Below, one piece after another: positions 1 to 64,000 of a DNA stretch of 64,000 nt. Made by a program: the position numbers and the translations under genes. Source of the stretch: Eledone cirrhosa (taxonomy: Eukaryota); assembly GCA_964016885.1 (NCBI GenBank), contig OZ024743.1, forward strand, positions 351,354,001-351,418,000, given 5' to 3'. A model generated the notes under the pieces. That model worked only from the letters and a program-made list of their open reading frames with translations, was not told the DNA's origin and ran no database searches. Within the stretch, counting starts at the first letter, position 1. Every line of letters starts with the position of its first letter.

Positions 1-165
1 CGCACACACATACACACACACAGGTAGACAACACGGAACACAGAAATACCTAGAAGGAAAATATATGTGATAAACCAATACCAATACCAAGAACACAGAC
101 AAGGATTGGAAGTTGAACTTGCTGGAAAATGATATACAATCCAGGACAGTTGGAATTTAGAAGAC

Positions 166-273
<108 letters not shown>

Positions 274-3200
274 CATGTATGTATGTATCTATATATATAT
301 GTATGTGTGTGTATGCATATATGTATATTTACATACAATATACATACATTTATACACGTCACAAAATGATAAAGAAGAAATACGCCTAGCTTCCCAATAT
401 TGCTTGCGTATTCTTTACATTACGATATTTACAACAATACTAGTTAATATAATTATAATTATGATAATTATTAATATTACTACTATTGTTATTATGTATT
501 ATTACTGTGTTTTTATTACTTATTAATATTTTATCGTTATTATTATTGTTATTGTTATTGTTATAAATATATCATTATAATGATTCCCTTTTAACAACGC
601 GAGCACCAAGCTATGTTTCGAGCAGTTTGATGGCAGTGGTGGGACACTCCAGATATTTGTCACCAGCTCCGACGAGCTCCCGACTGTCGAATAGCAAGAA
701 AGTCAATGAAGAAAATGGTGGTAGTGGTGATAAGATGTCGACGAGATATAAGGCGCGACGGAGAAAGGGGAAATAACTCTCTTGCGAAGACAGTGGAGGC
801 GGCGGGTGCTGTGGTGGTAGTAACGGCGACGGCGAACACAACTATAAAGTGAACTTGAAACAATATGTGTAATTACAATTAATTATAACTAATTATAATT
901 AATTTTTAATTAATAAACGGGAAAAACAAAAAAAAATGCAAGGAACTATATCATCAACATCGGCATCAAACACACACAACGATGATGCAGTTGTTTAGAT
1001 ACAACAGCAACAGTAGCAACAACAACCTTTACAACAGCGATACAGGTTTTTAGTTTCTGCTGCAACAACAGCAACACCAATTTCTGCAATAATTCAGCTG
1101 ATCAGCAACATCGACATCAGCAACAGCAACATAGCTTGTTGCAGAAATGATGCAGTGATTTAGTACTGCAGCCACAACACTAGAATCAACTGTGATAGAA
1201 GCAGCGAATGCGGTATGAACACATACTGCATTCACTGCTTCTATCACTGTTTTAGCAACACAGAAGCTATACCAGTAATTTAAAATCAAAGAAACAAACA
1301 ACAACAACAGCTATTTACCTATTATGAGCAACAACGTCAACAACAGTAATAATAGATGCACTTGCTTGCTTGCTTGTTCGCTCGCTTGCTTGCTTGCTTG
1401 GAGTGCAGCACTAGCGTGAGCAATAACCTGTTACTCCTGTGTGCAGTAGTATCGTACAGCTGCAGGAGAAGCAGCATCTGATGCAAAAGTAGCAAGAAGC
1501 AACAACAACAACAGTAACATATAAATTGTACAGAGCAACCAGCAGCAATCAAAATTAGCACAAACAAAAATAAAAACAACTACAGCCATAACTATAATTA
1601 CTTTTGCAACAACAATAACAACGATTACTTAAAGAAAATACTAGAAAAGTAACAATAACATGAACAACAAAACAACAATACCAATAAAAACAGTAATATT
1701 GATAATGACGATAACAACAAAGGCAACACTGGTAAACTTTATATCACATTAGCAACGGTATATAATAATGTAAAACACAGAATCAGTGAAGCAGGGTGAG
1801 TTAGCAACAACCAAAATTACCTCAATACCACAGCTCTACAACACTCACCTCTCAATTACAACAACATATTTTCATACAAATTCTGGTTATTATGTCTCTA
1901 TCGAGCCAACATACAAACTATATTGCAGTCACTTCACTTGCTAGTTATGACAACAAAATCAATACTAAAAGGAAAATGAAGCGGGGATAGTGTTATTACT
2001 ATTACCACTACTTCCAGATACATTTCATCTGCAACCCATTGTACTTTCTCTACTCTTCTTTGATAAACAACCTGAGTCCGAAACTTCAGTTTATTTCGTG
2101 ATTACTACATTTATTTTAACTACCATCTTTTCTCTTATTACGTCTTAGTTGTTGCTAGCGTAGGTTCTCGCTGGTTTTCTGCGACTCTGAAGTTTTCCTT
2201 TATTAGTACTATAATATTACTGTTTACTATCAACCATATTCTATAGTTACATAGAATCTAATTTATTATGGCATACTTTCAGACAGTATCAATATTGAAT
2301 GACAGTATAATTGAATGTTATATATACTATACTTGTATATATACTATGGATATTATACGCTTCTACTGTCATCAGTACAATATAGCTGTATAATGTCAAA
2401 AACATAAATACCCTCGCTACCGCATGGTCATAATCAATTTAAAGCGGTATACTTTATGACACCAGCTGGCATACACTGTAGCTTACATTATTTGGCATAT
2501 ACTATGGCTATATTTTATGCAGAATGTCGCTAGATTTACACAATTACATATATACTACAGCACAATAGTATCCGCATCATACTATAATTCATTCTCCAGT
2601 TACCACATAGTTATTATAGCTTTTTATATAACCTGATTTATGCCCTAGCTCAAAATTATCGACCAAAATGATGGTTCCAAAATACCAGCTTTATATATTA
2701 CTATGTCCGTTTCTTTAAAAGGATTAATTGTGAAATTAATTATGCATTATCAGTAATTATACAATGATTCTATATTTTCAATTATTAAAGACGCACATTT
2801 TATTGCATATGCTAATAGAACGTCTCGTTGCCTTGTGCCCCTAATTAAAAGTAATGATCATGTATGAAAAAAGATGTTGGCTTATATTACGGAACTAACT
2901 ACTATGTGTGTGTGGGTGCTGTAGGTGTGTGCTGTAAGTGTATAGATTTGCATAATACTAAGAGCAAATGTGTGTATATATACTCATCAAATACATGCTT
3001 TATTAGATGATATACACGCCTTCTGATGAGGATCCATTAAGAGCCGAAAGTCGATTAAAGTTGTTTATCATTATTTCAATTTACAGGGGAAATTCGTATT
3101 TTCAGGCATGTTTACTTGTCTACATATTAAAAATGTGTATATTAACATACACATTGTTGCAGTCTCGGTTACACACTCTGAATTTATACAGATATAACGT

Positions 3201-3261
<61 letters not shown>

Positions 3262-3349
3262 CATAGGGATATATGTATAAATTTAGACATATATTTAGTA
3301 GGGAGAGGAAAGACTGTGTATATTTTATCTAATAATTCTTCAAACTTGC

Positions 3350-3430
<81 letters not shown>

Positions 3431-3678
3431 ACTTTTCCGAGTTACATAGCCGGCAAAAATTTCGCCCCATTAACAAATAATATATCCGTTTAATTGAAAA
3501 AGGTATGCCGTTCGACTATGTAACTCGGGATATATTCTTACAACTGGCTAATATGTGTTCGCCTGCCTACGTTTGGTATTTCACCGTAGTCGGTATCCTT
3601 AAGAAGCAGAGTATTAATAATTTCAATAAGGAGCAGGTACATAGTATCAATATTAAATCATTATGTCATTTGAGAATC

Positions 3679-3771
3679 CACAAATCTGATGAATTATCGA
3701 TTCCAGAGTTGGACGTAATCACTACCGATCGTACCTTGAGCTGATCGATGGTGAAACGCGTGTCACGTGTG
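3679..3771 (+). ncRNA. Type I hammerhead ribozyme motif (imperfect stem I)
   Basis: CTGATGA 3686-92; stem II attatcgat/atcgatggt (9 bp with GU pairs, long loop); GAAAC-gcgt-GTC 3753-64; stem I cacaaat/acgtgtg partly paired; AATAAA directly after. Confidence 0.65.
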
Positions 3772-4370
3772 AATAAACATAATGATGTTATACTGATATT
3801 TCGTTCTTGCTCCTCATTACTAATTATATATATATATTGGTTGATCTCAGCAACCAACGAGCTATAGTGTAACCAAGCATAAACACTCCACATGAAAAGC
3901 ATCCATAAAATAAAAACAGGTAGTACGTATAACGTATATAGTATCTGACGGAGTATTGTTATTAATTAAGAAGCGACGGTTTTACATTTTACATTAATGT
4001 CTTACATAACACCTGTTATGCACAATTCAAAAGCAATAAATTGCCATTGTGTATTAATTGTTGCGTTATCATCAAATAAATGCTGAAACTGTAAACAATA
4101 TTAAAGAGATGCTGCTCATTCCGGTTCCAGCAGGTATATATCCCTTCTGGGACCTGAATGAACATCTCTTCAACTGCGGGCATATCAAAAACAAAAATAT
4201 TATTTACATTTTCAGCACCTGCCTGATGACAAAGCTTATAAATTTTATATTATGACAATTTAATGCCTTTAAAATGTGCATAATAGGTGTTGTATAAAAC
4301 AATAAACGGAAATGTCAAATATAAAACCGTCTCTTCTTTCTTTATACACGCGCACACACACACACACATA

Positions 4371-4478
<108 letters not shown>

Positions 4479-4811
4479 TATAGATAGAAAGAAAGAAAGA
4501 AAGGAAGAAAGAAAGAAAGAAGAAAGAAAGTGAGAAAGAAGGGATGTATTTATGATTTTCTGAATTCTCGTAATATTTAACTCTCCGTCTGCCTATTAAT
4601 CTAAGTACATCTATCGGCTTGTAAGCTGCTACAACGGTCGCTTCGCTGTTAGAAGATAAACACCAAACACGTTGTTATTGCTAACACATCTAGCACCGAG
4701 ATCACTACTATACCTACCACGACTGCAATCACTAAAACAAACATCATGAGAGCTAAACACTACTACTACTATAACTACCACTACTACTACTATTACTACT
4801 ACTACTACTAC

Positions 4812-4865
<54 letters not shown>

Positions 4866-4866
<1 letters not shown>

Positions 4867-4969
4867 TGTTTCTACTTTAGGCACAAAGCCAGCAATTACC
4901 TCCAGTGCATTACTGGTACTTTATATTATCGACCCCGTAAGGATGAAAGGCAAAGTCAACCTCGGCGGG

Positions 4970-4970
<1 letters not shown>
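4866..4970 (-). mobile_element. tRNA-derived SINE fragment (main family)
   Basis: Reverse complement of the gcctttcatccttacggggtcgataaaataaagtaccag core, flanked by (TAA)n. Confidence 0.8.
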
Positions 4971-5021
<51 letters not shown>

Positions 5022-5417
5022 GTCCAGCCCCTTTTTTTGGAACACTTCAAAAGGCATGCTTGCTCACAATGGTGAGGAGATTCCAAGATTTACTCGAATA
5101 GAAAGTCCAGAGAGACCTGACCGCTAGGGCAAGCGCCCTCTTCCAGTTGTCCTCCTTCAATGCTACATGCTACTACTACTTAATTTTGTATAATAATATG
5201 TATGTAGTTTGTTTTCCATCGAATTCTTAATTTGTTCTTTAACATAGTGGTCTGTTTTGTACTGTCATTCCCTTCTGAATAGCGACATTAATATTAACAC
5301 CAGTAATATATTGCGACTCGTTTGATTCGACTGCAAAATTTTGTAGTTTCGTGTATATGTTTAGAACACATTAGGTCTTTTTTGAAGTTTACTTTACCTT
5401 TCACCCTTATTGAGTTG

Positions 5418-5519
<102 letters not shown>

Positions 5520-6029
5520 TATATTATATTATATTATATTATATTATATTATATTATTTTATAAAAATGAATTAGAATTATACCTTGAACAAACATGCTT
5601 TATATTGGCTAAAATCCGTATTTTGCAGAAAATTATTATTCAAAATATTTTGAGGTACAATAATAAGTATATTACAATTAAGATTAAGAACATTGCAAGC
5701 AAAAAAATATATTTAAGAAAAAAACCCACAGTTTCTCCATGCTTATAATACTATTTAATTAATATAATTAATTGATTAACTAGTTGAGACTACATGGTTC
5801 TCCAGAGGATTATTCTTAGAATATACTAAAAATATACTAAAAGCCATTTCAAGAAAAACTCTAATGATTTTTTCTGTGTTGGAAGTAACTGGACACCCCT
5901 TAGAGATAAAAGGAAAACATAGTGTTATGAACACCCCGTGGTTTAGCTATAATGAAGTTAACTAGCTATTAATGAGAAGACATATGAATCTATAAATAGC
6001 TTACAATATCCTAAAAAAAAATTAACATC

Positions 6030-6245
6030 TCAACCTGAAATTAATTTCATACATACATACACCTTTAGCTTCATACCCATCATTATTGGAGCTACGGGTT
6101 ATATACCAACCCGCTTGGACCAAAGTATGACTGAATTTGGATTTGCGGAGAAAGAACGCAGCTCCCTAATTCATAGTCTGCAAATGGTTGCGATAGCTGG
6201 CACCTTCAAAATTTGCAAAACATTCTTGCGATTCAAGGATGACAA
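6030..6245 (+). mobile_element. 3' remnant of an RLE-type non-LTR retrotransposon (R4/Dong-like)
   Basis: Translates FIPIIIGATGYIP...LQMVAIAGTFKICKTFL, resembling the restriction-like endonuclease C-terminus. Confidence 0.5.
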
Positions 6246-6510
6246 TTTCTTTTCTTTTACAACCTTGCCACCAGGAAGGTGGCCGGTCAAAAAATATACT
6301 CGAAATTAAGAGAAAGAGATTACACACATGATGGCTGCAAACTCGTGTTCGATCATTGCCATCGCCCGATAAAATGCTAAAAAATGTGAGGCATGAATGT
6401 GGCTCTTTAAACCAGCCAAATACTTGCACCCTCTGGGACATACACGGCAACTATAGGCTCCTCCGGGACTTTCCATTGCTTTGTTCTGGCTGTGTTCTCA
6501 TGTGTCTTTT

Positions 6511-7085
6511 CATACCTACCTACATACATACATACATAGATACATACATACATACACACGTACATACATACATACATACATACATACATACATACATACA
6601 TACATAGATACATGCATGCATACGTACATACATACATAGATACATGCATACATACGTACATACATACGTACATACATACATACATACATACATACATACA
6701 TACATACATACATACATACATACATACATGGTGGTGGCTGCCAACTCGTTTTCGAGTACGGCCACTACTTTACATCCATGTAGGAGAACCCCCACCGATG
6801 CGCTGACGAGTGTGACTTTTTAGTCCAGCCAGCGACTTGAAAACTCTGGTACAAACACTACACTTGTGACAATGATTGACACAGTGCTGGGCCCATGGTA
6901 CCATGTGACGACAAGTGCAGAGAGATCTCCAGATATAAAGCAATGCCTGTGCCGTGAAGCTTTTATAGTGAGCAAAGGCACTGCACAAAGCCAGTCCCAC
7001 TCTCTTAACCAAGATGATATTTACCAAAAAGAAGAACAAGTCAACATCATTGGATACCATCAGGGTTGCAGGTGTTATATCAGAC
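6511..7085 (-). mobile_element. 3' end of an RTE-like LINE with (ATGT)n tail
   Basis: C2H2 finger CSVCTRVFKSLAGLKSH near the ORF end, short 3' UTR, then long (ATGT)n at 6511-6728. Confidence 0.55.
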
Positions 7086-7159
7086 ATCCATACATACATA
7101 CATACATACATACATACATACATACATGTTAAACTTAATGTGTATATATATATATATAT

Positions 7160-7194
<35 letters not shown>

Positions 7195-7200
<6 letters not shown>

Positions 7201-9260
7201 ATTCGTTAGTGAGTCGGGTAAAATGTTTTGCGATAATTGTTCTGGCTCTCTGTGCTCTGAATACAAATCATGGTGAGGTTAACTTTTCCTTTCATCCTTT
7301 CGGGGGTCGATAAAGTAAAGTAGCAGTCGAGGGGCGGTGGATTGGCAAAATTGGAAGAAAGTTGGACGAGACGCGTTGAGGTATCTGTTGCGTCTTTTTG
7401 TATTCGGATTTCGTGTCTCTATGTTGCCTACCTGGGGAATAGACATAATTCGTGAACGGTAAAATCTGAGGCATATTTGGAAAAAAATGCCTTGTTGTAT
7501 TTACTTATGTCCCTTTTCGCTCTGAGTTCAAATCCTGCAACCAACTATTTAGCCTTCCATCCTTCTGGAGTGGATAAAATAAGAACCAATTAAATACTGA
7601 CAGCGATCTTAATTGACTACAGCTTGGCAGTATTCGTTCAGGTATTATGCACTCTGAGTTCAAATCCCGCCTTTCTTTCTTATTTCTAAGTCCGATAAAA
7701 TAAAGTACCAGCCAAGTGCGGTGGTCAATATAATCAACTTTTCCTTTCCTTTAAAACTGCTGGCTTTGTGCCTAAATTAGAAACCATTGGATTGGCAGTA
7801 TCGGTAGAGGGTCGGACGCCATGCTTTCCAGCATAGTTACGTCCCTTTACGATCTGAGTTCAAATCCCGCCGAGGTTGACTTAGTCTTTCATCCTTATGG
7901 GGTCGATAAAATAAAGTACCAGTAATGCACTGAGTAATTGCTGGCCTTGTGCCAAAAGTAGAAACAATTATTATTATTATTGCAAATGTAGAATAGAAAA
8001 AATAGTGTCAAACAACCTAAAAACGTTGTGGAATGCACTTGTGGAAAGTATAAGCGTCTTAAGTTCTCGTTTCTTTTAAATTATATTAAGTATACTGTCT
8101 ATGTTGTATCATTATAATTAAATAAATAGGGCGGTGGATTGGCAGTATCGGTAGAGGGTCGGACGCCATGCTTTCCAGCATAGTTACGTCCCTTTACGAT
8201 CTGAGTTCAAATCCCGCCGAGGTTGACTTTGCCTTTCATCCTTACGGGGTCGATAAAATAAAGTACCAGTAATACACTGGGTAATTGCTGGCCTTGTGCC
8301 TAAAGTAGAAACAATTATTATTATTAAATAAATAAAGAAAGAAATCATTATTATTTGTGGCAAGGGCGGCGGATTGGCAGAATCTGTTCTGAGTCGGGGA
8401 AAATGCTTTACGACATTTAAGTACATCCTTGTACATTCTGATTTCACCGAGGTTAAGCCTTGTCTTTCATCCTCACGGGGCCGATAAAATAAAGTACCAG
8501 TAACGCACTGGGGTCGATTTATTCGACTTTCCCCTCGCCCCCAAATTGCTGGCCTTGTGCCTATATAAGAAACCATTATTTGTATTGTATTACAGGCTAT
8601 CTGGATATTGGGCTTAATATCCTTCAAACACTTGACTTACGGTGACGGCTCTAAATCAAAAACCATTATTATTGTGCGTGGTAAGGGCGGCGGATTGGCA
8701 GAATCGGTTCAACGTTGAGGGAAGATACTTTAAGGCACTTAGGTACGGCCCAGTACATTCTGAGTTCAAATCTCGCTGAGGTCAACTTTGCCTTTCATCA
8801 CTACGAGGTCGATAAAACATAGTACCAGTAACGCACTGGATTCAACAAAATTGACTGCCCATGCCCCAAAATTGGTGGCCTTGTGTCTAAATCAGAAATC
8901 ATTATTATTGTTGACGCATGGGCGGTGGATTGGCAGTATCGATAGAGAGTCGGACACAATGCTTTGAAGCATAGAGTTACGTCCCTTTATGATCTGAGTT
9001 CAAATCCCGCCGGGGTTAACTTTGCCTTTCATCCTTACGGGGTCGATAAAATAAAGTACCAGTAATGCACTCTGGGTAATTGCTGGCCTTGTGCCAAAAG
9101 TAGAAACAATTATTATTGTTCGATGACAACTTTGCCTTTCATTTTTCTGAGGTCGATAAAATAAAGTACAACTCACGTACGAGGGAGGACGTATATCGGT
9201 TTCCTCCTCTTCCCTTCCTTCTCAAATTGCTTGCCTTTTGCCTAACTTAGAAACAATTAA
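7195..9260 (+). mobile_element. Head-to-tail cluster of about 9 tRNA-derived SINE copies
   Basis: Repeated tggcag(t/a)atcgg A-box-like and gagttcaaatccc B-box-like motifs, shared core and (ATT)n tails; best copies 7788-7975, 8129-8320, 8362-8580, 8683-8905, 8919-9118. Confidence 0.9.
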
Positions 9261-9503
9261 CATTATTGCTGTTGGTGGTGTTGTAGTTATTGTTAATGCG
9301 CTCCGACCATCGTTAAATACATTCTTTTTCTTTTTTGCTAACTACTAATACTACAACTAGTGTTGTTATTATTGCTGTTGTTGTTGCTGTTGTTGGTGGG
9401 AGGGGAGGGGTGGGGGGGGCATTAAAAAAACTCCGACCACCATTAAGGCTGTTCTTTTTCTTTTCATAATTACCACTATTATTACCACTACTAATAATAA
9501 TAA

Positions 9504-9556
<53 letters not shown>

Positions 9557-9865
9557 TTGCTCTTTTATATCATGACTTTTTTTCGATTTTTTTACGAATG
9601 AAATTGGTTTGATATATATCCATGATTCCCCCACACCTGAAACCCAAACCCAACATCCATTCCAGCCCACAGCCCCAACTTCTCACTTTGACTTTCTCTA
9701 CTAATAAACATATCGGCCCTTTTTTTACCTCCAAAAACCCTTTTACCTCATTTCCTCCTTCCATCCCACCCCACTGCTACCACAGGCCTCTTAAAAAAAA
9801 CTCAGCTCTATTAGTCTTCTAACTTCTTATACCACGCAAAATACAAAATGTTTTTTCTAAAAACC

Positions 9866-10534
<669 letters not shown>

Positions 10535-10683
10535 CTCTGGTAATAAAAATAATACATACATATATACATAATTTAAAAAATGTGAATAAACAACAATTTT
10601 CTTGCCTTTAATATTATTATTACTGTTTTTATTTCTTTATTCATTTTATTTACTTTATTGTTGCCAGTCATGCAGCAGCCTCC

Positions 10684-10762
<79 letters not shown>

Positions 10763-10831
10763 ATATATGTATGTGCGCATATATGTATGTGCGCATATAT
10801 GTATATGTTCATATATATATATGCATATATG

Positions 10832-10882
<51 letters not shown>

Positions 10883-11277
10883 GAAATAATGACTCGACTA
10901 TTATTATTATAGTCATTTAAGTTGGGACGACTACATTTCAAATTTCAAATTTTCCAAATGTTTCCTAAGTCTACCAAATGTTCATATATATATATGTATA
11001 TATAAATATAGGAGACCTTGGAAATCGGGAGATACTTCACGTAAACTAACCTCCCTCAACAATGCAACGCGGTCATTTCTATATTTGCGGGGGGTGGGTG
11101 TTCCACAGCTGTTTAATCATATTTTGCAACACTTTTTAAATCTATTTTATTATATTTTTTCATTGTTTACATGTTTTGTCGTTGTTCTTTTTTACCATGG
11201 CTTTTTTTTTATTTTGTTGCTTTTAGTAATTTTTTGAGGGATTATGATTATCTATATGTGTGTGAGTGAGTGTATGC

Positions 11278-11740
<463 letters not shown>

Positions 11741-12146
11741 TCTGTGTAAATGGTTCTGCCATAATGTGATTTAATAGTGTCATTTCCTTTTACCTTTGTT
11801 CTTTTGGGCTTGTTAATACCTTTCCGTTATATATTCTATATATTCTGAATAATTTCTATTTTTTGGTTTATGTTTTCTTTAATTCAAATATTTTCAGTTG
11901 TTTAGACGAACATTCTCAACAGGAAACTCCCAACATCCAAATCTTATTCCTTTCTTGACAATTTATTTGCATTTTAAGTTCTCACTCATTCTTGCCATTT
12001 TTTTTAATATATATATATATATGTTTATATATATATATCTTTATATATATATATATATGTATAATATGTATATTATATATATATGTATATATGTATAATA
12101 TGTATATATACACACACTCACACACACATATATATATGTATGTATG

Positions 12147-12204
<58 letters not shown>

Positions 12205-12659
12205 TGTGAAATAAACATTACATTACTTATTTACCTTCGAACAATAAAGAATTTATGACTAAATTTGGTGTTATTTTTTGTCCATATTGCTGGTTTAACT
12301 TTATTGTATGCTTTACTCTGTAGTCAGACATGTTTGTGTTGGCACGCTTTTAACTAGTTATGATATAACTATTTTACATAAACTATATGTAGGTATAAGT
12401 TGAGTTAAATACACATGAGAAGATAACTGCAAGCGAAATTCAACGGCAATTAACTGAGTAACTGATATTGTATATGATGATGATGGAGATGACGGTAGTG
12501 ATGATGGTGATGATGATGACGATGATGACGACGATGACGTGTCTGTGGAATGCTAAGCCACTTGCACGTTAATTTCACGAACAGGCTGATCCTTTGATTC
12601 CACCAACTGGAACGCTCCTCGTCGGAACCGATGGAAGTCCAACTCAAACACACTTGTAT

Positions 12660-13812
12660 CACTCAGACAAACACTTTCTGCACACTAATGCGAGACATTA
12701 ATGCATAACATACGTGCTCAACAATGAAAATAAGATTCTAGAAGTAGGTAAACTCTTTAATAGATGCCCTGACTGTATAGCTGACTGTGACCCAAGGTTA
12801 ATTGAACTGACCTGCCTAAACAGAAAAGTAGAGGAGAAACATTCATCATACAAGGAGGAAGCCATGCATGGGTACACATCCCTCAATCTAAGAGATTACA
12901 ACAACTTTGTCCAAAAGGGCAGCATCTCCTGAGAGCTATGATAGATACATCACATTCCACCGAGAAAGATATCCCTTCACTATTCAGAAACAGGAAATAC
13001 CTCCAATATACGTAATAAATAAAAGAAACAAGAATATCGTGAGACTTTCACGTTGTGGTAGAAAACGTTGATTGTGCTCTACCAATGTGGAAGGTATCAT
13101 CTTCATTGGCCAAATATACCTGCAGATTACTACATTCCGTGGAATTGTGGTCAAAACTATTTTAATGATATCTACATGAAGAATTCTCTTGAAGGTCAAA
13201 CCAAAGACACGGCAGTACCTGGACGTGTACACACCTTTAAAATTGAAGAATACTGGTGGAACATTCTAGTAAAAGCAGCAACCCGATGTAAATACAACAG
13301 ACTTGATATAGTTCTATAGAAGAGAAACCAAAAGTCATGCACGGTTCAAGGTCAATTAACCAATGGATCTGAACGCCTTGTCCAAAGTAGTGGGAAAAGA
13401 GAATATATAGAGGGAACATATGAAACATTTATAGCTTTTATAAATTTTACCAGTTTTCATTATTGCACTGGGCCATGTAACAATAGTCTTTTATAAACGC
13501 CGAAAAATGGTGGGTTTCTCCAGTAAAGAACAAAGCAGATTGGCTTTCTCCAAAACCAATCGATTAGTGGAATAGTGATAATGTATAAAACATTCCAAAG
13601 TATTTCTTTTAGTTCTGGAATGAACATTACTACAAAATCACACACATACATAAAAGTAATCAAATACACACTGTCATGTACTAAAATGACATAAGCAACA
13701 ATTACATAAACGCAAATATATCAACAGACATATACATATAGAGATACACTAACTCACTTTAATACTAATAAGTCCTGGGACCATGCTAACACAAAAAGCT
13801 CCCTTACTATAT
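12660..13812 (+). mobile_element. Highly decayed Penelope-like element 3' region
   Basis: Broken motifs RCGRKR*LC, NDIYM and EGQTKD suggest a GIY-YIG domain; its terminal 270 bp recur inverted at 14712-14981 and end in (TA)n. Confidence 0.4.
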
Positions 13813-13828
13813 ATATGTATGTGTGTGC

Positions 13829-13879
<51 letters not shown>

Positions 13880-13881
<2 letters not shown>

Positions 13882-14062
13882 TTGTTTCTACTTGAGGCAC
13901 AAGGCCAGCAATCACCCAGTGCATTACTGGTACTTTATTTTATCGACCCCGTAAGGATGAAAGGCAAAGTCAACCTCGGCGGGATTTGAACTCAGATCAT
14001 AAAGGGACGTAACTATGCTGGAAAGCATGGCGTCCGACCCTCTACCGATACTCCCAATCCAC
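13880..14062 (-). mobile_element. tRNA-derived SINE, near full length
   Basis: Near-identical reverse complement of 7788-7975. Confidence 0.9.
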
Positions 14063-14263
14063 ATATTATGAACCTGAAGATTGCGAAAGCATGAAAGTAC
14101 TTGTTCAATTAACACTTAGAATTTAATATTCTATCATACTATTTCATTATAATACCATTATACATTTTAAAGGATTGTAAATAAAACGAGTAAATCAGAC
14201 AAAGTTGGAATTCCTCTTATTAATATAATCTTCTATACACAATCATACACACCCGTGTATATT

Positions 14264-14338
<75 letters not shown>

Positions 14339-14654
14339 AGAACAAAAGATGGTTAAAAGAGTTCCATGTATTTTATTATGCGCATTTCAAATATTTATGT
14401 TGATTTAAAACTGCACTATCCACAAGTGGTTTTTAACCTTCATATCATGTCTTCCTATTTTATCTGATGAAAACACAAATATTATTGCATGATGATATTT
14501 GTTTTTGAAATGCGCATAATAAAATACATGGAACTCTTTTAACCATCTTTTGTTCTTATATATTATGTATACTCCAGTCCTACAAACTGTAGAGTGCTTC
14601 TTATCCGATATCTGCATTGCTTTATTGAACAACAATAAAACTCACCTCCTACAT

Positions 14655-14687
<33 letters not shown>

Positions 14688-14711
14688 GCACACACACACT
14701 CACACATATAT

Positions 14712-14981
14712 ATAGTAAGGGAGCTTTTTGTGTTAGCATGGTCCCAGGACTTATTAGTATTAAAGTGAGTTAGTGTATCTCTATATGTATATGTCTGTTG
14801 ATATATTTGCGTTTATGTAATTGTTGCTTATGTCATTTTAGTACATGACAGTGTGTATTTGATTACTTTTATGTATGTGTGTGATTTTGTAGTAATGTTC
14901 ATTCCAGAACTAAAAGAAATACTTTGGAATGTTTTATACATTATCACTGTTCCACTAATCGATTGGTTTTGGAGAAAGCCA
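14712..14981 (-). repeat. Inverted copy of 13541-13812, flanked by (TA)n
   Basis: Direct reverse-complement match; the same peptide MYLITFMYVCDFVV appears in ORFs on both strands. Confidence 0.9.
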
Positions 14982-15016
<35 letters not shown>

Positions 15017-15115
15017 GGCAAAATTTGAACAGGGACAAAACAGAGGCAGTACAATAAATGTTTATTAATTTCACGCTCAGGAGAGTGGGGGTATATATAT
15101 ATATATACGCATATA

Positions 15116-15260
15116 TATTGTTATATTTGGGAAGGGTCATATTGTTATAATATTGCCAGAAATAATGAAATAATAATAAAACGCATCCACTGTTTGTTTT
15201 GGATTGGGTTTTCGCTTCTGTATATTTTATATCCCTATAGTTAATTTAGCTGGGAATCAA
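15116..15260 (-). mobile_element. Solo terminal fragment related to the PLE at 31.5-35.3 kb
   Basis: tattgttatatttgggaagggtcat...ttttcgcttctgt matches 31594-31720. Confidence 0.7.
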
Positions 15261-15460
15261 TGTTTGTACATATTGAGTCATGCAGGCGACCGTTCGCTTC
15301 ATGTGTAAAGTAGGTATTATCTGATGTTAAAATCACATGAAAGTACTAAATTACACCGCTTCTTCAACCCATTTTAAAATGACTATTCTTTTTCAAAGTT
15401 GATTACATACGTTGAATGTGAAGAGTTGTTTCTGGTCAGGTAGAAATGAAAAAGGATTGG

Positions 15461-15852
15461 TGTATGGATAAACCTGCACTCAATATGGTGTATACCTTCT
15501 TTCCCTTAATGTATGGATAAACCTGCACTCAATATGGTGTATACCTTCTTTCCCTTAATGTATGGATAAACCTGCACTCAATATGGTGTATACCTTCTTT
15601 CCCTTAATGTATGGATAAACCTGCACTCAATATCGTGTATACCTTCTTTCCCTTAATGTATGGATAAACCTGCACTCAATATGGTGTATACCTTCTTTCC
15701 CTTAATGTATGGATAAACCTGCACTCAATATGGTCTATACCTTCTTTCCCTTAATGTATGGATAAACCTGCACTCAATATCGTGTATACCTTCTTTCCCT
15801 TAATGTATGGATAAACCTGCACTCAATATCGTGTATACCTTCTTTCCCTTAA
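15461..15852. repeat. 49-bp minisatellite, 8 near-identical copies
   Basis: Unit tgtatggataaacctgcactcaatatggtgtataccttctttcccttaa starting at 15461, 15510 ... 15804. Confidence 0.97.
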
Positions 15853-16399
15853 TGTGCATATGGAAAGACAATATAGTTAAACTATGGCCGTGTGTGTGTA
15901 CTAAACACAGCCTCATTACATATTTTGTCTCTGGAATTCAAAATATCATTTATATCAAAATACGGTGTCATAACAGCGAATAGTGTTTTATGAAAAGACT
16001 GGCAGAGTTATCAGCATTTTAGACCAGAGACCTGATTGAGGTAATTAGCTTTCTGGTGTGATTTTAGCACCAGAAACTGCTTAAACACGTGGAACCAACT
16101 GTTGCCTGCCTAACTCTATGTTCATTTTCGTTATAAGTATATATATATATCATTATATAGAGGATGTGATCAGATCCATGACAGGGCTTGCAACCGTGCT
16201 GGGTGAGGATCTATCATCCCCAATACTCCATAGGGAATAGGAAGGAAGTTAACTAAGTAGCTATTATCTTTTCATAGTACAAATGCAAAGAGTATCGACA
16301 CTAAATATGAACACCAACGTACAACAGCAACAGATAATATTAGCACACAATATCAAGAAAAAGTATCAACAAACATTTTTTTTGAGAGAGAGAATAGTT

Positions 16400-18320
16400 T
16401 ATTGATAGAACAGTATTTAATTGTCTAGTATATTATATTTGAATCTTGAATGTACAGCATTTGATTGTTATCTGTACAATATTTTATTGTCTAGATTACA
16501 TCATTTAATTTGCAATAAGACAGTATATCAGTTTCTAGCATAGAGTATACTATATCCAAATCTGCATTACTTAACTGTCTCATGTAGAGTATTCCATAAT
16601 TTTGAGTAGAGACCTTTATCGTCTAAATTGCCTTATTTGATGAGCTGGTGTACTGTGTTTTATTGTCTTCTCTACAATTTTTCATTGTCTACCGTATAAT
16701 ATTTTATTCGTTAGATACAGTATTTCATCGTCAGAACTCATTTTGGGAAACATTTCTCTGGAGTACAATATTTGATCGTCTAAAGTACAATGATTGATTG
16801 TTTACTGTAGAGTAGTTGAGTATCTACAGCACAGCACATGATTATTTACTGCACAATGGGTACATACATAACTAAGAAGGTAAGAAGTTCACTTCACAAC
16901 AATGAGATCCTAGGTTCGATCCCACAGCGTGGCAATTTGTGTAAGTGTTCGTCTTTATCATAACCTCTAGTTAGCCCAGGCCACGTGAGTGTAATGAGTT
17001 AGACAGAAACTTTGACAAATGCCGTCAAATGGATTTTACCTGTAATTCACATTGCTCAGCCTTCTGGCATATAGTAATTACGTTAACAGTGTAAATTTCT
17101 GCGGAATACTAAACAATTTACACGTTGATTCACAAATTAGACGTTCTGCTGATCGAACGGCTGAATGCTCATCGTGGAATCCGACGGAAGATGAATCATT
17201 TACTCCACAATATATTTAAATGTTTAATATAGAGTTGGTTGTTTAATATAGAGTTTCTGGTTGTCTTGAGTACAAATTCGAATAAAGTGGCTGATATATT
17301 ACAGTAAATTATAAGTTCCTCTTAGGCACAATATTTGAATATATAGAGTTCAATATTTTGCTCAATACATTACATTAATAAATTATGTAAAAAAAAACTG
17401 TATTTCAGTATCAAGAAAGATCGTCAGATCGAACCAAGGAAGCTATGTTTTTATTTGGTCTTTCTATTGCCGATATTATCGCAGAAGCGTCAAAGTTTTT
17501 TCTGGTGACAGGAGGTGGCATTTGAACTCAGGAAGAACAGATTTGACCAAAACAGATATCGCAAATCAACCCGTCCGACTCTTTAAAATAGAACAATTGA
17601 CCTCGACGTGATTTGAACTCGATGCACAGCGAGCCGGAAGTAATACTGAGGTATTTAAACCGACACACTAATGACTTTTACAGTATTTAATAGTAACTAC
17701 AAAATATTTTTGATATTCTGAAGTACAGTCAGTATCTGATGGACTTCAATGTCAAAAGTACAATATTCAACTGTGTACTGTAAAATATTTGGTTGTCTGG
17801 TGTAGAGTATTTGATTAATTATTACACTAATACAGCCGTCACACACAATCGAGTATGATTAGGTAATATATACCATGCTTTTTCACTAAGGATTTTAGGT
17901 TACCATGTAGCTGCGAACAGACATTGACGCAGATAGATAAGAAAAATAGAGAATTTTTGTAAGCAATGTTATATATTCAACGATGTATATATGGCGGATA
18001 AAATGAAGCAGCGAGCCAGATTTGACCAATGGGTCGTAGTTTTCCGGCCCTATTCGACAGTAAAGTATTTGATTACCTATAATACAACATACAATTGTCT
18101 AGAATACAATATTGTGTACAGTAGAGCATAATTATCAGAATTATGTTATTTAAGTAACAACAGACAATGTCTAAATTGTCTCAAGTACAGTGTTTCATTT
18201 CGCGAGTATTGTATATGATTGTCTAGACTATAATATTTCATCTTGTAGTGTACAGCATGTGATTTTATTGTCTACAGACTATAATATAATAGTTGATTAT
18301 TTTTAGTACAGCATATCTAG
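16400..18320. repeat. Old degenerate ~22-bp tandem repeat interrupted by SINE fragments
   Basis: Recurrent tacagtatttgattgtctag-like words. Confidence 0.5.
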
Positions 18321-18589
18321 AGCTGTGGTTCTTAACATGGGCGTTCTGGGGGTGAAAAGCAGGTGCTTAGCGTTTAGAGGGGTCATGATATTTATATCAG
18401 ATAAAATACTTCTATTTTATATACATTTTTTTAAAACATATTCGTTGGGATTAGAATATGAATTTAACATTGTGCTATTAGTGAACAGAAACCTGACTGA
18501 TGACGTACCGGGGCCTAGCAAATATCTAGAACGAAGCATATATTCGATAGAAAGGTATAAGAAAATATGGATAATAGCCACTACACAAA

Positions 18590-19335
18590 ATTAGCTTCAG
18601 TTTACTTACAATAATCTGCTGCCAGTACTCTCTACGTGGTGTGCTGAGCATGCCGTGGCTAATGATGCACAAAGATGCGTTGAGTCTGCTGCATCTCCAG
18701 ATATTCCGCCTAAACGGTGAACAGGTGTAGTCGCCGTTTATCAGACGGGCCTTTCCGCAGCTCATCTCTCTGACTGAGCTGCAGTCTTGGGTTAAGAAGA
18801 GACTGAGACTGGGTTTCTGGCATCTGGAATGTTGCCAGGCACTCTCTGCCCTCTACCAAGCAGGCAATGTGGTCAGTGGAACTTCCACTCTCGAGTTCTA
18901 TAGAGGATTAGTGGTGGTAAATGCGACGACGCACTCGGAAAGGCTCTGGACGTCGACAATGTCGAAGTGACCAGTGTGTTCCGGAGGACTTTCGAGACGT
19001 GGGACGATGGATAACTTCCAGAAATCTCTCGCTTGGCAGTGCTACCGGGAAACACTGCCGGTTCTAGATAAACTCTACAGGCACGGAAGTGCTGTCAGAC
19101 AGACCTGACCAAGTTGCACGCAGAACGACGAAACCGTTCTGCACGCACTCATCCAGTGTCCGTGCATTACTGACGCGTGGAGTTATGTCGGACAGCTGTT
19201 GTCGCATGCAGAACGGATCCGGCTATCGGCCGAGTCCATAATGAACATCGACCCGCCGCCTTCTTTTGGCCAGGAAGGGCAGGCAATTGTCCGCTGTCTG
19301 GTGGCAGTAGCGAAAGAGGTTGTATGGTGGACCAA
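18590..19335 (+). mobile_element. L1/Tx1-like LINE ORF2 C-terminal fragment
   Basis: DKLYRHG...CTQNDETVLHALIQC zinc-knuckle remnant and AKEVVWW; homologous to 48.6, 52.0 and 52.8 kb. Confidence 0.7.
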
Positions 19336-19941
19336 TAAATGAAACAATTATTATTATTATTTAGTTCTCATTGATATTCTATATCCAGAGCTTATACAGC
19401 CCCTTCCAAAGTGATGGTATTGTCAATGTTTAATTTGGAATACATACAGCAAGTAAGTTACATATACATATTCAAGAGAAATGGTTTCAGTCAGAGCTTG
19501 AAACTGTCTTCCGATTTCGGATTTTCCTCTTTCCACAGATTCCTTTCTGCTGGAACGTCCTTAATATCACGTGGCCTGAGTATATTTTCATCTCCTTCGG
19601 GGTTGTTTAACTTAACTTATAAATTGATGTGATCAAAGGGGGAAATTAGTTATTCATATCATCTAGATAAATTGTTATTTAGTTTTCGGATTTACGAGTA
19701 AAACCACATGGTGTCCCCAAAACATGTATACACCATTCTAATAAATATTTCCTGTACAGGTAATCAAAGTATGTATACATTTTCATAAACACATAGTATA
19801 CACATATATCTATTACAAATATTTCATAGACACATAGTAAACACATATATCTATTACAAACATTTCATATCTGCACACAGTTATTTCTACTATATAAAAT
19901 AGTCCTAAATATTCCATTGTGTTTGCTTTAAGAATATGTCT

Positions 19942-21996
19942 CTATTTAGCAGTATTATATTTAGGGTTTTTTCTAAAACAATTAAAGATAACAGAACGAA
20001 AAGACTTCGAAACAAAGCTATATAAGAAAGCATTCATAGAATGTTGCATGACAAGAAGTGACAGCATTATACTACCTAAAAGAGGGCTTGGTTCGAATTT
20101 AGCCCATTTAAATATATGTTTAACCATGCCGGGTAATTCAAAGATAAACTTGCAAATAATTATTGTAAAAAGAATGAGGTTTATCTGTCGAAAATATTGG
20201 TTTCCCTCCTCAGTTCCTAGGGTGCTTCGAATTCTCTTTTGTTGCCTCAGCTGCATGATAATTAATATATTCAGTATGACAATTGTTAATGATGGGATAA
20301 GCCAGCCATTAAAGACCATTGTAATTTGTAGCAAAACATTAGTATATTCAGATTTAATGCAAATACCATTTTCATAGGATTTCAGGTTTAATTGAATATA
20401 ACATAATAGAACCTGGGCAAGAAAACAAGTGGCCAATGCCGACATGATTTTGTATTTTGTGATGTAAATTTTAGCTTTAAGTGGAAATCTTACCACAATA
20501 AATCTCTCTGTTGACATCAACGCAATTGTCCAGGCCGTGGTAGATTTGACGAAGATTTTCAGAAAATATAACATTTTGCACATGAACAAACTTCGATCCG
20601 ACATATTTTGGCCAGAATAATAGAGGAAAAATTCGCTTTCTATTAATATTATTATACCTGTTAACATTTCAACTATAGAAAGGCACATTGGTATATAAAA
20701 CGCCACTTCCTTTTTAAAATCCTTCGATCTGAAGACTAAAATTGAGATGATGTTACCAACTATTCCTATACATAAAATAGCTGGCTGTATGATAATATCT
20801 ACCACGTTGACGCTTCTAACTAAGTCATCAGTTTGTGTCACATTTACCTTTGAAGAATTAACGAACGCCATTGGCGTTTGAGTAACATTAAGAAACCTTG
20901 AAAATAATTCCTTTTGCGAATACAGCGGTATTGTGGATTCTGTTGACGTAACCATGGCTGCGGAATGGGTCAGGGTTAGGGTTTGATTGTTTAACATTGT
21001 AGAAAAAGTCTGGTTGAGCTCCTGTGGTGAAAAAAGCTGACCGGTTTTTAAAGGAAATACATCTCTTTTTATCAATCTGTGAATAAGAGGAGGTTTACTT
21101 GAATCTGCCCTAAATACGTTTATATCATTGAAAATAAAATGTGTTCCTAGAACAAGGCGTGAGAATGTTCTTGGGATTAAGAAAGGTACGTATTTTGACT
21201 TTCCCTGGATTTGATGATTTGCATTATTGAAATATGAAAATTGACAAAATTGTGCTGCTTTTCGACGATTACGATTAGATCTGAAAATGACCAGCAGGAC
21301 AGGTATATATTTCGATCGAAAGGAAATTAAGATATTAGGTACTCGGAAAGAATACTTCGGAAATATGATTGCGTTAGAACTGTATTTCAAAATGATTTTC
21401 ATTTCTTTAAATTTCAAGGCTTCCTTTCGAAATAATAATGCCAATGATTTACGTATTATTATTATATTTCTAAACATGGATATTAATTTCTTATTCGATG
21501 TTAGAATTGCTGTGTGGTCCCTAGTAAACATTAATGTGTAGCATGTATTAATCCGAAGAGAAATATGATGGGTGGGTTTTAATATTTGGAGTAAGCCTGT
21601 AAGAAATAGAATACTAGAAGGCTGAGAGCTTTCTTTTTCACGAGAGAGTGTGTTAGTGGTACTGGGTGAGTATACAGATAGATTGAGACTGGCAATATAT
21701 GGTAACTTTGATAACTTTGTTAGGTTTTGGCCAGTTTTGGCCCAGGCCATGTCTAACTTAATAACACCACCTGGTATATTATTACTTGTCGACACTTCAG
21801 CTATTATATTGTGAACAGTATGTTCTGGTAGTTGTTTGGTGTCAGTAGCATATGCAAATTCTCTTGAACCTGTTAGTCTAATCATTTCGCTACTATCTAA
21901 TCCCAGGTTGGTCTCGGAATATTCGGGTGGTTTGATACTCCTTCTGTCTTCTGGCATCAGGAAGTTTGGTGTATTATCTTTCATTACTTCTCTCAA
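19942..21996 (-). CDS. Class A (rhodopsin-like) 7TM GPCR, peptide/chemoreceptor-like, with long N-terminal extension
   Basis: 684-codon frame; TM1 GIVGN, TM2 LSIVE, TM3 C...ERFIVVRFPLKAK, TM5 WLIP, TM6 FELP, TM7 SMNAFLY, helix 8 SKSFR; N-glycosylation sequons before TM1; true start uncertain. Confidence 0.9.
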   Translation of the reverse strand: MREVMKDNTPNFLMPEDRRSIKPPEYSETNLGLDSSEMIRLTGSREFAYATDTKQLPEHTVHNIIAEVSTSNNIPGGVIKLDMAWAKTGQNLTKLSKLPYIASLNLSVYSPSTTNTLSREKESSQPSSILFLTGLLQILKPTHHISLRINTCYTLMFTRDHTAILTSNKKLISMFRNIIIIRKSLALLFRKEALKFKEMKIILKYSSNAIIFPKYSFRVPNILISFRSKYIPVLLVIFRSNRNRRKAAQFCQFSYFNNANHQIQGKSKYVPFLIPRTFSRLVLGTHFIFNDINVFRADSSKPPLIHRLIKRDVFPLKTGQLFSPQELNQTFSTMLNNQTLTLTHSAAMVTSTESTIPLYSQKELFSRFLNVTQTPMAFVNSSKVNVTQTDDLVRSVNVVDIIIQPAILCIGIVGNIISILVFRSKDFKKEVAFYIPMCLSIVEMLTGIIILIESEFFLYYSGQNMSDRSLFMCKMLYFLKIFVKSTTAWTIALMSTERFIVVRFPLKAKIYITKYKIMSALATCFLAQVLLCYIQLNLKSYENGICIKSEYTNVLLQITMVFNGWLIPSLTIVILNILIIMQLRQQKRIRSTLGTEEGNQYFRQINLILFTIIICKFIFELPGMVKHIFKWAKFEPSPLLGSIMLSLLVMQHSMNAFLYSFVSKSFRSVIFNCFRKNPKYNTAK
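21700..21776 (-). mobile_element. 72-bp CR1/L2 LINE 3' tail inserted in frame in the GPCR ORF
   Basis: ccaggtggtgttattaagttagacatggcctgggccaa...aagttatcaaagtta matches 46743-46806; tacca repeated 72 bp apart. Confidence 0.9.
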
Positions 21997-22047
21997 AATC
22001 GGTAAACCAGTGCTGACCTTGTGGACAGAATTAAAGTCCCGTCTCTT

Positions 22048-22677
22048 CTAAAACATCAATCTAACTCTAACGTGTTTTACCATTTTTTCAATAAGTTTAA
22101 AATCCTCAAGACAAAGATTCGGTGTTTTGACAATACCATTCTTGCAACTAAAGGCACGATATAGTACTAGTTTATTTGCTAAAGAAAACGACTGAAAGGT
22201 GAAATCTTGTATTTTAGATTCGAAATTTCGGAATTTATCTTTAAGTGTTGTATTAAATATAGAAATGTTTTGAAGAATCCAGTTAAACTTTTTGTAATAA
22301 GCCTGTAGTCTGTTCGCAGGATCTTGGCTCTGCATCTTTAGAAAATATTCTATCATCTGATTTTTTGGTAGCTTTACTGATTGAATTCCATGAAAGTACG
22401 TAACGATGCTATTATAGTATTTTGCTTGTTTGTCTTTCGTCTGTTTTCCTCTGGGATATATTTCTTCGTCAGTTGGGTTTTCATTTAAATTGCTTCTTTG
22501 ATGATTCAAATGGTTTCGGTAGAATCGAGCAAGTATTTCGAAAATTGATTTCTCCTGTTGAATGTCATTTGAATCTATATATCTGGTCACATTGATACTT
22601 CTACTGAAGATATTTCTTTCGGGACACGTGGCAATCTGATCAAATACTTGTCTCCATCTGTAATATTGGAACTTATT
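22048..22677 (-). CDS. Upstream in-frame continuation of the GPCR ORF, separated by a single TAG
   Basis: Same frame as 19942..21996; open from 22677 to TAG at 22050-22048, then open again (KRRDFNSVHK...). Confidence 0.6.
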   Translation of the reverse strand, partial: NKFQYYRWRQVFDQIATCPERNIFSRSINVTRYIDSNDIQQEKSIFEILARFYRNHLNHQRSNLNENPTDEEIYPRGKQTKDKQAKYYNSIVTYFHGIQSVKLPKNQMIEYFLKMQSQDPANRLQAYYKKFNWILQNISIFNTTLKDKFRNFESKIQDFTFQSFSLANKLVLYRAFSCKNGIVKTPNLCLEDFKLIEKMVKHVRVRLMF

Positions 22678-22880
22678 TTAACAGGAGTCTTTCTTAACAT
22701 CATATTTGTGGCGACCATATTCTTATTGCTTTTTATATCAGAAGTGTTCCAAAGGAGCATGCTCGCCGTTAACTTGAATACCAGAAATAGATCCAGGAAC
22801 AACATCACTGAAATATATATTCGATTTAAATCTGTAAAAATAATGAAAACAGTAAAAAATATAAGAAATATCAAATTCAT
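22587..22880 (-). CDS. Probable N-terminal (signal peptide) segment of the same gene, frameshifted
   Basis: ATG followed by hydrophobic MNLIFLIFFTVFIIF; overlaps the next frame by about 90 bp. Confidence 0.5.
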   Translation of the reverse strand: MNLIFLIFFTVFIIFTDLNRIYISVMLFLDLFLVFKLTASMLLWNTSDIKSNKNMVATNMMLRKTPVKISSNITDGDKYLIRLPRVPKEISSVEVSM

Positions 22881-23030
22881 AATAGTAGATGCACTACAAA
22901 CTACGTATGTCTATAAAGGTTTTGCTTTTTGTTTGTTTGTTTGTTTGTTTGTTTCTGCACCCATGTCTCATTTTCAGGACCTCCTAGTTTGGTTGGTGGA
23001 GAGGGAGATATGAATGCATTTTCAAACCTG

Positions 23031-23129
<99 letters not shown>

Positions 23130-23438
23130 ACAGTGTTAAAACAATCAAATCTTAGGTTTAGTACATTTATTTGCTGACAATTGTTTCTTGCACTTTTCAC
23201 CATTGCTCCTTGTAATTGTCTTCTCTGAAGCATAACATTCTTTTAACTCCCGATTCTCTACATGATGTCTAGGACACTAACAACAGTTATGTATCTACCT
23301 AAATGTTCTGAAGACTAGGATTTTAATCACCTGTTTAGACATTCCCTATGCTCCGATAATTCCAGACTTCCCTCTGGAAGAAACAATTGTCAGCAAATAA
23401 ATGTATTAATCTAAGATTTGATTGTTTTAACACTGTAC
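23130..23438 (+). mobile_element. Small inverted-repeat element with a degenerate HHR (23349-23395)
   Basis: Arms 23130-23190 and 23379-23438; tgct-CCGATAA-ttccaga/tctggaa-GAAAC-aatt-GTC-agca. Confidence 0.65.
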
Positions 23439-23607
23439 CTCGGCTCTGTAATATACTTGATAATTTCCCATAAGCCTTTTATCATACCGGTAACCGGCTA
23501 GTACCTAGTACTGCCCTCCATATGTATAATTGTATACTAAACATATGTAAGTATAAATATTATTATTATTACTATATATATGCGTGTGTGTGCGTGTGTA
23601 TGTGTGT

Positions 23608-24188
<581 letters not shown>

Positions 24189-24312
24189 GAAGGAGGTATG
24201 GTAAGGAACCAAATGGACCATTACGCACCAGATTACTTAATACTTAGGGTAGTAGAGTAGGTAATATGAAAAGGTTTGACCCCGAGGGCAGAGCTCAAAC
24301 CGTTTCGACCGG

Positions 24313-24366
<54 letters not shown>

Positions 24367-24656
24367 ATATATATATATAATATATATATATACATAATAT
24401 ATATATATAATATATATATATATAACATATATATATATATATTATATATAAGTATGTATACGTACATACATATATGTATACAGACGTACAGTAGTATGTA
24501 TATACATACATACATGCACACATATATATATGTACGTATGGGTTTACCGAACATTTATTATAATGTTCGATTTGTTTGTAAACAAACAGCCCGAATTAAG
24601 CCGTACAGGGTTCGGCAACCATCGTTGCCCTTTTGTTCAACACTGACAAAGGAACA

Positions 24657-24693
24657 ATGAACTAGTTTCTAGCTTATTAGCTGTCATCCGCAC
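24657..24693 (-). ncRNA. Degenerate minimal HHR
   Basis: gtg-CGGATGA-cagct aata agcta-GAAAC-ta-GTT-cat; one core substitution; lies downstream of and in the same sense as the GIY-YIG fragment. Confidence 0.5.
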
Positions 24694-24859
24694 CGTATAC
24701 CTTCCTGTCAGTCGATGGAACGTTTGAAAGTATATACTTTCCTTATGCATATTAACGGCTGAGCAGTCTAATTTGCATATCGAGTGAGTAAGTTTTGGTT
24801 TAGTGGCGTGGTGTATTTGATGGGGGTGGTGGTACCGCGGTGTGGGTGTTATACTGTCT

Positions 24860-26281
24860 TAGTTTATGTGATGTGGTTGATTTGGTCGGTTGGAAGTGAC
24901 CACAGCTTCATAAACTACAACGGGTGTGTTGCATTGCTGTTGAAGGGGACAAGCTTCTGGCCTACGGCAAGAGCACCGTGGTGGGGTGTTGTTCCTAGGG
25001 CTGTTGATGATGTGGGCCTTCATGTTCTTAGCGCAGAAGTATCCCAGTTTTACTTTGTGTCGATTAAAGATGGAGCGGTATTTATGACCTATGGGAAAGT
25101 GTCTATCTAAGAGGACTAGAAATTGTTTGCCTACATTGGTTTTAACGTTGAGTGAGAAGGGAGGAGAGAACCAGAGAGTTTGTCTATTGTTACGCTTTCT
25201 TTTCTTATTGCTGTTGTTGATAGTGGTAGAGTAAGTGATAGGTTGCGAGAAGCCGATGTTAGCTAACGCCGTGTTATAGTAGGGTGCCGCCCTGTCAAAG
25301 ATAGCCTTATTAGAGGAGTGGTTTGAAATTCTAGTACTGATATTATCTACGAAGTTTCTAAAAACAGCAATAAGAAAAAAAAGCGAAACAATAGACAAAC
25401 TATCTGGTTCTCTCCTCCCTTCTCACTCAACATTAAAACCAATGTAGGCATTTCTATCCCTCTTAGATAGACACTTTCCCATAGGTCATAAATAGCGCTC
25501 CATCTTTAACCGACACAAAGTAAAGCTAGGATACTCCTGCGCTAAGAACATGAAGGCCCACATCAGCAGCAGCCCTAGGAACAACACCCCACCAGGGTGT
25601 TCTTGCCGAAAGCCCAAAGCTTGTCCTCTTCAACAGCAATGCAACACACCCGCTGTAATTTATGAAGCTGTAGTCACTTCCAACCGACCAAATCAACCAC
25701 AGGTCAAATCCTATGTGTGTATGGCGGAGGGTCGATTTAAGGAACGTTTCCTGAACCACCAGTCGACCTTTAGGTACCCGGACAGACGTTCATCACCGAA
25801 ACTCGTGAGCCACGTGTGGTCCCTCAAGGACTCTAGTATAGACTACTCCATTCAATGGAAAGCCATCACTAAGTCCAAGCCATAGCGCAAGGGGAAATCC
25901 GTCGTGTGGACTATGTATTGATGAACGAATAAATATTCTAAAGAGATTATGCAATAGCCATTGCATAAACACGAGAAATGAATTCTTCACACGTTGTCCA
26001 CGCGTCTCGAAACACCTCTTACGTAACTACAAAGCTCCGGATTGAATTACAACGACACCCTAATTTTCTTATCAACTAGAAACTTTTCGAACTTTCGCAG
26101 TTATCTCCCTTACACCTCTCGCACGCATTTTAGTATTGCCTGTGTGAAGTGTTCGTTTCTGCGCATGCGCGTTCGTACGGTTGTACTTCCTGTTCCGTAT
26201 AACTATGTCCATTACGAGCTGAGGATCCGCTAAGGTGAAACAATTGTTCTCGGTATGGTGAACTAACTGTTGTGTAACCAC

Positions 26282-26285
<4 letters not shown>
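24860..26285. mobile_element. Penelope-like element remnant: back-to-back inverted thumb/GIY-YIG segments
   Basis: WFSPPFSLNVKTNVGK, CSCR..CPL, YEAVV, ERFLNH, WKAI, CGLC motifs; arms 24873-25215 (-) and 25363-25700 (+); ends in (TA)n. Confidence 0.9.
26215..26252 (+). ncRNA. Minimal type I HHR in a PLE 3' region
   Basis: cgag-CTGAGGA-weak stem II-GAAAC-aatt-GTT-ctcg; palindromic stem III acaattgt. Confidence 0.6.
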
Positions 26286-26337
<52 letters not shown>

Positions 26338-26529
26338 CGTTTCTGAATTTGTTTAGCAAGATTCTTTATCTGAAAACGTGTGTTGAAACCGATATTGTTA
26401 TACTTTGGGAGGGTCATGTTGCCAATAAGAAACACACGCACCAGTTGCTTTCACTTCAATTTATTTTAAATTAAATATAAATTTCCGGTTGGTTGGTTGG
26501 TTCCACAACCAGACAATTGTTCATATATT

Positions 26530-26572
26530 GTCAAAGTTCTTTCGTCACACATTCTGTGACCTCTTCAGTGAC
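26530..26572 (-). ncRNA. HHR motif in the PLE A 3' pseudo-LTR
   Basis: gtca-CTGAAGA-g-gtcaca/tgtgac-GAAAG-aa-CTT-tgac. Confidence 0.65.
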
Positions 26573-29500
26573 TGGGGATTCTTTTCTTTGTTTTTGTGCC
26601 TCTCCTTTGTTCTGTCCTACGCCATCTTGTTTTTGTGTGTGTTGTGAGCTTAGTTTGCGCATGTGTTACATCCGGGTGTCTGTGTGTGTTTATATTTGTT
26701 TATTTATTTGTTTATTTACATGTTACTGGTTGGTTGTTTGTTCTGTGTGTGTGTGTTTTCATTTTGTCCTTAATTGTAAGTTGTGATGTTGCTATTCCAT
26801 TCATGCTTTCTATTTAATTTTGGTTGGAGTTCATTTATGTTTATTGCCTCTGTGATTTGGCTAAACATTGCGTCTTTTCTGTGTGTAGATTCTATTTTTA
26901 TATCTATGTTCTCTAATTTGCCCTTATGTTCTATTTTAGCATGTTGGTAGAGTACAGATGATTCTTTACTATCTTGAAGCTCTCGCCAGTGTTCATTTAT
27001 CCGTTCTCCTATACTGCGAGCTGTCTCACCTATGTACACTATATTCTTAACTCTACATTGTCCTTCAGTACATCTTATGCTATATACTACATTTCTAGTT
27101 TTACAGTCAATATGGGGGCTTAATATACAGATTATACATTTCTTATCTATACAGGGAGGTCTCTGAAAAGGGTATGTATTGCTAATAAGTGTTTTTGTGG
27201 AGATACCTGGTCTTTCTACTATCTTAATATTGAGTTTATGTTTATCTAGGGCCCTTCTGAATTTGTAAGCTAATTCACCTTCTGAATTTGTAAGCTAATT
27301 CACCTCTTGATGAACATTACACTCTGGTATTTATTGCTATCATACCATGAGTTTATTCTATTAACCTTATTCCTAGTTCTTTCTATTCTATTCCAAAATG
27401 TGCTCCTATACAAGGGGCAGGTCCCATTTGTATCATTATTTACCATTTTTTCCCATTTGGTTCTGGCTCCTCTATATGCTCTGATCTTATCTCTCTGATT
27501 GTAACCAGTGAACTGCATACGGTGGATGAAGTGTTGTATGAGTCTCTCTAGTTCTTTGTGGTTGCACATGCGGGACACGTTTCTCATCACCCGTACCAAA
27601 TATGCAATCAGTATGTTGAATTTGGTGTGGTCCGAAATAGATCAGATATTTGGAAGTCATGGGTTTGGCCTAATGGGAATGGAGGATCTGTTTTTTGTTA
27701 TTGATAGTATTTAACCAGAGCTCTGTGTCTAGTACAGGTAATCGATGGTTGGGGTGTTTGCTTGGATAGTCTATAGTAACTCTAATACTCTGGTGGATGG
27801 AGTTAGCTATTTGCTGGATGCTTTCCATGGTGTTTTTCTCTAATTCCTGTCTGTTCTTTAGTGGGGGTGTTTTTACTACGATGTTTATATCATCAACGTA
27901 GCGGGAGTACATTATCAGGGTTAAGAGGTTGCTGTCTTCTAATTGTTCTTTAAGTTTAAGTTTAAGTCTATTGCCCCACCATACCATGAATAGGTTAGCT
28001 ATGTCACCTGCAATGCTAACACCAATGGCTGCTCCCTCCTCTTGGGCATATGTTTTTCCATTAAATTTGAACATATGTTACTTAAGGATTAATTTTATAC
28101 TGGCCCCCACCGCATGTGCAATCATTTTCTTTAGTTCATCGTTCTTTTCGGGGGTCCGTATGGCTCTGGTCCACCCGTTCCATCTATCTGTGTGGGTTTT
28201 CTTGGCCATTGAGGTAATGGTAGGTGGTCTGCCTCTTGTTGGTCTTATAGGGCACAGGTTGCTAAGGTCATATGTTTCTAGATAATTATTACTATAAGTA
28301 AGTTTAAGTAGGAGTCCCAGCTCACTGGTATCAATCCCACGGAATTCAACATTGCTCTCACTGATCATTTCCACGCATTTCTCCACAGCAAAATCCACGT
28401 CAATAGATGGATATAGGGACACAACATCCATACTGCCTATTATGCAGTTTGTTAGGTCCCTAGATCGGTTACCTTCGCTGATTCTGCTGAGGAGGTCCTC
28501 CGTGCTGTCACATATATCTGTGGACATTTCAATGATGGGCGTATGATCAAGGAGAGGAAGTAGGAAAGTCTGTAGTTACTAGCAATGTTAGCTCCACATA
28601 CTGGCCGTGCTGGTGGTCCTGTGACAGGGTCACTGCTCGTTTTATGGTCTTTTCGAAGCCCATAAAACGCTGGCACGTCATTGTTCCAGGCCTGGAAGTT
28701 GTTGGCAGTCTTTTTGTTGGGCTGCATTATGTTTATCCACATCATCATATGGGCATTGAGGGTTTTTTCTCTATCCTCATGCTCTTGTGGTGTTACTTCT
28801 CTTGTGTTAGTGATGTGGGGTTGCATTGCCTGGATGTAGTTTGACAGACTGTCAACCAACATTCTGCCAGACTTGTCTGTTGTAAAGCATGCAATCTCTC
28901 CATTACGCGAGCGCTGCATGAGCTTACGCAAGCCATTTGCAGGTTTTTCTCCCAATTGCTGGGCCTCGATTCTATTTTGCTTCTTACTATACTGTTTTAT
29001 AATGTTTCTAAGTTTAAATCTAGCTATACTAAATTGTGCTATGTTTGTTCATCGACCTGTGACGGCAATTGCGCGCATTTGTTAAAAGCTAAAGTCGTGG
29101 TGTGGACTCGTCGCAGGTCGAAAGACTTATCGGAAGGATTATAAAAAGTAGAGTTCTAGGCTGCTGCTTTATGTGTACTATTGCTATTGTTATTGTTAAT
29201 TGTGTTGTTTCTATTTCTATTTCCACCAACAGCCTCATGGTTATTTCTATGTCTCTCATTATTACTCCTGTCTCTTTTCTCTGGCTCATTGTTATTATCT
29301 ACTCTATTTTGTGTGTCTGAGTGTTCGTCCTGGTTATTTTCTCTGTCAGTATTGATAGTCTCCCTTCTCCTTTCAATCCTATTACCTTCCCTTATTTCTG
29401 TGTTACTGTCATTATCTGTTTTCTGTGTCTGTGTGTTTGTTAAGATTGTGGTGGTGGTGAGAGGCATAGAATGTGTGTGTGTTGTTGTTGTTGTTGATGT

Positions 29501-29678
29501 GTGCTGTTGTTGATGTGTGTTGTTGTTGTTGTCTCCGTGTATGTTATTATTGTTGTGTGTGTTGTTATTGTTGTTTGTGTCTGTGTGTCTGTTGTTGTTG
29601 GGATGTGTGTGTGTGTGTGTGTGTGGGTGTGGGTGTGTGTGTGTATGTGTGGGTGTGTGTGTGGGTGGGTGGGTGGGT

Positions 29679-29749
<71 letters not shown>

Positions 29750-31045
29750 GTTACTTTTGTTTTTGTTTTTGTCTTTGAGGCTCCAACGTAATTTTGTAAA
29801 TGATTTTTCTATTTCTGACAACCATTTTATTATATTTACCTTATTATATGTGGGATATTTAGGTGGTAGCTGTAATATCGATAATTCATCAGAGTCGACT
29901 GTAGTGTTGCCGTATATATTTGTGTTGTTGTTGTTGAATTCATCTGTTAATGAGATGTCGGCCATATTTATACCGTCGATTTTCTCAGGAAATCTATCGA
30001 TATTTTCTAAAGTATCTTGATTTAGTTTCATCTGTTTGAGCCATTTTAGTTTCTTGTTAATGTGCTTGTCACATTCTTGAACAATGTACTTTTCTTCAAG
30101 ATATATAATGTTTATAAATATTAATTTTTCTCTTGGTGTGGTGATCTTAGTTATTTCTTGTATTAGGGTACGCTTATGTTTTTCTTGATGACTTAATTCT
30201 CTGTAAATCTTTTTTGTGTTTAGAATTAGTGTTCATTTTAGCCAATCTGCTTGCTTTTTGGTGAGTTGTAATCTTCTTAGATAAAAAACATAAAAAAGGA
30301 AATTTACAGTGAATTAAGTCATCAAGAAAAACATCGACGGTATAGATATGGCCGACATCTCATTAACAGATGAATTCAACAACAACAACACAAATATATA
30401 CGGCAACACTACAGTCGACTCTGATGAATTATCGATAATACAGCTACCCTTTTCAAAGACCTCCCTGTATAGATAAGAAATGTATAATCTGTAAATTAAG
30501 CCCCTCATATTAACTGTAAAACTAGAAATGTAGTATATAGCATAAGATGTACTGAAGGACAATGTAGAGATAAGAATATATTGTACATAGGTGAGACAGC
30601 TCGTAGTATAGGAGAAACGGATAAATGAACACTGGCGAGAGCTTCAAGATAGTAAAGAATCATTTGTAATCTACCAACATGCTAAAATAGAACATAAGGG
30701 TAAATTAGAGAACATAGATATAAAAATAGAATCTACACACAGAAAAGACGCAATGTTTAGACAAATCACAGAGGCAATAAACATAAATGAACTCCAACCA
30801 AAATTAAATAGAAAGCATGAATGGAATAGCAACATCACAACTTACAATTAAGGACAAAATGAAAACACACACATAGAACAAACAACCAACCAGTAACATG
30901 TAAATAAACAAATAAATAAACAAATATAGACACACACATACACCCGGATGTAACACATGCGCAAACTAAGCACACAACACACACAAAAACAAGATGGCGT
31001 AGGACAGAACAAAGGAGAGGCACAAAAACAAAGAAAAGAATCCCA

Positions 31046-31088
31046 GTCACTGAAGAGGTCACAGAATGTGTGACGAAAGAACTTTGAC
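31046..31088 (+). ncRNA. HHR motif in the PLE A inverted pseudo-LTR
   Basis: Identical motif to 26530-26572. Confidence 0.65.
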
Positions 31089-31222
31089 AATATATGAACA
31101 ATTGTCTGGTTGTGGAACCAACCAACCAACCGGAAATTTATATTTAATTTAAAATAAATTGAAGTGAAAGCAACTGGTGCGTGTGTTTCTTATTGGCAAC
31201 ATGGCCCTCCCAAAGTATAACA

Positions 31223-31257
<35 letters not shown>

Positions 31258-31454
31258 TAAAAAGGAAAAGTAAATGGTGACAAATTTTTCCCAGTGAAAA
31301 ATACTTTTATTAGGAATAAGTATAAATTAGTAATAAGTATTAGTTAGTATTCAATTTTAGTTTTAAGTTTTTACCTGTTGCGCATTTCTTATGCTTTTCA
31401 AAAATAATTTTGAGATAGAGTGCTCGTGATTTTTGCTGTAATCTAATATATATC

Positions 31455-31487
<33 letters not shown>

Positions 31488-31504
31488 TTATATGTTTATA
31501 TATA

Positions 31505-31536
<32 letters not shown>

Positions 31537-34500
31537 ACGGTGATGAATTTAGTTTTGCAAGGATTTTGATATGAAATCGTGTGTCGAAACAAATATTGTT
31601 ATACTTGGGGAGGGTCATATTTGTGTAATATTATCAGAATTAATAACAGAACACACTCACTGTTTGGTTGGTTTTCGCTTTTCGCTTCTGTGTCTTTTAT
31701 ATCGGTTAATTTAATTTATTCGGTCCTCAATGTTGCCATTGACTGACCAACGGTCAAAAATACAGATACAATATAGACACAAACACATATATATAGTTTA
31801 TCAAAGTTCTTTCGTTGCACATCTGTAACAACGTCAGTGGTGCTATTGTTTCCTCCCGTTGCATTGTATTTTCTACGCCATCTTTATTTAGTCTGTTTAT
31901 ATATTTATTTATTTGTTTTTGTTTTTTTTTGTCTTCTTTGCGCATGCGTTTGAGTGTGTGTATAGTGTTTTGTTTGATGTGTGTTCGTGATTGGGTGACT
32001 GTGTATTGGTTAATGTATTCTATCTTTACTAGTGTGTGTTTATATGTGTTTGTTGTTATTGTGCTCTTGTCTGTATTTATTTATTTATCTATTTATTTAT
32101 TTATTTATACTTCTCTTAGGTCAGTGTTCTTTGTTTGGGTGTTGCTGTTATTCCATTCATTTTTTCTGTTTAGCCTTGGCCTTCTAAGTTCTATTTCACT
32201 GGCCTCTCTGATTTGCCTATCTGCTGGGTCATTTCTATGTTTAGATATTATTCTAATTTCTATGTTGTCTATGTTACCGTTGTGTTGTTGTCTGGCATGT
32301 TCGTATAGTACTGAACCGTTTTTTTCGTCCTTTTAGTTCCCCCACAGTGTTGGTCTATCCTTTCACCTATGCTACGAGCTGTCTCGCCTATGTATGTTGT
32401 TGTCATGTTTCTGCAGGTACCCTCTGTACATCTTATGCTATAGACTACGTTTCTAGTTTTACAGTTTATCCGGGGGTTTACCTTACATATATATACATTT
32501 CCTATTAGTACAATGGGTTTTCTTAAAAGGGTAGGTTTTGCTGATCAGGGATTTTATGGTGGTTCCTGGCTTTTCTAGCATCTTAATCTTTAAGTGGGTC
32601 TTTCTCAGGGCCTTTCTACACTGGTTAGCTAATTTCCCTCCAGGGGTAGCGTCCACAAACATGAAACTCTGGTATCTCTGGTTGTCGTACCATGAGGTGG
32701 CTTTCCCTATCTTATGTCTAGCCCTATCTAAGCTATTCCATGATTTGCTCCTGTATAATGGGCAAGTTACTTTCATGTCCAGTTCTATGAGGGTCTTCGT
32801 ATACTCTGATTCTGTCTCTTTGGTTGTATCCAGAGAACTGCATGCGGTTGATGAAGTGTTGGATGTGTCTTTCCATTTCTGTTGGGTCGCACATGCGGGA
32901 CACGTTCTTCATCACTCGTACCAAGTCTGCGATCAGAATATTAAACTTAGCACTACTGGACATTGCTAAGTTTTTGAGTATCAGGTATTTGGAGGCCATG
33001 GGTTTAGCATAGTGTGAGTGAAGAATTTGGGCCCTCTCATCTATAGTGTTAATCCAGAGTTTCGTGTCTAATACAGGTAGTCTATTGTTAGGGTGTTTGG
33101 AAGGGTAGTCGATAGTTACAGTTATACTCTGGTGTATGGAATTAGCTATCTGCTGGATGCTTTCCATTTTGCTACGTTCTAAATCAAACTTGTTAGTGCT
33201 CTCTTGTGGGGATGTTCTTACAACTATATTGATATCGTCTACGTAACGAGAGTACATGATGAGGTCTGTGGAGCACTCATTAAGAAGATCTTAAAGTCTC
33301 CTTTCCCACCATACCATAAAAAGATCGGCAACGTCACCAGCTATGCTGACGCCAATGGCTGCTCCCTCATTTTGGGTGTAGATCTTCTCGTTGAACTTGA
33401 ATATGTGGCCCTTTAGGGTAGTTTTGATACTAGTCCCTATTGCATGTGCGACCTTTTTTCTTACCTGATCATTGTTTTGGGGGTCCGTATAGCTTTGGTC
33501 CACCCAATCCACCTTCCTATTGGAGTCTTTTTAGCCATTGAGATTATGGTGGGGGGTCTACCTCTTATGTGTCTACTGGGGCAGAAACGTCAAGGTCTTG
33601 GCTGTCTCGGTAGTCAGTGTCGTAGGTAAGTCTAAGTAGGAGGCCCAGTTCGTCTGTGTCGACGTCGCAGAACTCCACCTCACTCTCAATGATGATCTCA
33701 ACACATTTTTCCACAGCAAAATCAATGTTAATGGATGGGTACAGTGATACCACATCCATGCTGCCTATTATGCAATTGGATAGGTTCCTGTTTTTGTTGC
33801 ACTCACTGATTCTGCTGAGGAGGTCCTCTGTACTGTCACATACATCTGGGGACATCTTGATTATGGGGCGTATAACTATTGAGAGGAAGTAGGAGATCCT
33901 GTAGTTTCTAGCTATATTTGCGCCACATACGGGTCTTGTTGATGGTCCTGTTGTCGGGTCGTCGACTGTCTTGTGGTCTTTGCGGAGCCCATACAAGGGT
34001 GGTATGCCATTGTTAGATGCCTGGAAGTTGTTGGCAGTGCGTCTGCTTGGCTTTAGGATGTCGGTCCACATCATCATGTGAGCGTTGAGGATTTTCTCTC
34101 TCCCATCATGTATTTGCTGTGCAATTTCGCTCGTGTTGGTGATGTGGGGTTGTATAGCCTTGATGTAGTTCGGTATGCTGTCTATTGACATCCTAACAGA
34201 CTTATCCGTGGGTAGACATACTACCTCACCATCCCTTGTGCGCTGCTTGAGGCTAACCAAGCCTTCTACAGGTTTCCTTCCAAGTTGTTGGACCTCTGGT
34301 CTGCTCTGTCTCTTAGTATTGCCGGTCTACTATTTGTCTAATCTTATTTCTAGCTATGGTGAACTATGCCTCTGTCTCGTCATCTATTTGTTGTGGTATG
34401 CAAACTCTTTTATTAAAGGGTAACCTCGTAGGATAGATATTACCCATCTTATATGTTTTGTCAGATGGGTTGAAGAATAGTTTCTCTAAGGGGTTGTCAT

Positions 34501-35309
34501 TATATCTATCGTCATAGTTGTGTGTGTTGCTATTATTGTTATTATGGTGGTTGTTGTTGTTCCTATCATTAGCATTATTATTATTGTTATGATTGCTAGA
34601 TGTATTGTTGCTGTGTTTGTTAGATGTATTGTTGTTGTTTTATCCACCGTTATTGTTGTTGTTACTGTTTTTTCTACCATTGTGGTTGTTACTTTTATAA
34701 TGTTTCTTGTTTTTGTTGTGTCTATCATTAATGTTGCTACATGTATTATTTCTATTATTACCACTGTGGTTGTTGTTGTTGTTATTCATATTGTTAGCGT
34801 TATTACTACTGTGGTCGCTGCTGCTGTGTCTGTAGTTAATGTTTCTATTATTATTATTATTCTGGTTGTTGTTGTTCTGTCTATCGTTAATATTATTACC
34901 ATTATTACTATTTCTCACTCTCCTGCTATTGTTATTGTTATGACTATTACTATTATAGCTGTTATTTCTATACTCAGAGTTATTGTTTATATTACTACTA
35001 CCGTTATTATTGTTGTTGTTGTCCGTATAGTTGTTGTTGTTGTTTACTTTTGCATTCCAACGTATTTTTGTGAAACACTTTTCCAGCTCCGTTTTGCCCT
35101 CAACCTTGATAAACTATATATATGTGTTTGTGTCTATATTGTATCTGTATTTTTGACCGTTGGTCAGTCAATGGCAACATTGAGGACCGAATAAATTAAA
35201 TTAACCGATATAAAAGACACAGAAGCGAAAAGCGAAAACCAACCAGACAGTGAGTGTGTTCTGTTATTAATTCTGGCAATATTACACAAATATGACCCTT
35301 CCCAAATAT

Positions 35310-35316
<7 letters not shown>
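31537..35316 (-). mobile_element. Penelope-like retroelement B (related to A, 5' truncated) with inverted pseudo-LTR
   Basis: PPLYGLRKDHK, MDVVSLYPSI, RYVDD, HYAKPMAS, YIGETARS; arms 31594-31804 and 35106-35316; degenerate HHR at 31800-31841; (TA)n at both ends. Confidence 0.95.
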
Positions 35317-35367
<51 letters not shown>

Positions 35368-35373
35368 TATAGA

Positions 35374-35410
<37 letters not shown>

Positions 35411-38400
35411 TAAGTTTAGGAATAACCAAAGAGTGCTTAAAAATACATTGTTTTATTTGCTAGAGCAGGAATCATCAGAGCCTATAAACAAAAGTATATC
35501 AAAGGTTGCAGGCTCCATCGAGCCTAGTCACCAGAACAAGGAAGAAAGCCAAGTAGGGGGGGGGGGGCACACAATACATCACACATATAATGTCAAAAAA
35601 AATTACATCATAAAAATTACATCATAAAAAATTACATCAAAATGTTATCACATAAATGGTGCAATAGATCATAAGGAAGGTGAGAGAGGAGAGCAAGAAA
35701 TAAATGAGGGTGTTACTCAGCATGATCAAAAAACAAACCAAGCATAGATACATCAATTCACAAGCAGTGCAGGCACATGATTTACAGGCAGAGTATGAAA
35801 GCTTGTAAGCAGGAGTCAGTAAACAGAAAAGTTGGTTAGCTGTGGTGCAGCTTTACAGGCAGGATTGTTTATAGGAAAAATGGTACACTCTAGTAGTATC
35901 GCCTTGTAACAGGTTGATTTCTCCATATCCGGCCACTACCCTCCATCCATTGGTTCCAGTTCCAAGTATTAGGCGACATAATACTAGGTTTCCAAATACA
36001 CACATAGAGGATTTTTCCACAGAGGCAGTCTGCAACGGACACCTTAAATCCCAAACAGAATACAATGAAGTGAGGTAAAGCAGAGTACATGCACTGCTGG
36101 CACTCCAATGAGGGTTGTGGAAATAAAACGGGTCCGCAATATCTGCTATCTCTCACAGTCTTCACGATCGGTTACGCAACCCAACGTCCCACGTGAAATA
36201 CTCAGTATGGCCCACTCGGCATCGGGCTAAAGTGCCATGCCATATGTAAATATACTACAGTAAATTCTATTCGTAATGGCTAGTTAGTCTCGTAGACAGA
36301 AAGCGTATATAGAAGCAGACACAAAAATAGGAACAGCATGGGCACACTAAGCGGCTCTGACCAACCCCAACCGATGTCATCTAACACGCGTTCTCGGTGT
36401 AGCAATACTAACAGTAGGATAAAAGCTAGAAACTTGAGATACAATAGCAACGACAGGGAAACCAGCGAACCCCTTGGGGTAAGATTACCACCCCAGGATC
36501 TCTCTACTACAGAATGTAGAGCGTCTACGCGCGGTGCTGACTCTTCCCCCAGTACGAAAAATAGAAAAAATAGACGACTAAATTCCTACTTTAATCCACC
36601 TTACAACTCGGGGGGGTACTAACCAATATACCAAAGGCATTCTTCGTGATCTTGGAAAAAAAACGCCCCCCGCCCCCTCCCCGGTAGTAAATATCATAGC
36701 ATTATTAATAAAACACAGTTAAGCTATCATTCTCCACCACTCCAAATTTAGCTCGTCACCTAGCCCTCACGAACAACAACAAAATTAGAAAGGGTTTCGG
36801 TACCATTGCATCTACGGGACACCTACAGCCACTGGATGGACCAGATGCGGCGTCACCCTACAGTACTATCCACACATCTGAAGTACGGTCGCCAAATCAG
36901 TCACATACTGAAAGCCAACCATCTCCTGAACTGCAGAATAACATACACCGCAAATGTAACTGTAGACGAAAGGCGGAGTGCCCCCTGAAGGGGCTATGCC
37001 TTATAAACAATATTGTCTACGCTTGTGAAGTTACAACTTGGACCTCTTCCAAAACATATATAGGATCCACATCGACCTCCTTTAAGACTAGGTACAACTC
37101 CCTCGTTATACGTTTAGTCATGATAGACTTAAGAATACCACGTCCCTAGCTAGTTACATCTCTCACCTAAAGAGCACCAATATTCAATACACGCTTAATT
37201 GGAGAGTTATCACTAAATCATCGCCGCACAAACCCCCTAGCAAAACTTGTAACCTTTGTATCTCTGAGTCACACGCCATAATATACTCCAAACTGAACCT
37301 GTTAAATAAGAAATCAGAGATATTCTCCTCTTGCCCGCACATAAATCTTAGCTCCTTCTGTTACTTTAGACCAATTAGCTAACGCTGTAGGACATTCACT
37401 CCTCCTTCCTATCAAACCTACGTAAAACCACGCCACCCATAATCCTAATTCCTCTGTAACCATAACTGAAAAGTGTAGGTTCACATTACCCATTAGAAAA
37501 CCATATACGACACTGTACCCTCCTAGAGCAACCTTGTACGACATGACCTGCTTTGGCACCTCACTGTGCACCTCTCTTGGGTCGCGCCTGACCTCTGGAG
37601 ACCCTCACCCGACCCGACCCCTCTCTACGTTTCTTTACATGTGGGCCGGGTCGTCATTGATGGCAATACCTCACCTCATCCTCATTCCCATACTCCGGGG
37701 ACCCGCATGGGGGTTCTACCCGTAGCATGCCTCTGCGTCTCTCCCAACAGCACACCAAACCCACGTATGCAACCTTAACTGAGGTAGATCCCCTCCGGTC
37801 CACTAATTAGAGCCCTTCAAGCGTATATCGGCTCTTATCCTCTTTTCTCTCTTTCATTCTCTCTTACTTTTTTCTTTACCTTAATCATATTTTTAGCTTA
37901 AGCCAATAACCCTTATGGTACAACTCACTTAAGGTCTTTTCACTCCACCCAGCACAGTTTGACTCTATACGGACACCTACCCATAATAACCAATGGGATA
38001 AGGTTCATAAAAATGTCCATTGTGCGCTAACTGATAGCACAACATAATAGTTTATCGAAAGCCCAACGTACTCCGCCACAGCTATAAGGCGGATAGCCTG
38101 GGCATCTTGGGTCCATATAGCCTTAACCATAACGTGGTAGATAGATCAAACATAATATAGTGAACAATGGGAGCGGATCGAGTGGACTACGTCCCACATG
38201 ATCGATCAAACCCCGGTAGGGTTTGAATCGAACAACGGGTTTGCCCCAAGCGTTGCGGGGATATCTAATGAATCCGCCCTTTATGATGCGAGCTGCCTCC
38301 CATACTTTTCATAAGCGCACAACGACTTCTTGCGTTAGTATTTTGACAACCGTTGGGAGTTACTAATGAGAAGGTAAATATTGAAATTGTGGAATATGAA

Positions 38401-39614
38401 TTGTGCTGCAAATATGATAAATTATAAAACCACATTAAAGGCAAAGTGCGACAGTTGATATTGACTTCCAGCCGACCCAGCGGGGGTTATACCCGACTGT
38501 GAAAGGATTACAACCTCCAGATTCAGTGATCTACACGAAAACCACTTGGTGGACATGTAAACAACAATGTTGTCATCGGTAGTTCTAGCCGTGAGTTTAG
38601 TATATCTTCTGCAGTACTTGCACACACCAGAAATTTACACTTTTTCTAATAAGCTCGCCTATTAAGTAACCATAACTGCTTTTCCTTCACTCTGCCCTAG
38701 GTAATTCCATAGGCGGAGTTTTCTATATACGCTTTCTGTCTACGAAACTAACTAGCCATTACGAATAGCATTTACTATAGTATATTTACATATGGCATGG
38801 CACTTTAGCCCGATGCCGACTAGGCCATACTGTGTATTTCACGTGGGACGTTGGGTTGCGTAACCGAACGTGAAGACTGTGAGAGATAGCAGATATTGCG
38901 GACCCGTTTTATTTCCACAACCCTCATTGGAGTGCCAGCAGTGCATGTACTCTGCTTTACCTCACTTCATTGTATTCTGTTTGGGATTTAAGGTGTCCGT
39001 TGCAGACTGCCTCTGTGGAAAAATCCTCTATGTGTGTATTTGGAAACCTAGTATTATGTCGCCTAATACTTGGAACTGGAACCAATGGATGGAGGGTAGT
39101 GGCCGGATATGGAGAAATCAACTTATTACAAGGCGATACTACTGGAGTGCACCATCTTTCCTATAAACAATCCTGCCTGTAAAGCTGGAACCACAGCTAA
39201 CCAACTTTTCTGTTTATTTACTCCTGCTTACAAGCTTTCATACTCTGCCTGTAAATCATGTGCTTGCACTGCTTGTGAATTGATGTATCTATGCTTGGTT
39301 TGTTTTTTGATCATGCTGAGTAACACCCTCATTTATTTCTTGCTCTCCTCTCTCAACCTCCTTATGATCTATTGCACCATTTATGTGATAAACATTTGAT
39401 GTAATTTTTTATGACATTATATGTGTCATATATTGTGTGCTCCCCTACTTGTCCTTCTTCCTTGTTCTGGTGACTAGGCTCGATGGAGCCTGCAACCTTT
39501 GATATACTTTTGTTTATAGGCTCTGATGATTCCTGCCGTAGGGTATGGATGAAACACTGTTAGCAAATAAAACAATGTATTTCTAAGCACTCCTTGGTTA
39601 CTCCTAAACTTATA
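35411..39614 (+). mobile_element. Non-autonomous PLE derivative with ~900-bp inverted arms and a GIY-YIG remnant
   Basis: Arms 35411-36314 and 38720-39614; internal YFNPPYN, CPLKGLC..NIVYAC, YIGSTSTSFKTRY, CNLC at about 36540-37345; no RT core seen. Confidence 0.9.
39520..39564 (+). ncRNA. Type I HHR motif
   Basis: gct-CTGATGA-stem II (tcc..tgcc/ggta.tgga)-GAAAC-act-GTT-agc followed by AATAAA. Confidence 0.65.
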
Positions 39615-39862
39615 ACGGCTCTGTAGTATACTAGTTATCCTACATTGAGCTAAAACCACACTGTCATACCAAGGACAATATATCTGTGTGTCTGTGCACA
39701 TTAGTATAATTGGCAACGAAACTATCTATCTCTATATATATATATATGAAACAGATCTAGTTTTGTAGAAGCTATTTCTATATTTAATTTTGTTGCTTTC
39801 ACTCTACTAATTTCTTGAGTACCTTATTTACTGTGGTTACCCCTGATTGTACTCGGGATCGA

Positions 39863-39922
<60 letters not shown>

Positions 39923-40420
39923 TCATTCTCAAAAGTTAAGTGAGATGGAGAGCTGTATGCCTATATGATGATCTGTCCCGCATCTGTTATTTCGAGAAAT
40001 TTCTTTCCGTTTCATGCAAAAAACGTGGCCCAAATTACTATCTATTTAAAGTATAATTGGATTGGTTGTGGAAGTTCGTATGATTGTGTATACAGTTTTG
40101 CCAAAAATTGATGATCACATGATTAGGAATAGAATTTTTCTTGTAAATATTGCGCAAAAAATTGGAAATGTCATGCTTTAGTGAACGTGGCTAATGACAA
40201 TTTTCTATTGTTAAGTAGTCCAGTCTGTCTATAGAATTGTTTGTGGCATTCCCCTCCCAATTCTTTTTAAAGTGTAAAGAAAGATTATTCATTCATTTGT
40301 GTGTGAGGGGGGTGCAGAAATGGGTTTTTTCCTTACACTATTGGGATAATTCAAATTGAATTTTCAACTTCTTATTCCAATATTTTTATATTTTTACTCG
40401 AGTGAGATATAAAGAAATTT

Positions 40421-40507
<87 letters not shown>

Positions 40508-40846
40508 TTTGCAACGGGTCACTTTGTGGCTCAATGAAGAGTTAATAAATGAAATAATCAGAGCTATATATCATAAAACATGTCTATAGAATCACCAGAT
40601 GAAATATATACCGTTTCCTCTCCCAATTAGCATAATTAACCATATAAAAAATCGATTAGACCAAGCTATAATAATAAAGGCTTCTATGAAGAAATCTCCG
40701 ACAAATAACCGAAAGCAGCCCTTCGCGGCGGTTGCGACGGAGTATTTATCGAGTATTTCGACAGCGTGTATAAATCGTCCAGATATACAGTCAACTAAAC
40801 AGAATTAGATGTAAAATAAACTAGGAGAAAAGTGAACATATTTAGT

Positions 40847-40926
40847 TACCTCTACCATGGTTTCGTTCGCATTTTAAGATATCCGATAACATTGGACATC
40901 TGGAGCACTGGACTCTTCAGGAGTTA
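40847..40926 (-). ncRNA. Type I HHR, copy 1 (weakened stem II)
   Basis: Intact CTGAAGA/GAAAC-catg-GTA core; stem II gtcca/cgaac mismatched. Confidence 0.6.
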
Positions 40927-41125
40927 GCTCAAATTTAGTCAATTAATTTTCCAAAGTGATCGCGCCAAGAATACATTAAAAAATGGCTAAGAATCGTGAC
41001 GTAGCAGCGGTCAGGCTAGAAAGAATGTGATTAGTTGCTTACGGCTGGTGGCCTTTTGCTAGAAAGCGCAGCACAATACAGCCAAAATTGTATCTCAACC
41101 TAACGGGAGATTATTACATATAAAG

Positions 41126-41286
<161 letters not shown>

Positions 41287-41621
41287 GAAACGGGGCACTT
41301 TGTGGATCAATGAAGAGTTAATAAATTAAATAATCAGAGTTATATATCATAAAACATGTCTATAGAATCACCAGATAAAATATATACCGTTTCCTCTCCC
41401 AATTAGCACAATTAACCATATAAAAATCGATTAGACCAAGCTATAATAATAAAGGCTTCTATGAAGAAATCTCCGACAAATAACCGAAAGCAGCCCTTCG
41501 CGACGGTTGCGACGGAGTATCTATCGAGTATTTCGACAGCGTGTATAAATCGTCCAGATATACAGTCAACTAAACAGAATTAGGTGTAAAATAAACTAGG
41601 AGAAAATTGAACATATTTAGT

Positions 41622-41701
41622 TACCTCTACCATGGTTTCGTCCGCATTTTAAGATATCCGATAACATTGGACATCTGGAGCACCGGACTCTTCAGGAGTT
41701 A
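41622..41701 (-). ncRNA. Type I HHR, copy 2 (intact)
   Basis: ctc-CTGAAGA-gtccg...cggac-GAAAC-catg-GTA-gag. Confidence 0.85.
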
Positions 41702-41810
41702 GCTCAAATTTAGACAATTAATTTTCCAAAGTGATCGCGCCAAGAATACATTCAAAAATGGCTAAGAATCGTGACGATCACTTTGGAAAATTAATTGTCT
41801 AAATTTGAGC

Positions 41811-41890
41811 TAACTCCTGAAGAGTCCGGTGCTCCAGATGTCTAATGTTATCGGATATCTTAAAGTGTGGACGAAACCATGGTAGAGGTA
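41811..41890 (+). ncRNA. Type I HHR, copy 3 (intact, inverted)
   Basis: taactc-CTGAAGA-gtccg...tggac-GAAAC-catg-GTA-gaggta. Confidence 0.85.
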
Positions 41891-42296
41891 ACTAAATATG
41901 TTCACTTTTCTCCTAGTTTATTTTACACCTAATTCTGTTTAGTTGACTGTATATCTGGACGATTTAAACACGCTGTCGAAATACTCGATAAATACTCCGT
42001 CGCAACCGCCGCGAAGGGCTGCTTTCGGTTATTTGTCGGAGATTTCTTCATAGAAGCCTTTATTCTTATAGCTTGGTCTAATCGATTTTTTATATGGTTA
42101 ATTATGCTAATTGGGAGAGGAAACGGTATATATTTTATCTGGTGATTCTATAGACATGTTTTATGATATATATATATATATATATGGGGAGTGGGAGAGA
42201 GAGGGTGTGTGTGATAGAGATAGATAAATAGAATGATTGATTGAGAATGTTTATTTTGCCTTTGAGGAGTCAACACAATCTATCTTACTATAAATA

Positions 42297-42687
42297 ATTG
42301 TTCCTACTTTTGGCACAAGGCCAGCAATTAGCCAGTACATTACTGGTACTTTATTTTATCGACTCCGTAAGGATGACAGGCAAAGTTAACCCCGGCGGGA
42401 TTTGAACTCAGATCATAAAGGGACGTAACTCTATGCTTCAAAGCATTGTGTCCGACTCTCTATCGATACTGCCAATGATTTCTAGTATGTATAGGCACAA
42501 GGCCAGTAATTTGCAGGGTGTGGAAAGTCGATTAAATCGACCCCCGTACATTACTGGTGCTTTATTTTATCGAACCCGTAAAGATGAAAGGCAAAGTTAA
42601 CCTCGGCGGGATTTGAACTCAGACCGTAAAGGACGGTAACTCTATGCTGCAAAGCATGGAGTCTGACTCCCTACCGATACTGCCAAT
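42297..42687 (-). mobile_element. Two tandem tRNA-derived SINE copies
   Basis: Reverse-complement matches to the 8919-9118 type. Confidence 0.9.
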
Positions 42688-43074
42688 ACCCCTGGAAATC
42701 AGCAGAAACCCAAGGAGTATCGAAGCACTTGCTGGCGTTTCGATCCGCATTTTTCCGTCTCCAGAGGTACTTTATCAGAGGTACGTTACCTGACTAAAGC
42801 AACAATTATTTATATAAACAACATTGTATGCAAAATATTGAACCTGGCATATGAAGTTCATAGAAAACGTAGGAAACTCAGACACAGAAAATAACTATAA
42901 TCGCGGGTGGTTATTATAAATAATAGGTTATAAAGTCGAGTAAAATACCACTATGGACGGAAAAAGTGGCCAGTTACAGCCATAAAGTATCTAACCGTTG
43001 TATCTTTCAGATACCGGCTGACTGCTATAGCCATAAAGCTAAACAGCCCCTGACAAAAATCCCCATATAAATTA

Positions 43075-43290
43075 GGAAGACAAACAAATACCGGGGATTG
43101 TCCAGCTGCTTCATCTTTGCATCGATCACCATCGAGACCTCAGGTTTAGACCCCGTACTGTCGAGCTCCTCCGCAAGATCGGAACATCAGCAGCCCGTCT
43201 GAGGAAGGAGCTCCGTGAGGTGGGGTGGCTGTTGCAGCGGGTGTCGCTGACCATTGCCCGCGAAAATGCTTTTGAGGTCTTGTCTGCGAC
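43075..43290 (+). mobile_element. CRE-like non-LTR retrotransposon 3' remnant
   Basis: FIFASITIETSG...QRVSLTIARENA resembles the CRE-type endonuclease C-terminus (QRxSxAxxRGNA). Confidence 0.55.
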
Positions 43291-44075
43291 GCGCAGCCCC
43301 AACACTGCTGTGCTCTAGACCTAGAGCCCATCACCCTCATCTTCCCTCTCCCATTATTCTGTGACCCCAGAGCCCTTACCCTTCCCTCAATTTTCTGTTT
43401 TTAAATATCAGTAGTGTTATTGTCATTTAAAATAGGTTTATTTATGATTTTTTAAATTTTCATTAATAAAACCGTTTATAGAATTAGGAAGCTAAATTGA
43501 ATAGCATTTGAATATAAACTACATTGCATGTAAAGTATTGAACTTTAGAAGTGCTGGGTGGTTATAAGCTAATATATATAGCAACTGGCTGTATTTACAG
43601 TTATTTTCTGCGTCCGAGTTTCCTACATTTTCTATGATCTTTATAACCCGTCAATTCCAATACTATACATTGAATAGCAGTCTCATCCTTAAAAAAATAT
43701 GTTTCGAACCCTGAGGCAAATCAGGTCAGTGTTTATCCCAGTTACGGTGGGGCTAAGAAACTGAGAGTACAATACTATCCCCTGAACTGGACGCCAGTCC
43801 ATCGCAGGTTTAAAATTCCAGCTATTGCTGGGACTCATTTCCAGCTGAGTGCTGTGGAGCAACGTAAAATTAAAGCATTATGATCGTAAGTTCAACCAAC
43901 TTACCTCGCGCGCCTCCACAGACATACATAAAAATATTAGTGACTCTGCGTCATTTAACATAACCACAATAAAATTGTTACTCTGTATATATACACAGAT
44001 ACATACATGCTCGTATATACACATATATACACATTTATATATGTATAAATACATATATATATATACATATGTAAT

Positions 44076-44109
<34 letters not shown>

Positions 44110-44215
44110 GCATATATACATACATATATACATATACTTATATACATATATATATACATATATACATATATATATACACATATACACATATACACATATA
44201 CACATATATATACAC

Positions 44216-46806
44216 CATCCTTGCTGTCACTAACACACAATCACAAAACAAGCTCCCTGCAACAGTCAAAACCAGCCACCCCACTAGCCTCCACATTCTT
44301 ACTCAATACACAAGGTATCAGCCCATCCATCAATGCACAGAAATGGAAGATCCAATTCATTGAGGATTGGGTTGGTAACCATCCATTTCACACCCCCTTC
44401 TTCCTTCTTACTGAGACCCACCTTGACAACTCCCACTTGGAGGCCGAAGTAAGAGTGAGAAATTTCACAACCATCCGTGCGGATCGTGTTGGCAGAAGGA
44501 AGGGTGGAACTGCCATTTTCCTGCATGATTCCTTTACGGCAGATGGCAACACATCATTCTCTAATGGATACTCTGAATCAGTCATTGTGCACAATAAAGC
44601 CAATGATCTGACATTAGTTGGGCTCTATAAGCCACCATAAACACCCATAATCTGCTTCAAAGAATGCCTCAACAGTATTAAATGATTTATTAAACAGTGC
44701 CATTCTAGCAACATACTTTTGATGGGAGACTTTAATCTACCCTGTGTCGATTGGTCTACATGTAGTTTGAAACCAGGCTCCACAGCCTCAACCACTGACG
44801 AGTCACTTCTTGAAGCAGGGTGATAGCCATGCTTGAGTCAAAAAAATATAACCTCCAGAAATGCATGATGACCATCATCAATAACCAGAGAATAGCTGAA
44901 GAGAGGTGGGCCATTGAGAAAATCAAACTCAACCCCAAAGTATTCTTTTCATTTTCTAAAAAACACAAGGTCACCGTCTCCACTGTTGGCCCCCTAGTTG
45001 ATGAAAATGACACAGTCCAGGACAATGCGAAAACCATGGGCGAGATACTGAAGAAACAATACTGCTCTGTTTTCAGCAATCCTGATATGGCCGATCTGGG
45101 CCGTATCAGTGATATTAACCCCCAACACACTATATCAGACATAACGTTTGGTGCCCCTGATGTCTTAGCGGCAATAAACGAAATTAAACCCAATTCAGCA
45201 GTAGGCCCTGACAGGTTCCCTGCTTGTGTCCTGAAGGTGTGTCGACACCAACTTGCATCTCCTCTTGCTAATCTGTGGAGGAACTCACTGGACACTGGCT
45301 ATATTCTGAAAACTTTCTGTCCCAGTCCGTTGTCCCAGTCTTCAAAAAGGGAAATAAGTCCCTTGCAGTGAACTACCGTCCGATCTCACTCACCTCTCAC
45401 ATTATCAAGGTATTTGAGAGGGTGGTGAGATCACGAATAACCCACTTTCTTGAAAGCAATGGCCTGCTGAACTCCAACCAACATGGGTTCCGTGATGGAA
45501 GGGACTGCCTAACGCAGCTCCTGCATCACTTTGACAATGTTTTAAGAGCCTTGGGAGAGAGCTCCAACACTGATGTCATCTACCTTGACTTCAGCAAGGC
45601 CTTCGACAGGGTTGATAATAAGATTCTACTGAAAAAACTATCCAATGTTGGTATCTCTGGAAGGTTACTACAGTGGATCAAATGTTTCCTGACAGGCAGA
45701 ATCAGCATGTTGTAGTCGAAGGAGTAAAATCAAGCCCCGCTGGTCAGCAGTGGCGTCCCACAAGGCACTGTGTTGGGCCCACTTTTTTTCATCATCTACA
45801 TTAATGACATTACTGACATCATCAAGCACAGCAACATCAGAATCTTCGCAGATGATTCCAAGCTCCAAAGGGTCATCAATGAGGTGGGTGACCGGACATG
45901 CCTTCAGTCAGACCTAGTGGCTGTTATCCAATGGGCAGAAATGAATAATATGCTGTTGAATGAGGGTAAATTTGAATTAATCCACTTTGGAAAAAAGGAT
46001 GTCCTGAAAATACAATATCTCTTCCTTCGGGTGAAACTCAAGTGGCATCCAATAGCATCAGAGACCTGGGAGTAATTGGGGACAACATAAGCTGGGCCAC
46101 TCATATAAACAGCAAAGTTGATATGGCCCGCAGAATGTGTTCCTGGATTCTTAGAACTTTCCAGTCGAGAGATATCCACACTGTTATCCTTCTCTTCTCC
46201 ACTTTTGCCCCACCCCACCTTCAATACTGTTGTCCATTGTGGTCACCCCACACGAAACAAAGTATTATGAAAGTTGAAGCACCCCAAAGGTCAATTACAA
46301 AAAAGATAGATGGCATGACAGGCCTTGACTATTGGAGTCGATTAGAAAAGCTCAAACTTTATTCTCTCCAACGTCGCCGTGAGCTCTACATTATCTGTAT
46401 GATGTGGAAAATATTCCATCAGCTTTGTCCAAATGATGTTGGCATCACCTTTAGTGTACACCCAAGGCTTGGGCCCCGTGCTATCCGCCCACGACAAAAA
46501 TCTCACTCGCATCACATAACAACAATACGGCACAATTATTTGACCTCAATTGGCCCTGCACTCTTTAACATTACACCAAGACACATCAAAGCAGAGACAG
46601 ACCCCATCAAGTTCAAGAAGTCTTTGGATAAATTCCTTCAAGAAATCCCGGATAAGCCTCCTACACCCGGATATGCCTCCGTAAACAATAACTCTCTGCT
46701 CGAGTGGGCCATGGTGCCCAAACACTGATTTGTAAGACTTCGCCAGGTGGTGCTATTAAGTTAGACATGGCGTGGGCCAATACTGGCCGAAAGTTATCAA
46801 AGTTAT
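44216..46806 (+). mobile_element. CR1/L2-clade LINE, internally deleted and frameshifted (APE + RT)
   Basis: TETHL, GGTAIF, MGDFNLP; NYRPISLTS, QHGFR, YLDFSKAFD, SGVPQG, FADD; LYSLQRRR; tail aagttatcaaagttat. Confidence 0.95.
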
Positions 46807-46808
46807 AT

Positions 46809-46884
<76 letters not shown>

Positions 46885-46886
<2 letters not shown>

Positions 46887-47783
46887 ATTATGAAGAGAGA
46901 AGAAACATTTAGATATAATTAGTAATAAAATGTATCATACCTAAACTGCTCCTAGATTCCTCGACTACGTAGTTTCGTGGCATAAACAAAAACAATACAT
47001 CATAAAGATATAGAGCCTTTGCGAGGTCTGCCGACTTATCAAGAGGATGCCTCATTTTACTAGCCTCAAGAACGCGTCTACACGACGTGAGAAAGAATCC
47101 CAAAAGGCGGAGGGGGAGATAGTCACGCAATATAACGGTCGAGAAACAGAGCTAAGCCTCCTATAACCCCGAAGAAAATACCACGGAGGCGGAGGGGGTA
47201 TTTATATCGAAGCCGTAGAAGAGGTGGTAAAGGAGGCGAGAAGTATGAGTAATGGCAGCTTTCCAGCAGTCACCACACTTCAAAGATTACTCGACCAGAG
47301 GGAGTTATGAACAATATATTTAGAAACACACAGATACATGCGGACACACACATATACATGAATGCATCCACATCCAACCGTGAGTTAATGGTGCCAACCT
47401 TACCGATGTTGCTCAATGAATGACTGGGACAGACGCGTTGTTCAGGCTAGTAAAATGAGGTATCCTCTTGATAAGTCGGCAGACCTCGCAAAGGCTCTAT
47501 ATCTTTATGATGTACTGTTTTTGTTTATGCCACGAAACTACGTAGTCGAGGAATCTAGGAGCAGTTTAGGTATGATACATTTTATTACTAATTATATCTA
47601 AATGTTTCTTCTCTCTTCATAATGTATTTTTAACTCTGATACTGGTTCAGTCTGGGTCAACCGGATTGGTCTGTCCCAGTCATTCATTGAGCAACATCGG
47701 TAAGGTTGGCACCATTAACTCACGGTTGGGTGTGGATGCATTCATGTATATGTGTGTGTCCGCATGTATCTGTGTGTTTCTAA

Positions 47784-47790
<7 letters not shown>
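46885..47790. mobile_element. Non-coding element with two interleaved inverted repeat pairs, in (TA)n
   Basis: 46885-47068 with 47445-47624, and 47310-47432 with 47670-47790. Confidence 0.8.
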
Positions 47791-47868
<78 letters not shown>

Positions 47869-47877
47869 ATATATATA

Positions 47878-47982
47878 GTAGAAGTAGAACATTGGGTGGT
47901 AATATCCGTAGTGGTAGAGCACTCAGTCCATGGGACGAGTTTGGTAGAAGTAATAACACAACAGTTAGTTCACCATACCGAG

Positions 47983-47990
<8 letters not shown>
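47878..47990 (-). mobile_element. Short terminal fragment of the 26.2-kb PLE family between (TA)n tracts
   Basis: attgttctcggtatggtgaactaactgttgtgt matches 26243-26276. Confidence 0.75.
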
Positions 47991-48067
<77 letters not shown>

Positions 48068-48629
48068 TTGAAACAGTAAAATATATATTACCATGTATTG
48101 ATGACATGTGTACTTCAATGGACAGAAAATGTCCCAGTAAAAGTCCTCTCCTCTGGTCAAACCTTCTAAGGCGACGTGTTTCTACTTGTTTCCTTCTAAT
48201 CAACTAATTAGATTACGTTGATAAAATATATCTTCTTTTAATTACTTTTTTTCGCAGACCTATACAAAGATGATTTAAATAAATACGAACACAAAGAAGG
48301 GAAATTAATTACCAATATCATTTTTATCCTTATACATACACCATCATCATTATTGTCAACATTGTACTACTTTACCTTCTCCTACTCCTACTCCTCCTTC
48401 ATCTTATCATCACCATTTTCATCATCGTAATTATCTTCCTCATCACCATCATCATCATCTTCATCATCATCATCAACAACAACATCATTATTATCATTAT
48501 CATTATCATTACCCCCTTCTTTCTCCTCATCATTCTAATATCATCGTCATCAACCTCGTCGTTGGATTCATCATCATCATCCTCATTACTTGTAGAAATA
48601 ACAAATGCAATAGCAACAGTTAACTAATC

Positions 48630-49375
48630 AATCTTTTTCGGAGAACTTTTGGTCCACGGCCCAAGGATAACTGCCAGAAATCTCGGGTTTGACAGTGCTA
48701 CCGGGGAACATTGTCAGTTCGGGATAAACTCTGTTCGATGGCGATGAAATTGTCCTGCATGCACACGTCGAGTATCCGAACATTAATGATTTGTGGATTT
48801 ATGTCGAACATCTGCTGTCGTGTGTAGGACTAATTCGGCTATCAACTGAGGCCATTACGGATATTACCCCGCCGCCTTCCTTTAGCCGAGGAGAGCATGT
48901 AGTTTTTATCTGCGTGGTAGCCATGGCAAAAGAGGTTGTGTGTTGGAAGCATTAGAAAGGTTTGAATACAAGCACCTTCCTCTTCAGCGAAGCCCTGGTT
49001 AACTTTTTCAGGTTTTACTTGAAAAGGAAAGTGCTGCCTTCCAAGCAATTTGTTGAAAGGAGGGTGAGAGAGGCGAGTATGTCCTGAGTGAATGGGCCTG
49101 CTCTGAATATGCGCCTGTAGATTGAAGGAGCAAAGCCAGGAGAAGGCACATATCCTAGCGGTCGTGGTGACCTTGGATTTTTGTGGGCTTTCTCCAGGTG
49201 CGATACTCGGAAGTCTCCCTACTGGAGAATTTATTTTCTTTTGAATTTTTACATGCTTTCTCTGTTTTTTTACATCATTTTTACGCGTGAAAATACACAC
49301 TGTACTGTCCTGTCACGTCCTGTGCCGCCCTTAATATTTTCTTAATACGAGCCCTATCTGGCTAATAAAGAAATT
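48630..49375 (+). mobile_element. L1/Tx1-like LINE 3' fragment
   Basis: Homologous to 18950-19330 and 52820-53345; ends aataaag plus (ATT)n. Confidence 0.7.
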
Positions 49376-49402
49376 ATTATTATCATTATTATTATTAATT
49401 AT

Positions 49403-49690
49403 TTTACGGGGTCGATAAAATAAAGTAACTCACTGAAGTCGATTTAATCGACTTTCAATTCCCCCATATTGTTGGCCTTGTGCCTAAATAAGAAACCATT
49501 ATTATTATTGACAGTATCGGTTGAGGGTCGGACGCCATGCTTTGACGCATAGAGTTACGGCCGTTGCCATTCTGAGTTCAAATCCCACCGAGGTTAACTT
49601 TGCTTTCATCCTTACGGGGTCGATAAAATAAAGTACCAGAAATGCACCGGGTAATTGCTGGCCTTGTGCCTAAAGTAGAAACAATTATTA
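49403..49690 (+). mobile_element. Two SINE copies
   Basis: Main SINE core and tail. Confidence 0.85.
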
Positions 49691-49889
49691 TCGCTTTCTG
49701 TCATAAATTGCTCAGTAAGTTTGTTCTATTTTCACACTGTTATTCCACCTATCGTATTGAACGTTTGTGACTGTTTTGTAATTAGACTAATCAGTATTTT
49801 CGTGAACTAGTTAGTTTAGCTCTGCCTGCCGCCCTTGGGGGCTAAACCTGTCTTTGTTTATCAAACGCGCCCCTAAATTTTTGTGGCAA

Positions 49890-52545
49890 TGAAGATGGCT
49901 ATTATAAGAGTAGGATGCATAAATGGCCTAGTGTCTTCTTGGAGACGAGGTCGCTTGCTGAATGACCTTTGGTCACTAGATATGTATGTGACTGCCGTTA
50001 AGTAGCCCAGGATTTCCGACACATGTGAACTAGCCCCCACTTTCAATGACTATAAGATCTTCGTATCTCTTAGTCAGTCGGGAATGGGAGGCGAGGTGGC
50101 AGTGCTATTTAGGAAAGGCCTGTATTTCGAGGTACGGATGATCTTCCTTGACTCAGTCTGTAAGTTGGTTCCCTTAGTCAGATGGCCGTCCATGCCTCGA
50201 CCGTGGTTGGATCACTGGATTTCTTCAGGCGTCAGGAAGCCCCTCTAGGAACGTCTTGCCGTTTGCTGTTAGTGGGTTACTGGAACGGCATCATGGATGC
50301 ACGCTATGTGGGAGTAGCAGATGAAATCGGGGGTGCAAAAGCCTCAAATACCTGATCAGGCAATTCTAACTGTCTGATAGGTACCGACTAGATTTCTCGA
50401 ATACGCCAGGGTGACCTGAGCAATGGCATAGGGTCATCTAGATCGTATACATCAGGGTTTTCATTATATTTGCTGATAGCGATAGCATAGAATGTCCACA
50501 ATTCCAAACAGTCACCTATTCAGAGCACGCATTCGTGATCTCAATGGTCAACCTAAATAGAACACGTAGGCAGGAATCTAGTTACTGGAAGTTTAATGCG
50601 TTCCTCCTGGCATGTAAAGCTTAGAGCGATCGGATTAGCACTTTAGTTAAGCAAACGTTGACAGAGGCAATCATAAACAAGAGGTTGTGGGATATTCTCA
50701 AGAGAGAGATTAGAGTAGAATCAATAGCTTTTACTAAAGATGTAGCAATAGTAAAAATAGAAAGGAGGGTGAGTTAGTAGCTAAATTAGAAGAGACGATT
50801 AGAGTTGACATTGCAACCGTCGTACTAACTGCGAGAATGGCACTAAACAATATCTTCAATGCGAAACACAAAGGCTGCATTGTCAGAGCTAAGGCATGTA
50901 ATCTAAGAAACGAGAGAACAAAAGCTATTCAATGGGCCTGAGTGGAAGATGTGCAGCGAGGCAACAAAAGCACATTTCCGTCTTTCAGTGCGTTCTGGCC
51001 GATTTCAAACAGATGTGTGCGTCTCTTCGCCACCACTTTGCACGTCTGTTCATGGAGAACGGAGTGTCGGAGATGGTAGGGACTTCAATTCCTACCTAAA
51101 CGGCCTGCTGTGACTTCCGCGACTAATGCAGACTACTGCGAAATGCCAATAACATTAGCTGAGATACAGGAAGCCCTGGTCGACTGTACGGGGGGGGGGG
51201 CAAATCGCTAGGTTTGGATGGTCTGTCCTACGAGTTTTACGTAGATATACAAGACTTGTTCTCCGATTTCCTCGAAGCCGACTACTGCAACTAACAGCGC
51301 TGAATGGGAGAATATCCAGCCCTGTGAGTTGGGACGCAGTCACACTGATGAGGAAAGACGAGAACAATAGGTATGTTTTAGACAACTTCAGTCCCATAAC
51401 TCTGCTAAACACTGAGTTTAAGATTTTGGTCAAGGTGCTAGCAACGGGATTGGTGCGTGTCATCAAAATCCTAGTAAAGGGGGAGCAGACGCGCAATCAC
51501 GACGAGGTCTATACACGACAACTCCTACTTCATGCGATACATAATAGAAAGGGTAGGAAGTAAACTTGGCTTCGGTGGGGCTCTGATCAATTTAGATCAA
51601 TCGAAAGATTTCTATATGATCGACTATCGATACCTAGACTCTGTCCTCAAGGCCCCTGGCTTCGGTCTCGTCTTCAAAGGTTGGATCGCTGCAATACACA
51701 GCGACATCTGCTCGATGGTCAAAGTCAACAGCCACCGGTCGGAACCGTTCCAGATCATGTGATCGGTCTGTCAAGGGTGTCCTCTCTCATCCTTTCTTTA
51801 CGTACTGACTCTGGAGCCATTACTACAGAAGCTCGAAGTGATTCAAGGCATCCCACTCGAACCGACACGTGGAATTACAGCGTCGACATATACGGACCAC
51901 GCCACCGTGATTGCGTCGGAAATCGAAGTGGTCAGCAAATTCTTAAAGGAATATGAAAGATTGAAATCAGCAAAGTCGGAAGTGCGGTCAGATGGACCTG
52001 ACCGAGATGCGTGCAGAGCGACGAAACCGTTCTGCATGCACTCGTCTAGTGTCTGTGCATTACTGACTTGTGGAGTTTTGTCGAACAGCTATTATCACGT
52101 GCAGGACGGATCCGACTATCGACCGAGTCCATCGTGAAGATCGCCCCGTCGCCATTTTTTAGTTGAGAAGAACATGTAGTTTTCTTCTGCTTGGTGACTG
52201 TAATGAAAGAGATTGTGTGGTGGATGGGGTTGAAAGGAATGAAGACAGACACTTTTCTCTTCGACCAAGACCTCATCAACTTTTTCAAGATCCACTTGGA
52301 AATGATAGTGAGGATGGAGAGAGAAGTCCCCCCTCCCTTGTACATGTGTTAATAGATGGGTCAATTTAGTGAGGGTGGCGCACGCGATTGGGCCTACTCT
52401 GACCATTCGCATATATGCTTTGTAGTTTAGAGAGGAGACAGGCGCTCCCCTAGGGTGCTCTTGGAGAGTTGGTGGCTTAGGACTGGTGAGGTTCCTATGT
52501 CACCCCTGGGTAGTACTCTCTCCTTTTGGGGAATTTTCATTGTGA
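49890..52545 (+). mobile_element. Decayed L1/Tx1-like LINE ORF2 (APE, RT, zinc knuckle)
   Basis: YWKFNA, PITLLNTEFKILVKVLA, INLDQSKDF, SVCQGCPLSS and a degenerate YADD (YTDH); many stops. Confidence 0.85.
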
Positions 52546-52556
52546 TGTATCGTGAA

Positions 52557-52735
52557 TTGGCAGTATCGGTAGAGGGTTGGACGCCATGCTTTCTAGCATA
52601 GTTACGTCCCTTTACAGTCTGAGTTCAAATCCCGCCGAGGTTAACTTTGCCTTTCATCCTTACGGGGTCGATAAAATAAAGTTCCAGTAATGTACTGGGT
52701 AATTGCTGGCCTTGTGCCTAAAGTAGAAACAGTTA
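52557..52735 (+). mobile_element. tRNA-derived SINE
   Basis: Near-identical to 8129-8320. Confidence 0.9.
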
Positions 52736-52819
52736 TTTGTTTTTACTCGAATTTTTGTAGACCCCACCCCCACTATCATTGTATTGTCCCCTACGTGTCC
52801 GCCTTTATGTCCAATAAAG

Positions 52820-53352
52820 AAACCATTAGCCAGGAAGGGCAGGCAGCTTTTATCTGTCTGGTGGCCATGGCGAAAGAGATCGTGTGGTGGACGCGTTTGA
52901 AAGGGTTGAAGACGAGCACTTACCTCTTCGATAATGCCCTGATTAACCTTTTCAAATTTCATTTGAAAAGGAAAATCAGGGTGGAGAGGGAAGTGCTCTC
53001 TTCCCAGCATTTTGTTGAAAGATGGGAGAGAGAGGCAAGCATGGCCCGAGTGAATGGGCCTGCTCTAAGTATGCGCCTGTAAATTGAAGGTGGAAAACTG
53101 GGAGAGGCCACTTTCCCTGGTGGTAAGGGTCACCGTGGCTTTTTAATGGGCTTTCTCCACGACTGTCCTTCGGAAGTCTCCCCCCTATTGGGGAATTTTC
53201 CTTTGTTTCTTTTTGTCATGTTCTTTGTTTTCTTTTTCTTTTTCTTTTTCTTTTTCTTTTTCTTTACACGCAGAAATGCCCATTTGTACCGTCCTGTGCT
53301 GTCCTTAATGTTATACTTTATGTCAACCTTCATGGTTAATAAAGAAAACTGT

Positions 53353-53405
<53 letters not shown>

Positions 53406-53412
53406 TACCATT
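52820..53412 (+). mobile_element. L1/Tx1-like LINE 3' end with (ATC)n tail
   Basis: AKEIVWWTR...FKFHLKRKIRVER ORF end, T-rich UTR, aataaag, (ATC)n. Confidence 0.75.
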
Positions 53413-54094
53413 ACTGTTTAGTCAGGGAGGGAAGGTTTGTGTCCATGACTTTTTTCAGACCTGCGGAAACATAGTTAGAATCCTTGCTACGGAGTGGCCT
53501 CGGCTAAAGGCACACAAGAGCCAAGTGGGAGTCTGAAACTGTATGAAGTATTATATCTACCACCCAGAACGCGAGGATTCGAAGGAAATACCGCAAGGCA
53601 TTTCTCCGGGAGCTCTAGCAATTCCACTAACCCATTGCCATTGACTAATCCTCTATTTCTTCGACCTCGAAAAGATTAAAGTCAAAATTGCCCTGTAAGA
53701 GACTTGAATTCAGGAAGCAGGGAACTAGTACAAAAGCTGAAAGGCATTTTGCCCTAGACTCTGACAAGTCAGGCAGCTCTGACAGCTCTGTCAATTTGCT
53801 GCCTTAGGTGATGAATTAAGAAAGCATCAATTGAAGTGTTAATATATAAAATTATTTACACAATATACAGAGAATAAGGTGGCCAATTGGCTGAGTCGTT
53901 AGAACGTCGAATGGAATGTTTTGCAGTATTCGGTCTGACACTCTGCACTCAATGACTTCAAAATCAGTCGTAGTCAACTTTGCCTTTCACCCTTTCAAGG
54001 TCGATAAAAAAACTACCAGCCCAGTACTGGGTGGATTTTTCCTCTACATCTCTTTCTCACTTCTTCCCTGTCATCTCTCTCCTTCACTGGAAGA

Positions 54095-54955
54095 AAACGG
54101 CTGTGTTCATACCTGGAGAGTTCGTGACTTCGTTTCCCGGTCACACGTTATGTCTTTAAGCATGGTATTTTATTTCACGTTGCTTCAGTTCACTCAGCTG
54201 GCAAAAATGAGTTGTACCTGTAAATCAAAGGGCCAGACATGTCACACACTGTGTCATATTGAATCTCCCTGAGAACTGCGTTAAAGTTCTCGCCATAGAA
54301 GTTGAAGACAGAGGCTTTGTGGGTAAATCTGCCTATAATCTCATGAAACAACTCTCAATCTCTGGGAAGACAAAGACCAAAGCCCTTAAGGCAATATCCG
54401 AAGTAGCGGAAAGGAGTTCCAGCTAGATCTCGTCGAGGAGGAATAAAAACGACCTCCATACTATGTGATAGGTATCGAGTTTGTATTTTAACGCACTCCG
54501 AGTGAAGTAATTCTGAGTCACTCAGCGACAGTACTGGCGACAGTATGTTGATGTCTCACCGCTACCATGACTATTTATTTTCAAATTCAAGAAAGCGTTT
54601 AAATATAAGTTTGAAAGCAGAGGCAACATAAAGTAGTTACAGCTAGATCCTGTCAACAAAATCCCCATACGGTTTAAATACACAGCAAGTTTCCGATTTC
54701 CAAATGGCTAAATATCAGCAGAAGAGCACCCAGGAGTTATGACCTGGAGTGTAAGAAGTTAAGGGCCAAAACACTCGCTTGAGGAAGGGGGTTCTTTTCT
54801 GAATACCTTCTGCTGTCGGGCTCTCCTGAGAAATATCTTACCACAGAGTACATGTCTGTGGAATGCTCAGACACTTACACGTTAATTTTATGAGCAGGTT
54901 ATTCGGTTGATCGTTTCAACTGAAACACTTGTCATCAGAACCGCCGGAGGGTCAA
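54095..54955 (+). mobile_element. Second SINE family copy interrupted by an RLE-type (HERO/NeSL-like) LINE 3' fragment (about 54285-54845)
   Basis: LAIEVEDRGFVGKS...AERSS; the SINE 3' half gtctgtggaatgctcag... also occurs at 12540 and about 17095. Confidence 0.55.
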
Positions 54956-55479
54956 CAACAACAATAGACAATAGATATAAATAGATGAATAGATTTAGAT
55001 AATCTATATAAAATGTAAAAATATATTAAATATTTTTAGTATAATCATTAAAACAGTAATACTTTATAGTATTTAGTTTCGTATTTCTCTATTCCTTATA
55101 TACACGAAAGAAATTTGTTTAATGTTTACAAACATCACACTTATTTTAATTCTAGAATTGTATGTTTGGGTCCGTAATTAAAGCTGATCATAATCAACCA
55201 GGCCTCTATAACTTCTCTAAGTCTCTCCCTCTCCTGATATGGGGTTTTGTTCGAATGTCATCAGTATTACGAGTATTGTGTTCTGATTTGAAACACTGCT
55301 TTTCATTCTTCCAGGGTCGATAAGTAAAATGCCATTTAAGCACTGACACGATGTAGTCGATAATACCTTCATAAAATATTGGATGCATTATGCCGAAATT
55401 AGAAAACAATATTGAGCTACTGCTCAATGATTCTGAAACATAATATCATTAAAAAATTGTTAAAATAAAAATAATGATT

Positions 55480-56130
55480 TCTACTATAGGCCAGGAATTT
55501 TGGGACAGGGGAAAATCGACTAAATCGACCCCAGTGCATTACTGGTACTTTATTTTATCGATCTCGTAAGGATGAAAGGCAAGGCTAACCTCGTCGGGAT
55601 TAGAACTCAGGCTGTAAAGGGCCGTAACAATAATGATCTAATAAAATATCCATGATTATTAATAACAAATAAGGGGTTTTCGGATAACAGTATCGGTACC
55701 GCATCGGACAAAGTGCTTTGCAGCGTATAGTTACGATCCTTTACGTTCTGAATTCAAATCCCACCGAGGTTAGCTTTACCCTTCATCCTTACGGAGTAGA
55801 CAAAATAAAGTACCATTAACCCACTGGGTCGATTTACACAACATTCCCCTTCTTCCCTTCAAATTGCTGGCTTTGTGCCAAAAGTAGAAACAATTATTAA
55901 CAACAAATAACGGGCGGTCACATAACAGTATCGGTGGAGCATCAGACAAAATGCTTTGTAGTATTTAGTTACGAGTTTCTACGTTCAGAGTTCAAATCCC
56001 ACCAAAGTCAACTTTGCTTTTCATCCTTCCCGTGTTGATAAAATAAGTACTGGTCAAATACTGGCATTGATTTAATTGACTTTGTCCTCCACCAAATGGA
56101 TGGTCTTGTGCCTAAATTAGAAATTATTAA
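55480..56130. mobile_element. Three SINE copies (one minus, two plus)
   Basis: Main SINE core in both orientations. Confidence 0.85.
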
Positions 56131-57543
56131 CAATAAATAAACAAACAAACACTATTAACACTGTTAAGCCAACATAAACTGTGTATTTACTATGAGACTA
56201 TCATGGACACTGGCATGTCCGAGTGGTTAAGAATTTCACATCGTTTCTGATTTCGATCTACAACGTGGATTTTTGTGAGCGAAAATTAGCAACTGCATGG
56301 GGGCTCGTTACGTAAAACTTTCCTACAGCGCCTTTAGCGAAAGCAATCCTATTGTAAAAATTTTAGCTTCTCCCCGTCTGCGAGTATCTTCCTCTCTTCC
56401 CACAACCAGTCACCGAAGCTTATTAAAAGGTCATAGCACTGCCCTGTCTAAGGAATTACGCAAAACAAAAAATAACTTCTGTTAATTTCCCTCCATGACA
56501 ATCCTTCAATTGCAAATAGTCTCTTGGGAGTTTAGGAATTAAAATAAAATATGTTTTTAATGCCAGAATGAAGAACATTTAGCATGTGAGAGCAGTTAAC
56601 CGGCTCAACCTATATAATTTATTTGCAGAAACAAAACAGAAAATATACAAACATAAGAAGCCATGCCATTTAAAATAAAATGTATATGATATTAGTCAAT
56701 GATATGCACTTACCTTTTTCATAAACAATTTTTACTTGAGTGTTGTATACATATATATATATAGATATATATATATATAGAGAGAGAGAGAGACATAAAG
56801 TCTATGTGAGACTATTAGTAGAATCGGTAGCGCTTCGGCCAAAATACTCGTGGTTCTTAGTTACGGTTCTTTATGTTCTGAGTTGAAATTCCACCGTGTT
56901 TAACTTTGCCTCCAAATCTTCGAGGATCGTACAATAAGTCAAGCATAGGGGTTGATGAAATAAATACCAGTTGAGTACTTTGATTGGTATAATCGCCTGT
57001 TCCACCACACCAAAGGGTGAGTAGAGCTAATCACCCCTTGATGGATACTTCTGTCACCAAAACGTCAAGCAATTGACTGCGTTTTCCTTCCCTATTGCGT
57101 TAAACAGTAAATAGTAGTATTATATATACATTTCTATAAAATATATATTCATGTATATGATATTAGATATATATACATAATCAGTCTGTATATTATATTT
57201 TTTCTTTATTCTGAATTCGATTATATATATGTTATAGGTGTAATGTGTGGTTGTAGAAGAAGAATACACGATAAGATACCAACCAGCAGCATTGGTTGAA
57301 CACAAAATAATTATTTCAGTATTGTTGTTACCTTTAACATAAAGGATTAGGACCAGGAATCGGGGATTTGAGTTAATACGATCTAATTAAAAAATGAAAC
57401 GACTGAACGGCCGAAATATTGAAAAAAAATTAAGCAGATACATAAACATACAAGAACACATACACATATGTGTGTGTGTGTGTGTGTGTTTGTGTGTTTG
57501 TGTGTGTGGGTGTGTGTGGGTGGGTGTATGTGTGTGTGTGTGT

Positions 57544-57608
<65 letters not shown>

Positions 57609-57660
57609 ATAATGCTAAACAATGAAAGAATAAGACAAGGTTCAGTAGTTAATTAATCCA

Positions 57661-59760
57661 TTGTTTTACGTTTCAGAGGGCAAAAAAATGTCGATGGCAA
57701 TTATGCAACTCCATACCATTAACCACGAAAAAGACCATTCATTTTGCAGACTAGCATCAGAAACAATGGATCGGATTTTCGATGGACAATTCTGTTCTGA
57801 TTCTAATGACTACTTTAATATTAAATCACGCAAATACCCACCTAGAGTTAAGGATGTGGCCCACTTCGAATTAGACCTAGTTGACATGATTAATGCCCTA
57901 AATTTCCGTAAGTACAACAACAATTTTCAATCCAAACTCTTTAACGACATTTCTAATTTTAAATGCTCTAAAAATACTTTCGCGTTTTCTGACAAAACCA
58001 AAAATCTTTATGAAGTAAATGACAATTTGTATAACCAACTATTAACAGATAGCATCACTGCTAAATACCAAAAAGCTAACATTAATACTTATAATATCAT
58101 TAATAATGAAGCTAAAGCCCTAGCTAGTACTTTAAAAATTGATAACCGAACTGAAAGCCTAGCCAAAAGTAAAGAATATATTACCCTTAAAGACTATAAA
58201 TTACACTTTACTAATCGACCTAGTTGTAGACTAATTAACCCTGCTAAATCTGAAATTGGTCTTGCGAGTAAAAAAATCCTAAGAAACATAATACTTCAAA
58301 TAAGAAGTAAGACTGACTTATCCCAATGGTTAAATACTTCCTCTGTTATATCCTGGTTTAATAATATATAAGGAAAAAATAAGTGTAGATTTACCCAATT
58401 TGATATTGTTGATTTTTACCCCTCTATCACAGAATCCTTAGACTTTTCATTAATATTTCTAAATTAGAAGAAGGTGTTATCTTACACGCTAGGAAAACAC
58501 TACTTTTCGCTAAAGAAGGTAATTGGGTTAAACAAATCAAGCCCTGAAAACTCTTGTGATGTCTCGATGGGCTCATATGATTTCGCCGATGTGTGCGATT
58601 TAGTAGGATTATTCCTCCTCCACACCCTTAAAGAGAAATTTCCTTGCCATAATATCGGCTTATACCGAGACGATAGTTTAGCTGTTTCTCATACCACCAA
58701 CGGCCATAACCTTGATAAATTCCGTAAAGACTTAATCGATACCTTTGCTAACTTCAACCTAAAAATTACTATAGATACGAATCTTACTAATACCAACTTC
58801 CTCGATATCAATCTTGACCTACTTATTGCCTCTTTTAAACCCTATCATAAACCCAAGGAAAATTTAAGATATATACACAAAGAGTCTCGCCATCCCCCTA
58901 TAGTCTTTAAAAATCTTATTCCTAACATTAGTCGTGGGATCTCTACCTTATCTTCATCTCTAGATATGTTTGATAAAGATGCCCCTTATTATAATAAGGC
59001 CCTCAAAAACAGCGGCTTCACCGAACAAATTAAATATTTACCTACTCCTCTTTCTAACACTAAACACCATAACAGGAAAAGAAAAATTATATGGTTTACC
59101 CTCCTTTCTCTCTAACTGTTAAAACTAACGTAGGAAAAAATTCTTCGAACTCCTAGACAAACATTTTCCCCAAAATCATAGATATAATAAGATATTTAAT
59201 AGAAATTTAGTTAAAATCAGCTACTCTTGCTGCCCATCAATGAAAACCAAAATCACCAACTCAAATGTAACTAGGGGAAATCCAGGATGCAGCTACAGGA
59301 AACCTGAATAATGCCCATTACAGAGCAAATGTAATACCAAATATATTGTATATGAGGCCAAGTTGACACCGATTATTAATAACCAGCTAGCCAGAAGTGA
59401 GCGATATGTTGGCATGACACAGGACAGATTTAAAACCAGGTATTATGCACACGTAGCTTCATTTAAACACCCTGAAAAAAGAACATCAACGGCGCTGGCA
59501 AATAAAGTGTGAGAATTTAAAGACAGAAACATTCCATACTCTATTGATTGGTCAATTTTAGACCCCTCAAGAGAATACCTAAGGAGCACAAAGAAATGTT
59601 TTTGTGTATAACGGAAAAATTTAGAATTCTTCAAAACCTGAAAACCCCTCCCATTTGCCTCAACTCTAAGACCGAGATTTTCAAAAGTTGTCCGCACCTG
59701 AAATCGCATCTCCTTTTTAGCTGGATTAATACATCAACGATTACTCAACCACCCTGAGCT
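57661..59760 (+). mobile_element. Penelope-like retroelement C (GLYRDD-type RT + GIY-YIG), pseudogenised
   Basis: SDKTKNLYE, RLINPAKSEIG, FDIVDFYPSIT, SMGSYD, GLYRDD, HKESRHPP, RKIIWF, YVGMTQDRFKTRY. Confidence 0.93.
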
Positions 59761-60092
59761 TCCTCTTCACCTATTAACCCTTCCACTCACTACCAATATC
59801 ATCACTTTATGAACACTACATCTTACCCAGTTCATTATATAAACACATCCTTTCTACATTTTTCTTCCTCATGTTTATTTATTTATTTCATTTGATTTAT
59901 ACCTACCCCCCCCCCCCCTTTTTTTCTACCATACTTCTAACACATACACATCTACCACCTTCATTCTGTCCTCTACTTTTACCCAGATCACTTCATAACC
60001 ACATACCTTTATCCAGACCTATTTACAAACATTTACTTTCCACCACAATTTATACACCCCTTTTCTCCCTGACCTGTTCATTTCAAATTATA

Positions 60093-60465
60093 CTAGCATA
60101 TTTACCCGGCGTTTGAAATGCAACAAAAAATAAACAAGAAACAAACGATAATATTAGTGATTTATCTTCAAATAAATCTGATGTTTATATTTCTATCAAT
60201 AAAGTTGGTTATCTCCCTTTTTTATAAAGATTGTCAATGAAGTTTGTTATCTCCCTTACATCAATTCTGCTACGGATGATTTTGATATCGATTTTTTATT
60301 GCTCAACGTGGGTCGATTGGAAAAATGTTTGTGATGTGATAATTTAAGCGACATGTGCAACGTGCACAGAAAATTTGGTCGAATTCAGTTGGTAATTGTA
60401 AAAAAAGTAAGTATGCAAAGTTGTACACAGACACACACACATCCTCGCTTTTATACATATAAAGA
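60093..60465 (-). mobile_element. Non-autonomous Helitron, copy 1 (3' hairpin partly deleted)
   Basis: Minus strand A|TC...CTAG|T ends; closely similar to 62707-63087. Confidence 0.75.
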
Positions 60466-60510
60466 TTGTATAAATAATATTACAAATAAAAAAGAAAAAA
60501 CACAGAAGCG

Positions 60511-60946
60511 GGTAGCACACACATCTAGGACCATATACAACACATAAGCAGGTAATACACACATCTAGGACCACATACAACACATAAACAGGTAATACAC
60601 ACATCTAGGACCACATACAACACATAAGGAGATAGCACACACATCTAGGACCACATACAACACACAGGCAGGTAATACATATATTTAGGACCACATACAA
60701 CACATAAGCAGGTAATACAAACATCTAGGACCACATACAACATATAATCAGGTAATACATACATCTAGGACCACATACAACACATAAGGAGGTAATACAC
60801 ACATCTATGACCACATACAACACACAAGCAGGTAATAAATATAGCTGGGACCACATGCAATACATAAGAAGGTAATACATACATCTAGGACTACCTACAA
60901 CACACAGGCAGGTAATACATACATCTAGGACGAAATATAACACACA
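60511..60946. repeat. 40-bp minisatellite, 11 copies
   Basis: Unit ggtaatacacacatctaggaccacatacaacacataagca at an exact 40-bp period. Confidence 0.95.
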
Positions 60947-61993
60947 TTGTATCATGTGCTACGGACGACGCAAGAGCAATGGTCGGCCAACATAAGGGTT
61001 TCGCACTCTTCTGAAGAAAGAAAATCTATCTGTATTTGTTGTTCATTGTGTCATTCATCGACAACACTTGGCTGCGAAGAAATTCAGCAAGCTGCTGAGC
61101 AAGTCCTTGCAGGTGGCCCTTGATGTCATCAATTTTATCAAACAGCATTCCCTCAATGAACGAATTTTCCGGCAACTGTGCCAAGATAATGACGAAGAAT
61201 TCGTCAAGTTGCTCCTTCATAATGAAGTGAGGTGGTTTTCAAAGGGCAAGTGCCTTATTCACTTCTTTGAACTGTTCGACTCTATCATTGAGTTTCTGCG
61301 AGGACGCAACACAGAGCTGTACAAGAAAACACTCAATGTGAGGCAAGACTGCGCCTACCTCTCTAACATCGTCAACAAATGCAATAGCGTCATTTTGGCT
61401 TTGCAGGGGAAGAAGATCACCTTGCTTAAAGCAAGGAATGCTGTGAAAACATTCCTGGCCAAATTGAATGCCATCGAAAGGAATCTTTGTTGACGGGAAT
61501 TCAATCATTTTCCTAGTGTCGCCAATGTTCAAACATTGTAAGCGATGACCAACTCCAAATTTATACCGCTCACCTCCGTGCGCTACAAGACAACATGAGA
61601 GAACGGTTTGTCGACCTTTTGCCGATGGACATCCCAATCTGGGTAGCAGATCCCTTCATAGCTAATGTCGATGATTTGGACGTTATATTTCAGGAAGAAT
61701 TCATTGAACTTCAAGCAGATGACATGATCAAAATTAGATTTCCCCTTTTTTGGATGCAAGAGGAAATTCAGTGTCGATTTCCACACCTACATGTAGAGGC
61801 TAGGAGATTTTCTCTGCCTTTTCCAAGCTCATACTTAATCAAGAGGAGGTTTGGTGCTGTTTCCAGGTTGCACAGTAAGGCTCGCAACCGCTACAATGTA
61901 ATTACACGTGGAGATCTCCGGCTACATCTTACGAAAATCCAGCCTGACGTCAAAGAGTTAGCTAGACTCCATAAAGTTCAAGGGTCCCATTGA
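60945..61993 (+). pseudogene. hAT (Buster/ZBED5-like) transposase C-terminal half, disrupted
   Basis: ATDDARAMVG, HCVIHRQHL, HNEVRWFSKG, PFPSSY...F, RNR, DLRLHLTKIQPD..QGSH; stops and frameshifts. Confidence 0.88.
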
Positions 61994-62706
61994 AATGAGA
62001 TCAAAGTTAAAGTAAGTTGATTTATCCGAAAACTTGGATATGCTATTGTTACAAAGTAAACTAACAATTTTTTTATTTGTAGTTGCAGTCTGACTGGACT
62101 GGAAACCATCTACTACAATTCACTTACTCATTTGTTGTATATATTTTACCATTTACTAATAAATATACCCTCCCGCGTGGTCATGAAAACCCTCTTCCGT
62201 GGTCTCTAAGCTCACAAAGGAGAGGGGACATCAAGTTAGATATCAACATTTATTCTGTCCGTTTCATTAAAGGGAAAATTGGAAAGCTTTTAAATGATAT
62301 AATTGCCACTTTCTTCCAGATAAGAGCACTCTTTGGATAGACAGAGTTGCTATTGTATAAATGTTCAAAATAGTTGGTATCGCCTGGTGGGAATATAAAT
62401 CAAATTCAACTGGTCCTTATTCATAAAAAAAGAACATTTATGTTCCTTTTTTTTGAAATTTATATATTTCCTTTCAAGGAAGGTATTTATACTCTCAGCT
62501 GTGCAGGTGTGCAGGTGTGTGTAGACATTAACCGGCAATTGAGATCCGAACAATGAAAAAAACCCACAGTCAACTGGGTCAACGACACTTCGAGTGTAAC
62601 CCGTTTGAATCTTGTCTTTCCTTCACCGATAACAATGTATTTCATGTCTGAAATTATTGACTCAACCGTAACGAGTTAACACTATGAAGATCTATTTTAT
62701 ACCCTA

Positions 62707-63087
62707 CTAGCAGATTTACCCGGCGTTGGCCGGGGTTTGAAATGCAACAAAAAATAAACAAGAAACAAACGATAATATTAGTGATTTATCTTCAAATGAA
62801 TCTGATGTTTATATTTGTCAATAAAGTTGGTTATCTCCGTTTTTTATAAGGATTGTCAATAAAGTTTGTTATCTCCCTTACATCAATTTTGCTACTGATA
62901 ATTTTGATATCGATTTTTTATTGCTCAACGTGGGTCGATTTGAAAAATGTTTGTGATGTGACAATCTTAGCGACATGTGCAACGTGCACAGAAAATTTGG
63001 TCAAATTCAGTTGGTAATTGTAAAAGCCTTAAGTATGCAAAGTTGTACACAGACACACACACATCCTCGCTTTTATATATATAAAGA
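62707..63087 (-). mobile_element. Non-autonomous Helitron, copy 2
   Basis: Minus strand A|TCTTTATATA...cccggc caac gccggg hairpin...CTAG|T. Confidence 0.8.
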
Positions 63088-63469
63088 TTATTTTATTTTA
63101 GTTATACTCCCCCATGTCCTCACATACCCACCGTGTTTTTAAGTGTACTCACATATGGTTGTATGTGGGCGCATGTGTGTGCGGACATATGAGTACATAC
63201 ATATATATATATGCATATATATATATATATGCATATATTTATATATGTGTGTTGTGTGTGGGGGGGGGGTATCTATGCATAACTCTTTGTGTTTATATAT
63301 ATATATATATATATATATTTATTAAAATAACAGATTAAAGTTTAAGCAAAGAATCGCTGCTTTCACCCTTAACGGGATCTTCTGAAACTAACAAAGTCAA
63401 TCTGTAAACGCAGAAGTGGATATTTCAAAAAACGTTGAAACCGGAGCAAGACAGGAAGACGATACTTTG

Positions 63470-63745
63470 GTTCGTGGAAACGTTCCCTGGCAAAGAACGG
63501 GAAAAAACGAATATAATACGTCATTAATAGGACCGGTGAAAAACAATTACGCGCAAAGACAGAACCACATTTATGGTATAAAAGAGGTCGTAGACTAATG
63601 TTCTCTTAGGTGGTTCATAGAGACGTTCTCTGGCAATGAACGAAAAAAACGAAGATAATACGTCATATGTGGACCGTGGAGAACAATTGCACGCAAAGAC
63701 AAAACCACGTAAATGGTATAGCAGAAGTTGTAGACTAAAATTCTA
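63470..63745. repeat. Diverged ~143-bp tandem duplication
   Basis: 63470-63605 aligns to 63612-63744. Confidence 0.75.
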
Positions 63746-64000
63746 ACTAGGATACCGAATGAATCTCCGCTTCAGAGTTAAGAACAAAGTAAAAAATACA
63801 ATACAGAAGTAATAGAAATTAAATAAATACATACACGCATAGAAATACGTACATACACAAGCATACGCGAAAACACTTACCATAGGTAAATATGTGTGTG
63901 TGTATGCGTGTATACAAATAAATAAATAATTAAATAAACGTATATAAATAAATAAATACGTATATAACTAACGCACACACATACCTACATGTAAATACAC

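What the first reader, a model, noticed from the sequence alone, without database searches (positions are those of the whole stretch)
21700..21776. LINE 3' tail inserted in frame as 24 amino acids of a GPCR N-terminus
Seen: the peptide GGVIKLDMAWAKTGQNLTKLSKLP is encoded by sequence matching the non-coding 3' end of the CR1/L2 LINE at 46743-46806. 'tacca' is repeated exactly 72 bp apart (target duplication or microhomology), so removal restores NNIPYIA in frame. The insert has about 9 extra nt (aacctaaca) that the local LINE copy lacks, so the donor is a different copy. Inference: an extremely 5'-truncated insertion was tolerated because it adds no stop and no frameshift, which weakly supports this region being translated.
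Basis: seen in the sequence. Interest (0 to 1): 0.72.

Follow-up and report, generated by a model that had tools for sequence, protein, structure and literature searches.

The report
LINE tail inside a receptor gene
The last 72 bases of a very common jumping gene (a LINE) sit in frame inside the coding sequence of a one-copy receptor gene. There they would add 24 amino acids that the only known relative lacks. It is a tidy but ordinary case of mobile DNA becoming part of a gene, and the assembled copy of the gene is itself broken further upstream.

Summary
Window 21703-21774 (minus strand) is the terminal 72 nt of an abundant LINE. A 33-nt core of that tail has 3523 exact copies in the 3.0 Gb genome, and 30 of 30 sampled copies continue upstream into LINE sequence. 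The insert is flanked by TACCA repeats 72 nt apart. It lies in frame in a long open frame that ends in a rhodopsin-type 7TM domain (Pfam 7tm_1).

The gene is single copy. Its only relative with the N-terminal part (P0002, 950 aa) aligns along the whole length and shows one 25-column gap exactly at the insert, so its site is empty. The donor was not the local LINE copy.

New here:
- The coding sequence starts 820 nt further upstream, at ATG 22805, with a hydrophobic leader that matches the relative.
- The assembled allele is broken there by a 13-nt deletion, a -2/-1 pair and a TAG stop.
- Contigs from the same sample carry the unbroken versions. Contigs of both kinds run across one junction into the insert, but their break-free forms were not phased to it.

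Translation is untested because no RNA run was listed. Retrotransposition (TPRT) with extreme 5' truncation is inferred. This is a new member of a known kind; interest is modest.

The parts
21703..21774 (-). 72-nt LINE 3' end in frame in the receptor gene. It codes for 24 residues (GGVIKLDMAWAKTGQNLTKLSKLP, with the shared Pro codon). It consists of two hairpins followed by two ~10-nt tail units.
   Evidence: The closest genomic copies differ at 3 of 72 positions.
21772..21776 (-). Upstream copy of the TACCA direct repeat. Its CCA also matches the LINE.
   Evidence: sequence.
21700..21704 (-). Downstream copy of the TACCA direct repeat. Its TA also matches the LINE's last bases.
   Evidence: sequence.
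19942..22805 (-). Single-exon receptor gene running from ATG 22805-22803 to the stop at 19944-19942. The break-free form would give 959 aa.
20020..20757 (-). Rhodopsin-type 7TM domain (residues 410-655 of P0001).
   Evidence: Pfam 7tm_1, E 4.7e-12, 46.4 bits against a cutoff of 30.5. Hydrophobic segments occur only in this part.
22603..22604 (-). Site of a 13-nt deletion in the assembled allele. It shifts the frame, so the ORF from the native ATG stops at 22589-22587 after 72 codons.
   Evidence: a contig of run X3 has 13 more bases here.
22048..22071 (-). Cluster of three lesions in the assembled allele: a TAG stop (22050-22048), 1 nt missing at 22057 and 2 nt missing at 22071.
   Evidence: contigs of X2 and X3 carry the other state.
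21982..21984 (-). First in-frame ATG after the TAG stop; start of P0001 (680 aa).
43849..46806 (+). Local degenerate LINE copy. It has RT pieces at 45272-46075, its ORF ends at 46728, and its tail at 46743-46806 is of the short type.

Best explanation
A 72-base 3' end of an abundant LINE lies in frame inside the single long coding exon of a one-copy rhodopsin-type receptor gene. It was most likely put there by target-primed reverse transcription that stopped after 72 bases, and it would add 24 residues to the receptor's predicted outer domain.

Shown:
- The insert is the LINE's terminal module: two adjacent hairpins and two ~10-nt tail units.
- It sits between TACCA repeats.
- It is in the only stop-free sense phase, and its length is a multiple of three.
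- The flanking frame is open and homologous along its whole length to a 950-aa relative that has a gap exactly here.
- The gene is unique in the genome.

Inferred:
- The insertion happened after the split from that relative, in an intact gene. It survived because it neither shifts nor stops the frame, which by my arithmetic has about a 1 in 9 prior chance for a random short sense insertion.
- The nick was primed on the element's terminal TA, and the 5' junction was joined through the CCA microhomology.
- Later, one allele (the assembled one) picked up a 13-nt frameshift deletion and a -2/-1/TAG cluster upstream. The unbroken states persist in the same sample, so the gene would now segregate as intact and null alleles.
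For: Repeat identity:
- 723 first-look candidates in the own genome, of which 40 were scored at 90-96% identity.
- 3523 exact copies of a 33-nt core, against 0 for the reversed control.
- 30 of the first 30 copies along contig C1 continue upstream into the same LINE sequence.
- The local copy has RVT_1 pieces with E 5.6e-15 and 1.7e-8.
- The summed word depth in the insert is about 1.5e5, against 5-10 in the flanks.

Tail anatomy:
- Hairpins at nt 2-32 and 33-46 of the 72-mer; MFE -21.7 kcal/mol, z -2.4.
- They are followed by a variable number of ~10-nt units and then (TA)n or (CA)n.

Coding context:
- Over 953 codons the gene frame has 4 stops; the other five frames have 35-91. GC is 34%.
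- The gene region is single copy.
- P0002 aligns over 98% of P0001 at 42% identity.
- The upstream ORFs also match P0002, with E 9e-17 and 1e-7.
- Identity to P0002 is 224/555 in the N-terminal part and 156/281 in the 7TM part.

Empty site: MAFFT puts one 25-column gap in all four relative sequences exactly at the insert.

Youth: there are 3 of 72 differences from the closest copies. The same three places differ from nearly all family reads in three other individuals.

Presence of the insert: contigs cover both junctions and none skips the insert. Contigs with the broken state and contigs with the unbroken states both run from 22750 across the 21774/21775 junction to 21749, 26 nt into the insert.

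Recurrence of such stubs:
- 33 of 3762 copies have the same 5' end.
- 18 of 3814 have their 5' end at +8.
- 1 of 3101 has its 5' end at -10.
- 28 of the 30 inspected copies with the same 5' end truly lack LINE sequence upstream.
- By eye, some copies in unique DNA (L087, L091, L084) have short flank repeats that overlap the element's last bases, like TACCA here.
Against: - There is no RNA or peptide evidence, because no RNA holder was listed, so translation of the insert is a prediction.
- The assembled allele is interrupted upstream, so from the native start it would not make the peptide.
- The empty site rests on one relative lineage and on protein sequence only. Its DNA could not be fetched, so the single TACCA before insertion is not seen directly.
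- TACCA is ambiguous. Three of its bases at one end and two at the other also match the LINE, so it may be a target duplication or microhomology.
- The +13 state is seen in one low-depth contig (depth 4.11). Phasing of the insert with the unbroken states is not possible from k-mer contigs.
- The N-terminal 650-odd residues have no other relative among 1.84 billion representatives.
- A 319-aa relative (P0006) is on record without the N-terminal part.
- Two of the four relative sequences stop early in TM7, which hints at relaxed constraint on this gene.
Confidence: 0.8

Rival explanations
1. The insert is present in the DNA but removed from the mRNA. The LINE tail supplies a splice donor (CAG|GTGGTG at 21771/21770) that could pair in frame with a pyrimidine-rich acceptor ending at 21597. 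That would make a 174-nt intron, so the 24 residues (and 34 native ones) would not be in the protein.
For: One search found donor and acceptor pairs whose lengths are multiples of three. The 174-nt pair has the best acceptor (TATTTCTTACAG, 80% pyrimidines in the 15 nt before the AG).
Against: The sites were found by pattern only. The acceptor lies in sequence that is coding and conserved in the relative. The gene otherwise reads as one exon in both species. The nearest acceptor (21689) gives an 82-nt intron that would shift the frame. No RNA data are available either way.
Confidence: 0.12
2. The whole locus is a dying or dead gene. On this view the insertion was tolerated because constraint was already lost, not because it kept the frame, and the in-frame, stop-free fit is luck (about 1 in 9).
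For: - The assembled allele has four lesions.
- Two of the four sequences of the relative stop early in TM7.
- No RNA holder was listed.
- The protein atlas gave a low recognition value and no hit.
- AlphaFold2 gave a mean pLDDT of 30.
Against: - Apart from the lesions in the first 260 codons, the frame is open for 701 codons at 34% GC, where the other frames have a stop every 10-27 codons.
- The unbroken states exist in the same sample.
- The relative keeps 950 open codons, and all 21 gap runs in the N-terminal alignment are in frame.
- Contigs with the unbroken states also cover a junction of the insert, so the insertion most likely predates the lesions.
Confidence: 0.12
3. The 72 nt arrived by a route other than retrotransposition. 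One possibility is capture of a LINE cDNA or DNA fragment during double-strand break repair; another is a short ectopic conversion joined through the CCA and TA microhomologies.
For: The insert is very short. Both junctions can be read as 2-3-nt microhomologies. No microsatellite tail follows the insert, unlike most copies.
Against: - The insert ends exactly at the element's natural 3' end.
- 33 other copies share the same 5' end and 18 more start 8 nt further in. Several of those in unique DNA show flank repeats that overlap the element's last bases.
- This is the expected signature of target-primed reverse transcription with early termination.
Confidence: 0.1
4. The segment is old and was precisely lost in the relative.
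For: Only one relative lineage is available for the site.
Against: The insert differs at only 3 of 72 nt from living LINE copies. The flanking N-terminal protein is only 40% identical between the two species, so a shared ancestral insert would be far more diverged.
Confidence: 0.02

Closest known systems
Transposable-element fragments in protein-coding sequence (TE exonization, e.g. Alu- or LINE-derived exons; recalled from general knowledge, no paper read for it)
   Same: A piece of a mobile element supplies amino acids within a host open reading frame that relatives lack.
   Different: Here the piece landed directly in an existing coding exon, in frame, rather than being recruited from an intron through new splice sites. 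Translation is not shown.
5'-truncated LINE insertions made by target-primed reverse transcription (recalled; TPRT is named in the abstract of PMC10830416, seen in the listing)
   Same: The 3' end is intact, the 5' body is missing, and a short direct repeat or microhomology sits at the junctions.
   Different: At 72 nt it is at the extreme short end: only the two terminal hairpins and the tail units remain. The same 5' end recurs in 33 of 3762 copies.
Stringent-type LINE 3' tails (UnaL2, ZfL2). PMC4176376: abstract and passages read. PMC1636434: abstract start seen.
   Same: The 3' end carries a specific stem-loop rather than poly(A). In those LINEs the ORF2 protein recognises that stem-loop.
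   Different: Recognition was not tested here. This tail has two adjacent predicted hairpins plus 1-3 units of ~10 nt, and is usually followed by a TA or CA microsatellite.
Segregating pseudogenes of receptor genes (e.g. olfactory receptor genes with intact and null alleles; recalled)
   Same: Broken and unbroken versions of one receptor gene are found in the same sample.
   Different: This is a single-copy orphan receptor with a ~690-aa N-terminal part that has no other relatives, not a member of a large tandem family. Population frequencies are unknown.

Membership tests
Rhodopsin-type GPCR (Pfam 7tm_1) | Match to the family profile above the curated cutoff | tested here: met
   PF00001, E 4.7e-12, 46.4 bits against a cutoff of 30.5, profile positions 1-260 of 260. 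The Srw model is also matched, at E 1.1e-6.
Rhodopsin-type GPCR (Pfam 7tm_1) | Seven hydrophobic helices in the C-terminal part, and none in the N-terminal part | tested here: inconclusive
   the Kyte-Doolittle scan finds hydrophobic segments only after residue 618 of the frame translation, but merges them into about five or six blocks. No dedicated TM predictor was available. The AlphaFold2 model was too poor to use.
   RVT_1 in two consecutive ORF pieces at 45272-46075. In one search, 30 of 30 tails are attached to the same upstream sequence.
   Exo_endo_phos at E 0.043, 14 bits, below the cutoff of 24.5, in a degenerate fragment (44263-44640).
   No reference set of LINE clades was at hand. 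A 3' end with a stem-loop and short tandem units and no poly(A) fits CR1/L2-like 'stringent' LINEs (PMC4176376 passages), but that is a resemblance only.
TPRT insertion with 5' truncation | Natural 3' end kept, 5' body missing, short target duplication | tested here: met
   Searches show the insert ends at the family's last unit and starts at the base of hairpin 1. The 5-nt TACCA repeat is present, but it is ambiguous between a duplication and microhomology.
TE-derived coding sequence | Lies inside a conserved open reading frame and is absent from an orthologue | tested here: met
TE-derived coding sequence | Present in mature mRNA and in the protein | not testable with these tools
   One search listed no RNA run, and there are no proteomic data.

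The most novel reading that the evidence does not exclude
The intact allele makes a lineage-specific orphan receptor whose large outer domain now carries a LINE-derived 24-residue loop with its own N-glycosylation sequon (NLT). The same gene is at this moment segregating as intact and null alleles. That would be a snapshot of a young receptor gaining mobile-element coding sequence while it is on the way to being lost. The LINE's two-hairpin tail would also be a preferred stopping point for reverse transcription, which repeatedly seeds 64-72-nt stubs across the genome.
Probability: 0.2. Interest if true: 0.45.

Novelty: new member of a known kind. Interest (0 to 1): 0.3.

Why it matters
This is a clean, datable example of a mobile-element end inserted straight into a coding exon without breaking the frame, with an empty site in a relative. 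Such cases show how new peptide segments can enter proteins.

For annotation, it shows three things. The gene model should start at 22805. The assembled haplotype is a null allele. The receptor has a long N-terminal part with no known relatives.

None of this is surprising to a specialist: TE-derived coding segments, extreme 5' truncation of LINEs and polymorphic receptor pseudogenes are all known.

Tried and rejected
- RNA evidence: no RNA holder was listed. Run X4 is of unknown kind and has a small share. It only gave two 151-nt pieces inside the 7TM part plus repeat pieces, so nothing can be said on expression.
- Population data: three RAD-seq runs do not cover the insert's junctions. They do cover 22603 through a fragment spanning 22543-22761, and they list no indel there. 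However, I had set 92% likeness, which would drop reads with a 13-nt insertion. Only 44 of 99, 15 of 80 and 16 of 88 molecules had a laid second mate.
- The idea that CCAGG is the element's normal 5' end or a separate short element: rejected. In an unbiased sample, 30 of 30 copies continue into the LINE. The 8 of 29 such copies were favoured by the query's TA-rich flank.
- Contig lengths of the relative's records (5353-5367 nt) as a sign of a transcript: rejected. DNA contigs here also break reproducibly at repeats.
- Structure: the AlphaFold2 model on a 4-row alignment had a mean pLDDT of 30.2, with all residues under 50, so it is not usable. No fold search was made.
- The protein atlas gave no usable hit.
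- The exhaustive profile-free search with the 449-aa N-terminal part hit only P0006, over residues 384-449.
- A second word-indexed search with the relative's N-terminal part returned only the relative itself.
- An intact full-length LINE copy for classification: L108 and L038 turned out to be truncated or chimeric, so the clade was left untested.
- Earlier notes of this scan gave nothing by place or by sequence.
- The first literature search gave only general papers and none was used.

Full report
**Observation.** On the minus strand, window 21774..21703 begins CCAGGTGGTG and ends AAAGTTA. It matches the last 64 nt of the LINE copy that ends at 46806 on the plus strand. A 25-mer from the core occurs exactly twice in the window, at these two places, and 0 times in 100 shuffles. 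TACCA stands at 21776-21772 and at 21704-21700, 72 nt apart. The local LINE copy lacks 9 nt that the insert has. All parts of the observation hold.

**The repeat.** The window lies in a 3.0 Gb genome.
- A search with the insert and short flanks gave 723 first-look candidates; the 40 that were scored were 90-96% identical.
- A 33-nt core has 3523 exact copies (1730 + 1793), against 0 for the reversed control.
- In the first 30 places along contig C1, a sample not chosen by flank, 30 of 30 copies continue upstream into the same sequence.
- In the window's copy that upstream sequence carries two RVT_1 pieces, with E 5.6e-15 and 1.7e-8. Its ORF ends at 46728, 14 nt before the tail.
- An AP-endonuclease match is only weak, at E 0.043 and below the cutoff.
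- So this is the 3' end of a LINE. The clade was not tested.

The 72-mer folds into two adjacent hairpins (nt 2-32 and 33-46), with MFE -21.7 kcal/mol and z -2.4; natural copies fold the same way. The hairpins are followed by one to three units of about 10 nt and then, in most copies, a TA or CA microsatellite.

Three tail types occur in the 30 unbiased copies:
- a dominant type in 25 copies;
- the insert's type in 4 copies (L059, L060, L061, L076);
- the short type of the local copy in 1 copy (L054), also seen in L107.

The closest copies differ from the insert at 3 of 72 positions (10 copies). Reads of three other individuals show that nearly all family members carry another letter at 21720, 21736 and 21764.

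**The gene.**
- P0001, read from the first ATG at 21984, matches Pfam 7tm_1 over residues 410-655 with E 4.7e-12, above the cutoff.
- Over 19945-22805 the gene frame has 4 stops in 953 codons, while the other five frames have 35-91. GC is 34%.
- The gene is single copy. The N-terminal part finds only itself in the genome. The 7TM part finds only 25-27% identical paralogues. The DNA at 21790-22830 is unique.
- One relative with the N-terminal part exists in the protein collections: P0002, 950 aa, in a cluster of four near-identical sequences. It aligns with 98% of P0001 at 42% identity.
- The ORF just upstream (22051-22677) is in the same frame and separated from P0001's frame by a single TAG. 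It matches P0002 residues 77-192 with E 9e-17.
- A third ORF piece (22590-22910) matches P0002 residues 12-65 with E 1e-7. It begins with an ATG at 22805 followed by a hydrophobic leader like P0002's.
- Identity to P0002 is 224/555 in the N-terminal part, with 21 gap runs that are all in frame. It is 156/281 in the 7TM part.
- No hydrophobic segment occurs between the leader and the 7TM part.
- The N-terminal part has no other relative among 1.84 billion representatives and no atlas hit.
- A 319-aa sequence from a third source (P0006) is 79% identical to P0002 and covers only the 7TM part.

I read the gene as a one-exon orphan receptor with a leader and an outer domain of about 690 residues. 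The topology is inferred.

**Empty site.** MAFFT of the window's frame with the four relative sequences puts one gap of 25 columns in all four, exactly at the insert plus one residue. Matching residues lie on both sides. The insert is far less diverged from living LINE copies (3 of 72 nt) than the flanks are between the species (40% protein identity). It therefore entered after the split, rather than being lost in the relative.

**The assembled allele is broken.** Contigs of three runs from one sample, probably the assembly's own, were laid on 19900-22750.
- Contigs cover both junctions of the insert, and no contig skips it.
- At 22050, contigs of X2 and X3 read the other letter, which turns the TAG into a glutamine codon. 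The relative has lysine at that position.
- The same contigs have 1 extra nt behind 22057 and 2 extra behind 22071. With these, the five residues before the stop change to a string closer to the relative.
- The X3 contig (depth 4.11) also has 13 extra nt behind 22603. With them the ORF from ATG 22805 runs on in frame. By eye, 9 of 12 residues across the junction equal the relative's, so this is real sequence and not an error.
- Without the 13 nt, the ORF from the native ATG stops at 22589-22587 after 72 codons.

The assembled allele thus carries a frameshift deletion and a -2/-1/TAG cluster. The break-free form would give 959 aa, with the insert at about residues 351-374 (arithmetic). X2's contig has the nearby changes but not the 13 nt, and k-mer contigs can mix haplotypes, so phasing is open. 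Contigs with either state run from 22750 down to 21749, 26 nt into the insert. The insert is therefore most likely on both haplotypes and older than the lesions (inferred).

**Mechanism.**
- The insert ends at the family's natural 3' end and starts at the base of the first hairpin.
- Only one of the three sense phases of the 72-mer is free of stops, and the length is a multiple of three (sequence). A random short sense insertion would keep a frame about once in nine. This is weak support for a selective filter.
- Copies with the same 5' end recur. With a pattern that demands non-LINE bases at -3 and -1, there are 33 of 3762 copies at this position, 18 of 3814 at 8 nt further in, and 1 of 3101 at 10 nt further out.
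- Of the 30 inspected copies with this 5' end, 28 truly lack LINE sequence upstream and 2 are internal deletions.
- Most of these copies sit in TA or CA microsatellites. By eye, some in unique DNA have a short flank repeat that overlaps the element's last bases, like TACCA here.

This fits target-primed reverse transcription that begins on the terminal TA and ends early, with the 5' junction made through CCA. These steps are inferred. Stringent-type LINEs are known to need a specific 3' stem-loop that their ORF2 protein binds (PMC4176376: abstract and passages). Whether that holds here is untested.

**Rivals.** See the Rival explanations section. The main open one is splicing. The tail brings CAG|GTGGTG, and an in-frame 174-nt intron to a good acceptor at 21597 is possible on paper.

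**What could not be done.**
- No RNA run was listed.
- The RAD runs are inconclusive for the 13-nt indel.
- The AlphaFold2 model was unusable, with a mean pLDDT of 30.
- The relative's DNA could not be fetched, so no dN/dS was computed and there is no nucleotide view of the empty site.

**Verdict.** This is a real and neat case of a known kind. It needs two corrections: the gene starts at 22805, and the assembled allele is a null upstream of the insert.

Noticed in passing
window 22048-22071 and 22603 (minus-strand gene): The assembled haplotype carries a TAG stop, a -1/-2 pair and a 13-nt deletion in the first 260 codons. Contigs from the same sample carry the unbroken states, so the gene looks like an intact/null polymorphism.
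   Followed up: yes
P0003 and P0005 versus P0002 and P0004 (relative's proteins): Two of the four near-identical sequences of the relative end early in TM7 (916 aa against 950 aa). A truncating variant may segregate there too.
   Followed up: no
G000 loci L078-L107; patterns: Very short LINE stubs recur. 33 of 3762 copies start exactly at the base of hairpin 1 and 18 of 3814 start 8 nt further in, but only 1 of 3101 starts 10 nt further out. Most lie inside TA or CA microsatellites.
   Followed up: partly
LINE tails in L048-L077 and window 46790-46900: The LINE 3' end carries one to three tandem units of about 10 nt and is almost always followed by a (TA)n or (CA)n run. Three tail types coexist, and one of them makes up 25 of 30 sampled copies with very uniform upstream sequence.
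   Followed up: partly
window 21770 and 21597 (minus strand): The inserted tail creates a CAG|GTGGTG donor that could pair in frame (174 nt) with a pyrimidine-rich acceptor in the native coding sequence.
   Followed up: partly
window 22543-22761: A RAD fragment in three other individuals covers the 13-nt indel site. Only 44 of 99, 15 of 80 and 16 of 88 molecules had a laid second mate. This might mean the longer allele was dropped by my 92% threshold.
   Followed up: no
window 20701-22805 (N-terminal ~690 residues): The receptor's long N-terminal part has no relative other than P0002's lineage among 1.84 billion representatives. It has no Pfam domain and no confident fold.
   Followed up: partly
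window 21715-21723 (minus strand, inside the insert): The insert's frame contains an N-glycosylation sequon (NLT). Copies with the commoner letter at 21720 would read NLS in the same frame, so the sequon came with the element.
   Followed up: no
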